Shown here one piece after another: positions 1 through 64,000 of a DNA stretch of 64,000 nt (within the stretch, counting starts at the first letter, position 1; every line of letters starts with the position of its first letter). Made by a program: the position numbers and the translations under genes. The stretch comes from Candidatus Hydrogenedentota bacterium (GTDB lineage: Bacteria > Hydrogenedentota > Hydrogenedentia > Hydrogenedentales > SLHB01): NCBI GenBank assembly GCA_963668025.2, contig CAXXTH010000017.1:576001-640000 (forward strand). The letters are read 5' to 3'. The notes under the pieces were generated by a model, which worked only from the letters and a program-made list of their open reading frames with translations, ran no database searches and was not told the DNA's origin.

Positions 1-118
1 TTAGACGGGGGGTGGCGAGGCCGACAGGCGACAGGAGGGGCAGCGGCTGTGCGTAAAGCCGGTGAATGGATGGGCGAGACGTGTAGGGCGGCGGCGCAAC
101 CGGGAACGCGCGGGCGCC

Positions 119-1555
119 CTATGCGGAACTGAAGCGGATCTGGATGGCCTCGGTGCAGAGGGCGTCATATTGTTCGCGGGACAGGGTGGCGTTGCGCAGG
201 GCTTCGAGGAGGCGATGGGCAAGGTTTCTGGCGGAGCCAAAGCCTTTTGGAAAGTGGGCGGCCAGAAGGCTGCCATCCTCCAGGAGTTGCATGAGCAGAT
301 GGGCTATCTGCATCAAGAGGTAGTAGATCTTACTGGCCTGTTCGTTTTGGGTATAGGCGTGTTCGAGGTTGTAGCCGCCGTTTTTCTGCACGTTGAATGC
401 TTCATTTTCAATCTTCCAGCGTAAGCGTCCTCCTTCATTGGCCAAGGCGGCCGCATTGTGCGCGGATACGGATACGTTGGTCACCCATTTGAACTTGGTT
501 TTCTTTATCATGCCTTCCGCGTCCGGGCGGGTGTCCACGCATTCGAGCACGGACAGGATGTGTTCACGCCGCTCGGAATCGCGGTAGGGGATGTCGTTGA
601 CCCAGCGAAACTGCTGGTGGATTTCCTTCTTGTTGCCGCAACGCCACGTAAGCTGGTTTTCGGGCGTCGCGGCCGCGAGGCTCTCGAATTCTTCGTTCAC
701 GGTGGCCAATTGGCCGTCCGTGAGCGTAATCATGAACTTCCAGCCATATTGCTGGCACAGCCGAAACACCGGTCCCGTGGCGTACAGGCCGTCCATCGCC
801 AACAGCAGCGGCAAGCGGGGGAATCGGGCATGCAGGCGTGGGGCCAGCCGGTAGAAGGCTTTGGTCTCGCAATCCTGCTTGCGTTGTTGCTCGCTTTTCG
901 CCAGGTCTTTCTCTGGATTCTCAATGAACTCCGTCATGAGCGAAAAGACCCACCCGTTTGGCGTGACGATCTTGGACTCCAGCACGGGATGGTAGTAGGT
1001 GATCTTGCCGCTCTTGTGCTTGCGCGTGAGGCAATGGGCGCAGTGGCGATGATCATAACTGCGTGTCCCCGTGGCGTCGATGGCCGCCACGTAGTAGCGC
1101 CCGAACAGGCGGTGGGGGTACAACACCTTCTTGTCGATGAGCGTCTGCGTCATGCCGGAAACGAGTTCCTGGACCGCCTCGAACGGCAAACCGCGAAATA
1201 CCCCGTTCATCGTATCGCCATGCGGCACGCTGTCCACGTCAAACAAGACCTTGTACAGATGGACCATGAACGTCGTGTACAACTGCAGGCGGACTTGCCG
1301 GCGCGCCCCGAGCCGGCATGCGAACATCAGCACTCCCAAGAACACCAGCGACGCGACACTGTAGTCCACGTCGCCGGCTTGCTCGGGTTTGCGGGGATCG
1401 GGCAAGCCCGCAAAGCGCTTGCGCACCGGGCCAAAGAAGTGGGTGAACGTCCTCAAGAAGGCCCGGATGATTTCCGGATGCTCTTCTTGCGGGTTTGCAG
1501 GAACTGCCGTTGGGCCGCGCCCATGGCCTCGACGAGCTTCTTGAGCTTTTTCCAT
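119..1555 (-). CDS. DDE transposase (ISAs1-like/IS4 superfamily)
   Basis: N-terminal LPDPRK motif; DDE triad in AIDATG, AMDGLY and RWKIENEAFNVQK. Confidence 0.9.
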   Translation of the reverse strand: MEKAQEARRGHGRGPTAVPANPQEEHPEIIRAFLRTFTHFFGPVRKRFAGLPDPRKPEQAGDVDYSVASLVFLGVLMFACRLGARRQVRLQLYTTFMVHLYKVLFDVDSVPHGDTMNGVFRGLPFEAVQELVSGMTQTLIDKKVLYPHRLFGRYYVAAIDATGTRSYDHRHCAHCLTRKHKSGKITYYHPVLESKIVTPNGWVFSLMTEFIENPEKDLAKSEQQRKQDCETKAFYRLAPRLHARFPRLPLLLAMDGLYATGPVFRLCQQYGWKFMITLTDGQLATVNEEFESLAAATPENQLTWRCGNKKEIHQQFRWVNDIPYRDSERREHILSVLECVDTRPDAEGMIKKTKFKWVTNVSVSAHNAAALANEGGRLRWKIENEAFNVQKNGGYNLEHAYTQNEQASKIYYLLMQIAHLLMQLLEDGSLLAAHFPKGFGSARNLAHRLLEALRNATLSREQYDALCTEAIQIRFSSA

Positions 1556-1800
1556 TCCTCAATCCATTGCGCCACTTCGCGGCGCAATTCACGGGGCACG
1601 TGGAGGGTGCGGGTCTTCCCGCCCTCCTTCCACGTCAGCAGGGCCGTTTCATGGATCGGCCCTTCCTGGACGCACCGGCAGCGCGGGTTCCCGCAGCGGC
1701 TGCGGGTGATGGTGAGCGTGGCGGGAAGAAAGGGCCCCAGACGCGCCAGGCGCGCCTGGACCTTGCGTCCCGCCGAGTTCGTGACAGGTTTCCCTTCCAT
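1453..1800 (-). CDS. IS-associated accessory protein (DUF6788-like)
   Basis: RSRCGNPRCRC...GPIH...WKEGGKTRTLHVP pattern directly upstream of the transposase; ATG at 1800. Confidence 0.75.
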   Translation of the reverse strand: MEGKPVTNSAGRKVQARLARLGPFLPATLTITRSRCGNPRCRCVQEGPIHETALLTWKEGGKTRTLHVPRELRREVAQWIEEWKKLKKLVEAMGAAQRQFLQTRKKSIRKSSGPS

Positions 1801-2020
1801 GTACGGAAGTATATATACTTCCGTACCAGAAGTCAACAAAAAAAAGCGCCGATGCGAAGAAAAAACTCCCCGCACCGGCGCATCCTCAACTCATTCAACT
1901 GCTTCTACGCGAAAAAAAAGCGGTTCTTCACCGCTGCATGGCCCACTCTTCGCACCCATAATCCAGGCTTTTCAAGCGCGTCAGGTTGAACCGCATGAAG
2001 CGGGGAGATACAGTGCAAGC

Positions 2021-4804
2021 ATGAAACAAGCAGATGGGAATGAAGTGGAGCCATCCCGTGAAACTGCCCAGGCGGCAACGGGAAGCTATCCGATACTCGA
2101 CCCCGCCCAGTGGGTGCGCGCAGGCCTTGCGCTATTGATAGCGGCCGTGGTGCTTGCCATGTATCCCACTACGGGCGATTCGACAGGACCTATCAAAACG
2201 ATCCTTTTGAGCTGGGGAGTCTGCGCCTTGGCGGCGTTCTATGGCGTAGCGACAACCGCGCAAGGCATCTCCTGGCGGAAGCCCGGCCTGCTCCTGGGGG
2301 CGCTCATAGCCTTAGTGCTGCTTGCCCTGTCAGCGGCGCTGGCCTCGAACCACACGGGCTTCGCCCTTGTGGAGGTGCGGCGGCTGGCGGCGCTTGCTTT
2401 AGCCGCCTGTTTGGCCGGGCAAGTTTATCGCACCCGAGTCCAATGCGACGCCTTTCTCGCCACCGTGTGCTGCGCGGCAGCCGTAAACTCATTATACGCC
2501 CTGGGGCAATATGCGGGCGCGGATCCCTTTCCCTGGGCATATGAACACGGCGTTCTATACGCCCAACTCCCAGGAACCTTGGGCAATCCCAATTACGCGG
2601 CCCACCTGGTGGCCTTGGCCGCCGTGTTGTCCATCTATCTTTCCACCACGGAACGCTGGCGATGGTGCATCGTTTTCGCGCCGTTGTTCCTGGTGCATTT
2701 GCGTTTCACCGGCCAGCGCGGCGGCGTGGCCGCGTTGGCAATTGCATTGCTCGTGGCGGGCATCGCCATCGCAATTAAGCATACCCGGCGCAAGACAGCG
2801 ATCACCATGAAACGGCTTTTCGCTGGGGCGGGATGTCTGTGTTTGGCGGGCATATTGCTCGCCGCGGGTGGTTCCTATGCCAAATATGGCCGTTTGTATC
2901 CTTTAGACTCCAGCCTGCTCGAACGCTACAACGGCTATGTCAGCGCCGCTTCCATGGCGGCCAAACGCCCGCTCTTGGGCTTCGGGCCTGGCAGCTTTGT
3001 CATCGAGAATCCGCCGTTCTGGACCGCATACGAGCAGCTCCGTTTCGCCCTCAGCCGCGAAACCAATGCGCGCGTACATAATGACATCCTGGAATGGGCC
3101 GTGGATGCGGGCATACCCGCCGCAGGCCTGTATGTCCTGTTCCTGTCACTCATCGCCGCCACCGGATTATGGCTCTATTTTCGCGACACAGGCCCACGAG
3201 GCCGTTTGGGGCTTTGTTTCGCCGTTTTTGCGATAACCTTCACCGTGGATGGATGTTTTGGTTTTAATTTTCGTCTGCCCGCTTCCGCTTTGCTCCTCGT
3301 CGTGGTGTCTGGACAGGCGGCGGCTGCCATCACTTCCGAAAATGCGCTATTCCCCGCACGGCTGCGCGGCATGCGATGGGCTTTTCTGGCGGCCATACTG
3401 GCGGTTATAACAGCCATCGCCGTGGGCGATGCCCGGGTCTTTTTGAGCCAGCTTGCCTACACCCGGGCCGCGAGCAATGTCCGGCTGGGGAGGTATCGGG
3501 ACGCGGGCGAAGCGCTGGCCAAAGCGGAACAACTAGCGCCTTGGAAATGGAATTATTCGAGCGAACGCGGAAGCCTGCAACTGGACCACGGCAATCTCCA
3601 AACCGCCGCCGTACATTTCACCAAGGCCCTCGAAAAAAATCCTAACTCGCTCATGGCGCTGGCTAATCTGGCCAAAGCCTTGATGGAACAAGCCCTGGCC
3701 GGGCAAGGCCCGCTAGACGCCTCCCAAGCCCAGGCGCTCGATGCTTCCGCGCAAGCCATCCAGCGCGCATTGTCTTTATGCCCAGTTTTGCCAGCGGCGC
3801 TCGAACTACAGGGCCGGATTGAGTACGCCCTCACGCAACGAACCTTGCCGCCAGGCATACAGCCCCCCAGCGGCGTCACGCCACAGCCAGAGGCCGCCGA
3901 GAAACATCTGCGGCAAGCGGTCCAGTATGGCGTTGAAAAACCAGCGCCCCTATATCTTCTTATCGCACAAATACGGCAAAATGACGGAGATATAGCGGGC
4001 GCGGCACACGACGCCGCACGCGCCGCGGCCGTCGACCCGGCATCCAATCCCGCATGGGAATACTGGTTCTCGATTGCTTCACAGGCGAATGCCATCGATG
4101 CATTCGAACAGGCGCTGCAAGCGGAATGGGAAAAGGCCTCCCGAAAACAGCCGCCGCAAGAAACCCTCTTGGCGGTCACGGCGTACTGGCAGGGCCGCGC
4201 AGCCCAAGCCTTCCAACAAGATACAGCGTTAGCGGAATCCTGGTACGTCAAAGCACAGCACTATGCCCCCTACTGGCCCGTGGCATGGATGCCCTCCACC
4301 GAACTCGCGGACGCATCCGGCCGCCGCGATGCGCTCCGGGAACAGCTTAGGAAAGCCCTCTCCGCTATTCGCGGCACCCCGCCCATGCCCCCCGCCATGG
4401 AAGCCGTGCGCATTGTGTTCGAGGATAAAGAAACCGCCGAGGCCGCCGCCATTCTGCGCGCGGAACTGCCTGCAAGCAGCGCCCCTCGCGATCAAAGCCA
4501 GCTTGAGCAACTGGCATGGGCCGCCCAATGGGTTGAAGAGTCCCTAACGGATCATAGCGCGGAGCCAGCCAAAGGGGGCGCCGCCTATGTCAACCTGGGA
4601 CTCGTCTACGCCGCCGCAGGCCAGATGGAACGGGCGGATGCATGCCTGGGCCGCGCCGCCCTGTTTCTAGCCCAAACAGACCCAGCCCAAGCGCTTCCAG
4701 GAGGCGAAGATACCGCACGCCGTATCGAAGCCTGCGCGGCAGCTTGCCCTAGCCAGCCGGAATGGGCGTATCTTGCCGAACGATTCCGGGTGGAAACGAA
4801 ATAG
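2021..4804 (+). CDS. O-antigen ligase-family membrane protein with C-terminal TPR repeats
   Basis: GTLGNPNYAA, RGG, PLLGFGPGSF and HNDILEWAVDAG Wzy_C motifs, then TPR-like helices; ATG at 2021 after GGAG. Confidence 0.85.
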   Translation: MKQADGNEVEPSRETAQAATGSYPILDPAQWVRAGLALLIAAVVLAMYPTTGDSTGPIKTILLSWGVCALAAFYGVATTAQGISWRKPGLLLGALIALVLLALSAALASNHTGFALVEVRRLAALALAACLAGQVYRTRVQCDAFLATVCCAAAVNSLYALGQYAGADPFPWAYEHGVLYAQLPGTLGNPNYAAHLVALAAVLSIYLSTTERWRWCIVFAPLFLVHLRFTGQRGGVAALAIALLVAGIAIAIKHTRRKTAITMKRLFAGAGCLCLAGILLAAGGSYAKYGRLYPLDSSLLERYNGYVSAASMAAKRPLLGFGPGSFVIENPPFWTAYEQLRFALSRETNARVHNDILEWAVDAGIPAAGLYVLFLSLIAATGLWLYFRDTGPRGRLGLCFAVFAITFTVDGCFGFNFRLPASALLLVVVSGQAAAAITSENALFPARLRGMRWAFLAAILAVITAIAVGDARVFLSQLAYTRAASNVRLGRYRDAGEALAKAEQLAPWKWNYSSERGSLQLDHGNLQTAAVHFTKALEKNPNSLMALANLAKALMEQALAGQGPLDASQAQALDASAQAIQRALSLCPVLPAALELQGRIEYALTQRTLPPGIQPPSGVTPQPEAAEKHLRQAVQYGVEKPAPLYLLIAQIRQNDGDIAGAAHDAARAAAVDPASNPAWEYWFSIASQANAIDAFEQALQAEWEKASRKQPPQETLLAVTAYWQGRAAQAFQQDTALAESWYVKAQHYAPYWPVAWMPSTELADASGRRDALREQLRKALSAIRGTPPMPPAMEAVRIVFEDKETAEAAAILRAELPASSAPRDQSQLEQLAWAAQWVEESLTDHSAEPAKGGAAYVNLGLVYAAAGQMERADACLGRAALFLAQTDPAQALPGGEDTARRIEACAAACPSQPEWAYLAERFRVETK

Positions 4805-4806
4805 CT

Positions 4807-5772
4807 TCACATCGCGATGGCTATCCCCCCCAGCGCGCCCAGCAAAAATGCCGCCAGCGTCTTGGCAAGGATGCTGCTAAGAATGCAAAGAAACAGATAA
4901 GTAACGATCAGATGAAAGGGAAAATCCAGTCTCATCCAGAGATATGCCAGCACAAACAGAAATCCAAAAATCGGAATCATAAGCAATACATTTATAATAA
5001 TAGTAGATACCAACACCGACGCTAGATTCATGGCCATATCATCCGAAGGCAGCATCTTGGCCATGTGAAGCACCAAATATAAAGAAAGGAATACCGGTAG
5101 AAGCCGCATCGCGAAGCAAATGCCAAGAACTATAATATACACGGAAGCCGGCAAATCCTGCTCAGGCGCGTTAGCCATTTCGCCGCCGTGCGAGTATTCC
5201 GCCATGTTTTCCGGCTCGCTGAACAGGGCCACATATACCCCGAGCAGCATCACCAAAATCGCCGCGGTCCAAAGGGCTGCTCGAAACAGCTCCGGATGTC
5301 CTTTCGCAAAAGCAGGGATCTTCGGACTATCGTCCTCACTTTCGTTCAGCGGCGGCAAATGATGAAACGCTTGGGGCGGCAATGGTTGTGAGGTGATGAC
5401 TTCACCTTGGACAACGGTATACCCTTCTGGGCTGGACAAGCGGGAACAGATATGGCAAATCACACCGATATCGGTTTCATACCGGTCCCATTCCCCCCGG
5501 AACGGTTTGCCGCATCGGGCGCATGCCCCTCCCGCCACGCGAGGTGGAGAATCATTCGAGATGAATCCCTCCACCGCCGGATTTAGGCTTTGTGGCGCAA
5601 CCGCCACGGGGGCGGCTTGGCGCACCGGGGAAGAGGCAAAAGGCTGGGTATTCTCGCTGGTGACATCTAGGACACTGTGGCACTTGCTACAACGCCCTTT
5701 GGTCCCCATCGCATATTCCGGCACCCGCATCCGGTTGCCGCATTGGCCGCAAAATAGCACTAAATCCGACAT
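4807..5772 (-). CDS. Double zinc-ribbon membrane protein
   Basis: CGQC/CSKC and CARC/CHIC pairs, several C-terminal hydrophobic helices; GGAGGA RBS. Confidence 0.75.
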   Translation of the reverse strand: MSDLVLFCGQCGNRMRVPEYAMGTKGRCSKCHSVLDVTSENTQPFASSPVRQAAPVAVAPQSLNPAVEGFISNDSPPRVAGGACARCGKPFRGEWDRYETDIGVICHICSRLSSPEGYTVVQGEVITSQPLPPQAFHHLPPLNESEDDSPKIPAFAKGHPELFRAALWTAAILVMLLGVYVALFSEPENMAEYSHGGEMANAPEQDLPASVYIIVLGICFAMRLLPVFLSLYLVLHMAKMLPSDDMAMNLASVLVSTIIINVLLMIPIFGFLFVLAYLWMRLDFPFHLIVTYLFLCILSSILAKTLAAFLLGALGGIAIAM

Positions 5773-5929
5773 GTTCCTCCACTGCGAACCCGGGCTTCAG
5801 TGTAGCAAGGGAGGTGTCTGGCATGCAAACAGCGTTACAGGGCAATAACATTAACATGCCAAGAACCGGCTATCAGCGGCGCGACAGGCAAACAATGCCC
5901 CTAAATCGCAAGATGAAATATACGTTTCT

Positions 5930-5980
5930 CGTAGCATGGCCGTCTCGGCCATGCGGCATGGGCGGGACGCCCATGCTACG
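5930..5980. repeat. REP-like palindromic doublet, copy 1
   Basis: cgtagcatggccgtctcggccatgc...catgggcgggacgcccatgctacg; recurs at 29945, 36970 and 49499. Confidence 0.85.
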
Positions 5981-5984
5981 TTTT

Positions 5985-7913
5985 TTAATCCAGCGCGAGC
6001 ACAAACGTGCTTACACTGTGCCAGGCATTGTGCAGGAAAAGGGCTTCCCGCTGCGCGCCGGCTTTCTTGAAGCCCAGCGCCTCTAGAAATGCCTGGAGCG
6101 CGGGCTCCCGATCTGCGGCTTCGACCAGAATCCGGCGAAGGGATTGCTGTTTGCCCGCCTCGGTGAGGAGAAACCGGAATCCCTTGCGGATGCGTTCCTG
6201 GGCATACAGCGCTTCATCATGCAGGAAGATGCTGGCGCGCATGGCGCCCGTAGCCATATCTGGCGTCATGCGGACCAGGCCAATGGGCGCGCCGCCGCGT
6301 AGCGTGGCGACCATTTCCTGCACGAAAACTTGCGGGTGAAGGGCGTCCATCTCCCGCTCGTATTGCGTGGTCATCAATACGCAGCCCGGATGTAACACAA
6401 AATACGAAGCCTCGCTCCAGTTTTCCCACTTCACCAGCATCTCGGCGTCCGCTTCCGCGATAGGCCGCATCAGCACATTCAATTGGAGCGCGGCGCGCGC
6501 CATCGTGGCGAGGGAAAACAACGACGGCTTGGACGAGGCGTTCATGCCTTGATAAATCGGCGTGAAGTTGACCCCCTGGCCGGAAAGAATATTGAAGGCC
6601 GATACCGCCGAGGCCATCCACATGCGCTGCGCCTCGCACCAAGGCCCATGTGGTTTGCGGAAAGAGCCCGAAAGAGCTTGATGTACGGCGGCCGTCCCGC
6701 CGCCGCATAAATTGCGCGCCCAGCAGTTCCGGCACGCGGAAGTCGTGAGCGAGCCCACATCGTCATATCGCTTTAAGGCTTCTTCATCGACATGCCCGTC
6801 CACGATAGACCCCGCCCGGAATTCCGGCATCCCGAAAAAGCGCCAAGAGGGGTAAATGCCGCCGTCGGCGTCCACCGCGAGTTCATTCGTGCCGGTTGCA
6901 TCCGTACGGGCTTGCGGCTTGCCTTCGTGAATACGGTAAAACAATGCGGCAATGGGATCGAGCCGGAAATGGCGTCCCTTGGCGAGTTGTTCCGCATAAT
7001 ACACCGCCGACTGGCTTAATCCCGGCAGTATGGCGGCAGGTTCGAGCGCGGGATTGGCGATGAACGCGCCATCCAGATCGATCTCGATGACTTTGAAACC
7101 CGCCTTGTCCAGTTCCGGCACCACTCCGCCGTATTCCGGATGATTCGGCCGTACAACGATGCGCCCTGACACGCCTTCCGCGCCAGGCTGCAATACTTTC
7201 ACCAGGCGCGCCAGCGACTCCGTACTGCCTTTCGCCAAGGCATTCAAATGCGGCGCAATGCCGCTTGGATCTTGGAACGCCAGTTTGGCGGAAACGGTAT
7301 GGCCTTTCAGCGCTTCTGGCGGATTCGACAAGGCAATGTCCGCCACATGCACGACCGCACTCAGTTTTTTCCCCGCGAGCGAGGCGAGGCGTAGCGCATG
7401 GGCGCATAAACCGGCAAGCAATTCGGGCTGGCGCACGGCTCCCGGAACGATGAATTCGATAGCGAGTTCTTTCTGCTGTTCGGAGCGCGTGAGCAACAGT
7501 TCGACGGCTTCACGGCCTTGCTCGCGGGCGGAGTTCGACACCACCTGCACATCCTTGCCGAACCAGCCGCGCTTGCGCGGCGCTTCCACGGCATCCTCGC
7601 CCGGCAGCGAAACCGCTAAATGCTTGATTCCACGCTCCACGGAAAAGGTCTTCACGAAATCTTCTGGCGCAGGCTGCACTAGAATGGATTTGGTCGTGCG
7701 GAGCCACTCGAGTTCGCCCACGACTTCCGACAGTTCCTTCGGGTTATGTTGCTCCCCGAGCAGCCGGATGATGCGCGTCACGGACGCATCGGGGTAATAC
7801 TCGAGCACATCCCAGGAGATGCCGTCGCACTCGAAGCAGAAACAGGTTTCCGGGTCAATGGCAAACCGCTTGCCGCCCAGCTCGAACCGATGAATGCGTT
7901 CGCCCGCCATCAA
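5985..7913 (-). CDS. RRE + degenerate radical-SAM + SPASM + C-terminal GNAT fusion (putative peptide maturase scaffold)
   Basis: N-terminus IHRFELGGKRFAIDPET resembles the CteB/QhpD RRE; no CxxxCxxC; SPASM LAVDADGGIYPSW...CRNCWARNLCGGGT...C; C-terminal MRPIAEADAEML...LEALGFKKAG RimJ/L-like GNAT. Confidence 0.85.
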   Translation of the reverse strand: MMAGERIHRFELGGKRFAIDPETCFCFECDGISWDVLEYYPDASVTRIIRLLGEQHNPKELSEVVGELEWLRTTKSILVQPAPEDFVKTFSVERGIKHLAVSLPGEDAVEAPRKRGWFGKDVQVVSNSAREQGREAVELLLTRSEQQKELAIEFIVPGAVRQPELLAGLCAHALRLASLAGKKLSAVVHVADIALSNPPEALKGHTVSAKLAFQDPSGIAPHLNALAKGSTESLARLVKVLQPGAEGVSGRIVVRPNHPEYGGVVPELDKAGFKVIEIDLDGAFIANPALEPAAILPGLSQSAVYYAEQLAKGRHFRLDPIAALFYRIHEGKPQARTDATGTNELAVDADGGIYPSWRFFGMPEFRAGSIVDGHVDEEALKRYDDVGSLTTSACRNCWARNLCGGGTAAVHQALSGSFRKPHGPWCEAQRMWMASAVSAFNILSGQGVNFTPIYQGMNASSKPSLFSLATMARAALQLNVLMRPIAEADAEMLVKWENWSEASYFVLHPGCVLMTTQYEREMDALHPQVFVQEMVATLRGGAPIGLVRMTPDMATGAMRASIFLHDEALYAQERIRKGFRFLLTEAGKQQSLRRILVEAADREPALQAFLEALGFKKAGAQREALFLHNAWHSVSTFVLALD

Positions 7914-8905
7914 TACGCTCCCAGCGTGCCCTTATCGCGGCTCCAATTCTCACAATACCGGAAACAGGCAATCCCAATAGTGGTCCATAACATGCAACTG
8001 ATGAGAAAGAAGAAAAAGGACGGCTGATGGAAAACAGACGAGAAATAGGTCTTGTATTTATAGACCGGCTTCATCTCGGGCTTGCCTTCCGCATCCATGA
8101 CCGGCTTGCCCCGCTTGTCCAGCACAGTCTCCTGTCGGACAAGCATTTTTTGGCCATTCTCATCCAGCAGAAATTCCGGCGAGCCTTCGGCATCCAGCAC
8201 GGGCAGTTGCTGTCCGTCAATGAGGGTATAGCGCAGGCACCGGGATGCATCCGTGACGGGAAGGACGTGCGCCACGGCCCGTGCTGGTGCGGGCCACGCT
8301 TGCGGGCCTGTTTCGGAGAAGGTGGAAAAGGTGGCCAGCCCTATCAAGATAAAGCGCAGAATCATGGCAATCGGGCCGACATCCTTGAAGATCAAGACCA
8401 GGCCGCCCACCATGAAGCCAAAGCCAATCAGATTCAGATAGGTGAGGCCGAGCAGCGCCACCGTAGCAGCGGGCGCGAAATGGAGCGAGCCAGGCGCGAC
8501 AAAATGCGCCACCAAGCCGAGCATGATCGCTGAATTGGCGATGCTATTGACCGAGGAAACAAACGAACGCGCCAGGAAATTAACCACCAGCCCGTACGGG
8601 CTTAGGCAAACCTGTTCGAGTTCGCCCGTGCGCGCCATGCCTTGGATGCCTTGGGTGAACATGCCCACGATGCCAAAGGCGAATACGCCAATGAAGAATC
8701 CCAGTACGAGGCTGACATACCCGCTGAGGTTATCCAGGGCATTTGTACCGCCCAGCGTGATGACCATCTTCACCGCTCCGCCGATCATGGCGAAGCCCAT
8801 CGACAAGCCAATCAACGCCGCGAACCAATACCGCCGCATAATGATGAAGCTGCGGACCAATTCGGCCTTGAGTATGAGGAAAAATCCGCCTATCGCGTAT
8901 AACAC
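7910..8905 (-). CDS. ABC-2 type exporter permease
   Basis: Multiple TM helices, GELEQVCLSP motif, adjacent to the ABC ATPase; 4-bp overlap with the maturase gene. Confidence 0.85.
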   Translation of the reverse strand: MLYAIGGFFLILKAELVRSFIIMRRYWFAALIGLSMGFAMIGGAVKMVITLGGTNALDNLSGYVSLVLGFFIGVFAFGIVGMFTQGIQGMARTGELEQVCLSPYGLVVNFLARSFVSSVNSIANSAIMLGLVAHFVAPGSLHFAPAATVALLGLTYLNLIGFGFMVGGLVLIFKDVGPIAMILRFILIGLATFSTFSETGPQAWPAPARAVAHVLPVTDASRCLRYTLIDGQQLPVLDAEGSPEFLLDENGQKMLVRQETVLDKRGKPVMDAEGKPEMKPVYKYKTYFSSVFHQPSFFFFLISCMLWTTIGIACFRYCENWSRDKGTLGAY

Positions 8906-8980
8906 CTCTAATATGCCCTTTCCACTATTCTGTTTGCGCCGTGGCGGCCTGCTGCAACGCGGATACGCCGAAACCCGCGG

Positions 8981-17800: not shown

Positions 17801-19428
17801 ATAGTCGTCACGAGCGACATGACAATCTCTTCGCGAATCGGGTCGATGGGCGGATTGGTCACCTGCGCGAAGAGCTGTTTGAAATAATTGAACAGCAACT
17901 GCGGGCGCTCGGACAACACCGCCAGCGGTGTATCGTTGCCCATCGAGCCCACGGGCTCATGGGCGTCGCGCGCCATGGGGGCCAGCAGGATCTCGTGGTC
18001 TTCCTGGGTATAGCCGAAGATTTGCTCCCGCTCGATGAGCGGGGCTTCCTTTGCGGGCCAGCCTTTGCGCGGGCAGCTATCGGGAAGCGTGAAGCGATGC
18101 ATATCCAGCCACAGGCGGTAGGGCCGCATGAGCGACAAGCGGTTCTTGATTTCGTCGTCGCCCACGATGCGGTGCTCCTCGGTGTCGATAAGGAACATGC
18201 GCCCGGGCTCGAGCCGCCCTTTCTGGACAATCTTCTCTTGCGGGATATCCAGCACGCCCACCTCGGACGCCATTACCACGAAATCATCGTCCGTGACCCA
18301 ATACCGCGAGGGGCGCAAGCCGTTGCGGTCGAGCACCGCGCCGATGCGCACGCCGTCGGTGAAGGCCATCGAAGCCGGGCCGTCCCAAGGTTCTTGCAGG
18401 CATGCATGGTATTCATAAAACGCCTTCTTCCCGGGCGGCATGCTTTCATGCTTGGCCCAAGGTTCGGGGATCATCATCATCATGGCGTGGGCCATCGAGC
18501 GGCCGCCATGCACGAGCAGCTCGAAGGCGTTGTCAAAAATGGCCGAATCGCTTCCCGTTTCATCTAGTACGGGCAGCAGGTCATGCACATACCCCCCAAA
18601 AAAGGGGCTGGCTAAATGGCGCTCGCGTGAACGCATCATATTGATATTGCCGCGCAAGGTATTGATTTCACCATTATGCGCCAGGAACCGAAACGGCTGG
18701 GCCAGGGGCCATGCCGGCAACGTATTCGTACTATACCGCTGATGGACCAGGGCAAGCTGGCTCTCGAAGCGCGAATCGCTCAAGTCTTCATAATACCGAG
18801 CCATTTGAGTGGCCAGCATGAGGCCTTTGTAACAAATCGTTCTGGCGGATAGCGTCGCGAAATAAAAACAGCTTCGGGATGGAATATCCGTCTGCGCCAC
18901 GGCGCGCTCGATGCACTTCCGGATCACGAATAGCATCCGCTCGAAACCGTCCACATCCAGCCCAACGCCACGACCGATAAACACCTGGTAAATGACCGGC
19001 TCATTCTTCCGCGCCAGCCATCCCAGCGCATCCGAATTACGCGGCACTTCCCGCCAGCCTAGAAAATGCTGATGCTTATCTATGATGGCCTTCTCGGCGA
19101 TTGCCATGCACTTCTTCCGATCTTTCGCGTCCGAAGGCAGAAAAATCATCCCCACGCCATATTCGCCCTTGCCCGGCAAATCAAACTTCAACTCCCCCGA
19201 AATCTCCTGGAAAAACCGGTGGGGTATTTGCATCATAATGCCCGCGCCGTCGCCCGTCTCGGGGTCGCAGCCGCATGCGCCTCGGTGTTCGAGATTCTCG
19301 AGCACTTGAATGCCCTGCTCGATAATCTGGTGGGTCGGGCCGCCTTTCAGGTTGGCCACGAAGCCTACCCCGCATGCATCATGCTCATAAAAGGGGTCAT
19401 ACATCCCGTGTGGTTCTGGGTAATTCAT
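14896..19428 (-). CDS. gltB: Glutamate synthase large subunit
   Basis: EHDACGVG, HQRYSTNT, HNGEINT, MAQGAKPGEGGQLPG, CHLNTCPVG and GXGXG domain; alternative start at 19455. Confidence 0.98.
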   Translation of the reverse strand: MNYPEPHGMYDPFYEHDACGVGFVANLKGGPTHQIIEQGIQVLENLEHRGACGCDPETGDGAGIMMQIPHRFFQEISGELKFDLPGKGEYGVGMIFLPSDAKDRKKCMAIAEKAIIDKHQHFLGWREVPRNSDALGWLARKNEPVIYQVFIGRGVGLDVDGFERMLFVIRKCIERAVAQTDIPSRSCFYFATLSARTICYKGLMLATQMARYYEDLSDSRFESQLALVHQRYSTNTLPAWPLAQPFRFLAHNGEINTLRGNINMMRSRERHLASPFFGGYVHDLLPVLDETGSDSAIFDNAFELLVHGGRSMAHAMMMMIPEPWAKHESMPPGKKAFYEYHACLQEPWDGPASMAFTDGVRIGAVLDRNGLRPSRYWVTDDDFVVMASEVGVLDIPQEKIVQKGRLEPGRMFLIDTEEHRIVGDDEIKNRLSLMRPYRLWLDMHRFTLPDSCPRKGWPAKEAPLIEREQIFGYTQEDHEILLAPMARDAHEPVGSMGNDTPLAVLSERPQLLFNYFKQLFAQVTNPPIDPIREEIVMSLVTTIGSEGNLLDETPEHCQQLFLHSPILTNEQLDYIKQLDKPGLKAAEISILFPAMEGPGALDKALDRVCAEVTDAVSNGATLLILSDRGVNELMAPIPSLMATGAVHQHLVRTQRRSECGLIVESGEPREVMHFALLAGYGAGAVNPYMAFEILDELVLKGAVPGSDFAKAQANFAKSIEKGLLKTMSKIGISTLHSYRSAQIFEAIGLSSALVARCFTGTASRIEGIDIADVARETLMRHAIAYPKTHARSRELDPGGIYRWRPRGEYHQVNPETIASIQHAVQKNNREKYREFSSIVNDRNRQLATLRGLLKFKTGDAVPLDEVEPAKDIVRRFCTGAMSFGSISKEAHENLAIAMNRLGGRSNTGEGGEDPRRFTPAPNGDSRRSAIKQVASGRFGVTNEYLVNADELQIKMAQGAKPGEGGQLPGHKVFQEIATVRYSTPGVELISPPPHHDIYSIEDLAQLIHDLKNANIHANVSVKLVSEVGVGTVAAGVSKGKADLVLVSGDAGGTGASPLSSIKHAGIPWELGLSETQQVLVQNDLRDRIRVQTDGQMKTGRDVAIAFLLGADEVGFATMPLIASGCIMMRKCHLNTCPVGIATQDPELRKKFNGKPEYVINFFFFVAEEVREIMAQLGFRTVNEMIGRVDMLEYDPLPTHWKSQKLDLTRILTKPEPWEGSTLYCSKKQEHGIEEALDFEIMKKAEPAIERQAPVRFRLNIRNIHRTVGAMLSSELTRRYKLGLYGGTLPEDLIWIDCKGAAGQSFGAFTIQGVTLCVEGEANDYIGKGLSGGKIIVRPSKDGGFSPEHNIIVGNVALYGATGGQAFFRGVAGERFCVRNSGAWAVVEGVGDHGCEYMTGGRAVILGKTGRNFAAGMSGGIAFVYDEDGSLASKCNTGMVDLKPLHEKSIPELRDMLVRHVEYTDSAAARRILADYAESVEKFVRVMPRDYARVLKSQMQSEFERMTQIPH

Positions 19429-20099
19429 AGGAAATTCACCTTGCCTTTCAAACACATCCTCGAAAAGACCATTGGCTCACCGGCCCAATAAAAGATAGGA
19501 CGCCAGCCCGCAGGCCCTGTTCGCCTCGCCCCTTGCCCGCCGTCTTTGTACACCCTGCCCGCCATGCAGGTCTTTGGGTGCGCTGATGATTCATCAGCTC
19601 AAGATGCGGGAGCGAGAGAGGCGCGCGGCAGCGAACTCCACCTTAGGTGAACATCAATGCCGCTTTACAAACCGCACCACGGCGCCAGCCCAGCAATTGC
19701 CCAGCTTTGCTTCCATTTCTACAACATGTTGTAGTTTTAACGCCGCGAAAGACTTTGATCTGGTGGGTACCGCATACCGCGTGCCAAGTCTTTTTCGGGA
19801 TGCGCGCGCAAATGCGTCGCGCGCAAATGGGTGAATGATAAGAGCTTATACGGATTTATCTTCATGCGTGTCTTGTGTGCGGCTATAAAAAAACATACAT
19901 TTGCGTAGGAACATTTCCAAAATGTAGTACATTTACGTAGGACGTTATGCGCCCATGTTGTTCTTTCTCCTCGTCTTAATCTCACAAAAAAGCCATACAA
20001 TTTGTTCCTTTCTTACATAAGTTGTGTTAGACTAGTGAAGCGGCATATCACTTGCTTGGCCATGAGTACAGGCTTATGTGGTGAGGAAGGAGACAAAAC

Positions 20100-20363
20100 A
20101 TGCCTTCAGTAAACAATGAACTCGGTAAGTTATTGGAAGAAGTGGGCCAATTTGTCACCAAGCAGAAAGGGGCTTGGGAGCATGCCGACTGGGAGGCTTT
20201 TCTTGTAAAAGTCGAAAAGCTCGGATTCCATCTGACCGACGAGACCAAGCGCTTTGTAGGCAATTTACTGGAAGATTCAAAGCATCTTTTCCAGGTGTTG
20301 TCCACCAAAGCGGTTAAGCCGAAAGCTGCTCCAAAGAAAAAAGCCGCCGCTAAAAAAGCATAG
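20100..20363 (+). CDS. Small hypothetical protein with Lys/Ala-rich histone-like tail
   Basis: Strong AAGGAG RBS; C-terminus KAVKPKAAPKKKAAAKKA. Confidence 0.75.
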   Translation: MPSVNNELGKLLEEVGQFVTKQKGAWEHADWEAFLVKVEKLGFHLTDETKRFVGNLLEDSKHLFQVLSTKAVKPKAAPKKKAAAKKA

Positions 20364-20446
20364 TATTCTGTCGGTCTGCATCACAAGCAACGCGGATGCA
20401 TGGCTGCCGACAGTCATGCATCCATTGAGATGCGGATGGTCCTCGA

Positions 20447-21889
20447 TCAATTATCCGGGGAATGGCTGGTTGCGGCATCGGACATCTGGCGCCAGCGAAG
20501 TTCCGTTGCAGGTTGATAAATGGAAAGGTGGCGCCGTTTGAGGAATGCCAGCTCCCCAGGAAATCCGTAATCGACAAAAGGATTCCGAACACGCGGCGGC
20601 ACTTCATCGAGCCCTTGCACGATCATCCGCTGGACTTCGGAAGTGTATACTTTATGGTGCTCGTCAAGGTTGTAATACCCTTGCCTCGAGCTGAGCAAGG
20701 CGCACGCCGCCATGATCAACAATCCCAATCCGCCGATGCTTCTACGCCAGCGATGCGCCCATAACCAACCGTCTCCCATGGGCCTTTTCTGCAGCATCAA
20801 CGTAAATAAGAACACGATGCCTGTCCAGAACAAAATGGATATGGTGATATAACGCGGCGCATTGAAAACCTGCCAAATACCGCCGACTTCCGGGCGCGCG
20901 CGCGCCATGCCAGTCATAAGAGCGGAACCTACGGAAATGCACATCAAGGCCGTGAACGGGGCCAACGCCTCGGGCGGTACGCGCCGGGCGCGCCAGAGTC
21001 CGGCGTGCGCCCATGCGGCAAACAACAGCCCTATGGCGCCCGCTATTAACGCCGCCCATGGCCGGAAATAGGCGATTCCAGCTCCGATATACACAGCGGC
21101 ATACCCCGCGAGCACCACTGGATTGGCTTGGATAAGATGAGCAGGCGGGCGGACGACATCCTGGTTAAAATCCCAACAGTAGAACCCATACACGGCAAAC
21201 GCCCCAATCAGCCACAATACAAGATACGCCCAACAGCGAGGCGCGCCACGTCCATGCCGCATCGCCAGCACGATGAATGCGCCTCCCCAATATACGATGC
21301 CGATGCCAAAGGAATAAGTGGCGGCTACGCCGCATATAAATGCAATGCACACATGGCCCCAGCCTAGGGATTCCGATGAAAGCATCGCTAATCCAATATA
21401 GACGGCCAGCACGGCCATCCAAATCTGTATTTGCCAGCCCCATTCCCAATTCAGCCATTGGCTGAGCGAAAACATCAATATGGACAATACCGGCAAAGCC
21501 GCCCACGGAACGATGCCGCCCACGCGGCGCATCGAGCGAAACAACATAAAAACCGCCATCCCGAAAATGAGCGCACCCAATATAATATTGGCTCCCACGG
21601 GATACCGATGGTCCCAGTCCGTCCAGCGGATCAATGCGAGCAACACCGCCCGGGGCAGAAACAGCCGGTGGTTGTTGTGCAGACTATACAGCTCCTGCCA
21701 GGGAATAGTTCCGTTCCAGACCTTCTCTACAAGCGGAATAAACAGCCATTCATCGGAGTGAGGATAATTGATGTAATACCGGGAAGACGCCCAGAGAAGT
21801 GCCCCAAAAGGCAACGCACAGGCGAGAAGCCCCCCAAAAAAACGTATGCGGCTCCGCACCGTTGCTGGCAAATCCTGAATGATATACAT
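20447..21889 (-). CDS. Polytopic membrane protein, GT-C-like glycosyltransferase (paralog 1)
   Basis: PHSDEW...HNNHRLFLP loop motif, about 12 TM helices. Confidence 0.7.
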   Translation of the reverse strand: MYIIQDLPATVRSRIRFFGGLLACALPFGALLWASSRYYINYPHSDEWLFIPLVEKVWNGTIPWQELYSLHNNHRLFLPRAVLLALIRWTDWDHRYPVGANIILGALIFGMAVFMLFRSMRRVGGIVPWAALPVLSILMFSLSQWLNWEWGWQIQIWMAVLAVYIGLAMLSSESLGWGHVCIAFICGVAATYSFGIGIVYWGGAFIVLAMRHGRGAPRCWAYLVLWLIGAFAVYGFYCWDFNQDVVRPPAHLIQANPVVLAGYAAVYIGAGIAYFRPWAALIAGAIGLLFAAWAHAGLWRARRVPPEALAPFTALMCISVGSALMTGMARARPEVGGIWQVFNAPRYITISILFWTGIVFLFTLMLQKRPMGDGWLWAHRWRRSIGGLGLLIMAACALLSSRQGYYNLDEHHKVYTSEVQRMIVQGLDEVPPRVRNPFVDYGFPGELAFLKRRHLSIYQPATELRWRQMSDAATSHSPDN

Positions 21890-22014
21890 GCCGCTTCCCT
21901 TTTACTCCAAGTTATTCACCAAAAATCCATTGCGGAAGGCTTATATTTCTAGTGAGGCATCACCGCAACCAGAGATCCGGATTTAAACCACATTAATTAC
22001 ACCAAAATTGATAA

Positions 22015-22277
22015 CGTAGGGTGGGGCTTGCCCCACCAGTCAAAGGAAGAGTCAGCCAAAACATCTTAAAAACGCATACTATAACAAGTTGATTCAATTT
22101 GACTTACACAGAAAATCTTCGCAAGAAAATAAAATTTTGCTCGTTAGTAGTACACTACTATCTGCCGAAAATACGGTTTTCTTGCGAGGATTTCCCTGAA
22201 AAACCATTGCATATCAAATCGTTAGGTCGAGATTATATAGGCGTATTCCTTGAGCGGTGGGGCATGCCCCACCCTGC
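22015..22277. repeat. Inverted pair of GTAG-type REP-like hairpins
   Basis: cgtagggtggggcttgccccacc (22015-37) and ggtggggcatgccccaccctgc (22256-77). Confidence 0.65.
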
Positions 22278-22291
22278 AATTTTTAGTGTAT

Positions 22292-22885
22292 TTAGTGGTC
22301 GCAAAATCCGCCTCTTCTTTTTTCCATCCACTCCTTCGCCTCAAGCGCCCACGGGTGCGGATACATCAACATGTTGTTGTCGAATAGGTAATTGATATAT
22401 GCAAGAGACGCCGCTTCCAGAGAGTGCTGCAACTGCTCAAACACCCTGTCATAAAAGGGCGGCCGTCCATTTTGATCCCAGGACAATTTATCGGCGATAA
22501 ATAACGCCATATCATAATCCGAAGGCTGGGCTTTTAGCGTGGTATGGCACGCAATGGCGCACAGGATTCTCTCATCATCAATCTGAAAGCGCTCCTTGGC
22601 CATAACAGCGGCGACCCTCTGGTGCAACAAGAAGGGATATTTCAATTCCGCTTCATACAGTGTCCAGGCTCGCTTTTTCGCAAATTCCAGTTGTTCTGCT
22701 GGGCTTAGTATCGCGCTGATATCATGCAGCAGCGCCGAAATGATACAGCTTTCATTGTCCAAGCCATATTGAGCGGCTATGCGTTCACCTATTTTCGACA
22801 CCGCGAGCACATGCTCGTATGTTTTTATTTTGCCGTGTTGTTGAAGCATGTTTTCGATACCGGCTCGCAATTCTGGGCTCATCAT
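22292..22885 (-). CDS. yqeK: HD-domain Ap4A hydrolase (symmetrical), YqeK family
   Basis: YEHVLAV, ALLHDIS, LLHQ, IACHTT and FIADKL. Confidence 0.8.
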   Translation of the reverse strand: MMSPELRAGIENMLQQHGKIKTYEHVLAVSKIGERIAAQYGLDNESCIISALLHDISAILSPAEQLEFAKKRAWTLYEAELKYPFLLHQRVAAVMAKERFQIDDERILCAIACHTTLKAQPSDYDMALFIADKLSWDQNGRPPFYDRVFEQLQHSLEAASLAYINYLFDNNMLMYPHPWALEAKEWMEKRRGGFCDH

Positions 22886-22926
22886 TTCCTATCCCTCAAC
22901 ATGTGTAAAGAAAGAGCTTATCCCCA

Positions 22927-24348
22927 TTACTTCCCGGATGCTTCCCGCCAGCGCTGTTCCGCATCCGGCCGAAAGATGGATAACTGCTGCTTCTTGATGA
23001 AGGCCAGTTCATTGGGAAATGTATAGGCGAAAGGATTCCGGACGCGCGGGGGAACCTCCGTGAGTTCCTGTACAATCATACGCCGCACTTCCGGCGTGTA
23101 GACTTTATAGTGTTCATCCATATTGAAATATCCTTGCCGGGAGCTGAGCAGGGCGCATGCCGCCACCATCATTAGCGCAACGCCGCCCAAACGCCTGCGC
23201 CACGGATGCGCCCACCCCCACCCAATGCCCAAAGGCTCTTTCTGCATCACCAGCGCCAACAAGAAAATGACACCCACCCAATACAGCGACGATATCGTAA
23301 AATAACGCGCATTGACGGCCTGCCATATGCCGCCCACGGCTGGCCTGGCCCGCGCCATGCCCGTAAGCGCCGCCGAAGCCGCGGCGATGCACATCAGCGC
23401 GGTGAATGGGGCGAGCGCGGACGCGGGCACGCGCCGCGCCCTCCACAGCCCAATATGCGCCCATATGCCAAATACGAGCCCCGCGAAACCCACGAGCGGC
23501 GCGGCCCATGGCCGGAAATAGGTGAGCCCCGCGCCAATATAAATCACCCCATACGCGGCAATCTTCAATGGATTGGCTTGTATGAGCCGGCTGGCGGATT
23601 GGGCCTCCGCCTGTTCGTATCCGTAAGCGTAGAGCCCATAGAGCACACAAGACGCGAGCGCCCACGCGAGCAAATACAGCCAGCGGCGCGGTTCACCGCG
23701 AAAATGCCGCATGGCCAGCGCCACGAATGCGCCCCCCCAGAACATCGCGCCAATAGCGAAAGAATAGGTAGCAGCGGCCCCAAACAAGAAAGCGAGCAGC
23801 AAATGCCATCCGCATAAACGCTCCACGGAAAGGACCGCCAGTCCAGCATACACCGCCAATACCGCCATCCAGATTTGTATCTGCCATCCCCATTCCCAGT
23901 TGGTCCACTGGCTGAGAGAAAACACCAGCAGCGATAACACGGGGAACGCCGCCCAAGGGCATGTCCCGCCCGCGCGCCGTGTCGAACGGGCCAGTAAAAA
24001 CGCGGCAAGCCCGAAAATACACGCGCCCAGCGCGATATTGGCAGCGACCGGATACCGATGGTCCCAATGCGTCCACCGGACCAGCCCCAGCAAAACCGCC
24101 TGAGGAAGAAATAGCCGGTGCCCATTATACGGCTGGTAGAATTCGGCCCACGGAATGGGGCCATTCCATGCCTGCTCGATCAAATGAATAAACGCCCATT
24201 CATCGGCATGGGGATAATTAAAATAATAGCGCGAGGACGCCCAAACGAGGGCCAGGAACGGAACCAGGCACGCCAAAACCGCCAAAATGAATCCCATACG
24301 GCCTTCCTGGGCGCGTTCTGGCTTCTTCATATGCCTCTCCTCTTTCAT
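22927..24348 (-). CDS. Polytopic membrane protein, GT-C-like (paralog 2)
   Basis: PHADEW...YNGHRLFLP; collinear and highly similar to 20447-21889. Confidence 0.7.
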   Translation of the reverse strand: MKEERHMKKPERAQEGRMGFILAVLACLVPFLALVWASSRYYFNYPHADEWAFIHLIEQAWNGPIPWAEFYQPYNGHRLFLPQAVLLGLVRWTHWDHRYPVAANIALGACIFGLAAFLLARSTRRAGGTCPWAAFPVLSLLVFSLSQWTNWEWGWQIQIWMAVLAVYAGLAVLSVERLCGWHLLLAFLFGAAATYSFAIGAMFWGGAFVALAMRHFRGEPRRWLYLLAWALASCVLYGLYAYGYEQAEAQSASRLIQANPLKIAAYGVIYIGAGLTYFRPWAAPLVGFAGLVFGIWAHIGLWRARRVPASALAPFTALMCIAAASAALTGMARARPAVGGIWQAVNARYFTISSLYWVGVIFLLALVMQKEPLGIGWGWAHPWRRRLGGVALMMVAACALLSSRQGYFNMDEHYKVYTPEVRRMIVQELTEVPPRVRNPFAYTFPNELAFIKKQQLSIFRPDAEQRWREASGK

Positions 24349-24398
24349 CGCACCACACGGCCGTTGCGATTTTTACGTGCGAGTTCAGTTCTTCGGGA

Positions 24399-27260
24399 TT
24401 ATCGTTGCGCACTGTCTATTTTTCGCAGGTGGGCCTGCAAGGTGGCATATAGGTCTTTCGATTGCACCGGCTTGACGATGCAGGCCGTGCAGCCAGCGGC
24501 AAGCCATTCTGGCACGCGTGATTGGTCGCTGGGCATAACCATGCCGATAATGGGCAATTGTGTGAACTCAGATGCGGCCCGCAAGGTGCGGACGGTGTCC
24601 ATCCCGTCCCGGCCCGATAAGCGAAGGCTGATCAAAATAAGCTGGGGGCGGCGAAGGGTGGCCATCTCGAGTGTTTCCGAGCTATCCCGGGCCGCCAGCA
24701 CTTCAAGCCCCAAAATCCGCAGCATGCTGTACAGCACTTTGAGATGGCTTTCATTTTCTTCCGCCACCAGCACCGTGCGCCCGATAAGGCCTTGCTGCAA
24801 CAACGAACCTGTCGTGCGCATGGCGGCGGAACGGCGGCTGCTCGTAAGGGCGCGGAACGGCACGGTGAACCAAAACGTGTTGCCGTGTTCTGGTTCGCTC
24901 TCGACGCCGATGCGCCCGCCTTGGAGCTCCACAAGCCGCCGGGCTAAAGCCAAGCCCGCGCCTGTTCCTTCCAAGTGGGCGTATCTCGATTCTTCCGAAC
25001 GGAAAAATGTTTCGTAGAGATTTGTCTTCAGGGCTTTGCTAATGCCTTCGCTTTTATCCGTGACGCTGATGCGGGCCTCTTCACCGCTGATTTTTTCCGC
25101 ATGTATAGTGATCTCGCTTCCGCTAGGCGCAAGTTTGATGGCGCTCAAGAGCAGTTCGCTCAAGACATGCCGGGTCCGGTGCGGATCGGCATATAAGGAA
25201 GGCAATTCAGGTTCAACATGAAGAGACAGCTTGATCTGCTTGTTTTTAATCTCGCCCGTAGCGTGGTCCACTGCATAATCTATGCATTCCTGCGCCGTAA
25301 AGAATGCCGGAGTGATATCGAGCCCCCCGGTGTCAATGCTCGCTAAATCCAGCAAATCATGGATAAGAGAAAGCAAATGCGCGCCAGCGCCCCCGATATG
25401 CTCGACATATTGCTGTTGTTTCTCGTTCAGCTCGCCATGATATTGCCGCGCCAACAAATTGGCGAATCCCAGAATGGCGTTCATCGGGGTGCGCAGTTCA
25501 TGAGACAAATGCCTCAAGAAAGCGTTCTGAAAATCCCGGGGACTGCTCTCAATGGCAGCCTCGGGCTGCCCTTCTGGTTCTGGCGCGGCTGCGTTCTCGG
25601 GGGAGGCTTCCGCACGTTCGAGGGCTTGGCGCAACGATGCCCGCGTTTCCTCGTGTTCAATGGCGGCGCTGGCCGATTCGGCGAATGCGCGCAACGCTGG
25701 CCCGTTCGATTCATCCCATGGCCCATTTTGCGCTTGGACTACATAAGCAAGAACCCCCGCCAGGCGTCCCTGTATCCGAACAGGCGATAATAACAAAATC
25801 GACGCATCATGCAGCGACAACATTTCGCGGACGGATGCGGGCAGCGCCCGCGCATCGCCTCGAATCGATTCGCCGTTTTGCAAGCGTTTCCGGGCCTCCG
25901 CGAGGGCCCCTGACCATGGCAGGCCGCCTGCATCTCCCGGCTCCGCCACGCCCCCGTTAGGCCACGCACACGCCACATGCGCGGCAGGCGCTTGTGCGCT
26001 GGGATTTGTTTCCCGTAAATAGACTATCCGTTCGAGCCCTACCGCACCGCCTAAAATGGGAAACGCCTCTTGCAGGCGGGATTCAATAGGTCCTGCGTGC
26101 TTTGCCAACAGCCCCACGGCTTCCGCCAAGCCGCGCAACGTCCGTTCGCGCGCATCAAGACTGTGGCGCAAAACCGTGCGCTCGGAAATATCCTGCACCC
26201 ATAACCAGGCGCACTTTCCTTCGCGGGGCGTTTCCACCGCCTGTATGGCCGTATCCAGCAGCCGCCATGCGCCACCGGAAACACGCCAGCGCAGTTCACG
26301 CTTGAAGGAAGCAGCGGGCTCCATGCGCACCTGCTCCAGCCCGTGGCGCAGCCGTTCCTGGTCGCCAGGATGGAGCCACTCTTCGACGTTCTTCGCGGAC
26401 AGCGCATCTTGTCCCACCCCGAGCAGCCGCAGGAATGCGGAATTGGCCAAACGGAATTCGCCTTGAGGAGTGAGCCAGGCTATCGCATGTGGCGCGTCCT
26501 GGATGGCAAGCAACAGGGATTCTTCGGCTGCTCCGTCTTGCACTGCTACAGGCTCTTCTTCAAGCACCGGTTCCGGAGATGGGATATGCTCGGGGGGCGG
26601 CGCGATTACAGGCGGAGGCACGGCAATGAACTCGAAAAACGCATACACTCCCCGGGGCGGCGCCAGGGCGGCCGTGACGAGAACACGTTCTGCGCCTGCG
26701 CCCGAACGGCTGGGCCACGCCAATTCGCGCTGCACAAGCTCCCTGCTGTGATATCCTTCCCGCAAGACCTCATCAAGCGCTTCATTAGCGGGATAGATTT
26801 CTTCCCGGCTTTTGCCAAGCTGATGGGCGGCTTTCCCCTCCAATATTTCCCGCGAAGCGCGATTGCATCCCACCAAGATAAACTGCCCGCCGCGCCGCTC
26901 CCATATAAGGGTGGGAACCGGCAAGGCCGCAAAAAAAGTGCGGAACCTATTAGGTTGTTCCCCTCGATTTTCTTCCCGTTCGCGGAGCAGGCTTTTCAAT
27001 AGAAATCCTACCGCACCCGCCGCCAGGCACGCGGCAAGGGTCCAAGCCAGGGAATTGGGCTCGGGAATCGCGGACCACCATCGTGAAATGGAATCGGGTG
27101 GAACAATGGGCGGCGATTCCTGGGCGAAAGCGCAGGACGCGCCGGCAACTATCGCCGTGAAAAAGATACAGGCTCCTCCCTGGCAGGCCAACACCATGAG
27201 CCGCCCGACAATCCCGCTGCGTGTTCTATTGCGATATAGCCGTTTCAACGATTCAACCAC
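24399..27260 (-). CDS. Hybrid sensor kinase-like protein (TM-PAS-PAS-GAF-HisKA-HATPase-REC) with degenerate catalytic motifs
   Basis: H-box SHELRTPMNAI and G2 GAGLGLA are intact; N-box and REC aspartate are altered. Confidence 0.85.
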   Translation of the reverse strand: MVESLKRLYRNRTRSGIVGRLMVLACQGGACIFFTAIVAGASCAFAQESPPIVPPDSISRWWSAIPEPNSLAWTLAACLAAGAVGFLLKSLLREREENRGEQPNRFRTFFAALPVPTLIWERRGGQFILVGCNRASREILEGKAAHQLGKSREEIYPANEALDEVLREGYHSRELVQRELAWPSRSGAGAERVLVTAALAPPRGVYAFFEFIAVPPPVIAPPPEHIPSPEPVLEEEPVAVQDGAAEESLLLAIQDAPHAIAWLTPQGEFRLANSAFLRLLGVGQDALSAKNVEEWLHPGDQERLRHGLEQVRMEPAASFKRELRWRVSGGAWRLLDTAIQAVETPREGKCAWLWVQDISERTVLRHSLDARERTLRGLAEAVGLLAKHAGPIESRLQEAFPILGGAVGLERIVYLRETNPSAQAPAAHVACAWPNGGVAEPGDAGGLPWSGALAEARKRLQNGESIRGDARALPASVREMLSLHDASILLLSPVRIQGRLAGVLAYVVQAQNGPWDESNGPALRAFAESASAAIEHEETRASLRQALERAEASPENAAAPEPEGQPEAAIESSPRDFQNAFLRHLSHELRTPMNAILGFANLLARQYHGELNEKQQQYVEHIGGAGAHLLSLIHDLLDLASIDTGGLDITPAFFTAQECIDYAVDHATGEIKNKQIKLSLHVEPELPSLYADPHRTRHVLSELLLSAIKLAPSGSEITIHAEKISGEEARISVTDKSEGISKALKTNLYETFFRSEESRYAHLEGTGAGLALARRLVELQGGRIGVESEPEHGNTFWFTVPFRALTSSRRSAAMRTTGSLLQQGLIGRTVLVAEENESHLKVLYSMLRILGLEVLAARDSSETLEMATLRRPQLILISLRLSGRDGMDTVRTLRAASEFTQLPIIGMVMPSDQSRVPEWLAAGCTACIVKPVQSKDLYATLQAHLRKIDSAQR

Positions 27261-27579
27261 ATCTCTGGCCTACGCATCAGCGTGCATGCATGTATCTTCG
27301 GCTGCGCCCGGTAGCTTTGCTGGGTCCATAACAGAAATCGCCCACTGGATGATAATCCGCGGAATCCCCCGTTCCCTTGTATAAAGCGGAATGGCTATCT
27401 AATGTTTCCACAACATTTTACCATATGTCTTCACGATTGGGAAAAGCATGGCGAGATATAGCCGTTCATGGCGAAAATAGCCTTTTCGGGCCGCCCCGCC
27501 GCGCATGGGCAAACTGCGCCTGCATTTCCTTTTAGAGGTGTGTATAATGCCCTCCTGTGCGCCCAATGGGGATTTTGAA

Positions 27580-28296
27580 ATGCAGACGCTCGTATCGGTG
27601 GTTGTGCCGTTTTACAACGAAGAAGAAAATGTGCCGCATGTCGCGGAGCGAATTCGCGACGTGTTCGCGGGGCTGCCGGATTATGAATACGAGTGCGTGT
27701 TCGTGAACGATGGCAGCGCCGATGGCACGCGTGCGGCCTTGGATGCGTTGCGCGCCTCCGATGAACGGGTCCGCCCGTTGCACCTTGTGCGCAATGGCGG
27801 CCAATCGGCGGCCATTGTGGCGGGCATGCGCCGCGCCCGGGGCCAGTTCTTACTCATGATTGACGGCGACATGCAGAATGACCCGTGTGACTTTCCCCGC
27901 ATGCTCGAGCTGCTCCAAGGCCATGACTGCGTCTGCGGCTACCGCGCGAAGCGCCGCGATACGTGGATGAAACGCAAAGCCAGCCTGATCGCCAACCGCA
28001 TCCGGCGGAGCTGGCTCGATGACGATATCCGCGACGCGGGCTGCGGCTCGAAAGGCTTCCGCCGCTGCTGCGTCGAGCACATGATTCCTTTCAACGGCAT
28101 GCACCGCTATTTCGGCGTTATGATGAAAGCGGCGGGCATGCGCATCGCCGAGATGGAAGTGACCCACCACCCGCGCCAGTTTGGTCAATCGAAATATGGC
28201 GTATGGGACCGTATGTGGCGGGGCATTTATGACCTCTTCGGGGTGGCGTGGCTGCGATGCCGCTACGTGGCTGTCCGCGTGGAAGGCGAGGACTAG
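27580..28296 (+). CDS. GT2 polyprenyl-phosphate glycosyltransferase (DPM1/ArnC-like)
   Basis: VVPFYNEE, VNDGSAD, DGDMQNDP and DAGCGSK. Confidence 0.9.
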   Translation: MQTLVSVVVPFYNEEENVPHVAERIRDVFAGLPDYEYECVFVNDGSADGTRAALDALRASDERVRPLHLVRNGGQSAAIVAGMRRARGQFLLMIDGDMQNDPCDFPRMLELLQGHDCVCGYRAKRRDTWMKRKASLIANRIRRSWLDDDIRDAGCGSKGFRRCCVEHMIPFNGMHRYFGVMMKAAGMRIAEMEVTHHPRQFGQSKYGVWDRMWRGIYDLFGVAWLRCRYVAVRVEGED

Positions 28297-28992
28297 ATGC
28301 TCGATAAACTGGCGGGCCAAAGCGGGCTCTGGATCATCTTCTGCATCGTGGCATGGGTGATCTTTAACTCACGCTTCTACGTCCAATGGCTCGCTTCCGA
28401 ACGGAAGAAACGCAGCGTCATTCCCATCGCGTTCTGGTATCAAACCGCCATTGGTTCGTTCATGCTGCTCTTATGGGCCTGGCACACCACCTCCGCCCTC
28501 GGGGCCGTGAGCCAGTGTTTCACCCTCGTGCCCTGCGGACGGAACCTCATCCACATTTGGCGGGAGCGGGGCGTATTGTCACGGCGGCTGCACCATGCCA
28601 CCCACATCGCCGTGGCGATTGTGGTCGTGCTCGGCATATTTGTCGTGTATGCCGCCAGCATGTCCGAGATTAACGATCATCAAGATTCGAGCGCCGCCGA
28701 AGTGAAGTGGGCCGTACTCTGGCTGGCCATCGGGCTCATCGGGCAAGCCCTGTTCGCCCTGCGCGTTTTCATTCAATGGGCGATCACGGAAATGCGCCGC
28801 AAAAGCATCGTACCCTCATCCTTTTGGTATATCAGTGTCGTAGCGACGGTGTTGCAAGCCATCGCTTTCGCCGCCCGGGGCGGCGGCGACTGGGTGTACG
28901 CGCTCGGCATGATCTCGAATCTGTTCGTGTATTTGCGCAATATCTGGTTTCTACACCGGGGCGGAAACGAAGCCGCCATCAAAGCAGAGTGA
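28297..28992 (+). CDS. Lipid-A-disaccharide synthase N-terminal (LAB_N) domain membrane protein, two repeats
   Basis: RFYVQWLASERKKRSVIPIAFW and RVFIQWAITEMRRKSIVPSSFW. Confidence 0.85.
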   Translation: MLDKLAGQSGLWIIFCIVAWVIFNSRFYVQWLASERKKRSVIPIAFWYQTAIGSFMLLLWAWHTTSALGAVSQCFTLVPCGRNLIHIWRERGVLSRRLHHATHIAVAIVVVLGIFVVYAASMSEINDHQDSSAAEVKWAVLWLAIGLIGQALFALRVFIQWAITEMRRKSIVPSSFWYISVVATVLQAIAFAARGGGDWVYALGMISNLFVYLRNIWFLHRGGNEAAIKAE

Positions 28993-29881
28993 ACTGGCCG
29001 CCGCTGGCGCCCGGTTCCGCAGGCGCTTGCCACGCAAAATTCGTGACCAGCAATTCCTCGATAGCCCCGCGCCGGTCCGCCCGGCTGTTCACATTACGGG
29101 TGGCATATACGGTTTGCTGGTGAAAGCCCTCATACAAGGCTTCAATAAAGCGCGTTTTCGAGTTCGAAAGGATGGCCATGACCCCGCCTTCCGACAGTTC
29201 CCGGAACACGCCCGCGAGGCGCTCCTGTTCTTTCCCGCCAAAGCCCGTGCTGGCATAACTCGTGAACGACGCCGTGGATGAAACCGGATCATACGGCGGA
29301 TCAAAATAGGCCAGATCACCGGCTTGCGCCGTATCGAGCACCGTGTCGAACGGCCGGGCCTCAATCCGCGCATGCTGAAGCGCACTTGATACGGCCCGAA
29401 GATTCGCCTCGTCACATATGACCGGATTGGCATACCGGCCCATGGGCACATTGAAAAGGCCTTTGCTGTTTTCCCGGAACAGGCCGTTGAAACAGGTCTT
29501 GTTCAAATAGATGATGCGTGCGGCGCGTTCTACAAGCTCATCAGGCGTTCGGGAGCGCATGGCGTAGTAATACTCTTTGCAATGGCGCTGCTTATGCTCA
29601 TGCAGCAGCGCGATGACGCGGCCTGCTTCGTTGCGCACGCCCAAATAGGCTTCAATAAGCCTTATATTCGTATCGGAGAGGAATGCGTCTTTTTCGCGCA
29701 GGCGGCCCGTGCGAAACAACTCGAAAAACAGCGCGCCGCCGCCGATGAACGGCTCATGATACGCGCGAAATGGACCAGCCGCTTCCACACACGCCGCCAG
29801 CGGCGCTAAAAGCTGCCCTTTGCCGCCCACCCATTTTAAGAAAGGCCGGGGCGTCCCATTCCTTGCACGTTTGTCTTGCAT
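28979..29881 (-). CDS. dam: DNA adenine methyltransferase (Dam family), orphan
   Basis: PFLKWVGGK, EPFIGGGA, FNGLFRENSKGLFNVPMG and DPPY. Confidence 0.9.
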   Translation of the reverse strand: MQDKRARNGTPRPFLKWVGGKGQLLAPLAACVEAAGPFRAYHEPFIGGGALFFELFRTGRLREKDAFLSDTNIRLIEAYLGVRNEAGRVIALLHEHKQRHCKEYYYAMRSRTPDELVERAARIIYLNKTCFNGLFRENSKGLFNVPMGRYANPVICDEANLRAVSSALQHARIEARPFDTVLDTAQAGDLAYFDPPYDPVSSTASFTSYASTGFGGKEQERLAGVFRELSEGGVMAILSNSKTRFIEALYEGFHQQTVYATRNVNSRADRRGAIEELLVTNFAWQAPAEPGASGGQFTLL

Positions 29882-29944
29882 GGAAACTACCTATCTAGAT
29901 CGGTTCAAGATTGGATGCCGCACAGCAAATGGATTCTACTCTAC

Positions 29945-29994
29945 CGTGGCATGGCCGTCCCGGCCATGCACATGGGCGGGACGCCCATGCTACG
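29945..29994. repeat. REP-like palindromic doublet, copy 2
   Basis: Near-identical to 5930-5980. Confidence 0.85.
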
Positions 29995-30015
29995 GTAAAT
30001 CATGCCCTAAATAGT

Positions 30016-32718
30016 CTATTTTTCCTTCGTGTGCTGGGCCAGATTCACCAATGCCGCTTCTTCCGTGCTGGCGTGTCCGCCGCATTCCACATAACACACC
30101 ACATCCTGTTTCATCGTGTCGGCGCGCAGCTTGACGGGGAATCCATCAGGCCGGTGGCCCACTTCAATGACGCGTACGATGTGTTCGTAGCTTCGCGCCT
30201 CCGGGATAAGCTGCACGAGCCGGTTAGGAGATTGCTCGAAGAATTCCGTGTTCAGGTAGTTGCCTTCATGCAATGGGAACAGGGCGAGATACAGGATATT
30301 CATCTCGACCATTTCCGCGAAAAAGTGGGTGCCAAAGGAAACGTCTGGAATGAGGTCTTCCCGCATGGCCACGATTTCACACAGCACGGATACATGGTTG
30401 ATCTCGGCAAAAGACACCGGCACGCCCAGCGAAGGCGTCGTGGTGCCCCAGCGTCCGGGGCCAAGGAGCATCGTGACCCGTTCCGGATCGCGCGAGCCGG
30501 GAAGCTGGTTGATGCGCCCAATGAGACGCGCCACGGCATAGCGTTCTTTAACGGGAAGCTGGCCGTAAATCGAGGGAACCACATAGACGATCCGGTTTAT
30601 CGTATTGAGGCGGCTATGGCCAATAACCGGGCCATGGCTCTGCAACAACATATCCCCCGTCTCAATCTGCACATCGAACTGGGCGAACTGGGCTTCGCTT
30701 TTCACTTGCAGCGGACGGCATTGCACAAGGTCGATGCGCGGTTCGCCCTGCGGGGTGAAATTGGTTGTAAACTCGATGTCCACCGGATTGTCGTAGGCTT
30801 TCTGGAGCGTCTCGAGCATCGAACGCATTTCTTGCACAAAAGAGGTTTTAGACAACAAACTATCGAAAGTCAATATGAGCGATGACGATGTGGGTAGATT
30901 CTTATCCCGGGCCAAGCGGGCCAGATTGCGGTCATGGCTGGCAAACAGATGCACCGGCATACCAGGATCTTCCGTTACGGTCTCCTGGAAATCCGTCGTG
31001 TGAAAACGGTTGTTCGCCAGGTCGAGCACATCCACTCTGCGCTGGGCATGGCGGGTCAAATCGCCCGAGCCGGACTCAGGCCGTTTGCTGGGGGCGTTGA
31101 GCGCCACCAGGCGGGTGTAGTCATCATCCGAGCGGTCCACGGCCCGCGTGCCAAGCCCATATACAAGCCGCAGCACGCCCGCCCGAGGATCGATTTCTTC
31201 GTCCCACACATAAGGATTGAAGGAAAAGCCGACGCCCGCGATGTGGGGGTAATGATACCGGCCATGCTGCGCTCCCGCGACACGCTGGACGAGCAGGGCC
31301 ATTTGCTCATCCCGGTCGAGAAGGCCATGGCGCGCCCGGTAGCTGAGGGCGGCCTTGCTCATGGTGCTTGCATATATGGCTTTCACCGCATCGAGAAAAA
31401 CTTCCAGGCGCCGCTCGGGCGAGCCTTGGTTCGTGCAAAATACGCTATCGTATTTCCCCGCGAACGAATTGCCAAAATTGTCCTCGAGCAAACTGCTTGA
31501 ACGGACAATGATGGGCGATTGTCCGTAATAATCGAGCATGGCGGCGAATCGCTGGCATATATGGGGGGGGAAAACGCCATGCAAGAAACGCTCGCGCGCT
31601 TCGTCGGCCCCACGCAGATAATCAGAAGCCTTGAGCTGCCGTTTGCGCAGCTCCCAGCAGCCGTTGCGCACAATAAACGTGTAGAACACATCGGAAGGAA
31701 TATAGAACGAATCATGGACGGCAAGCACATCTTTCCAGTGTGGGTCCGCCCGGCGCAAAATGGCCCGGGCCAGGAGCATGCCCACCGACTTGCCGCCGAT
31801 AAGGCCCGTGCCAAGCATGCGTTTGCCGATATTCACCAGGTCATCCAGCGTCAGGTATTCGCGGGCAAGACTCAACACCCGGTCATCGCGCGAGATAATC
31901 ATACGAAGCAGGCGGTGGAACATGGCGCGCACGACTTCCGGAGGCGCTTCCTCGCGCTTATGCATATCGAGGAGCGCTTCGGCTTCCACCAGGGTGCGCG
32001 TCCATACGCCGAGATGATACTGCGACACCCCCAAGGCCGCACGGGGGCACGAGGTGAGCACTTCCGCGATCGTGTGGCTTTCCGTCACGGGGACCACCGT
32101 GTCCCCTTCCCACTTGTGCAAGGTGTACATATATTGGGAAGTGCGTTCTTGCACTTTCAGCGGCTGGACATATAAGTGCGAATCATGCCGGTATACTTCG
32201 ATGAGAATCTGGGTCGTTTCGGTGATGGGCGTCATCGCGTAGGGCGAATGGGTGTTGCGCATGAGGGCGAAATACGCGATGGTCTCGAAATCATACAGAT
32301 ATGGGCAGGTGAGCTGGAAAAAATTTCCCACCATCTGGTCGCTATACCAGTCCGCCGTCAGATCCGATAAGCTGTCGAATACGAAATACGCGCCCCGCCC
32401 TGCTCGCGCGATAGTGCCCCGAATGCCGTCCAGAAACGTCTCAAAACCCGCCTGAGGATCCAGATTGACCACGTTGAAACCAATATTATCCGCGATTAAT
32501 GGGGCATGGCGCGCAAACCGGAAATAGTACATCTTACGGTCTATGTGCAGTTTCGCGCGCTGGCGCAAAGCATAATCGACAAAAGGCGAAACAAACGCGG
32601 CGTAGTCTTCCGTGGACGCCACCTGCCAAACCACATTGTCCCCCGGAATCAGGCCACACAAGACTTGATCCAAAGCGGGGATGCCCGTGCTGGGAGAGGG
32701 AAGAGACGGCTTCATCAT
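30016..32718 (-). CDS. PEP/pyruvate-binding (PPDK_N, ATP-grasp) domain protein with RecA-like N-terminus
   Basis: STGIPALDQVL N-terminus; IGGKSVG, VRSSSLLED, FAGKY, GLGTRAV, DIEF and VQCRP. Confidence 0.8.
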   Translation of the reverse strand: MMKPSLPSPSTGIPALDQVLCGLIPGDNVVWQVASTEDYAAFVSPFVDYALRQRAKLHIDRKMYYFRFARHAPLIADNIGFNVVNLDPQAGFETFLDGIRGTIARAGRGAYFVFDSLSDLTADWYSDQMVGNFFQLTCPYLYDFETIAYFALMRNTHSPYAMTPITETTQILIEVYRHDSHLYVQPLKVQERTSQYMYTLHKWEGDTVVPVTESHTIAEVLTSCPRAALGVSQYHLGVWTRTLVEAEALLDMHKREEAPPEVVRAMFHRLLRMIISRDDRVLSLAREYLTLDDLVNIGKRMLGTGLIGGKSVGMLLARAILRRADPHWKDVLAVHDSFYIPSDVFYTFIVRNGCWELRKRQLKASDYLRGADEARERFLHGVFPPHICQRFAAMLDYYGQSPIIVRSSSLLEDNFGNSFAGKYDSVFCTNQGSPERRLEVFLDAVKAIYASTMSKAALSYRARHGLLDRDEQMALLVQRVAGAQHGRYHYPHIAGVGFSFNPYVWDEEIDPRAGVLRLVYGLGTRAVDRSDDDYTRLVALNAPSKRPESGSGDLTRHAQRRVDVLDLANNRFHTTDFQETVTEDPGMPVHLFASHDRNLARLARDKNLPTSSSLILTFDSLLSKTSFVQEMRSMLETLQKAYDNPVDIEFTTNFTPQGEPRIDLVQCRPLQVKSEAQFAQFDVQIETGDMLLQSHGPVIGHSRLNTINRIVYVVPSIYGQLPVKERYAVARLIGRINQLPGSRDPERVTMLLGPGRWGTTTPSLGVPVSFAEINHVSVLCEIVAMREDLIPDVSFGTHFFAEMVEMNILYLALFPLHEGNYLNTEFFEQSPNRLVQLIPEARSYEHIVRVIEVGHRPDGFPVKLRADTMKQDVVCYVECGGHASTEEAALVNLAQHTKEK

Positions 32719-32787
32719 GTACCTCGCGTGTCCAATTTCGATTTCAAGAACAGTATGCCTTATTTACAACCAAATCTCCTCCCCCAA

Positions 32788-32815
32788 ACCCTATACCCTA
32801 TACCCTATACCCTAC
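32788..32815 (+). repeat. Tandem heptamer repeat (ACCCTAT)x3 plus ACCCTAC
   Basis: Read directly; abuts the stop codon of the GT2 gene. Confidence 0.85.
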
Positions 32816-33673
32816 CTAATAGCGCTGATACCGCTGGACATGCTGGCAGCCCAGATATACACCCAGCGGCCGCACGAACGGGAACAGCCAGGCGGCGGGG
32901 CCATCAAGGCGGCCATGCGCCGCTTCGCGCAGCCATTGGAGATAGACGCGCGGTGTGGCCAGATCGCGCAGGCAATCGAAAACCGAATATGGGAATCCCA
33001 GATCCCGCAACGCGGCCCCCTCGTTACGGCAGCGGATGGCGAGCATGTGCAAGGTGTACGTATGATGATGCAATACCGCCGCGTGGGCGGGAAACGCCAC
33101 GCGCAAACCTCCTGTTTCCAGCTTGAGCTGGAATTGGAAATCTTCCCCCAGAATCTGGGGCGTGAAATGAAACCGTTCCCACACCGAGCGCAACACCGCC
33201 GCATTAGCGAAAGACATACCGCGCCCATGCCGCGCCGCATATCGCCGCATTTCCCGGGTAAAGTAAAAATAGCCATTACGCTCCCAGGGAAATTGAGGAT
33301 ACGCACGCTCCGGATCAGGTGTGGATGGGCCGCACGAAGCGCCTACGCCCGTTTCTTGAAGCGGGCGAATCAGGTTTTCGAGCCAATCTTCGTGCGCCGG
33401 AATGGCGTCTTGCGACAGGCAAGCGATAATCTCGCCTTGAGAAGCGGCGAACAGCCGTTCCCGCGCCGCACCCCAATTGAATGGGCCGTCCTGCTCCAAC
33501 ACCCGCGCGCCATGCTGCGCCAGCAAGCGCGGCGTGCCGTCCGTCGAACCGGAATCCAGGGCGATGATCTCGAGCGGACGCGCCGGTCGCTGGGCGCGCA
33601 CGGCCTCCAGGAGCCGCGCGAGCAACGCGCCCCCATTCCAGGTGGCTAAGGCTATCGTGACGCTGGGATGCAT
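32816..33673 (-). CDS. GT2 glycosyltransferase (rhamnosyltransferase-like)
   Basis: ATWNGG, LDSGSTDGT, SQDAIP and GEDFQF. Confidence 0.85.
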   Translation of the reverse strand: MHPSVTIALATWNGGALLARLLEAVRAQRPARPLEIIALDSGSTDGTPRLLAQHGARVLEQDGPFNWGAARERLFAASQGEIIACLSQDAIPAHEDWLENLIRPLQETGVGASCGPSTPDPERAYPQFPWERNGYFYFTREMRRYAARHGRGMSFANAAVLRSVWERFHFTPQILGEDFQFQLKLETGGLRVAFPAHAAVLHHHTYTLHMLAIRCRNEGAALRDLGFPYSVFDCLRDLATPRVYLQWLREAAHGRLDGPAAWLFPFVRPLGVYLGCQHVQRYQRY

Positions 33674-33727
33674 AGGCTCACGAGATCGATTTTTGCCACA
33701 GAAAGCACAAGATACACAAAAAGAACC

Positions 33728-34459
33728 TTACAAATGCTTAGCCGAATCGGGCAACGTGGATTCATATTGCTGGAGCACTTCTTCCGTCTCGCCGGACGCT
33801 TTCACGACGCCATTCTCGATCCATACCGCCCGGTTGCACATGCGCCGGACTTGCAGCGCATGATGCGACACAAACACAATCGTGCTTTCATGGGAGCGGA
33901 TGCGCTCGTTCATGGCATGGAACGATTTTTCGCGGAACGCGATGTCTCCCACGCCCGTCACTTCATCCACCAACAGCACATCCGGCTCGACTTGGAACGC
34001 CACGGCAAACGCCAGCCGCGAACGCATGCCCGAAGAATAGGTCGAGATGGGCTGCTCGAAGAAATCGCCCAATTCAGAGAATGCCAGAATGTCATCGAGC
34101 CTGGACTCGATATCACGTTTCTTCATCCCTAAAAACATGCCGCCGAGAATGGCGTTCTCGCGTCCCGACAGATAATCAAGAAATCCCAGCGACAACGTCA
34201 GCAAGGAAACACTCACGCCATTATTGATGAATACGCCCTTGTCCGGGCTCATCACCCCGGCGAGGATGCGCAGCAAGGTCGTTTTACCCACGCCGTTGCG
34301 GCCCACCACGCCCAGCGAGTCGCCCCGGTATAAATCGAATGATACATCCTTAAGCGCCCAATACACGCGCCGTTTGAACAGCCCGCCCTTCAGCCAGTAA
34401 TACATGCCCACATGCTGCATCGAGAGCAGGGGCTGTTCCTCCTCTGTATGATGGATCAT
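33728..34459 (-). CDS. wzt: Polysaccharide ABC exporter ATPase
   Basis: WALKDVSF, GRNGVGKTT, YSSGMRSRL and LVDEV; ATG overlaps the wzm stop. Confidence 0.9.
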   Translation of the reverse strand: MIHHTEEEQPLLSMQHVGMYYWLKGGLFKRRVYWALKDVSFDLYRGDSLGVVGRNGVGKTTLLRILAGVMSPDKGVFINNGVSVSLLTLSLGFLDYLSGRENAILGGMFLGMKKRDIESRLDDILAFSELGDFFEQPISTYSSGMRSRLAFAVAFQVEPDVLLVDEVTGVGDIAFREKSFHAMNERIRSHESTIVFVSHHALQVRRMCNRAVWIENGVVKASGETEEVLQQYESTLPDSAKHL

Positions 34460-35235
34460 GACGTGACCCTTTTTGCATAAATTTTCTCGAAACGTGAAAT
34501 AAGCCATGCGCCTATGTAGATGAAGACTAAAGAAGCGGCCACCGTGATACCAAGGCTTTGCATATCCGGCCAGCGCTCGTTGATCAAGATATCCCGCATG
34601 CCTGTGATAACCGTGACCATCGGATTGAGCAGCACCCAAGGCCGGTATTTTTCCGGATAACTCTCAATAGTGTAAAACACGCACGACAAAAAGAACATGA
34701 TGCGCAGCACATATTCCACCAATTTAGCCACATCGGGTATAAACGGCACTATGGCGCATAACGGAAGCGTCACTCCCATGATCAACAATAATTCTATCAG
34801 CAGCAACCCGGGCAGCGCCGCCATATAGGCATCGGGCGTGAAGCCAAAAAGCGCCAGTACAAAAAACAACACCAATAAGCTGAAGAAGAACTGAAGCGTG
34901 GAATTGAGAATCACGCACAAAGGAAAAATAATTTTCGGGAACGCCACCTGGCGCACAAACGGCATGCTTCGCAAAATAGATGTGTTGGTGCTCAATATGG
35001 TCGAAGAAAACCACTGCCACGCCACCACGCCCACCGCCAAATTCGGGATATAATTCTCTCCGCCCCGCTTAAAAATCAACCCGAAGACCAGATAATACAC
35101 CCCGATGTTAATCAACGGCTGAATCACCCACCACAGAATGCCCAGATAGGTGCGCTGGCCATCCGCCCGGAAATCCGCCCAGGCCTTATGTAAAATCAGA
35201 TTCCGATAGGGAAACACATTTATGCAATTGAACAT
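34456..35235 (-). CDS. wzm: Polysaccharide ABC exporter permease
   Basis: YLGILWWVIQPL, FPKIIFP and LNPM motifs. Confidence 0.88.
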   Translation of the reverse strand: MFNCINVFPYRNLILHKAWADFRADGQRTYLGILWWVIQPLINIGVYYLVFGLIFKRGGENYIPNLAVGVVAWQWFSSTILSTNTSILRSMPFVRQVAFPKIIFPLCVILNSTLQFFFSLLVLFFVLALFGFTPDAYMAALPGLLLIELLLIMGVTLPLCAIVPFIPDVAKLVEYVLRIMFFLSCVFYTIESYPEKYRPWVLLNPMVTVITGMRDILINERWPDMQSLGITVAASLVFIYIGAWLISRFEKIYAKRVTS

Positions 35236-35415
35236 GTAAATTTAGCCCGCCTAATGACATACGCCAGAAGAAACTCCGCCATTGTAGGAGCGCTTCATAC
35301 AGAATGCAACCTGGCCCGGAACTGTTTCCGTGTCCATCGCCACACCTGGATCCCCCTATGCTAATCGCCAAATAAAGTAGCAGATAGCAACAAACAGTAA
35401 TAAACAACAAATAAC

Positions 35416-35444
35416 TTGACGTATTCCAGGCAAGCCGATATAAT
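35416..35444 (+). promoter_or_regulatory. Near-consensus sigma70 promoter
   Basis: TTGACG-17 nt-TATAAT upstream of the 35487 gene. Confidence 0.75.
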
Positions 35445-35486
35445 CCATCCAACGGAAGCGGAAGCCATCACCACAAGGAGCGGGCC

Positions 35487-36218
35487 ATGGATGCAACGGA
35501 ACGCCAATCATCATCCCACATACTGGCGTATATGGATGGCATGCTGCGCCATCGGGAAGACTATTTTAGTGAGATCTTTGAAAACCGGAATATCCTGAAA
35601 CACTTGGCGTTGCTGCTCGGCATTATCATCAGCCTGTCGGCATTTTATGGATTCGTGATGGGCGCATCGAGTGGATGGTCTCAGATGCTGGCCTCCGCCA
35701 TCAAGGTTCCCGTGTTGTACCTGCTGACGATCCTTGTTTGTTATCCCGTACTGTACGTGGTCATCGTCATCATGGGGTCGCGACTGAGCTTTTTGCAGAC
35801 CTTGTGTTTGATCCTCTTGGCCTTGGGCCTGAACGCCGTGCTGCTCGCCAGTTGCGCGCCGATTATTTTTTTCTTCACCGTCACGGGAGCCAACTATCAT
35901 TTTCTGAAGCTCCTGAATGTAGCCATATTCGCGTTCGGCGGATGCTGGGGCATGCTGGGCCTCTGGCGCGGCTTAGTGGCCATGTGCGAACAATCGGATT
36001 TATATCCGCGCCAGGCGGTGCGCATCTTGCAGATATGGCTGCTCGTGTTCGCCTTCGTGGGCATGCAAATGACATGGTGCCTGCGGCCTTTCGTGGGAAA
36101 TCCCGAGATGGAATTTCAGATCTTCCGCGCACAGCACGGCAATTTCTATGAAGATGTGGTCAAATCAGCGGTGCAGTTGGTGGAAGGCGCGGTTTCACCA
36201 CCCAAGACATCCGTCTGA
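35487..36218 (+). CDS. Conserved Yip1-like membrane protein
   Basis: KVPVLYLLT and VGMQMTWCLRPFVG motifs; AAGGAG RBS. Confidence 0.75.
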   Translation: MDATERQSSSHILAYMDGMLRHREDYFSEIFENRNILKHLALLLGIIISLSAFYGFVMGASSGWSQMLASAIKVPVLYLLTILVCYPVLYVVIVIMGSRLSFLQTLCLILLALGLNAVLLASCAPIIFFFTVTGANYHFLKLLNVAIFAFGGCWGMLGLWRGLVAMCEQSDLYPRQAVRILQIWLLVFAFVGMQMTWCLRPFVGNPEMEFQIFRAQHGNFYEDVVKSAVQLVEGAVSPPKTSV

Positions 36219-36247
36219 TCCGTCCGATCCGTCCGATCCGCCCGATC
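36209..36247 (+). repeat. Tandem 9-mer (ATCCGTCCG) x4, imperfect
   Basis: Read directly; spans the stop codon of the preceding gene. Confidence 0.8.
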
Positions 36248-36274
36248 AATCATTTCTCGAAAGCGAGGTGCCAC

Positions 36275-36694
36275 ATGATCGCTAAAACGATTCGGAAGCA
36301 TAGAGGCTGGCGCATCCTATTTTTTGCAGGCTGTGGGTTGTCAGCTATAGCGGTCAGTTTGCTGATCGGCGCAGGCCTTTGGATTCACCATGACGTGGCG
36401 GTTATCGTACACGAAGCGCAAGCCATGCATCCCGGCAACCGCATCGAGGCCCTGGCGGCCTTGGCCGAAACCAACATAGCTCCTCTAGACCAGCGAAACC
36501 GGGCGATCTGGGCTTTAGGCCAGTTAGCGGATTCTCGCGCGTTGCCCGCGCTGGAACGGCTTCAAACGCATCAAGCTTGTGATCATGCACACCAGGTTTG
36601 CCAATATGAACTGGAGAAAGCAATAGGCTTTTGTGCGGGAACGCGCATCCAGTTATTCGCGAAACTCTTGCACGGAGGAGAAACGCATCCATGA
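36275..36694 (+). CDS. Membrane-anchored HEAT-repeat protein
   Basis: N-terminal TM; RNRAIWALGQLADSRALPALE; GAGG RBS. Confidence 0.7.
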   Translation: MIAKTIRKHRGWRILFFAGCGLSAIAVSLLIGAGLWIHHDVAVIVHEAQAMHPGNRIEALAALAETNIAPLDQRNRAIWALGQLADSRALPALERLQTHQACDHAHQVCQYELEKAIGFCAGTRIQLFAKLLHGGETHP

Positions 36695-37026
36695 AGCGAT
36701 TTTTTTGCATTGGTGCTGCCATGTTGTTCATAGACTGGTTGCTTGGCTGGGGATGCGCAGCGGACATCCTGCCATCATGGTTGTTTTTTCTGGCCAATAT
36801 CCCCTTTGGTGCAGCATATGTGTGGATGGAATCACACTGGACCGGCGCGAATTATGAAATCCTCATATGGGGCCATCGCTTTTCGGATCTGGATTCGCTG
36901 GCTTTATGGGCAGCCGTCGTATTCTTGCAAACGGGAGTTTATTACTTTTTGCTGCGCTGGTGGAGCAGATGGCATGGCCGTCCCGGCCATGCGCATGGGC
37001 GGGACGCCCATGCTACGAGAGGATAA
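36691..37026 (+). CDS. Small membrane protein; C-terminus encoded by a REP
   Basis: ATGA overlap with the upstream gene, GGAGG RBS, hydrophobic sequence. Confidence 0.6.
   Translation: MKRFFCIGAAMLFIDWLLGWGCAADILPSWLFFLANIPFGAAYVWMESHWTGANYEILIWGHRFSDLDSLALWAAVVFLQTGVYYFLLRWWSRWHGRPGHAHGRDAHATRG
36970..37017. repeat. REP-like palindromic doublet, copy 3
   Basis: Near-identical to 29945-29994. Confidence 0.85.
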
Positions 37027-37030
37027 TAGG

Positions 37031-37321
37031 ATGTCCAACCAAGACATCATGACCATCGAGGATGTGGCGAAGTACCTCAAGCTCAAACCGCAGACGGTGT
37101 ATAAATGGGCGCAAGACGGCCAGATCCCCGGCACGAAGCTGGGCAAGGAATGGCGGTTCCGGCGCAGCCTCATCGACGAGTGGATTGATACCTCCATTGC
37201 CCTCTCCAAGGCGGGATTCGATTTGCTCCACCAGCAAAGCCTGCTGGATGTCCGCCGCTCCGGCGTATCAGCGGCGGACGTGGAGCGCTTGTTGCAGGAG
37301 TTGGACCGTGGAGGACAGTGA
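37031..37321 (+). CDS. Excisionase-like HTH_17 DNA-binding protein
   Basis: IMTIEDVAKYLKLKPQTVYKWAQDGQIPGTKLGKEWRF. Confidence 0.88.
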   Translation: MSNQDIMTIEDVAKYLKLKPQTVYKWAQDGQIPGTKLGKEWRFRRSLIDEWIDTSIALSKAGFDLLHQQSLLDVRRSGVSAADVERLLQELDRGGQ

Positions 37322-37709
37322 ATCGCACCTCCCGCGCGTTGTCCTCGGGCCAGATGTGCTGGCAGGGAGTTTCTTCGATGTGGACTGCCTGGCCGTGCTC
37401 GAATGGTGGCGCGACGGCAACGCACGCCTGGTGGTGACGCGCGGCTTGCTGTCGGCGTATCTGGGCGTTCTGCGGTCGATGGGCATATCCGATGGCCTGC
37501 TGCGGCGGTGGGCACTCTGGTTCACTTCGCGAGATACCGCCGACACGCATATGGATGCATCCGCCCCAACCATAACCGCTTGCCTCGAACAGGCCGCAGC
37601 CTACGAAACCTGCTGCATCATCGTGAATCATCCCGCTTGGCGGGATGCGCTATCACTCGATAGGCAGGTCTATTCCGCCCGCGCCTTCATGACGGAACAG
37701 ATCCGCTAA
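37308..37709 (+). CDS. Degenerate PIN-like domain protein
   Basis: RVVLGPDVLAGSFF resembles the PIN start motif RVVLDTNVL; AGGAG RBS and GTG start overlapping the HTH gene. Confidence 0.5.
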   Translation: MEDSESHLPRVVLGPDVLAGSFFDVDCLAVLEWWRDGNARLVVTRGLLSAYLGVLRSMGISDGLLRRWALWFTSRDTADTHMDASAPTITACLEQAAAYETCCIIVNHPAWRDALSLDRQVYSARAFMTEQIR

Positions 37710-37870
37710 TGACGGCATCCTTTTCCTCCCATCACCTTCGCTGATACGTGATTTCTGGCGCGGCATTGACTTACCACGACTTTTCTTACTAGGATAACGC
37801 GCCTTCCGTCCCCGTATCGCGGGAATGGAAGGAGGATATGCGCCGTTTACGCAACAGAATGGACTGTCAT

Positions 37871-38374
37871 GTGAACGAGCCAAGATATCGACATATGCAT
37901 CTCTGGCGCGCCAGGGGATTTACCCTCGCGGAAGTGATGGTCGCGTTGGCGGTTATATCCGTAGCCGTCACGATTGGCATCACGCTCTACAGTGCCGCCG
38001 CGACAATCGGCCAAAACACCCGTAGCGCCCAAGCGGCTTCGACGCTTGCCGTGGAAGCGCTGGCAGCTCTCCGAAACCATCCCCATGACTATGTATGGCC
38101 CGCATTGCAAACAGGCGAACAAGTAGAAATCAAAGCGCGCAGTGGCGAACAGGCATGCAGCGCGCCCTCTGTATTGCCAATTGAACCGCGCGCAAACCGC
38201 CGGGAAGCGGCATTCTACACGCGCTGCGCCTGGCAGGCATACGCGCGGCTGCCGGAAGAACATGCGCCTTATATGGAGCTTGCCATCGTGATTCGATGGA
38301 ACGCCGCCGGACAGGCGCGGGCGTTCACACTCACCACTCTCGCGCCACGCGCCCTGGCGGAAGGAGGCGCATGA
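37871..38374 (+). CDS. Prepilin/pseudopilin (GspI/PilV-like)
   Basis: RGFTLAEVMVALAVI N-methylation motif; start uncertain. Confidence 0.85.
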   Translation: MNEPRYRHMHLWRARGFTLAEVMVALAVISVAVTIGITLYSAAATIGQNTRSAQAASTLAVEALAALRNHPHDYVWPALQTGEQVEIKARSGEQACSAPSVLPIEPRANRREAAFYTRCAWQAYARLPEEHAPYMELAIVIRWNAAGQARAFTLTTLAPRALAEGGA

Positions 38375-39003
38375 TGCGCACCCCGTTGAAACAGCGCGGC
38401 TTCAGCCTGGTGGAGCTTATCATCGCGATTGGCATTCTAGGCGTGGTGTCCACCATTGGCGCAGTCATGTTCATCCGCATGTCTGATTTGTGGGGCGGCA
38501 TGCTCCATCGTGTAGACCTCGATATTACGGCGGATAATGCGTTCGACACGATTGGACGGGATGTGCGGGGATTGCTCCCGCTTGGGCTGGCGGATAAGCC
38601 GTTCACAGGAATCCGTGGAGATAGCGAAAGTGAAGGCGGGCCTTCCTTCGCTTGTGACCAGTTTTCCTTTCCTGTGCGGATGTGGGTGAGGCAGCCCAGT
38701 GAACCGCCTCTTGAAACAGTGGGCCTTGCCACCTATGCGCTGGACCGGGAAAGCCATTCGCTGATCCGCACGCTCACGCCTGTATCCGCGTCCGATTCGG
38801 AGGGCCAGCGTACGCTCATCGCCGCAGGCGTATCGAGTTTTCGCGTGGAATATGATCCAGGGCCAGGCGGAGCGGGATGGCTGCCGGAATGGAAAGAAAG
38901 CCGCCTGCCCCGCGCCATCCGCGTGAGCATAGTCCTGATGAATCCCGATCCGCCGAACGAACAAATCGCCCGCAAAGCGGTGTTCCCCGTGGAGGCCGAG
39001 TGA
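38371..39003 (+). CDS. Pseudopilin (GspJ-like)
   Basis: RGFSLVELIIAIGIL; C-terminal W...LPRAIRVSI. Confidence 0.85.
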   Translation: MMRTPLKQRGFSLVELIIAIGILGVVSTIGAVMFIRMSDLWGGMLHRVDLDITADNAFDTIGRDVRGLLPLGLADKPFTGIRGDSESEGGPSFACDQFSFPVRMWVRQPSEPPLETVGLATYALDRESHSLIRTLTPVSASDSEGQRTLIAAGVSSFRVEYDPGPGGAGWLPEWKESRLPRAIRVSIVLMNPDPPNEQIARKAVFPVEAE

Positions 39004-39004
39004 T

Positions 39005-39985
39005 ATGCGCGATGTGTTTCGCATATACAGACGGAAAACCGATGAACGCGGGATGGCGCTCATCGCGGCGTTGGCGCTGCTGGTGGTGTTCTCGCTGCTC
39101 GGAGCGGCGTATGTGCGTTCCATGATGCTCGAAATGGACCGCACCAATATGCTCGCCGCCCAATTGCGCGCGCGCGAAGCAGCGGCGGCGGGGGTGCGTG
39201 CGGCGATCTGCAAACTGGAAATGGCGGTGGCGGCCCACGAGGCGGAGGCGCTGCTGGCGCAGCCGTTGAACTTCGATTTGCCTGGATACGCGGCGGATGC
39301 ACAGGGCGGTCTTACCCCGTCATCAAATTGGAAGGTGTCGGTGGAAGCCGTTCTAAGCGATGAAAGCGCACGGCTGAATCTGAATCATGCCCCATCAAGC
39401 GTGCTGGCGCTGGCCTTGGGGATTGACGGGGAAAAGGCCCGCGCGCTCGCCGCTTCGCTGCCACGGGCGGGCGCATCAGGCGAAGGCGCATGGCTCACCA
39501 GCCCGGATGAATTGGTCTTGCGGGGCATTCTCACGCCGGAAACCTATCAGCACCTGAATCCCAATTGGTTCACGGTATACACGGTCCCGGAGCCCGCCCA
39601 GCCTGCGGCATGGTTCAATGTCAACGGCGCACCCCCAGAGTTGCTGGCGGCGGTGCTTCATATCACCCCGGAAGCGGCGCAAGCCGTGGTCCGCGCCCGG
39701 CCCTTCATAAACGTGGCCCAACTGGCGCAAGCAGCAGGGAAAGAGCCTTCGACGTTCGGCCTCAAACCCGATGAAGCCAGCCCGGATGGCTTGCCCGCCG
39801 CGCTGGCGTTCGAGCCAGTAAGCTTCCGCATCCAATGCCGCGCCTCGGCGGCATATACCGGTGGAAGCGCCTCCGCCAAAGCGCAGGCGGAAGCCGTCGT
39901 TTGTTTTAACAATCGGAAAGAACCAGCGATTACGTATTGGAATGAATCCTCGCTGGACGGTGAGGCCGCTGAGAAGCGCATGTAG
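39005..39985 (+). CDS. GspK-like pseudopilin
   Basis: RGMALIAAL (no Glu5), DESARLNLN and NVNGAPPELL. Confidence 0.85.
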   Translation: MRDVFRIYRRKTDERGMALIAALALLVVFSLLGAAYVRSMMLEMDRTNMLAAQLRAREAAAAGVRAAICKLEMAVAAHEAEALLAQPLNFDLPGYAADAQGGLTPSSNWKVSVEAVLSDESARLNLNHAPSSVLALALGIDGEKARALAASLPRAGASGEGAWLTSPDELVLRGILTPETYQHLNPNWFTVYTVPEPAQPAAWFNVNGAPPELLAAVLHITPEAAQAVVRARPFINVAQLAQAAGKEPSTFGLKPDEASPDGLPAALAFEPVSFRIQCRASAAYTGGSASAKAQAEAVVCFNNRKEPAITYWNESSLDGEAAEKRM

Positions 39986-40022
39986 CCGGAACCAGCGTTG
40001 GTGAAATGGAGGTAGTGCAATC

Positions 40023-41261
40023 ATGCCCGAACAATCGTCTGAAGGCGAAATCAAGCGCGTCCGGCGCACTCCCGCGAAGCGCGCCGCCAAGAAGCTCGAT
40101 ATCACCGCGCAAGAAGAAACGCCGTTCACGCCATCCATTGACCCCGCCGCCCCTGTCCCGGCAGGATTCTGGGCCACCCAATTTTCGTTAGGCATCCGTG
40201 AAAGCGATATCCTGATTTTTCTGCGCCAGCTCATTTTACTGGTCGAGGCGGGAACGCCGCTGCTCAAGAGCCTGCATACGCTCGCGGCGCGCAGTGAGCG
40301 GCCCGCGTTGCGCGGCCTGGTTTCAGACATGGCTCAATTCGTCGAAATGGGCAATCCGTTATGGCAGGCCTTCGCCCGCCACCGGCGCTATTTCGACACG
40401 GTATTCGTGAATCTCGTCAAAGCCAGCGAGGCCAGCGGTACGCTGCTCACCGTCCTGAAACGGCTCACGGAATACCGGGAACGCCGGGTGCGCTTCGCGC
40501 GCCGGGTGCAAAGCGCCATGATCTACCCCATCATCGTGCTCGTGGCTTGCGCCGCCGTCGTGCTGCTCGTGGGCAAAGTCGTTCTTCCCACGCTCACCAC
40601 GAATGTGTTCGACAAGCTGGGAGCCCAAGTGCCCGCATTCACCAGCGGTTTCATTAGCACGGTCGCCTTTCTCACCAATAGTTGGGTGATTTTGCTTGGC
40701 TTCCTGCTGCTCGCGGGGCTAATCGCGCTTTATTATTATTGGGTGCGGAATCCGCTCAACCGGCTGCATATGGACCACCTCAAGCTGAGGCTCCCGTATG
40801 TGGGGCCGAATATCGTGCGCAAGAACGCCGTTGTCGAAATGACGCGCAGCTTGGGCCTTCTCCTGCGTAGCGGGCTTTCGATGATGACATGCCTAGAATT
40901 GACCCGCAGCGCGATTCGCAACCGCGCGGTGGCCCGCGTGCTGCAAGATGTCCTGGATTCCGTCGAGCGCGGGGAAGGATTCGAGCGGCCCTTGCGCGCC
41001 GTGCCGCATATCGTGCCGCCGGTAGTCACCGACATGCTTGTGACGGGTGAAGAGACCGGCCAGATCGACTCCATCGCGGAACACATCGCGGAAGCGTATG
41101 AAGAAGAAGTGAATGTCCACGTGAACACCCTGGCGGAACTCGTTCCGCCCGTCATCGCGGTGGTCATGGGCGGATTTGTGCTCGTGCTCGTATTGGCGGT
41201 ATTCCTGCCGCTGATCTCGATGATCAACCAGCTCAGCGCGGGCGCGGGAATGCCCATGTGA
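40023..41261 (+). CDS. Type II secretion/T4P inner-membrane platform protein (GspF/PilC)
   Basis: FLRQLILLVEAG, SEASGTL, AMIYP and GEETGQID. Confidence 0.92.
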   Translation: MPEQSSEGEIKRVRRTPAKRAAKKLDITAQEETPFTPSIDPAAPVPAGFWATQFSLGIRESDILIFLRQLILLVEAGTPLLKSLHTLAARSERPALRGLVSDMAQFVEMGNPLWQAFARHRRYFDTVFVNLVKASEASGTLLTVLKRLTEYRERRVRFARRVQSAMIYPIIVLVACAAVVLLVGKVVLPTLTTNVFDKLGAQVPAFTSGFISTVAFLTNSWVILLGFLLLAGLIALYYYWVRNPLNRLHMDHLKLRLPYVGPNIVRKNAVVEMTRSLGLLLRSGLSMMTCLELTRSAIRNRAVARVLQDVLDSVERGEGFERPLRAVPHIVPPVVTDMLVTGEETGQIDSIAEHIAEAYEEEVNVHVNTLAELVPPVIAVVMGGFVLVLVLAVFLPLISMINQLSAGAGMPM

Positions 41262-41454
41262 TTGATGTTCTTGTGTAATACGTTAGCCAATTGAAGCAGT
41301 ATTTGATGGTTTTTGCCTTATTTATTGCACGAAACGGTATTGATACGCCATTCTTTTTCAGGGTGGGCCTTAATGTGTTGAAGTTCATATGAGGCCTGTG
41401 TATCATACCTGTGTGACCGGTGGTGGTATGTACTGATATACCGGATTTTGTTGC

Positions 41455-42329
41455 ATGATTGTATGGAAGCCTTCGTTTCCCCGCTATAAGCGCCCCTTGG
41501 GATACTGGCGTTTGCTGCACGCACGGCAGCGCTATTTCGACACCTTGAAATTGGGCTTCGGCGGCACGCTGGGCCTGCGCCTCGAACGGCGGCCCGGCTA
41601 TCAATCGCGCATGTGGCGCTGGCGCAACCGGTATGCGGGCCGGCGCTGTTTCGTTATCGGCAATGGCCCCCAGCCTGCGCGAAATGGATGTATGGCCGTT
41701 GCGGCGCGAAGTCACCATCGGGTCGAACGGCCTCTACACGCTCTTTGGCGGAATGGGGTTTTAGCACCCATTACCTCCTCTTCGAAGACATCGAGCAGAC
41801 GGAACTGCGCGGGCCGGAGCTCCATCGCATCCGCAATGTCGTCAAACTGGCCGCTTTGTATAACGCCTACGCCATCCGCCCCGACGCGAACACCTATTTC
41901 TTCAATGCCCGGTATGGCAATAAGCCGTATTGGCGTGAGATGGCCCCCCGGTTCAGCACGGATTTCGCCGATATCGTGTATCTTGGCTCGACGGTCACGT
42001 ATATCGCCTTGCAGCTTGCTTTCTATCTCGGCTGCGACCCGGTATATCTCATCGGCGTGGACCATGATTATGGTGAACTGTCCAAGCGGTATCCTCCGGG
42101 CAAAATCACCATCACCGAAGAGAATTACCCACTGGTGCAGCAGTGCCATTTCAGTGGGCGGTATTATACAATCGGGGATCAAATCGGCGTGCCCGATGTA
42201 GCGCGCCAAGAACAGGCTTATGCCATGGCCCGGAGCGTGTATGAATCCCATGGACGCCAGGTCCTGAACGCCTCATTATGCAGCAAGCTCGATGCGTTCG
42301 AGCGAGCGGACTACGCTTCTTTGTTTTGA
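41455..42329 (+). pseudogene. DUF115/MptE-like (Maf/sialyltransferase-like) protein, split by two +1 frameshifts
   Basis: RCFVIGNGP[SL] and STVTYIALQLAFYLGCDPVYLIGVDHDY; extra C at about 41667-71 and extra G at about 41747. Confidence 0.75.
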
Positions 42330-42358
42330 TCCTGGGCGCGCAAGGGGGGAAAGCGAAC

Positions 42359-43620
42359 ATGCGCATCCTATTCATTACGCATGCCATGGACCGCACCGGC
42401 GCGCCTATGAGCTTGCTGGCGTTGTTGCGCTATTTCCGCCGCCATACGGATTGGGACATGCGGATTCTGGCGCGTCGCGGCGGACTCATCGAGCCGCTCT
42501 TCCACGATATTGCGCCCGTGGACGCTTATTTGATTCCACCCGCCAAGGCCGGCCTGGCCGGTGCGGCGTGTGCGCTCCAGCATATCGGAATTGCGCGCCG
42601 GACGGCCACGCCATGCATTCAAACGGCTGCTCGGCTTCGAATCCGCTGTCCCTGGACTCAATGAACAGCGGAAACGCCTCCAGCGTGAACATACCGGCGC
42701 GTTGCGCGCCATCTATCGCGGATGGCGGCCCGATGTGGTCTTTTCCAATACGGCCATGAATGGCGATTGCATCGAGGCCCTCGAATTGGATGCGCCGCTT
42801 TTAGTTCATGTGCGAGAATTGGCGGGAACCCTGCGCCAATTGGAGGGGGTGCGCCTCGACTCATTTCTTCAGCGTCCCGCCCGGTATCTCGCCGTATCAC
42901 ATACCGTGCGCGACTACCTTGCCACCCACTATGGGCTTCCTCCTTCCCGAATAGGCCTTGCGCCAGCAGCCATTGAATGCGACGCCGTTATCGCAGGAGC
43001 GCGCACATTGGACCGCGCGTCCGTGCTACGTGAATTGGGCCTTGGCCGGGACGCCCCGCATCGTGGGAGGCGTGGGGCATGTAGGGGCGCGCAAAGGCGT
43101 GGATATCTTCGTGGCGGCAGCCCGGCGCATGCTGGACCGGCTCGATGGCCACATGAACACGCATTTTGTCTGGATTGGCGATGGCCCCGAGCTCGATGCC
43201 ATTCGCATGAAAGTGCGACAGGCAGGCTTGGCGGGCTCGGTCCATTTTATCGGTCCGCGCACCAATCCTTATCCATATATGAACGCTTTCGATGTGCTCT
43301 TAATGACATCGCGAGATGACCCGTTTCCGCGCGTTAATCTCGAATGCGGTATTCTGGGCGTGCCAGTGGCGGCGTTCGAAGGTTCGGGAGGCTCCAAGGA
43401 ATTCATCGGGAACGATTGTGGCGTGTTAGCGCCGGGATTCGACCGGGAAAAGCTGGCGGAAGCAGCGGCAGCCTTGTTGCTTGATGCCGGACGCCGCATG
43501 TCCATGGGGGGCCAAGCCGCGCGGAACGTGCGTGCGCGCTACGATATATCCTCGGTGGCTCCCGGCGTGCTGGAGGAGGTGATGGCCTTAGCTTCAGGCG
43601 CGCGAGGGAAGCTTCGATAA
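42359..43620 (+). pseudogene. GT4 glycosyltransferase split by two +1 frameshifts
   Basis: MRILFITH..GAP, HVRE, RKGVDIF and SRDDPFPRVNLE lie in three successive frames. Confidence 0.75.
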
Positions 43621-43652
43621 CGGTAACAGCCCAGCAGCCTGCTCAAACCTCC

Positions 43653-44438
43653 TTGCCGCGGGAGCCGCTCGTATCGGTCTTAATCACCAGTTACAATTAT
43701 GCGCGTTATTTGGAGGAAGCCATTGGCAGCGTGTACGCGCAAACCTATCGAAACATCGAATTGATCATCGTGGACGACGGTTCGGAAGATGACTCCAGGG
43801 AAGCCATCGGCCGGGCCGTGCGGCATGCCCCTTTCTGTACGAAGAGCATTTTCAAGACCCATGGCGGCCAGGCAAGCGCATTGAACGCGGGCTTCGATAT
43901 GGCGCGCGGCGAATTAGTCTGCTTGCTGGACAGCGATGACGCCTGGCGTCCGGAAAAAGTGGAACGCATGGTGCGTTTCGCACTCGAGCGGCCCGATGGC
44001 GGCGTATACCAGCATCAGCTTGACGCGGGAAACGGCCAGCCTAAGCGGAATAGCCTCATGAATGGGGATATCCTGGCGCAATGGCGCGAGCTGGGCGAGG
44101 TGAATGTCGCGGTTCATTCCGATATGGTGGCGGTTTTCGTTCCATCGACGGGGCTCATGTGGCGCAAGGCCATACTCGAACGGATATTCCCGATTCCCGA
44201 GGCGCTGGTCGCCTGTCCTGACGCCTATCTTACGCGCTCTGCTTGCTGTTATGGCCCGCTGTATTCGCTGCATGAAGTGCTGGGCTCCTGGCGCGACCAC
44301 GGTAAGAATGCCGGTAAAAACGGCTTTAACTTCCGGCGTTTCTGGGTGCCTGTCGTCATGCCAGCGATTAATGAATTCTTCGCCCGCAATGGCGTTCCCG
44401 TGCGGTATGTCCACCGGCCAGAGGAGAAAATCGGATGA
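43653..44438 (+). CDS. GT2 glycosyltransferase
   Basis: VSVLITSYN, VDDGSED and LDSDD. Confidence 0.9.
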   Translation: MPREPLVSVLITSYNYARYLEEAIGSVYAQTYRNIELIIVDDGSEDDSREAIGRAVRHAPFCTKSIFKTHGGQASALNAGFDMARGELVCLLDSDDAWRPEKVERMVRFALERPDGGVYQHQLDAGNGQPKRNSLMNGDILAQWRELGEVNVAVHSDMVAVFVPSTGLMWRKAILERIFPIPEALVACPDAYLTRSACCYGPLYSLHEVLGSWRDHGKNAGKNGFNFRRFWVPVVMPAINEFFARNGVPVRYVHRPEEKIG

Positions 44439-45010
44439 ATGAATCGAGGCCGCCGTCAGAATTGCTGGACCATACGGTGCGTTCCGCGGCTCGGGGCATG
44501 TTAAGCCCGCCCAAAGTGCGTTATCTGAATCAGCTATACGAAGTACTCGAACGCCATGCCCCAGCGCACATCGAAGCCATTCTCGAATGGGGCACGGGCC
44601 ACAGCACTTCCTACCTTTATGATCTGGCGGAGATGCGCGGCGCACGCCTTTTCGCCACCATCGACCATGAAGCGGATTACCAAGCAGAGATGCTCCGCGC
44701 CTTCCCGCCCGCGTCTTTTTTCGAGGCCCATGTCGTAGACCTCATCGGAGCCCGGTTACGACAAGGACGGGACGATTCCTATAATTACGCCACATACCCA
44801 TTCCAGTATGGCCATGCATTCAGCCTGATCTATATCGACGGGCGGCGGCGCAATGAATGCTTGCTGGTGGCGTCGGAGCTGCTTGATGCGGACGGCGTGG
44901 CCATCCTGCACGACGCCACCCGCCGGCGGTATGAAGTAGGTATGCGCCTTTTTGAACAGGTAGCCTTTTATGAACGGGCGGGCGGTATCGCGGTGTTGCG
45001 GCGCAAATAA
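44435..45010 (+). CDS. Class I SAM-dependent methyltransferase
   Basis: ILEWGTGHST, IYIDGRRR and LHD. Confidence 0.8.
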   Translation: MNESRPPSELLDHTVRSAARGMLSPPKVRYLNQLYEVLERHAPAHIEAILEWGTGHSTSYLYDLAEMRGARLFATIDHEADYQAEMLRAFPPASFFEAHVVDLIGARLRQGRDDSYNYATYPFQYGHAFSLIYIDGRRRNECLLVASELLDADGVAILHDATRRRYEVGMRLFEQVAFYERAGGIAVLRRK

Positions 45011-45187
45011 GTTTTTTGAGACAGGATTTACAAGATAGGACAAGATTTTTTGATAGCGATTTCGTTGCCCCAAGAAACGTGTTAGGGCGCTTCATCGATT
45101 AGCTATAATGATTACGAGCATGTCCAATCTTGTTAATCTTGTTAATCCTGTCTAAAAAGTTCTTGCTTTATTCCGCTAAAGTGTTAC
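45011..45187 (-). mobile_element. Truncated inverted copy of the MITE at 53824-54102
   Basis: TIR tccgctaaagtgttac at 45172-87 plus homologous internal acaagat repeats; second TIR absent. Confidence 0.7.
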
Positions 45188-45344
45188 CAAAATTTGAAGC
45201 TATTTGGATCCAGGGATGACACTGATATAGGATCAATAACATCGTGATCGGAGTCACAAAGCATTCCACTTAATATTTCAGCCGGGCATATATTTTGGTC
45301 TTGCGGCCAGCCCGGCGAAAAGATGCGCGGGCCTGGAGTCACCT

Positions 45345-48300
45345 ATGGTTTCGGTACATATCATTGCAGATAAGAAGAGTGCGCTTTTCGCTGCTTGGGC
45401 GGAAAAACTTGCCCGCGCCCTCGACTATGTTACATGGGGGCATGAGCCGGATTTTACCGCGCCCATCCAATATTATATACCTTATGCCCTATATCAGAGC
45501 CGGGTATCGGAAAGGGAACTGGCGTTATTCATGCAGCCCGGTTCATCGATGAAACCCATCGAGCGCTTCACCCAAGCCGCCGCCGATATGGATTGCTGCG
45601 TATGCCTGTCCGAAGCCTGCGCGGCGGAATTGTATGGCCTTGGCGCGGCGCAGGTGGAAATTCTCCCACCGCCGATGGATGAAGAAGCGCTCGATCCTTG
45701 TTTGACGGTGGGCGTGCCCGGCAGCGCGTTCGACGATGAGGGCGAAGGCGCGGCGTTGGTGGCGGAAGTATGGGGCATGCCGGGTGTCATCTGGCGTTTC
45801 CAAGGCGAAGGCTGGCCAGCGCCGCCGGATCCTACGGCGCACTGTTCGCACCGCGCGTTTTATCAGAGCGTGGATTGTATTCTCATCCCATCGGGCAGCG
45901 AACAGGCCGCCTGCTATGCCCGGGAAGCGCTGGCATGCGGCAAAATAGTCATCGCACCCAAATTACGCTGGCATGCATATGCCAGCGAACTCCATATATA
46001 CGAGCAAGATAGCGTCATCGAATTAAAACAGGTGCTATCACAATTGGCGGCGCGTCAAGCCAAACCGCCCTCTTCTTCCATAGACGCTTGGATTGCCGCG
46101 CATGACGCCCTATTCCAGCGGATCGGGAGCGCGCTACCCGAGGATGCCCGTGAGAAACGCCTTTCTGGCCCTGTGGGATTGTGGATGGAAAAGCAGCGGG
46201 AAGGCGCAAGCCGGGGCGGCCCGTCTTTACGGGTTCCGCGAACAGTGGCGGAACTGCGGGCGCTGGGAGTGCGGGCGGGAAGCATCGAGCGCCGCCAATT
46301 GAAATTCCATCGTTTCAGTCTTGTTCATGGATTCAACATATGGCCGCCGGAAGCCGCTGGGGCCTTCGTGGAAGAGGCGCGCGCCTCGGGCGCGTCCATT
46401 GTCTTTTCTCCAATCCTATTGGATTTATCGGAGAGCCCGCTATTCGAGGAAGAAATCCCAAACCTCTTTAAACACGCCGCCACATCCGTAGAGATCGACG
46501 CCGGTTTCGCGGCGTTGCGCCAGCGGCGGGCGAAGGAAATCGAGGTGGGATATGCGTTGCGTGAAGGGCGGTCCGGGTTGTTTGGCCGTATCCGGCGCGT
46601 ACTTGACGCCGTGGATCATGTGATTTGCCTGAGCGAGGAAGAACGGTCGCTGCTCCACGCCATGGGGGTCGAGCCTCGAGCCGTGTCGCTCGTGCATAAC
46701 GCCACGGACGTGGAATTTTATGCTTCGGGTGATCCGGAGCTGTTCGCCCAAGCCTATGCCCTGCGCGAGTATGTCTTATGTGTGGGGCGCATCGAGCCGC
46801 GCAAGAACCAGCTCACGCTGCTGCATGCGCTACGGGGCGTGGACATCCCCATCGTACTGCTTGGGCATTCCGAAACACCCGATTACCTCGAACTGGTGCG
46901 TCGGCATGCCGGGCCAAACGTCCACATCATCGACCGGCTGTCCGCCGGAAGTGAGATGCTCGCATCGGCGTATGCGGGCGCGCGGGTGTTTGTGTTGCCA
47001 AGCTGGTGCGAAGGGGCGTCGTTATCGACCCTCGAAGCAGCGGCGGCGGGTTGCGCGCTGGTGTTGTCCGACCGTTCCGCCGAACAGGAGTATTTCGGCG
47101 AATTCGCCCGTTATTGCAGCCCCGCCGACCCAGACGCCCTGCGCGCGGCCGTACTTGATGCATGGGAGCATCCGCTTACACCTGAAGCACGCGCCCGGCA
47201 GCAAGCGTTTATTCATGAGCAATACAATTGGGAGCGCCACACACGAGCGATCACTCGAGTGTATGAGGCCACCCTCGCCGCCGAAAAACGCCCTCACCGA
47301 ACGCTTGTATGTGGTTCCACGCTGCCGCATATCTATGTAGACCTGACCTCCAGCGCCCGCCGCCTCGGCCCGCCGACCGGCATTAGCCGCCTCGAAACCA
47401 TGTGCGCGTTGCATTTACAGCGTGTCATGCCTGAGCGCATCACCTTCGTGGCGTGGCATTGGGGCCTCGAAGCCTTCTCGCCGATAACCCCCGGGCAACT
47501 GCTGGATGGATCTTATAAAATGCTGGTCCATGAAGGCACGGGATGGGATGGCGATGCTTCGCAGTCCGAGGAGAACCACACGCCAAAACGCATCGAGCGC
47601 GCGGGCGTGCCGCCTTTCGGACTGGTGGATTTCGAGCCAGGCTCCTTGTTTCTCGTCATGGGCGGCATGTGGATGAACCGGAAAGACTATCTCGATGGAT
47701 TGCTGGCTACGAAGCGGGTGCGCCGCCTGCGGCTCATCGGTTGCGTATGCGACGTGATCCGCGCCCAGTTTCCGTATCTATATCCTGAAGACATATCGAG
47801 CCATTTCACCCACATGGCCAGCCGCTTCTTGCGCATGCTGGATAAAGCCGTGGCCATCTCGGCGTGCGGCGCGCGTGACCTCGAAGCCTTCTGCGAACGG
47901 CGCCTAATACCCTTAGCGGACCTTTCCGTCATCCGGCTGGGCGACGAAATAGGGGAAATCACCGAGCCTGGCGGCGATGTCTTGGCGGAATTGCAAGCCC
48001 TGCTGAACGGCGAGCCGTTTGTGCTCTGCGTGAGCGCCCTGGATGTACGGAAAAACCACACGCTGCTCCATCGGCTCTGGCTTCGGCTTATCGAGCAATT
48101 CGGCGAACGTACGCCCCATCTCGTCTTGGTGGGCGCGCCAAGCCATCATGTCGATGACTTGCTGGCTATCATGCAACACGATGAACACCTGATGCGCCGC
48201 GTCCATATTTCGCATGAAGTGCGGGATGGCGCACTTGATTGGCTCTACCGCAACTGCCTATTCACGGTTTATCCATCGCTGTACGAAGGCTGGGGCATTC

Positions 48301-49469
48301 CCGTCGCCGAAAGCCTGGCGTATGGGAAGGTATGCCTGGCGTCGAACGCGGCGTCCATCCCCGAGATCGCACCCAGCCTCACGGACCTGCTCGATCCCTA
48401 TGATTTTGCCGCTTGGTACGCCGCGATTCTGCATTACGCCTTCAACGCGGCGGGGCGGCGGCATCGCGAGTCGGCCATCGCGCGGGATTATGTACGGACA
48501 AGCTGGGCGGATACCGCCCGACGCGTGGCGGCGCTGCTGGCGGAACCCATCGCCATGCGCACCGTGTGCCCTGGCTATGAATTCGGAACGGTCCTGGGAT
48601 TTGGCTCGGAACGCGAGCCGGGCATGCAGCCCGCCGAACCGTATAAAGCGGGCGGCTGGTGGCGGGCCGAGCGAAAAGCCGCCTGGACCGTTGGCCATAG
48701 CGCCTATGTGACGATGGAACTGCCGAAAGTGGAGGGGCCGCTGCTGCTGTTTTTATATGCGGCCCCGTACCGCAACGCCGCAAGCGCGCCCATCTCCGCG
48801 CAGGCCGTTATCAACGGCGAACCCGTGGCGCACTGGACCATCGCGGAACCGCGTAGGATTGCCGCCTTGATCCCAGCGGAAGCCGCCCGGCGCACGGGGC
48901 TGATGCGCTCGTGCATCATTGAATTGCGCATCGAGAATCCCTGCCGGCCAAGCAGCGAAAGCGATAGCGAAGATACGCGCCCCCTTGGACTATTTGTCGA
49001 ATCCCTTGAATTGCGGGCCGTGGCCCCATGCGCGCTGGATGAAGCCATCTCATTCGGCGTGGATGGCGGCGCGGGAAAATACCAATTTAGCGGATGGGGC
49101 AAACCCCAGGATAGCGCCACATGGACCAAAGAAGCCGAAGCGTCGCTGGCGCTGCGCCTCGAATCGCCGCCCGCTGGCGTGATGGAGCTTTGTATAGAAG
49201 CCAAGGCCTATGTTAATGAACGGAAACCGTCGCAAACCGTCGAAATTATCGCCAATGGCCATTTGTTGGAACGCGGCGTATGGGAAACGCCGGGCATCGA
49301 GCGGCGGCGGCTCCATGTGCCGCACGAAATCCTTGATAACCAAGACGCCCTGCTGCTCACCTTCCGATTCGAGCAGTTGCAATCGCCACGTGAATTAGGC
49401 TTGGGCGCGGACGACCGCAAACTGGGCCTGCTGGTGAAAAGCCTCATGTTGCGCCCCGAGGCTCCATAA
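45345..49469 (+). CDS. Multidomain GT4 glycosyltransferase (one degenerate and two intact GT-B modules, two C-terminal repeats)
   Basis: GRIEPRKNQ...EGASLSTLEA; DVRKNH...YEGWGIPVAE; two GW...WT...DxRxLGL repeats. Confidence 0.85.
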   Translation: MVSVHIIADKKSALFAAWAEKLARALDYVTWGHEPDFTAPIQYYIPYALYQSRVSERELALFMQPGSSMKPIERFTQAAADMDCCVCLSEACAAELYGLGAAQVEILPPPMDEEALDPCLTVGVPGSAFDDEGEGAALVAEVWGMPGVIWRFQGEGWPAPPDPTAHCSHRAFYQSVDCILIPSGSEQAACYAREALACGKIVIAPKLRWHAYASELHIYEQDSVIELKQVLSQLAARQAKPPSSSIDAWIAAHDALFQRIGSALPEDAREKRLSGPVGLWMEKQREGASRGGPSLRVPRTVAELRALGVRAGSIERRQLKFHRFSLVHGFNIWPPEAAGAFVEEARASGASIVFSPILLDLSESPLFEEEIPNLFKHAATSVEIDAGFAALRQRRAKEIEVGYALREGRSGLFGRIRRVLDAVDHVICLSEEERSLLHAMGVEPRAVSLVHNATDVEFYASGDPELFAQAYALREYVLCVGRIEPRKNQLTLLHALRGVDIPIVLLGHSETPDYLELVRRHAGPNVHIIDRLSAGSEMLASAYAGARVFVLPSWCEGASLSTLEAAAAGCALVLSDRSAEQEYFGEFARYCSPADPDALRAAVLDAWEHPLTPEARARQQAFIHEQYNWERHTRAITRVYEATLAAEKRPHRTLVCGSTLPHIYVDLTSSARRLGPPTGISRLETMCALHLQRVMPERITFVAWHWGLEAFSPITPGQLLDGSYKMLVHEGTGWDGDASQSEENHTPKRIERAGVPPFGLVDFEPGSLFLVMGGMWMNRKDYLDGLLATKRVRRLRLIGCVCDVIRAQFPYLYPEDISSHFTHMASRFLRMLDKAVAISACGARDLEAFCERRLIPLADLSVIRLGDEIGEITEPGGDVLAELQALLNGEPFVLCVSALDVRKNHTLLHRLWLRLIEQFGERTPHLVLVGAPSHHVDDLLAIMQHDEHLMRRVHISHEVRDGALDWLYRNCLFTVYPSLYEGWGIPVAESLAYGKVCLASNAASIPEIAPSLTDLLDPYDFAAWYAAILHYAFNAAGRRHRESAIARDYVRTSWADTARRVAALLAEPIAMRTVCPGYEFGTVLGFGSEREPGMQPAEPYKAGGWWRAERKAAWTVGHSAYVTMELPKVEGPLLLFLYAAPYRNAASAPISAQAVINGEPVAHWTIAEPRRIAALIPAEAARRTGLMRSCIIELRIENPCRPSSESDSEDTRPLGLFVESLELRAVAPCALDEAISFGVDGGAGKYQFSGWGKPQDSATWTKEAEASLALRLESPPAGVMELCIEAKAYVNERKPSQTVEIIANGHLLERGVWETPGIERRRLHVPHEILDNQDALLLTFRFEQLQSPRELGLGADDRKLGLLVKSLMLRPEAP

Positions 49470-49498
49470 GCAGCCTCCGTAGGCGATGCTATCTTAAT

Positions 49499-49546
49499 GC
49501 AGCATGGGCGTCTCGCCCCTGTGCATGGCCGGACGGCCATGCTACG
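49499..49546. repeat. REP-like palindromic doublet, copy 4 (inverted, degenerate)
   Basis: gcagcatgggcgtctcgcccctgtgcatggccggacggccatgctacg. Confidence 0.75.
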
Positions 49547-49693
49547 GAAATCATTGCCTTCATTACACGGTATTTTCTTGCACGGACAAGAACAACATGC
49601 CTTCTATCCGGCGCTGGTTAAAAAGGTTTTCCCTTAAGGATATAATGCGGTATTCTAGTGTTTCGGCTTCATGGAAAGGAAAAAATACATTAC

Positions 49694-50539
49694 ATGCGGA
49701 CGCTTGTTTTCGGCGTGAAGGGCCAATTGGGCCGTAATCTCTTGCGCGTCATGGGCGAAGCCGGTGAAACGGCGGGATACGATGTGCCCGAATTGGATAT
49801 TTGCAACACCGAAGCGGTGCGGTGCGCTATCGAAGCCTTTCAACCGGATGTAGTCATCAACGCAGCCGCATATACGGATGTCGAGAAGGCGGAATCGGAC
49901 CGGGAGGCGGCATTTCGCGTGAACCGGGACGGAGCGGCCGTGGCGGCGAAGGCCGCCCACGATGCGGGCGCGCGGATTATTTACTACAGCACCGATTTTG
50001 TGTTCGCTGGCAATAAACACACGCCCTACGAAATAGATGAGCCTATTGCACCCAAAGGCGTGTATGCGGAATCCAAGGCGGCGGGTGAAGAAGCCGTACG
50101 TGCGGCCCATCCCGGCGCGGCGATCATCCGTACGGCCTGGCTCTATGGCCCCGGCGGAAACCATTTTATCGAGAAAATTCTGCGTGCGGCAGCCCGGCCC
50201 AGCCTGCGCGTGGTCGAAGATGAAATAGGCTCGCCGACATTCACTCAGGATTTAGGTGAAGCGACACGCGCCCTGTGTAATGTGAATACCGCCGGGATTT
50301 TCCACGCGGTCAACGAGGGCGCATGCTCGCGGTTTGAATTCGCACAGGCCATATTGCGGCTTGCAGGGATAAATATCCCCGTCGAGCCGTGCAAGGCCAC
50401 CGAGTTTCCAAGCGCCGCGCCGCGCCCATCCTACTCGGTATTGTCCAATGCGGCGCTCGAAGCGGCCTGCGGGTATCACATGCCGCCATGGGAAGATGCG
50501 CTGGCGCGCTATATGCTCGGAAGGGAGAAACAATCATGA
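49694..50539 (+). CDS. rfbD: dTDP-4-dehydrorhamnose reductase
   Basis: GVKGQLG, NAAAYTDV, STDFVF, YAESK and PRP. Confidence 0.95.
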   Translation: MRTLVFGVKGQLGRNLLRVMGEAGETAGYDVPELDICNTEAVRCAIEAFQPDVVINAAAYTDVEKAESDREAAFRVNRDGAAVAAKAAHDAGARIIYYSTDFVFAGNKHTPYEIDEPIAPKGVYAESKAAGEEAVRAAHPGAAIIRTAWLYGPGGNHFIEKILRAAARPSLRVVEDEIGSPTFTQDLGEATRALCNVNTAGIFHAVNEGACSRFEFAQAILRLAGINIPVEPCKATEFPSAAPRPSYSVLSNAALEAACGYHMPPWEDALARYMLGREKQS

Positions 50540-51534
50540 CACGCATGATGGTGACAGGGGGCGCGGGATTCATCGGGTCGAATTTCGTGCGCTACCAGCT
50601 TAAAACGTATCCGGATGTCCATATCATCAATTTCGACAAGCTCACCTACGCGGGCAATATGGATAATCTGAAAGGGCTTGACGAGGCGCGCCACACGTTC
50701 ATTAAAGGCGACCTCGCCGACGCAGACGCCGTGGATGCGGCGGCGGCGGGCTGTGACTGGCTCGTTAATTTCGCCGCTGATACGCATGTAGACCGCAGCA
50801 TCCTGGGCGCGGCGGACTTCATCGCAACGAATGTCACCGGCGTCCACCACCTCGCGGAAGCGGCGCGCAAGCACGGCGTGAAACGCCTGTTGCTGGTCTC
50901 GACGGATGAGGTGTACGGCAGCATCTCCGCAGGTACGTTCCGGGAAACGGACCGGCTCAATCCGCGTAATCCCTATTCGGCGAGCAAAGCAGGCGGCGAA
51001 TTGCTGGGCATGTCGTACTTCCACACGTTTGGCCTGCCGGTCATCGTGACGCGCGGCTCAAACACCTACGGGCCATACCAGTATCCCGAAAAAGTCCTGC
51101 CGCTTTTCGTGACCAACGCTATCGACAACGAACCGCTGCCCCTGTACGGCGATGGCCGGAACATGCGGGATTGGCTGTATGTGCGCGATCATGCACGCGG
51201 CATTGATTGCGCCCTGCGCCACGGCGAACCGGGGCAAATCTACAACATCGCGGGCGGCAACGAGAGGGAGAACATCGTTCTCACGAAACGCATCTTGCAC
51301 GAAACCGGGCGCGGGGAAGAGTTGATCAAGCCCGTGCAGGATCGCCCCGGGCACGACCGGCGCTACGCCATCGATTCCGACAAACTAAAATCCCTCGGAT
51401 GGAAGCCCGAAATGGACTGGGATGAAGGCATCCGCCTCACCGTCCAGTGGTATAAAGACAACGAGTGGTGGTGGCGCAAGATCAAGAATGGCGAGTTCCG
51501 CGCTTATTACGAACGGCAATACGCGGGGCGATAA
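50536..51534 (+). CDS. rfbB: dTDP-glucose 4,6-dehydratase
   Basis: TGGAGFIGSNF, DKLTYAG, HVDRSI, STDEVYG, YSASK and RPGHDRRY. Confidence 0.96.
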   Translation: MTRMMVTGGAGFIGSNFVRYQLKTYPDVHIINFDKLTYAGNMDNLKGLDEARHTFIKGDLADADAVDAAAAGCDWLVNFAADTHVDRSILGAADFIATNVTGVHHLAEAARKHGVKRLLLVSTDEVYGSISAGTFRETDRLNPRNPYSASKAGGELLGMSYFHTFGLPVIVTRGSNTYGPYQYPEKVLPLFVTNAIDNEPLPLYGDGRNMRDWLYVRDHARGIDCALRHGEPGQIYNIAGGNERENIVLTKRILHETGRGEELIKPVQDRPGHDRRYAIDSDKLKSLGWKPEMDWDEGIRLTVQWYKDNEWWWRKIKNGEFRAYYERQYAGR

Positions 51535-51546
51535 CGGCCTCTCCCT

Positions 51547-53571
51547 TCATCCTGCCGGAGCGCTATGTGCATCCTGATCCGAAGCGGGCTCCACGCGCAA
51601 TAGCACGGTTTCGCAGGGAGCGAGGGTCAACGGGAGTTCCTGGCATACATCGGGAAACATGCGCGAGCCAAAGGCGTCCACTATGCGCGCGGGAAAGGGC
51701 AGATGGATTTGCCTAACGCCGCCTGGCGCGGAGTGGATGCCCAGCCAGCCCCGGCCCGCGTACAGCACGTCGTCCTCGTCATCATAAATGTGCACGCCCG
51801 CCTTGCGGGCCAGAGCGCGCAGCTCGGCGGCGGTCCACTGGTATTTCCCCGGCAACACCTCCGGTGCGACGGCTTGCGGACGGCGGATTTCCGTACCCTC
51901 TTGATAGGTTCGGGACACGGTGGCTCCGGCGTCGGTCCAACGTTGGAGCAGCGCGTTTTCCGCATCCGATAGGTTGCAGACCCCGAGCAGCCACACCCAC
52001 CGGTATTGGCCATCGAGCACTTGGGGCGAAATGGCCGCCATATCCGTGCGCAAGTAAAACTCATAAGGGGCGCCTATTCTTCCTAAAGGATGCCGGTTGG
52101 CCAGGACAGGAGCGGCAAGTTGTCCGAAGCTGGCATCCCAAGACGTGAATTCTTCATCCGCAATGACACATGCTTGGGCCTTCATCCGCGGTATCTCGCG
52201 CGGCGGCTGGGCCGCGTACAATTCCTGGGTGCGGCGCAACACCGCCAGCAAGCGAGGCTCGCTGAACCAGCCGCCCCACATATCAAACCACCAGCCGCCA
52301 TAGCCGCCCGCCAGCATACGCGCGGCGTTCTTGCGCAGAAAGGCCACCGACTCCTCGGCCGTGGTGGGGCCGAGCCACACACCGCTGGCGTATTGGCCGG
52401 GCGGGCACAGATCAGGAGCCTGATCTTTCAACAGCGTGGTCTTGAACGTGCGCGTATCATTTTCCGCCAGCCACAGTTTGCCATGAAGCTGGACCGAGTC
52501 CACGGCGGCCATGGGCGGCCAGTCTTCCCCCGCCACGCGGTAATAGTCATTGGGGCTGGAAAGGTAGTCCAGATCCGGACAGCGCAACAGCTTGCTCAAC
52601 GCGAAATGCCCAAAGCGGGGATCGGGGAGGTTGAAATGATAACCATAGAACGCGCCTGTCAACAGCTTGCCGTCGCTCGCTTCTTTCACCACATGGCAGA
52701 AAAACGCGATGTCATCCACTATTTGCTCGCTGTGGAACCGGAGGGTGTCGAAAATGGGCTGGTCCGTATCGGTTTTCCGCCAGCGCAGGGCCGATGGGGC
52801 CGTGGAAAGGTCCACGGGCTCTGCCGTGTCGAACGTGATATCCGCGCCGCCCCATGCCTTGCGCAAAGCCTTCACATCGCAGTGATACGCATCCGATAGC
52901 CAGATGCGAAACGCGGTGGTCCGCGCCGGATTGAGGTCGTTCAGCATGCCGCCACGGTGGTACATCCATTCCTCCGTTCCCCCAGCGGCTACATGAATCC
53001 CGATGAGCCGCTCCGCGTAGAGGGAGCCGCTTAATTGGCGCAGACATTCGCGCATCGCTTCGGCCGTGGCCTCGCGATATAGCGGCGAGGAGAAGCATTC
53101 ACGGAACGTCGTGCCATCCGCCAACTGGCAGCAGCCTTCCGGATGGGCATTCTCCCACCATTGGGGAGGATCAAGGTAAAGCCGCAAGATGACCAGCGCC
53201 TGGGGATCCGCGTTCAGCAGCACCTTGAAAGCATTGAACACCGGCCCTAGGTCATAGGCGTTCTCGGCCATCCAGAGGGGAGGATTGAACGCGCCAATCC
53301 CCGATTGGGCGTTAATCCCCCGTCCGCCCAAGTTCATAGGCAGGCAATAGAGGTGAATCCCCGTGGACGCGGCATCACGATAATAGGGCTCCCGGCCAAG
53401 ATAGGACATATAGGCGAACGGCGGAACCGTTTTACCGCCGATTTGCAGCGTAGGAATACCGCCGTCCATCACGATGCGGGCTATCGCGGCTTCAGAGGAC
53501 TGCAAAACGGAAGCGCCCGAAAAAAGTATGCACACCAACACGGATCTCGCTAAAGGGCTAAGCATATGCAT
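51547..53571 (-). CDS. Secreted glycoside hydrolase (beta-galactosidase/GH42-like TIM barrel)
   Basis: Signal-peptide-like N-terminus; GGTEEW, GAFYGY, LSSPNDY, AENDTRT and WWFDM. Confidence 0.7.
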   Translation of the reverse strand: MHMLSPLARSVLVCILFSGASVLQSSEAAIARIVMDGGIPTLQIGGKTVPPFAYMSYLGREPYYRDAASTGIHLYCLPMNLGGRGINAQSGIGAFNPPLWMAENAYDLGPVFNAFKVLLNADPQALVILRLYLDPPQWWENAHPEGCCQLADGTTFRECFSSPLYREATAEAMRECLRQLSGSLYAERLIGIHVAAGGTEEWMYHRGGMLNDLNPARTTAFRIWLSDAYHCDVKALRKAWGGADITFDTAEPVDLSTAPSALRWRKTDTDQPIFDTLRFHSEQIVDDIAFFCHVVKEASDGKLLTGAFYGYHFNLPDPRFGHFALSKLLRCPDLDYLSSPNDYYRVAGEDWPPMAAVDSVQLHGKLWLAENDTRTFKTTLLKDQAPDLCPPGQYASGVWLGPTTAEESVAFLRKNAARMLAGGYGGWWFDMWGGWFSEPRLLAVLRRTQELYAAQPPREIPRMKAQACVIADEEFTSWDASFGQLAAPVLANRHPLGRIGAPYEFYLRTDMAAISPQVLDGQYRWVWLLGVCNLSDAENALLQRWTDAGATVSRTYQEGTEIRRPQAVAPEVLPGKYQWTAAELRALARKAGVHIYDDEDDVLYAGRGWLGIHSAPGGVRQIHLPFPARIVDAFGSRMFPDVCQELPLTLAPCETVLLRVEPASDQDAHSAPAG

Positions 53572-53823
53572 GAGCAAATCTCCCTTCCAAGCTGTTATAG
53601 ACGGGATTTGCGCCATAAACAAGGCTGGAGCGCAAGACACGAGACAGCAATGCATTCTCGCTGCGTCAATCCCGTGCAAAGGGCCTTCTAAAAACGTCTC
53701 ATGGGCGAATCCGCACCGCCGCAAATCGCAAAAGGCCATTCGAGTCGAAGCTTCCGAACTCCAAACTCTTTGCAAGAAAGGACTTAGCGCTTGTATGGAG
53801 TGCGGCGGCTTGCTACCGTTTTA

Positions 53824-54102
53824 GTAACACTTTAGCGGACTGAAGCAAGAGCTGCTTTTTTTGACATGATTTACAAGATGGACAAGATTGGACAAGACCG
53901 CCAGGGTTATTTGCAGATTTGAAAATTACTCTGAAAAGTGTCCGGGCGCATTCTTTTGTGTAGCAAAATTGCCATCAAAAAAATCTTGTCTCATCTTGTA
54001 AATCATGTCTAAAAATGAATGCCTCCATCATAGGCGGTTTATTATGTATTCTCAGTTCAAAGACCGTCCCGATGTTTTTACTTCAATCTGCTAAAGTGTT
54101 AC
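53824..54102. mobile_element. MITE, 279 bp, with 16-bp TIRs and an 8-bp target-site duplication
   Basis: gtaacactttagcgga ... tctgctaaagtgttac (15/16 match); flanked by ccgtttta at 53816-23 and 54103-10. Confidence 0.88.
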
Positions 54103-54347
54103 CCGTTTTATTGTTTTCTTTCGGTGCAAGTAGATCGTTTTCCGGTCTTGCGGCTTGCCAGCTCTGTTTTTGTAGATCCCCGCAAATGGGAATCCTGGGC
54201 GTTCCCTGTGAATCCCCGTTCACGCCAAAATACACCCTATGGCTGATTCAAGCGGTTAAAGTGTCATAAATCATAAACCTTGCCAACACGCCCGCCAATT
54301 GGCACAATAACGCAAACACTATCTCGACACCTGGAAGGAGACACTTC

Positions 54348-55583
54348 ATGAGCACATTTCAACACATCCATATCCCTGCGGGCGAACCGATCACGGTGCA
54401 GCCATCGGGCGGGCTTCAAACTCCGGATAAACCTATCATCGCTTTCATCGAAGGCGATGGCACCGGGCCGGACATTTGGCGCGCATCGAAACACATTTTC
54501 GACTCCGCCGTGAAACACTGTTATGCCGGCAAACGCGAGATCGCCTGGATGGAAGTATACGCGGGCGAAAAAGCCAATACTCTGTATGGCGCCTATTTAC
54601 CCGATGAGACCGTGGACGCCATCCGTGAATACGTCGTCGCCATCAAGGGGCCGCTGACGACGCCTATCGGCGGCGGATTCCGCAGCCTGAATGTGACGTT
54701 GCGCCAGGTGCTCGACCTGTTCGCGTGCGTCCGCCCGGTCCGGTATTTCGAGGGCGTCCCCAGCCCCGTGAAACATCCCGAGAAGGTGGACATGGTCATT
54801 TTCCGCGAAAACACGGAAGACGTGTATTCGGGCCTCGAACTCGAAGAAGGGACGCCGGAAGCGGCAGGGCTCATCGATTTCTTGAAGGAACGTTATGGCT
54901 GGAAGATCCGGCCCGATTCCGGTATTGGGATCAAGCCTATCAGCGCCACGTGCAGCAAGCGCTTGGTGCGCGCTGCTATCCGATACGCCGCAAAGCATGG
55001 CCTCAAGAGCGTCACACTCGTTCATAAAGGCAACATCATGAAATACACCGAAGGCGCTTTCCGCAAATGGGGCTATGAGCTCGTGCGCGAGGAATTCTCC
55101 GATATCGCCGTGAGCTGGGACGATTGCAACGGCGAACCCGGCGATAAGATCCTTGTGAAAGACACCATCGCCGATATCTTCCTCCAGCAGGTGCTGACAC
55201 GCCCCGAAGAATTCGATGTGGTGGCCACCATGAACCTGAACGGCGATTATGCCAGCGACGCCCTTGCGGCCCAAGTGGGCGGCATCGGCATCGCGCCGGG
55301 GGCTAATATCAACTACGAAACCGGCGCGGCCATCTTCGAAGCCACCCACGGCACTGCCCCCAAATACGCGAACCAGGACAAAGTCAATCCGAGCAGCGTC
55401 GTCCTCTCGGGCATCATGATGTTCGAGCACATGGGCTGGACCGAAGTATCCGACACCATCATCAACGCCATGGTAAAGACTTTCAAAGCCAAGACCGTGA
55501 CCTACGACTTCGCACGGCTCATGGAAGGGGCCAAGCTGCTTAAATGCAGCGAATTCGCCCAAGCCGTCGTGGACAACATGTAA
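54348..55583 (+). CDS. icd: NADP-dependent isocitrate dehydrogenase
   Basis: [33 protein letters not shown] and [10 protein letters not shown]. Confidence 0.97.
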
Positions 55584-55602
55584 CCACAAGACGCCGTAAC
55601 AT

Positions 55603-55628
55603 GCGGGGCGGTTTAAACGCCGCCCCGC
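55603..55628. terminator. Hairpin between convergent icd and kinase genes
   Basis: gcggggcgg-tttaaacg-ccgccccgc. Confidence 0.65.
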
Positions 55629-55662
55629 TTATAGGCTTGGCATGCCGAGGTGTGCTTAGCGG

Positions 55663-56832
55663 TTATAACGCATCAGACAAAGGCAGGCACAGGCGGAATT
55701 CCGTCCCCTCGCTGGGCGATGAAGTAAAGCTAACCTTGCCCTTCAAGAATTTCTCGCCGAACAGCTTCATCGAATACGTGCCTATTCCACGCCCCGAATC
55801 GGCTTTGGTACTAAAATGCCGCTGGAATATGCGGGGCGCGACCGTATCGAGAATCGCTTGGTCATTCCATACACAAAAACAAAGCGCATGGTCTTGCGAA
55901 TCTATCTTGAGCCGGACTTCACCTCCAGGTTCGGTCGCTTCAAAAGCATTGAGCACCATGTTGGTCAATACTCGAAGCACAAGCGTGGCGTCGGAACAGA
56001 TGGATAGAGACGGCTCAATATGGGGAACCGCCAGCCGCTTGCCTTGCGCGGCGGGATGATTGATGAACGCCTCTTGTATATCATAGATAATCTGTCCGAT
56101 GAACATCTCTTGTGGAGAGACTTGGTATTCGAAGACGCCCTGCCGCAGCAACATGGCTTGCAGCTTAACTTCATCCGTTAAACGCATAGAAAGGGCATAA
56201 ATGATCTCTATCAACTCACGAGATGGCTCATTGTTATCATCGAGCGCCAGCAAATAGCAATTACCCGCCAATCCGGACACGAGATTAATGATATCGTGGA
56301 AAAACGTCCGCTCCAGCATGGCCCAGCGTTCATACGCCGTGATATCCTGTAAAAAGAGCACTACGAATGGCCGGTCATCCAAAATAATCCGGCATGCCCG
56401 GACCCGCAGGCTGATATCGGTTTCTTGGCCGTTCACGAGCGCGGTTAATGCGCATTTCCGTTCCACCGGCTCAGCGCTGGCGAGGCTGGATACAATTGCA
56501 ATAGCCGCACCGCACGTGGCGCATGGCTTCGCCGTTCCACATCCACCGGACATTTCAGATGCATGCACGCAATTCACCACTTCGCCGGGGCGCATGCCGA
56601 GCATTGTGGCGGCATCGCTAATTCCCAGCATTTTCAGGAATGTCTCATTCATAGCCAGCACTTGCCGGTGTTCATTCAATATGGCGAGAATGCCGCTTGC
56701 AGCAGTCAGCAGGCCCTTGATCACCGGATGCCCTGAAATGTAATCGATATCCTGCTGAAGCTGTTCTTTAGGAATCCTGGCTGCTGATGCAAAATATGTG
56801 TCATTCATGGAAGGGTTCCTTGCGCTGTTCAT
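55663..56832 (-). CDS. Cytoplasmic PAS sensor histidine kinase with Cys-rich insert
   Basis: H-box FFHDIIN, NMVLNAFEA and FSTK..GRGIG. Confidence 0.85.
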   Translation of the reverse strand: MNSARNPSMNDTYFASAARIPKEQLQQDIDYISGHPVIKGLLTAASGILAILNEHRQVLAMNETFLKMLGISDAATMLGMRPGEVVNCVHASEMSGGCGTAKPCATCGAAIAIVSSLASAEPVERKCALTALVNGQETDISLRVRACRIILDDRPFVVLFLQDITAYERWAMLERTFFHDIINLVSGLAGNCYLLALDDNNEPSRELIEIIYALSMRLTDEVKLQAMLLRQGVFEYQVSPQEMFIGQIIYDIQEAFINHPAAQGKRLAVPHIEPSLSICSDATLVLRVLTNMVLNAFEATEPGGEVRLKIDSQDHALCFCVWNDQAILDTVAPRIFQRHFSTKADSGRGIGTYSMKLFGEKFLKGKVSFTSSPSEGTEFRLCLPLSDAL

Positions 56833-56912
56833 CGTCCAATCAGATGGAATATTACCATACTCGAATGCAATTACGCCGATTCATTACGCCGATTCATGAT
56901 TCTTATCCGCCC

Positions 56913-57833
56913 CTACGAGCGGGGATGGAATTGCTTATGGGCGCGGCCCAGGCGCTCCGCGCTGACATGGGTGTAGATCTGCGTGGTGGCAATGTCGGCA
57001 TGGCCAAGCATTTCCTGTACATCACGCAGGCCCGCGCCATTATCGAGAAGATGCGTGGCGAAGGAATGCCGGAGCATATGGGGCGTCACGTTCATCGGCA
57101 CATTCGCGGCCCGGGCGTAGCGCTTGACGAGGCTCCATATGGACGAACGGTGCATTCGCTTGCCCCGGCTTGATACAAACAGGGTGTCATCCAGTACTTT
57201 CCCTCGAGCGCGCACCTCCAGCCAGCGGGCCAACCGTTCCCGCGCCTGGCTTCCCAATGGCACCAAACGCACTTTGGTTCCTTTCCCGCGCACGCGGACG
57301 GCGCTCTCCTCGAGCGACACGTTGCGCAACGGCAGATTAGCCAGCTCAGAAATCCGCAGGCCGCTCGAATAAAACAATTCGAGAATGGCCGCGTCGCGCA
57401 ATCCCTCATCGGTTGTTTTATCCGGCATGGCGAGCAAACACTCGAGGCTCAGGGGAGACAGCACATCCGGCAAGGCGCGGGTGAGATGGGGCTGCTCGAA
57501 TCCGTCCGACGGATCGTGCGCGGCAAGGCGTTCGTCACGCAAAAAACGATGAAACCGGCGGATGGCGCTCAAGTGGCGCGCCGCCGAGCGCGCGCATAAT
57601 CCGCTCTTGCGCATCTCGATGAGATGATCGAGAATATGCTCCCGCGTGGCCTCGCCGATATCATGCACGCCACGCCGTTCGAGGAAAGCAAGATACGTAC
57701 GCACATCCGCGGCGTATGCAGCCAGCGTTTTCTCTGATAGCCCTGCTTCAAAAATGATCATCTGCAAGAATTGATCATGCAGCGGAGCCAGCGGGCCAAG
57801 CGCTTCCGCCGCGTCTTCTGCTTCTGTTTTCAT
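56913..57833 (-). CDS. xerD: Site-specific tyrosine recombinase XerD
   Basis: GLRISEL, RGKG.K.R, HMLRHSFATHLL and LGHADIATTQIY. Confidence 0.88.
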   Translation of the reverse strand: MKTEAEDAAEALGPLAPLHDQFLQMIIFEAGLSEKTLAAYAADVRTYLAFLERRGVHDIGEATREHILDHLIEMRKSGLCARSAARHLSAIRRFHRFLRDERLAAHDPSDGFEQPHLTRALPDVLSPLSLECLLAMPDKTTDEGLRDAAILELFYSSGLRISELANLPLRNVSLEESAVRVRGKGTKVRLVPLGSQARERLARWLEVRARGKVLDDTLFVSSRGKRMHRSSIWSLVKRYARAANVPMNVTPHMLRHSFATHLLDNGAGLRDVQEMLGHADIATTQIYTHVSAERLGRAHKQFHPRS

Positions 57834-57904
57834 GGCCTATATCCTGCCTTGCCGGAAACCGAAGTGCAAGGCGCGCGCATGTGGGCGTCTCTTATCCATT
57901 TTGC

Positions 57905-58726
57905 CTACTCGATTGGCTCCACCGCCAAGGGCATGTTCATGAGGGCAATGACGCTAGAGGGATGAGAGGCTCGCGCACGCCGTTTAGGCTGGCCTTCTTC
58001 GGCTGGCCGGAAAAGGCTGAGCTGCTCGAAAGGCGCTTTCAACGAAAGGAGCGGGGGCGGATTCTTGCCCAATTTCCATGCGGCGGCCTCAGCAGCCTTG
58101 CGGATCATCGCGCATGCCCGTGCGGGCGGTATGTGAACAGCCCCCGTGTAGCGGCGCGCATACTCCGCCTCGGTGCATTCTTCACCGGTTCCGGGCATGA
58201 CGCCCCGCTTCACCGCACACGTGACTATGCCCGGTGCAAAAGCCTCTGCTTCTTGGGTGAACGCCCGGTCGCCCGCCCCGAAAAATGCGGGCACGCCCAA
58301 TTCGGCCGCGCATAAAGCAAGCTGGCCGAACTCACCAATCGATACGCCGTTCACCGACAGGTCGATGTACTGCATGTTTTGCGTGTGTGGCAAATGGGCG
58401 TGTTCCGTCGAAGCCTTCGCGTGCTGGCCCACCCAAGCAACGCCATCAAATGTGTCATCCAATCCAAAAGGCCAGGCCGGATGCCAGCCACGGGAATACT
58501 CGGCGCGTGGGTCAAGATGGATAAAGTCAATTCCCCCAGCGCCATGGCCATCCACGGCCAATACTTCATCCGCGCCCCCAGCGAAAAATCCGTCAATCGC
58601 CGCATTCGCCTCTTGCGTGAGCAGGCGGCGGCCCATTTCATAATATCGCGATTCCGGGAAACACCACGTTGGAAAATCCAGTACGCCGGAAACGCCTTCC
58701 ATATCGGTCATGAGGCAAATCTTCAT
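57905..58726 (-). CDS. M55 family D-aminopeptidase (DppA-like)
   Basis: DMEGVSG, DGHG, GQHA, HT and IGEFG. Confidence 0.88.
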   Translation of the reverse strand: MKICLMTDMEGVSGVLDFPTWCFPESRYYEMGRRLLTQEANAAIDGFFAGGADEVLAVDGHGAGGIDFIHLDPRAEYSRGWHPAWPFGLDDTFDGVAWVGQHAKASTEHAHLPHTQNMQYIDLSVNGVSIGEFGQLALCAAELGVPAFFGAGDRAFTQEAEAFAPGIVTCAVKRGVMPGTGEECTEAEYARRYTGAVHIPPARACAMIRKAAEAAAWKLGKNPPPLLSLKAPFEQLSLFRPAEEGQPKRRARASHPSSVIALMNMPLAVEPIE

Positions 58727-59925
58727 TATCCATTTCCTATAACACGTGAGCCGTCTGAAGCATGGGCGCTATCTACATTCGTTTCGCGCAATACTTTCTG
58801 ATATGCCTCCTCGAGCGTTTGCGCATAGTCCTGCGGCTGATGCCGCCATTCCACATCAAGCCGGGCCTGCCGGCCCAATGTCTGCCGCAACCCTTCGTCG
58901 CGGAGCAATAACACAAGGGCTTCCGCGAAAGCCGCTTCATCGCCATCCTCGACGACGAGCCCATTGCGCCCGTTTTCCAGGGGATGCGCGCCGCCATGGC
59001 ATGCCACGATCGCCTTTCCCGCCGCCATGGCGTTCAGCAGTTTCATGGGATAACCGGACCATGACACGCGCGGGCACGCCACAACAGCGCTGCGCTGCAA
59101 TACCTTCCGCAAGGCGTCCAGATCGGGCGTGGCGCATACTTCGCACGGTTCCAGCGGACCCAGCGCCGCCGATGCAATCCGGGATGCCGTGGCAATGCAC
59201 AGAACTGCTTCCGGCATCACGCGGCGCACCTGCCGCATGGCGCGGCCCAGCAAAGGCAGATTTTGGTAGGCGTCCAGATTGCCCATATACAAGACCACGG
59301 GCGCATTCGCGGGCGGCCCGCTAAACACCGCATCAAACAGCGCCGCGTCACACGCGGGTGGCGCGACGGATACCTTCCCGGGACGGCACCCGCAGGCGAT
59401 CAAATAATCCACGAGGACGCGATGAGGCGCGATCACCCCGTCCGCATGGGGCGGCAAATGCCGGTCCAGCCAAGCCCCAACGCCCGCAGCGCCAGGGATG
59501 CGCGGGAGGAAATAGGGCAATTCGTCGGCCATGGCGTTATGGGCGTGATAGAGCAGCGGAATATGCATTCTCCCGCACCCACGCAGCGCCGCCAATGACG
59601 CCAGCAACCCTTCGTAGTTGTGGGCATGCACTAACTCGATATGCTGTTCGCGCACCAACCGGCGAAGTGCGGCGGCGAGTGCGGCGTCAGCCACTGGCTT
59701 CATGAAAGCTGGCCCCGCCGCCGTCCGGCGCAAGCCGGGAATGTGCGTGCAACGGTGAATCGCCATGCCACAAGGTGCGTCTCCAATTCCATAAGAGTAC
59801 ACCACAAGATGGACTTCATGGCCCCGTTCCATCAACGCCCGAGCGGTTCCCTCGAGCAGCACCTGAGAACCTTGCGGCACGGGAAAAGGGCATGCGCCCA
59901 CCATGGCGATGCGTAATGGTTTCAT
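58726..59925 (-). CDS. GT4 glycosyltransferase
   Basis: PFPVPQG, HAHNYE and GYPMKLLNAMAAGK. Confidence 0.88.
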   Translation of the reverse strand: MKPLRIAMVGACPFPVPQGSQVLLEGTARALMERGHEVHLVVYSYGIGDAPCGMAIHRCTHIPGLRRTAAGPAFMKPVADAALAAALRRLVREQHIELVHAHNYEGLLASLAALRGCGRMHIPLLYHAHNAMADELPYFLPRIPGAAGVGAWLDRHLPPHADGVIAPHRVLVDYLIACGCRPGKVSVAPPACDAALFDAVFSGPPANAPVVLYMGNLDAYQNLPLLGRAMRQVRRVMPEAVLCIATASRIASAALGPLEPCEVCATPDLDALRKVLQRSAVVACPRVSWSGYPMKLLNAMAAGKAIVACHGGAHPLENGRNGLVVEDGDEAAFAEALVLLLRDEGLRQTLGRQARLDVEWRHQPQDYAQTLEEAYQKVLRETNVDSAHASDGSRVIGNG

Positions 59926-59928
59926 ATG

Positions 59929-61533
59929 CTACTCCAAATACCCGAGCGCCCGCAGGCGCTCTTCGATGATGCGCTCTTCTTCCTCGCTGTACGGCGCGGG
60001 CGGCATTTCTACGTCGCTAAACACATCGCCGGAGTGGGGGAGGGCGTCTTGGCGGAACAGATCAACGCCTTCCAAGGGCGGCCCTTGCACTCCGAGGCGC
60101 GCGAGAACCGTCGGGGCCACATCGAACAGGCTTGCCCGTCGTGCCAACGAGGGTTCTGATAGGAACAACACGCCCGTGGGCCGATGGCTGCCGTTCATGC
60201 CGCGCTCCTTGCCGCCGAGACGCTCCGCCGGGCCAATACGCCGGAAGCATGGGCCGCCCCGGCTCCGCAAGCAGGCATGGGAATATCCGTCCTCAAGCGC
60301 CAGCTCGAGAATAATGTCCGGCGCTTCGGAAACATATGGCCCTTCGTACAGCTCCTCGCGCCGCCAAGCCTTGGCTACGGGAGGCCAGGCTTCAAGCGTC
60401 GCGCACAGGTCCGTGCAGAACGCGCCATAATCAGATGGCTCCACTTGGCCCAGCGCCTCGCGCCCACGCAGATTCACCCGGATCGACGGGAAGTAGTTGA
60501 GTTCCTCCGACCACGCCCGCGTGGCGGGCCAATGGATGCCGCCAAAACGGGAGCGGCTTTCCGCCTTCGACGCCAGCCCATGGAATCGGCGGAACAGGCG
60601 GCCTTGCCAGCTCGAGGGAATCGTAGCCAAGGCCAGGCCTTTGAGCCAGCTATCGGATGTGGATGCGAACGCCAAAAGACCTTGTTCCGCCAGCCAATTG
60701 TTCAGATGGACCACGCCCGTGCCCGCGCCGCCAAATCCATGATCCGACACCACGCCCACGGTGCAATCGCCGCCTGCGGCGGACTCGAGCGCGCCCACGG
60801 CTTCATCAAGCCGGGCATACACCCGCAGAACGGCATCCTCGAATCCGGTAAGCTGTCCGCTGGCGCGCGGCGAAGCGGGATCGTGAAACGCCCAGAAATG
60901 ATGCGCCACGGTATCCGATTCGCCGAAGACCAGCATGAAAAAATCCCAAGGCTCTTCCGCCAGCAGTTCGCAAGCGATACGCTGCTTGATGGCGATGCCC
61001 TCGAGTAGTTTCGGCAAGGCCTGCGCATGCCAGCCGGGGCCGATATGGGACTCCTGGAAATCAGCGAAGCGCCAATCCCGCACTCGAGGATAGTATGCCG
61101 GCGGATACACGAAGGAACGATCCACGCGGGTGGCGACCGGCGAATCAAATCCCGACACCAGCACGCCGTTCACGGGCTCCGGCGGATACGTGGCCGGAAC
61201 GCCCAGCACACAAACACGCCGCCCGGCCTTCGACAAAACATTCCACAAGGCGGGCGCGCGGCGGTAGGTGGCGTTGGTGAAACGCAAGGCATAAGCCCCC
61301 GGCGCAGGTGTAGTAAAGTCAAACACGCCATGCCGCCCGGGATTCACGCCCGTAACACAAGTAGTCCATGCGGGGAATGTGGCGGGGGGGGTTACGCTCG
61401 CGCACGGCATGAATGCGCCTTCGTTGAGCAATCGGGCCAGATGCGGCAAGTGGCCCTCGCGCATCCAGCGTTCGAGCAGCGAATGCTCCGCCCCATCAAG
61501 GCCTATCAGTAGAAATCGCGGCATGGAGGGCAT
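59929..61533 (-). CDS. Alkaline phosphatase superfamily / type I phosphodiesterase
   Basis: IGLDGA, TFPAW, PGRHG, SDHGF, GSHR and ERLRALGYL. Confidence 0.88.
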   Translation of the reverse strand: MPSMPRFLLIGLDGAEHSLLERWMREGHLPHLARLLNEGAFMPCASVTPPATFPAWTTCVTGVNPGRHGVFDFTTPAPGAYALRFTNATYRRAPALWNVLSKAGRRVCVLGVPATYPPEPVNGVLVSGFDSPVATRVDRSFVYPPAYYPRVRDWRFADFQESHIGPGWHAQALPKLLEGIAIKQRIACELLAEEPWDFFMLVFGESDTVAHHFWAFHDPASPRASGQLTGFEDAVLRVYARLDEAVGALESAAGGDCTVGVVSDHGFGGAGTGVVHLNNWLAEQGLLAFASTSDSWLKGLALATIPSSWQGRLFRRFHGLASKAESRSRFGGIHWPATRAWSEELNYFPSIRVNLRGREALGQVEPSDYGAFCTDLCATLEAWPPVAKAWRREELYEGPYVSEAPDIILELALEDGYSHACLRSRGGPCFRRIGPAERLGGKERGMNGSHRPTGVLFLSEPSLARRASLFDVAPTVLARLGVQGPPLEGVDLFRQDALPHSGDVFSDVEMPPAPYSEEEERIIEERLRALGYLE

Positions 61534-61694
61534 TGTAGCAAACCATGCGCTTCGCGCACGTTATAATTCCAAAGATGGGCCATTAAGTTGATTCCATACC
61601 AACCGGCAGGTAGAATTCACACTAATTACGCTGCGTCTTGGGCGCGGCGAAAAATCAAACCTAACCCTATTGCCGGATACACGGAAAATCATAT

Positions 61695-62150
61695 ATGAGC
61701 ATTCTCGGAATTGATATACCGGAAGAAGCAGTGTGCTTATTCTCCGAGCCCATCGCCAAGCACGACATGCTGGCCCAGCTTGCCCATGCCGTGGCATCCA
61801 CGGGAGCGATCACGAACGAGGAAAACTTCGTCAAGGCCCTCTTCGACCGGGAGCAGGTCATGAGCACGGGCATCGGTTCGGGTGTGGCTATCCCGCATGT
61901 GCGCATCGAGGAAGTGACCAGGCCCGCACTGGGCGTGGGCATTTCCAAGACGGGCGTCGAGTACGACACCCTCGATAATGACCCGGTCTATGTGGTGGTG
62001 CTATTCGCCATGCCGGCAGGCTCGCACAAGGAATATCTCAAGCTCCTTGCGGAAGTCATGATGCAGCTTAAAGCGCCGGGTTTCACGGAAGAGCTGAGGG
62101 CATGCACGACGGCCAAGCAGATTATCAGCCTCATGACGGAAGGGGTTTGA
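61695..62150 (+). CDS. PTS IIA (Fru/Ntr-type) protein
   Basis: REQVMSTGIGSGVAIPH. Confidence 0.9.
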   Translation: MSILGIDIPEEAVCLFSEPIAKHDMLAQLAHAVASTGAITNEENFVKALFDREQVMSTGIGSGVAIPHVRIEEVTRPALGVGISKTGVEYDTLDNDPVYVVVLFAMPAGSHKEYLKLLAEVMMQLKAPGFTEELRACTTAKQIISLMTEGV

Positions 62151-62168
62151 ACAGCCCACTGCACTACA

Positions 62169-62720
62169 TTATAGCGCCAGCCGGATCTGTTCAAGCGAGG
62201 GCTCGCCAAAACAACGCCGGATAATATCCTCGATACCCGCATGCAGCCCCTTCCCGCGCCGCCGCCGGTTGCAGGGGAAATCAAAGGCTCCATCTTGAAC
62301 GGCAAGCACCGGGATATCATCTTCCGATAGCGCCAGAGGCCACAGGTAGCAACTGAACGGTTTTACACGCACGGGGTCATAGCCGCGCTTGAGCGCCGCC
62401 GCATGAAGGCTGCACCACACGGCCCCCTTCGACCGGTAGGCGAATGCGCAGAGGCCGTTTTCATCCGCCGCCAGAACCGTTTCGCCGTCGCTGGACTCCT
62501 CGAATACCTCGGAGTGGCGCAAGCGGGACGCAAAACGCATGGCGTCGCCCAGCCAGCCTACCGCCGCGGATTGTTCCGCATCAGACACCACGACTTCATA
62601 GCAGGCGCAACAGCTCGTTTGCCCCGCGCATAAAACCGGGTCGCATATGTGGGCGATCCCGCGCAAGGCCTTCAGGTCGGCGCGGAGCGTGCCCGCAAAA
62701 CCAGTAATCTCGATATGCAT
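62169..62720 (-). CDS. Cys-rich DUF3109/CxxCxxCC-like protein
   Basis: C...C...CC, GLCAF, CSLH and KPFSCYLWPL. Confidence 0.7.
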   Translation of the reverse strand: MHIEITGFAGTLRADLKALRGIAHICDPVLCAGQTSCCACYEVVVSDAEQSAAVGWLGDAMRFASRLRHSEVFEESSDGETVLAADENGLCAFAYRSKGAVWCSLHAAALKRGYDPVRVKPFSCYLWPLALSEDDIPVLAVQDGAFDFPCNRRRRGKGLHAGIEDIIRRCFGEPSLEQIRLAL

Positions 62721-62760
62721 GTATGGGCCTTTGAAACAGTAGCGCCCCAGCGATTTGTTT

Positions 62761-63654
62761 CTATCCTTGGTGATGCACCGTCATCCACGGGAGCGTCAGC
62801 GCGCGCAGTATCGTGGCCACGGCGCGGGATTTGTTCAGGCAATAAAAATGCACGCCCCGGCATCCTCGTGCGACCAAATCTTCCACCTGGCGGGTGGCAT
62901 GATACACCCCCACGTCAAACTGGCCTTGCGGGTCATCCATATGCGACTCGAGGCGGGCCAGCAATTCAGGCGGAAGCGTGCTGCCGCATAAGGACGAAAT
63001 GCGCTTGATCTGGTGAAGATTCGTGACCGGCAAAATGCCGGGAACTATCGGCACATGGATGCCCAGCGCTCCACACCGATCACGGAACCGGTAAAAATCG
63101 TCATTATCATAAAAAAGCTGGGTGATAATGATATCCGCCCCGGCGTCCACTTTACGTTTCAAGTGATCGAGGTCCGCGGCGCGATTGGGGGCCTCCATGT
63201 GCGTTTCCGGGTACCCAGCGACAGCCACGCCAAAATCGGGAAATTCGCTCCGAATCAAGGCGACCAATTCGTTCGCATGCCGGAAACCGCCCTCGACTAC
63301 CGGAAACTCCGAAGCCCCCTGCGGCGCATCGCCACGCAACGCCATGATAAAATCCACATGCCGCGTTCGAGCGTCACGCAAATAATCCCGCAATTGATCC
63401 GCCGTCGAACCGACACAGGTTAAATGCGCGGCAACATGCACGGAAAACTCATTGTGAACCCGCTCAACGATATCGAGCGTCCTTCCTTGAGTCGAGCCGC
63501 CAGCGCCATACGTACAAGTCATGTAGGAAGGCCCAAACCGCATCAATTCTTGGATATGCTGGAACAAGTCGTTTTCACTGGCGTCTGTCTTGGGCGGAAA
63601 TAGCTCTATCGATATCGCTACTTTGTCAGAATGGTAGAAGTCCGCTAACTGCAT
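62761..63654 (-). CDS. metF: 5,10-methylenetetrahydrofolate reductase
   Basis: SIELFPPK, TYGAGGS, AHLTC, LRGD, AGYPE and ITQLF. Confidence 0.96.
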   Translation of the reverse strand: MQLADFYHSDKVAISIELFPPKTDASENDLFQHIQELMRFGPSYMTCTYGAGGSTQGRTLDIVERVHNEFSVHVAAHLTCVGSTADQLRDYLRDARTRHVDFIMALRGDAPQGASEFPVVEGGFRHANELVALIRSEFPDFGVAVAGYPETHMEAPNRAADLDHLKRKVDAGADIIITQLFYDNDDFYRFRDRCGALGIHVPIVPGILPVTNLHQIKRISSLCGSTLPPELLARLESHMDDPQGQFDVGVYHATRQVEDLVARGCRGVHFYCLNKSRAVATILRALTLPWMTVHHQG

Positions 63655-63804
63655 GATGGCTTCCCGGATTCCTTTCTTTCGTACATGTACTGCTTCATCC
63701 GGATTATTGTATGCGGCATCGCTCCAAGCCGCAACCTTTTATTTAATGAGAAATCGAAGCCTAAGATAGCATGAACCATGCTTTTATGCGGATAATGGGC
63801 AAGA

Positions 63805-63884
63805 TAAAAACTTGAGGGCCCTCGATGCGGGGGGGGTTGCTATCGAGGGCCCTGCCGGGACCGTGCGCTTCGTCATGTAACGCC
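63805..63884 (-). ncRNA. Candidate ~80-nt sRNA ending in a 12-bp hairpin with a C8 loop and U-tract
   Basis: Bounded by a sigma54 motif and AGGGCCCTCGAT...ATCGAGGGCCCT-CAAG-TTTTT. Confidence 0.5.
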
Positions 63885-63894
63885 ACTACGAGGG

Positions 63895-63910
63895 AGCAAC
63901 GTTTATGCCA
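63895..63910 (-). promoter_or_regulatory. Sigma54 (-24/-12) promoter motif
   Basis: TGGCATAAACGTTGCT, exact GG-N10-GC spacing. Confidence 0.65.
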
Positions 63911-64000
63911 AATCTATTCCCATTCCAGAAAACGGCGCTAACTATCTTATTTGTAATGAGTTATAGCTTCTATCGCCAACCCAGGCCATACATGCCATTA

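What the first reader, a model, noticed from the sequence alone, without database searches (positions are those of the whole stretch)
6580..7913. Radical-SAM/SPASM pseudoenzyme with selective cysteine loss
Where CteB-like enzymes have ALCLHV..CxxxCxxC this protein reads IKHLAVSLPGEDAVEAP, and the GGEP motif reads IVPG. In the SPASM domain all three AuxI positions are substituted: the CGAG-type motif reads TDATG, YPC reads YPS, and GGGC reads GGGT. All four AuxII ligands persist with canonical spacing (C-x2-C-x5-C-x22-C). In CteB, AuxI has an open site proposed to bind the substrate Cys, so its loss fits Cys-free peptides. The intact 642-codon frame and clean loss pattern suggest selection as a scaffold with one structural metal cluster rather than decay (inference).
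Basis: partly seen in the sequence, partly recalled or inferred. Interest (0 to 1): 0.85.

Follow-up and report, generated by a model that had tools for sequence, protein, structure and literature searches.

The report
Dead radical-SAM scaffold fused to acetyltransferase
A protein descended from an iron-sulfur, radical-forming peptide-modifying enzyme has lost its catalytic metal sites but has been kept under strong selection across a bacterial phylum, apparently as a dock that holds small peptides for an attached acetyltransferase-like domain and a peptide export system.

Summary
ORF 5985-7913 (-) encodes a 642-aa protein whose first 445 residues model as a CteB-like RRE + partial TIM barrel + SPASM (Z 26.4). 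It lacks CX3CX2C, GGEP and all three AuxI cysteines, and keeps the four AuxII cysteines.

This is not decay. The AuxII cysteines are present in 120 of 120 aligned family rows. The gene was found in 124 of 135 genomes of the phylum (apparently Hydrogenedentota), and dN/dS is 0.03-0.20.

- Residues 479-642 are a RimL-like GNAT domain.
- A gained C-x-C-xx-C lies on the leader-binding strand.
- The operon is conserved: MKHI-peptide genes, two GNATs, a CPBP protease, an ABC-2 exporter and this gene.

A deep-branching ortholog in the same operon also lacks CX3CX2C but keeps all seven SPASM cysteines, so the losses came in steps. A complex model places peptide residues 1-11 on the RRE (score 0.69, best control 0.01).

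Best reading: a non-radical, leader-binding scaffold. Whether the fused GNAT is active is unresolved. I rate it a new variant of a known kind.

The parts
5985..7913 (-). Whole ORF, 642 codons (probably 641, starting at the ATG at 7910): RRE, cluster-less radical-SAM barrel, AuxII-only SPASM, linker and GNAT domain
7644..7913 (-). Residues 1-90: RRE (PqqD-like winged helix, three strands then three helices). It holds the invariant contact residues D30, E63, V64 and E67.
   Evidence: Secondary structure of the model. CteB alignment from residue 4. Invariant columns. Predicted peptide contacts 17, 24-33, 60-76.
7827..7844 (-). C24-F-C26-F-E-C29 on RRE strand beta3. This cysteine triad is gained and is absent from intact relatives and from the AuxI-retaining orthologs.
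   Evidence: C24 and C26 are 118 of 118 rows with a residue there; C29 is 118 of 119. 41 of 43 genome-derived orthologs have it. It is absent in P0154, P0157, P0162 and all true rSAM rows.
7539..7628 (-). Residues 96-125: the place of the CX3CX2C loop. It has no conserved Cys, is the most variable segment, has low model confidence, and is deleted in shorter family members. An [RK][RK]GWFG motif is kept in most rows.
   Evidence: pLDDT about 48; entropy 2.04 bits; highest dN/dS
6924..7538 (-). Residues 126-330: partial TIM barrel of radical-SAM type. The GGEP position reads V-P-G-A (156-159).
   Evidence: anSMEcpe 4k36 Z 19.3 over 95-460 and CteB Z 26.4. pLDDT 84-97. dN/dS 0.02-0.23.
6579..6923 (-). 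Residues 331-445: SPASM domain. The AuxI positions are D338 (6900-6902), S356 (6846-6848) and T407 (6693-6695). The conserved Gly G351 is kept.
   Evidence: TIGR04085 scores 40 bits against a cut-off of 27. Alignments. Column counts.
6636..6734 (-). C394-x2-C397-x5-C403 ... C426: the four AuxII ligand positions.
   Evidence: 120 of 120 rows and 43 of 43 genome-derived orthologs.
5988..6479 (-). Residues 479-642: GNAT-fold domain of RimL/RimJ type. Its CoA-loop sequence is non-canonical (R-D-E-A-D-Y-A-S in the family consensus).
   Evidence: GNAT structures give Z 15.5-17.2 over 474-642. A profile of 22 orthologous domains hits RimL at E 1.2e-6. Pfam hits on the window's copy are below cut-off.
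7910..8905 (-). ABC-2 type permease. Its stop overlaps the start of the target gene.
   Evidence: (adjacent in 16 of 16 loci)
8981..10060 (-). ABC transporter ATPase (DrrA-like).
   Evidence: 15 of 16 loci
10057..10956 (-). CPBP (Rce1-like) intramembrane protease. The true start is probably downstream of the listed TTG.
   Evidence: 15 of 16 loci
10824..11456 (-). Stand-alone GNAT A (Acetyltransf_3, 61 bits, above cut-off).
   Evidence: 15 of 16 loci
11496..12056 (-). Stand-alone GNAT B (divergent; Pfam hits below cut-off).
   Evidence: 13 of 16 loci by tblastn
12216..12332 (-). 38-aa peptide gene (GTG start) beginning MKHIRKIS. It is Cys-free and has orthologs in 12 of the 16 other loci.
   Evidence: Predicted to dock on the RRE through residues 1-11.
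12457..12594 (-). 45-aa peptide gene (GTG start) beginning MNHIKAMT. It is Cys-free and is the second member of the array.
   Evidence: A close counterpart is present in L031.

Best explanation
The protein descends from a CteB-like RRE/radical-SAM/SPASM peptide maturase that no longer does radical chemistry.

Shown from sequence and models:
- It keeps the three-domain fold.
- It has no ligands for the SAM-binding cluster, no GGEP motif and no AuxI ligand set.
- The four AuxII cysteines and the leader-binding face of the RRE are invariant.

Inferred:
- The N-terminal 445 residues work as a rigid, non-catalytic dock.
- The RRE binds the shared N-terminal 'MKHI..' leader of the small peptides encoded at the head of the operon, as an extra strand on beta3 against helix alpha3.
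- The AuxII Cys4 site holds one structural metal centre, most likely a [4Fe-4S] cluster.
- The bound peptide is presented to the fused RimL-like GNAT domain and/or the two stand-alone GNATs for acyl transfer. A likely acceptor is the conserved Lys near the C-terminus of the peptides.
- The CPBP protease then removes the leader, and the translationally coupled ABC-2 transporter exports the product.

The losses came in steps. The SAM cluster was lost first, in a form already fused to GNAT. AuxI was lost later, in the main lineage.
For: Fold:
- The AF2 model has mean pLDDT 86.7.
- Foldseek's best hit is CteB 5wgg at E 5.9e-18.
- VIA gives CteB Z 26.4, rmsd 3.6 A, 386 residues aligned over 4-444. 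anSMEcpe and ChlB both give Z 19.3. GNATs give Z about 16-17 over 474-642.

Loss of catalytic motifs:
- Pfam gives no PF04055 hit at E <= 0.1.
- There is no CX3CX2C in any of the 44 family rows examined, down to E 5e-31. Intact relatives from E 2e-27 onwards carry CX3CX2C, GGEP and CGGGC.

Selection:
- AuxII cysteines are 120/120 and D338 is 120/120.
- The gene was found in 124 of 135 genomes of the phylum, and in 83 of 86 high-quality ones.
- NG86 dN/dS is 0.03-0.20 for the whole gene and 0.02-0.23 for the barrel. It is highest (up to 0.41) in the former cluster loop.

Context:
- The permease is adjacent in 16 of 16 loci. The ATPase, the CPBP protease and GNAT A are each present in 15 of 16.
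- There are 36 small ORFs starting MKH[ILVMC] in the 1.7 kb upstream of the operon (27 kb in all), against 1 in the other 533 kb. 15 of 16 loci have at least one.

Binding model:
- Score 0.69, best of 3 controls 0.01. This mark was reached by 58 of 80 solved complexes and 2 of 110 mismatched pairs. Those counts hold only roughly here, because my own alignments were used.
- The runs agree in at least 78% of contacts, and the partner's pLDDT is at least 60.
- Contacts are peptide residues 1-11 with protein residues 17, 24-33, 60-76, 328-331 and 437-449.
- The contacted residues D30, E63, V64 and E67 are invariant. Peptide M1 and H3 are invariant, and K2 is at least 90% conserved.

Stepwise origin:
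- The ortholog in the same operon in L036/L047 has no CX3CX2C but keeps all seven SPASM cysteines.
- In the quick tree, the family plus the three GNAT-fused AuxI-keeping forms are one side of a branch with SH-aLRT 100.

Precedent: GNAT maturases that acylate Lys/Orn side chains of RiPPs (PMC8784127, abstract and passages).
Against: - No tool here measures metal content, SAM binding or acyl transfer.
- Complexes of CteB and ChlB with their leader peptides are solved, so the complex pass may reflect likeness to those structures rather than real binding. Peptide residues 12-38 were not placed with confidence, so nothing shows that the core reaches the GNAT domain.
- The fused GNAT domain is atypical. 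Pfam scores are 16 bits against cut-offs of 24-25. In the profile alignment, RimL's Q-G-Q-G CoA loop falls on Y570-A-S-D within an acidic R-D-E-A-D-Y-A-S loop, and a RimL Asn falls on E603. It may not bind acyl-CoA.
- The 38-aa peptide is conserved along its whole length. This is unusual for a RiPP core and could mean it is a partner or regulator rather than a substrate.
- One locus (L041) has only the permease next to the gene.
- 11 of 135 genomes gave no match, among them two that are 96-97% complete, so the system is dispensable in some lineages.
Confidence: 0.6

Rival explanations
1. Pure adaptor. The fused GNAT domain is also catalytically dead, and the whole 642-aa protein only bridges partners. 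The RRE holds the peptide, while the pseudo-GNAT pairs with GNAT A or B (many GNATs are dimers; this is recalled) or docks the complex on the ABC-2 exporter, with whose permease gene it is translationally coupled.
For: The CoA-loop sequence is non-canonical and acidic, and a Glu sits where RimL-type enzymes have Asn. Pfam hits on the domain are sub-threshold, while GNAT A scores 61 bits. The stop/start overlap with the permease gene and its adjacency in 16 of 16 loci fit a complex.
Against: The GNAT domain is as conserved as the rest of the protein (entropy 1.37 bits, dN/dS 0.01-0.21). The atypical loop is itself conserved (Y570 119/120, D569 103/120), which fits a working site as well as a docking surface. 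GNAT CoA loops bind through backbone amides and tolerate sequence drift (recalled).
Confidence: 0.2
2. Neo-functionalised barrel. The former SAM pocket has gained a new, non-radical catalytic or ligand-binding function, so the N-terminal part is an enzyme of a new kind rather than a scaffold.
For: The barrel is under purifying selection (dN/dS 0.02-0.23). It holds invariant polar residues R143, K182, H205, E277, D279, Y306 and R317, and the replaced loop keeps a WF motif (W117 115/120, F118 112/120).
Against: The invariant residues lie at both ends of the strands in the model's secondary structure, so they do not obviously form one pocket. I had no coordinates to check. The barrel is the least conserved folded domain (entropy 1.67 bits, against 1.17 for the RRE and 1.23 for SPASM). 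The WF loop is deleted in shorter family members.
Confidence: 0.08
3. AuxI is not lost but re-ligated. A cluster still sits at the AuxI site, held by the invariant D338 with S/C356 and other ligands, so the protein keeps two clusters.
For: D338 is 120/120 exactly where the first AuxI Cys stood, next to the invariant R336. Asp and Ser ligands to Fe-S clusters exist in PqqE and LipA (PMC6231123, passage read).
Against: The third position (407) is free to vary (T, N, S, C, A, R, P and others). No row has Cys at both 356 and 407. More distant members have G or N at 356. That leaves at most one or two plausible ligands.
Confidence: 0.07
4. Cryptic radical-SAM enzyme. A cluster bound by a non-canonical site, for example C24/C26/C29, still cleaves SAM.
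For: Three invariant cysteines were gained. Non-canonical cluster motifs exist in the superfamily (ThiC, Dph2; recalled).
Against: The triad lies on the leader-binding strand of the RRE. In CteB the RRE is about 33 A from the active-site side (PMC6231123). GGEP is gone, and the cluster loop is variable or deleted. Divergent members have T at position 24.
Confidence: 0.03
5. Recent degeneration: a pseudogene on its way out.
For: Loss of catalytic motifs alone.
Against: The frame is intact in the window and in 43 orthologs taken from genomes. Conservation is phylum-wide. dN/dS is far below 1 in every domain.
Confidence: 0.01

Closest known systems
CteB, the sactipeptide thioether synthase of Clostridium thermocellum (PDB 5WGG/5WHY)
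   Same: Same three-domain order, RRE then radical-SAM barrel then SPASM. It is the best match by sequence (E 3.1e-18) and by fold (Z 26.4). The predicted leader binding on RRE beta3 matches what is described for CteB-CteA (PMC6231123).
   Different: CteB has CX3CX2C, GGEP and three Cys ligands on AuxI with an open site. This protein has none of these. It carries an extra C-terminal GNAT domain and a C-x-C-xx-C on beta3. Its identity to CteB is only 17-20%.
Twitch-domain radical SAM enzymes (BtrN, MoaA, SkfB)
   Same: They are reduced versions of the SPASM module that bind one auxiliary cluster (PMC6231123).
   Different: Twitch keeps the first half of SPASM and therefore AuxI. This family keeps the full-length domain but only the AuxII ligands, and it has no SAM cluster. 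I know of no described AuxII-only SPASM (recalled). Literature searches returned nothing that describes one.
GNAT-fused orthologs that keep AuxI (L036/L047 protein, P0154, P0157, P0162)
   Same: Same architecture and, for L036, the same operon. No CX3CX2C and no GGEP. They lie on the same side of a branch with SH-aLRT 100.
   Different: They retain all seven SPASM cysteines, lack the C-x-C-xx-C, and have more canonical GNAT domains (Pfam 30-40 bits for P0154 and P0157).
Non-catalytic RRE-bearing partners in RiPP pathways: PqqD, and the E1-like 'C protein' of azoline-forming cyclodehydratases (recalled)
   Same: A leader-binding module, in one case a dead enzyme homolog, that presents the peptide to a separate catalytic unit.
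   Different: Those derive from other folds. Here the dead enzyme is a radical-SAM/SPASM protein and the partner is a fused GNAT domain. No test of this comparison was run.
RiPP-tailoring GNATs (selidamide acyltransferases, PMC8784127; lasso-peptide acetyltransferase, PDB 9iy3)
   Same: GNAT-fold enzymes that acylate side-chain amines of ribosomal peptides. 9iy3 is among the structural matches (Z 15.7).
   Different: Dozens of unrelated GNATs score the same or better, so this shows only a shared fold. The passages I read report no fusion to an RRE/rSAM scaffold ('RRE', 'radical SAM' and 'fused' each occur 0 times in PMC8784127).

Membership tests
Radical SAM superfamily (PF04055) | CX3CX2C (or a variant three-Cys motif) after barrel strand beta1 that binds the SAM-cleaving [4Fe-4S] cluster | tested here: not met
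   There is no Cys in 96-125 of the window protein. The motif is absent in all 44 family rows examined and present in intact relatives.
Radical SAM superfamily (PF04055) | GGEP-type SAM-binding motif on beta2 | tested here: not met
   It reads V-P-G-A (156-159). The family columns are variable there, while intact relatives read FFGGEPL.
Radical SAM superfamily (PF04055) | Pfam model match at the gathering score | tested here: not met
   No PF04055 hit at E <= 0.1. The intact relative P0164 scores 72.8 bits.
Radical SAM superfamily (PF04055) | Partial (beta/alpha)6 TIM-barrel fold | tested here: met
   In the predicted model only: CteB Z 26.4, and anSMEcpe Z 19.3 over 95-460.
Radical SAM superfamily (PF04055) | Reductive cleavage of SAM | not testable with these tools
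   This needs an anaerobic enzyme assay.
SPASM domain (TIGR04085 / PF13186) | Domain model match over the curated cut-off | tested here: met
   TIGR04085 scores 40.0 bits against a cut-off of 27, over residues 341-423. The whole-genome search gives 44.6 bits.
SPASM domain (TIGR04085 / PF13186) | Seven-Cys motif CX9-15GX4C-gap-CX2CX5CX3C-gap-C ligating AuxI and AuxII | tested here: not met
   Four of seven are present: D338-x12-G351-x4-S356 ... C394x2C397x5C403x3T407 ... C426. The missing three are the AuxI ligands (motif from PMC6231123).
RiPP recognition element (PqqD-like) | N-terminal three-strand, three-helix winged-helix topology | tested here: met
   The model has strands 8-12, 15-20 and 25-29, then helices 31-37, 45-52 and 58-73. 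It aligns with CteB from residue 4. A related protein, P0172, gives a weak PqqD Pfam hit.
RiPP recognition element (PqqD-like) | Binds the leader peptide as an added strand on beta3 against alpha3 | tested here: inconclusive
   The complex model supports binding but does not show it. Score 0.69, best of 3 controls 0.01 (mark reached by 58 of 80 solved complexes and 2 of 110 mismatched pairs). Runs agree in at least 78% of contacts, and partner pLDDT is at least 60. Like complexes are solved, so the pass may reflect likeness.
SCIFF / ranthipeptide / sactipeptide maturases (TIGR03974, NF047865, NF045574) | Equivalog model over cut-off | tested here: not met
   71.5 bits against 425, 58.5 against 340, and 19.7 against 625.
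SCIFF / ranthipeptide / sactipeptide maturases (TIGR03974, NF047865, NF045574) | Cys-rich substrate peptides next to the enzyme | tested here: not met
   Both peptides in the window are Cys-free. Other loci have at most a two-Cys class.
GNAT superfamily (C-terminal domain) | GNAT fold | tested here: met
   Z 15.5-17.2, rmsd 2.4-3.6 A, about 150-164 residues aligned over 474-642.
GNAT superfamily (C-terminal domain) | Pfam GNAT model over the gathering score | tested here: not met
   15.9 and 16.3 bits against cut-offs of 24.3 and 25.4 for the window's copy. A profile of 22 orthologous domains does reach RimL at E 1.2e-6.
GNAT superfamily (C-terminal domain) | Q/R-x-x-G-x-G/A acyl-CoA pyrophosphate loop (motif recalled) | tested here: inconclusive
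   RimL's QGQG aligns to Y570-A-S-D. The loop consensus is R-D-E-A-D-Y-A-S, with R-K-G-F following it. A shifted alignment cannot be excluded.
Twitch domain | Truncated SPASM that keeps the AuxI site only | tested here: not met
   The domain is full-length, and the AuxII ligands are the ones kept (definition from PMC6231123).

The most novel reading that the evidence does not exclude
The main lineage lost its three AuxI cysteines and also carries three cysteines on the leader-binding strand (C24, C26, C29) that the AuxI-retaining forms lack. On this reading the change is a replacement, not a coincidence. The new triad would form a metal or redox site at the peptide-docking groove, possibly completed by the invariant His3 of every peptide. 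The invariant AuxII cluster would then act as a redox or iron sensor. The dead enzyme would be a metal-gated loader that decides when a phylum-wide set of peptides is acylated and exported. That would make it a new kind of Fe-S/thiol-controlled RiPP checkpoint built from a radical-SAM fossil.
Probability: 0.1. Interest if true: 0.85.

Novelty: new variant of a known kind. Interest (0 to 1): 0.7.

Why it matters
- Radical-SAM/SPASM proteins are usually annotated as active maturases, and genome mining counts them as such. This family shows that the whole three-domain body can be kept for hundreds of millions of base-pairs' worth of divergence with no radical chemistry. It is named only 'SPASM domain-containing protein' in public records.
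- It offers a natural dissection of the SPASM module. Orthologs exist with the SAM cluster lost but AuxI and AuxII kept (L036 type), and with AuxII only (the main lineage). Comparing them could test the long-debated idea that AuxII is mainly structural or an electron relay, while AuxI touches the substrate.
- It points to an uncharacterised peptide system of leader-bearing amphipathic peptides, three GNAT domains, a CPBP protease and an ABC-2 exporter. The target gene itself was found in 124 of 135 genomes of a largely uncultured phylum, so the system probably serves cell biology rather than strain-level warfare.

Tried and rejected
- Pfam and NCBIfam searches of the two window peptides found no family.
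- Rejected: that the CFCFEC triad took over AuxI ligation. The RRE is about 33 A from AuxI in CteB (PMC6231123), and the triad lies in the predicted leader groove.
- Rejected: recent decay.
- I could not measure distances in the AF2 or complex models, because no coordinates are given out. The geometry of C24/C26/C29 and of the conserved barrel residues is therefore untested.
- The careful tree search did not finish in two 300-s calls (50, 67). I report only the quick IQ-TREE tree (SH-aLRT, midpoint-rooted for drawing). Its 57 rows were picked by me from the 150 rows, with fragments and most intact rSAM rows left out.
- The metagenome scan for the second cluster-less family (P0231/P0267) found no locus, so its context and taxon remain unknown.
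- Literature searches found no paper describing this family, a cluster-less SPASM scaffold, or an rSAM-GNAT fusion. Subscription journals are not covered, and supplements were closed and not consulted.
- Expression was not examined.
- In one search I examined 16 loci chosen from the 124 genomes with a match, covering 10 of the tool's 15 families. Conservation of the operon elsewhere is not shown.
- In one search, 44 pairs of 70-98.5% identity were found and 40 printed. Many have saturated dS (nan), so the ratios for pairs with dS under 1 (0.04-0.20 for the whole gene) are the reliable ones.


Full report
WHAT IS THERE

The finding lies in one open frame, window 5985-7913 on the minus strand, 642 codons. 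All quoted strings are present. The likely start is the ATG at 7910, which shares a base with the stop codon of the upstream permease gene (TGATG).

Pfam finds no radical-SAM and no SPASM match at E <= 0.1, only two sub-threshold GNAT hits at residues 480-631. NCBIfam finds the SPASM domain model above its cut-off (TIGR04085, 40 bits against 27, residues 341-423). It also gives far-sub-threshold matches to the SCIFF, PapB, QhpD and other peptide maturases.

Against the PDB sequences, the only relative is CteB (5wgg, E 3.1e-18), matched in two stretches, 6-173 and 340-429. That alignment lays CteB's CX3CX2C and GGEP over Cys-free sequence, and CteB's C-x2-C-x5-C ... C over C394, C397, C403 and C426.

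FOLD

An AlphaFold2 model built on 67 family sequences has mean pLDDT 86.7 (pTM 0.69). Confidence is low only at 103-125, where the cluster loop would be, and in the linker 458-473.
- Foldseek ranks CteB first (E 5.9e-18, TM 0.70 on the target).
- The VIA second look gives CteB Z 26.4 (rmsd 3.6 A, 386 residues, model 4-444), anSMEcpe Z 19.3 (95-460), ChlB Z 19.3 and TigE Z 17.5.
- For residues 474-642 it gives a long list of GNAT acetyltransferases at Z 15.5-17.2.

The protein is therefore RRE + radical-SAM-type barrel + SPASM + linker + GNAT. A profile of the C-terminal domain from 22 orthologs reaches RimL at E 1.2e-6.

IS THE CYSTEINE PATTERN SELECTED?

The word-indexed search gave 273 hits. 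The best 120 are almost all 590-674 aa and 49-62% identical, and sources name them 'SPASM domain-containing protein' from Candidatus Hydrogenedentes. I aligned the query with 119 of them; the 379-aa fragment P0002 was dropped.
- The four AuxII cysteines are 120/120.
- D338, at the first AuxI position, is 120/120.
- Position 356 is S 91 / C 24. Position 407 is T 38, N 22, S 17, C 15 and others.
- No row has Cys at both 356 and 407.
- The 96-125 segment has no conserved Cys and is the most variable part (entropy 2.04 bits, against 1.17 for the RRE, 1.67 for the barrel, 1.23 for SPASM and 1.37 for GNAT).

Whole-genome searches found the gene in 124 of 135 genomes of the phylum: 83 of 86 high-quality genomes and 61 of 66 genera. 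It is nearly always one full-length copy. The absences are concentrated in one family, and some are in genomes 96-97% complete.

NG86 dN/dS on within-genus pairs is 0.03-0.20 for the whole gene and 0.02-0.23 for the barrel. It is highest in the former cluster loop, up to 0.41. The pairs with unsaturated dS give 0.04-0.20. Recent degeneration is excluded.

WHERE THE FAMILY ENDS

An exhaustive HMMER search with residues 1-444 gave 1202 hits at E <= 1e-3 and 45 at E <= 1e-30. I examined 149 of the 150 listed rows.
- All 44 rows down to E 5e-31 lack CX3CX2C.
- From E 2e-27 onwards the full-length rows are ordinary rSAM/SPASM enzymes with CX3CX2C, FFGGEPL and CGGGC.
- The exceptions among those full-length rows are P0172, P0231 and P0267.

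Three GNAT-fused proteins (P0154, P0157, P0162) lack CX3CX2C and GGEP but keep all three AuxI cysteines. The P0154 type is the ortholog in L036/L047, a genome of the same phylum but another order. There it sits in the same operon and has all seven SPASM cysteines.

In a quick IQ-TREE tree of 57 N-terminal regions, the AuxI-less family is one group (SH-aLRT 100). Together with the three AuxI-keeping GNAT fusions, it forms one side of a branch with support 100. P0172 and the P0231/P0267 pair fall among intact enzymes. The careful search did not finish.

The simplest history has three steps: fusion to GNAT and loss of the SAM cluster, then loss of AuxI in the main lineage, and separate cluster losses elsewhere.

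C24-F-C26-F-E-C29 on RRE strand beta3 is present in 118 of the 118 rows that have residues at C24 and C26 (C29 is 118 of 119), and in 41 of 43 genome-derived orthologs. It is absent from every intact relative and from the AuxI-keeping fusions (SFVFEL, CFVFET, CFVFEI). Two divergent members read TFCFEC. Its role is unexplained.

CONTEXT

In 16 loci from 16 genomes of 10 families:
- The permease gene directly precedes the target in 16 of 16.
- The ABC ATPase, the CPBP protease and GNAT A are each present in 15 of 16.
- GNAT B is present in 13 of 16 by tblastn.

Upstream of GNAT B lies an array of one to six small genes whose products begin M-K-H-[ILVMC]. There are 36 such ORFs in the 1.7-kb upstream windows (27 kb in total), against 1 in the remaining 533 kb on both strands. 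15 of 16 loci have at least one.

The window has two such genes, 12216-12332 and 12457-12594 (the second begins MNH), and both products are Cys-free. The 38-aa peptide next to GNAT B has orthologs in 12 other loci, with M1, H3, A12, N20, A25, W26 and E36 invariant. Most peptides end in a hydrophobic helix followed by Lys and an acidic or polar tail (read from the sequences).

A conserved class with two cysteines occurs in L034, L035, L037, L043, L045 and L046. Where the scaffold ortholog was typed (L034, L035, L043, L045), it is AuxI-less. The AuxI-keeping L036 has a Cys-free peptide.

DOES IT BIND THE PEPTIDES?

I folded the whole protein (67-row alignment) with the 38-aa peptide (13-row alignment).
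- The score was 0.69 (three runs: 0.69, 0.72, 0.56) against a best control of 0.01.
- This mark was reached by 58 of 80 solved complexes and 2 of 110 mismatched pairs. The counts hold only roughly, since my own alignments were used.
- The runs agree in at least 78% of contacts, and the partner's pLDDT is at least 60.
- Confident contacts are peptide residues 1-11 with protein residues 17, 24-33, 60, 63-64, 67-68, 70-71, 76, 328-331 and 437-449. This is the classic RRE mode.

Leader complexes of CteB and ChlB are solved, so the pass may come from likeness. Two things speak for it independently. The contacted D30, E63, V64 and E67 are invariant in the family. The contacted M1, K2 and H3 are the most conserved peptide positions. 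The rest of the peptide was not placed.

MECHANISM

I read the N-terminal 445 residues as a non-radical dock, with AuxII as a structural Cys4 metal site, that presents leader-bearing peptides to GNAT chemistry. The CPBP protease and the coupled ABC-2 exporter would complete maturation.

GNAT maturases that acylate Lys/Orn side chains of RiPPs are known (PMC8784127, abstract and passages).

The weakest step is the activity of the fused GNAT. Its CoA loop is acidic and non-canonical, and a Glu replaces an Asn of RimL-type enzymes. A pure-adaptor reading, with the stand-alone GNAT A as the catalyst, is therefore a serious rival. Metal content, SAM inertness and acyl transfer are all untested inferences.

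COMPARISON AND NOVELTY

The protein fails the defining sequence features of the radical SAM superfamily and meets only four of the seven SPASM cysteines, while keeping both folds. It is the mirror image of a Twitch domain, which keeps AuxI (PMC6231123).

Six full-text searches found no description of such a protein. I rate it a new variant of a known kind, with an unusually clear stepwise history.

Noticed in passing
window 12216-12332 (-) and 12457-12594 (-); arrays in L031-L046: An array of small genes whose products begin MKH[ILVMC], with one to six per locus, lies upstream of the operon. The member next to GNAT B is conserved along its whole 38-44 residues across the phylum. No Pfam or NCBIfam family matches it.
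   Followed up: partly
window 7827-7844 (-), residues 24-29: A C-x-C-xx-C is gained on the leader-binding strand of the RRE. It is invariant in the AuxI-less lineage and absent in AuxI-keeping and intact relatives. Two divergent members have T-x-C-xx-C. Its function is unknown.
   Followed up: partly
L034, L035, L037, L043, L045, L046 (peptide arrays): A conserved two-cysteine peptide class (C-x11-12-C-F within a hydrophobic stretch) recurs in distant genomes of the phylum. The window's own array lacks it.
   Followed up: no
protein P0172: A 656-aa protein with an RRE, a barrel without CX3CX2C or GGEP, and a full seven-Cys SPASM, fused to a Peptidase_S24-like domain. It nests among intact rSAM enzymes in the quick tree, so this is an independent 'dead rSAM + tailoring domain' fusion.
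   Followed up: partly
proteins P0231, P0267, P0269-P0277: A second small family of unfused 455-487-aa RRE/rSAM/SPASM-like proteins. All lack CX3CX2C (they read VTTD there) but keep GGEPL and the AuxII cysteines. Seven of them have D / S / S-or-P at the AuxI positions, like the window's family. Their taxon and context are unknown (scan 64 found nothing).
   Followed up: partly
window 7560-7571 (-), residues 115-118: The low-confidence loop that replaced the cluster-binding loop keeps an [RK][RK]-G-W-F-G motif (W117 115/120, F118 112/120). The whole loop is deleted in shorter family members.
   Followed up: no
window 14329-14764 (-): A ParE-family toxin gene (PF05016, 31.8 bits) overlaps a 62-aa upstream ORF that has no Pfam hit and is presumably the antitoxin. 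The pair lies between the gltD-like (12801-14288) and gltB-like (14896-19455) genes. The glt names come from my reading of the translations and were not tested.
   Followed up: partly
window 119-1555 (-): A 478-aa ORF with weak, sub-threshold DDE transposase matches (PF13808, PF01609), possibly an IS4-like element. It is overlapped on the other strand by the spurious upstream part of a 1448-aa ORF (458-4804, +), only the later part of which reads like a real membrane/TPR protein.
   Followed up: partly
window 4807-5772 (-): The gene downstream of the target encodes a 321-aa protein with an N-terminal zinc-ribbon and a C-terminal membrane part. It is not conserved next to the operon in any of the 16 other loci.
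   Followed up: partly
L041 (G072): In this genome only the permease gene precedes the target gene. The ATPase, CPBP and GNAT genes were not found in the 7 kb upstream, so the operon is split or rearranged there.
   Followed up: no
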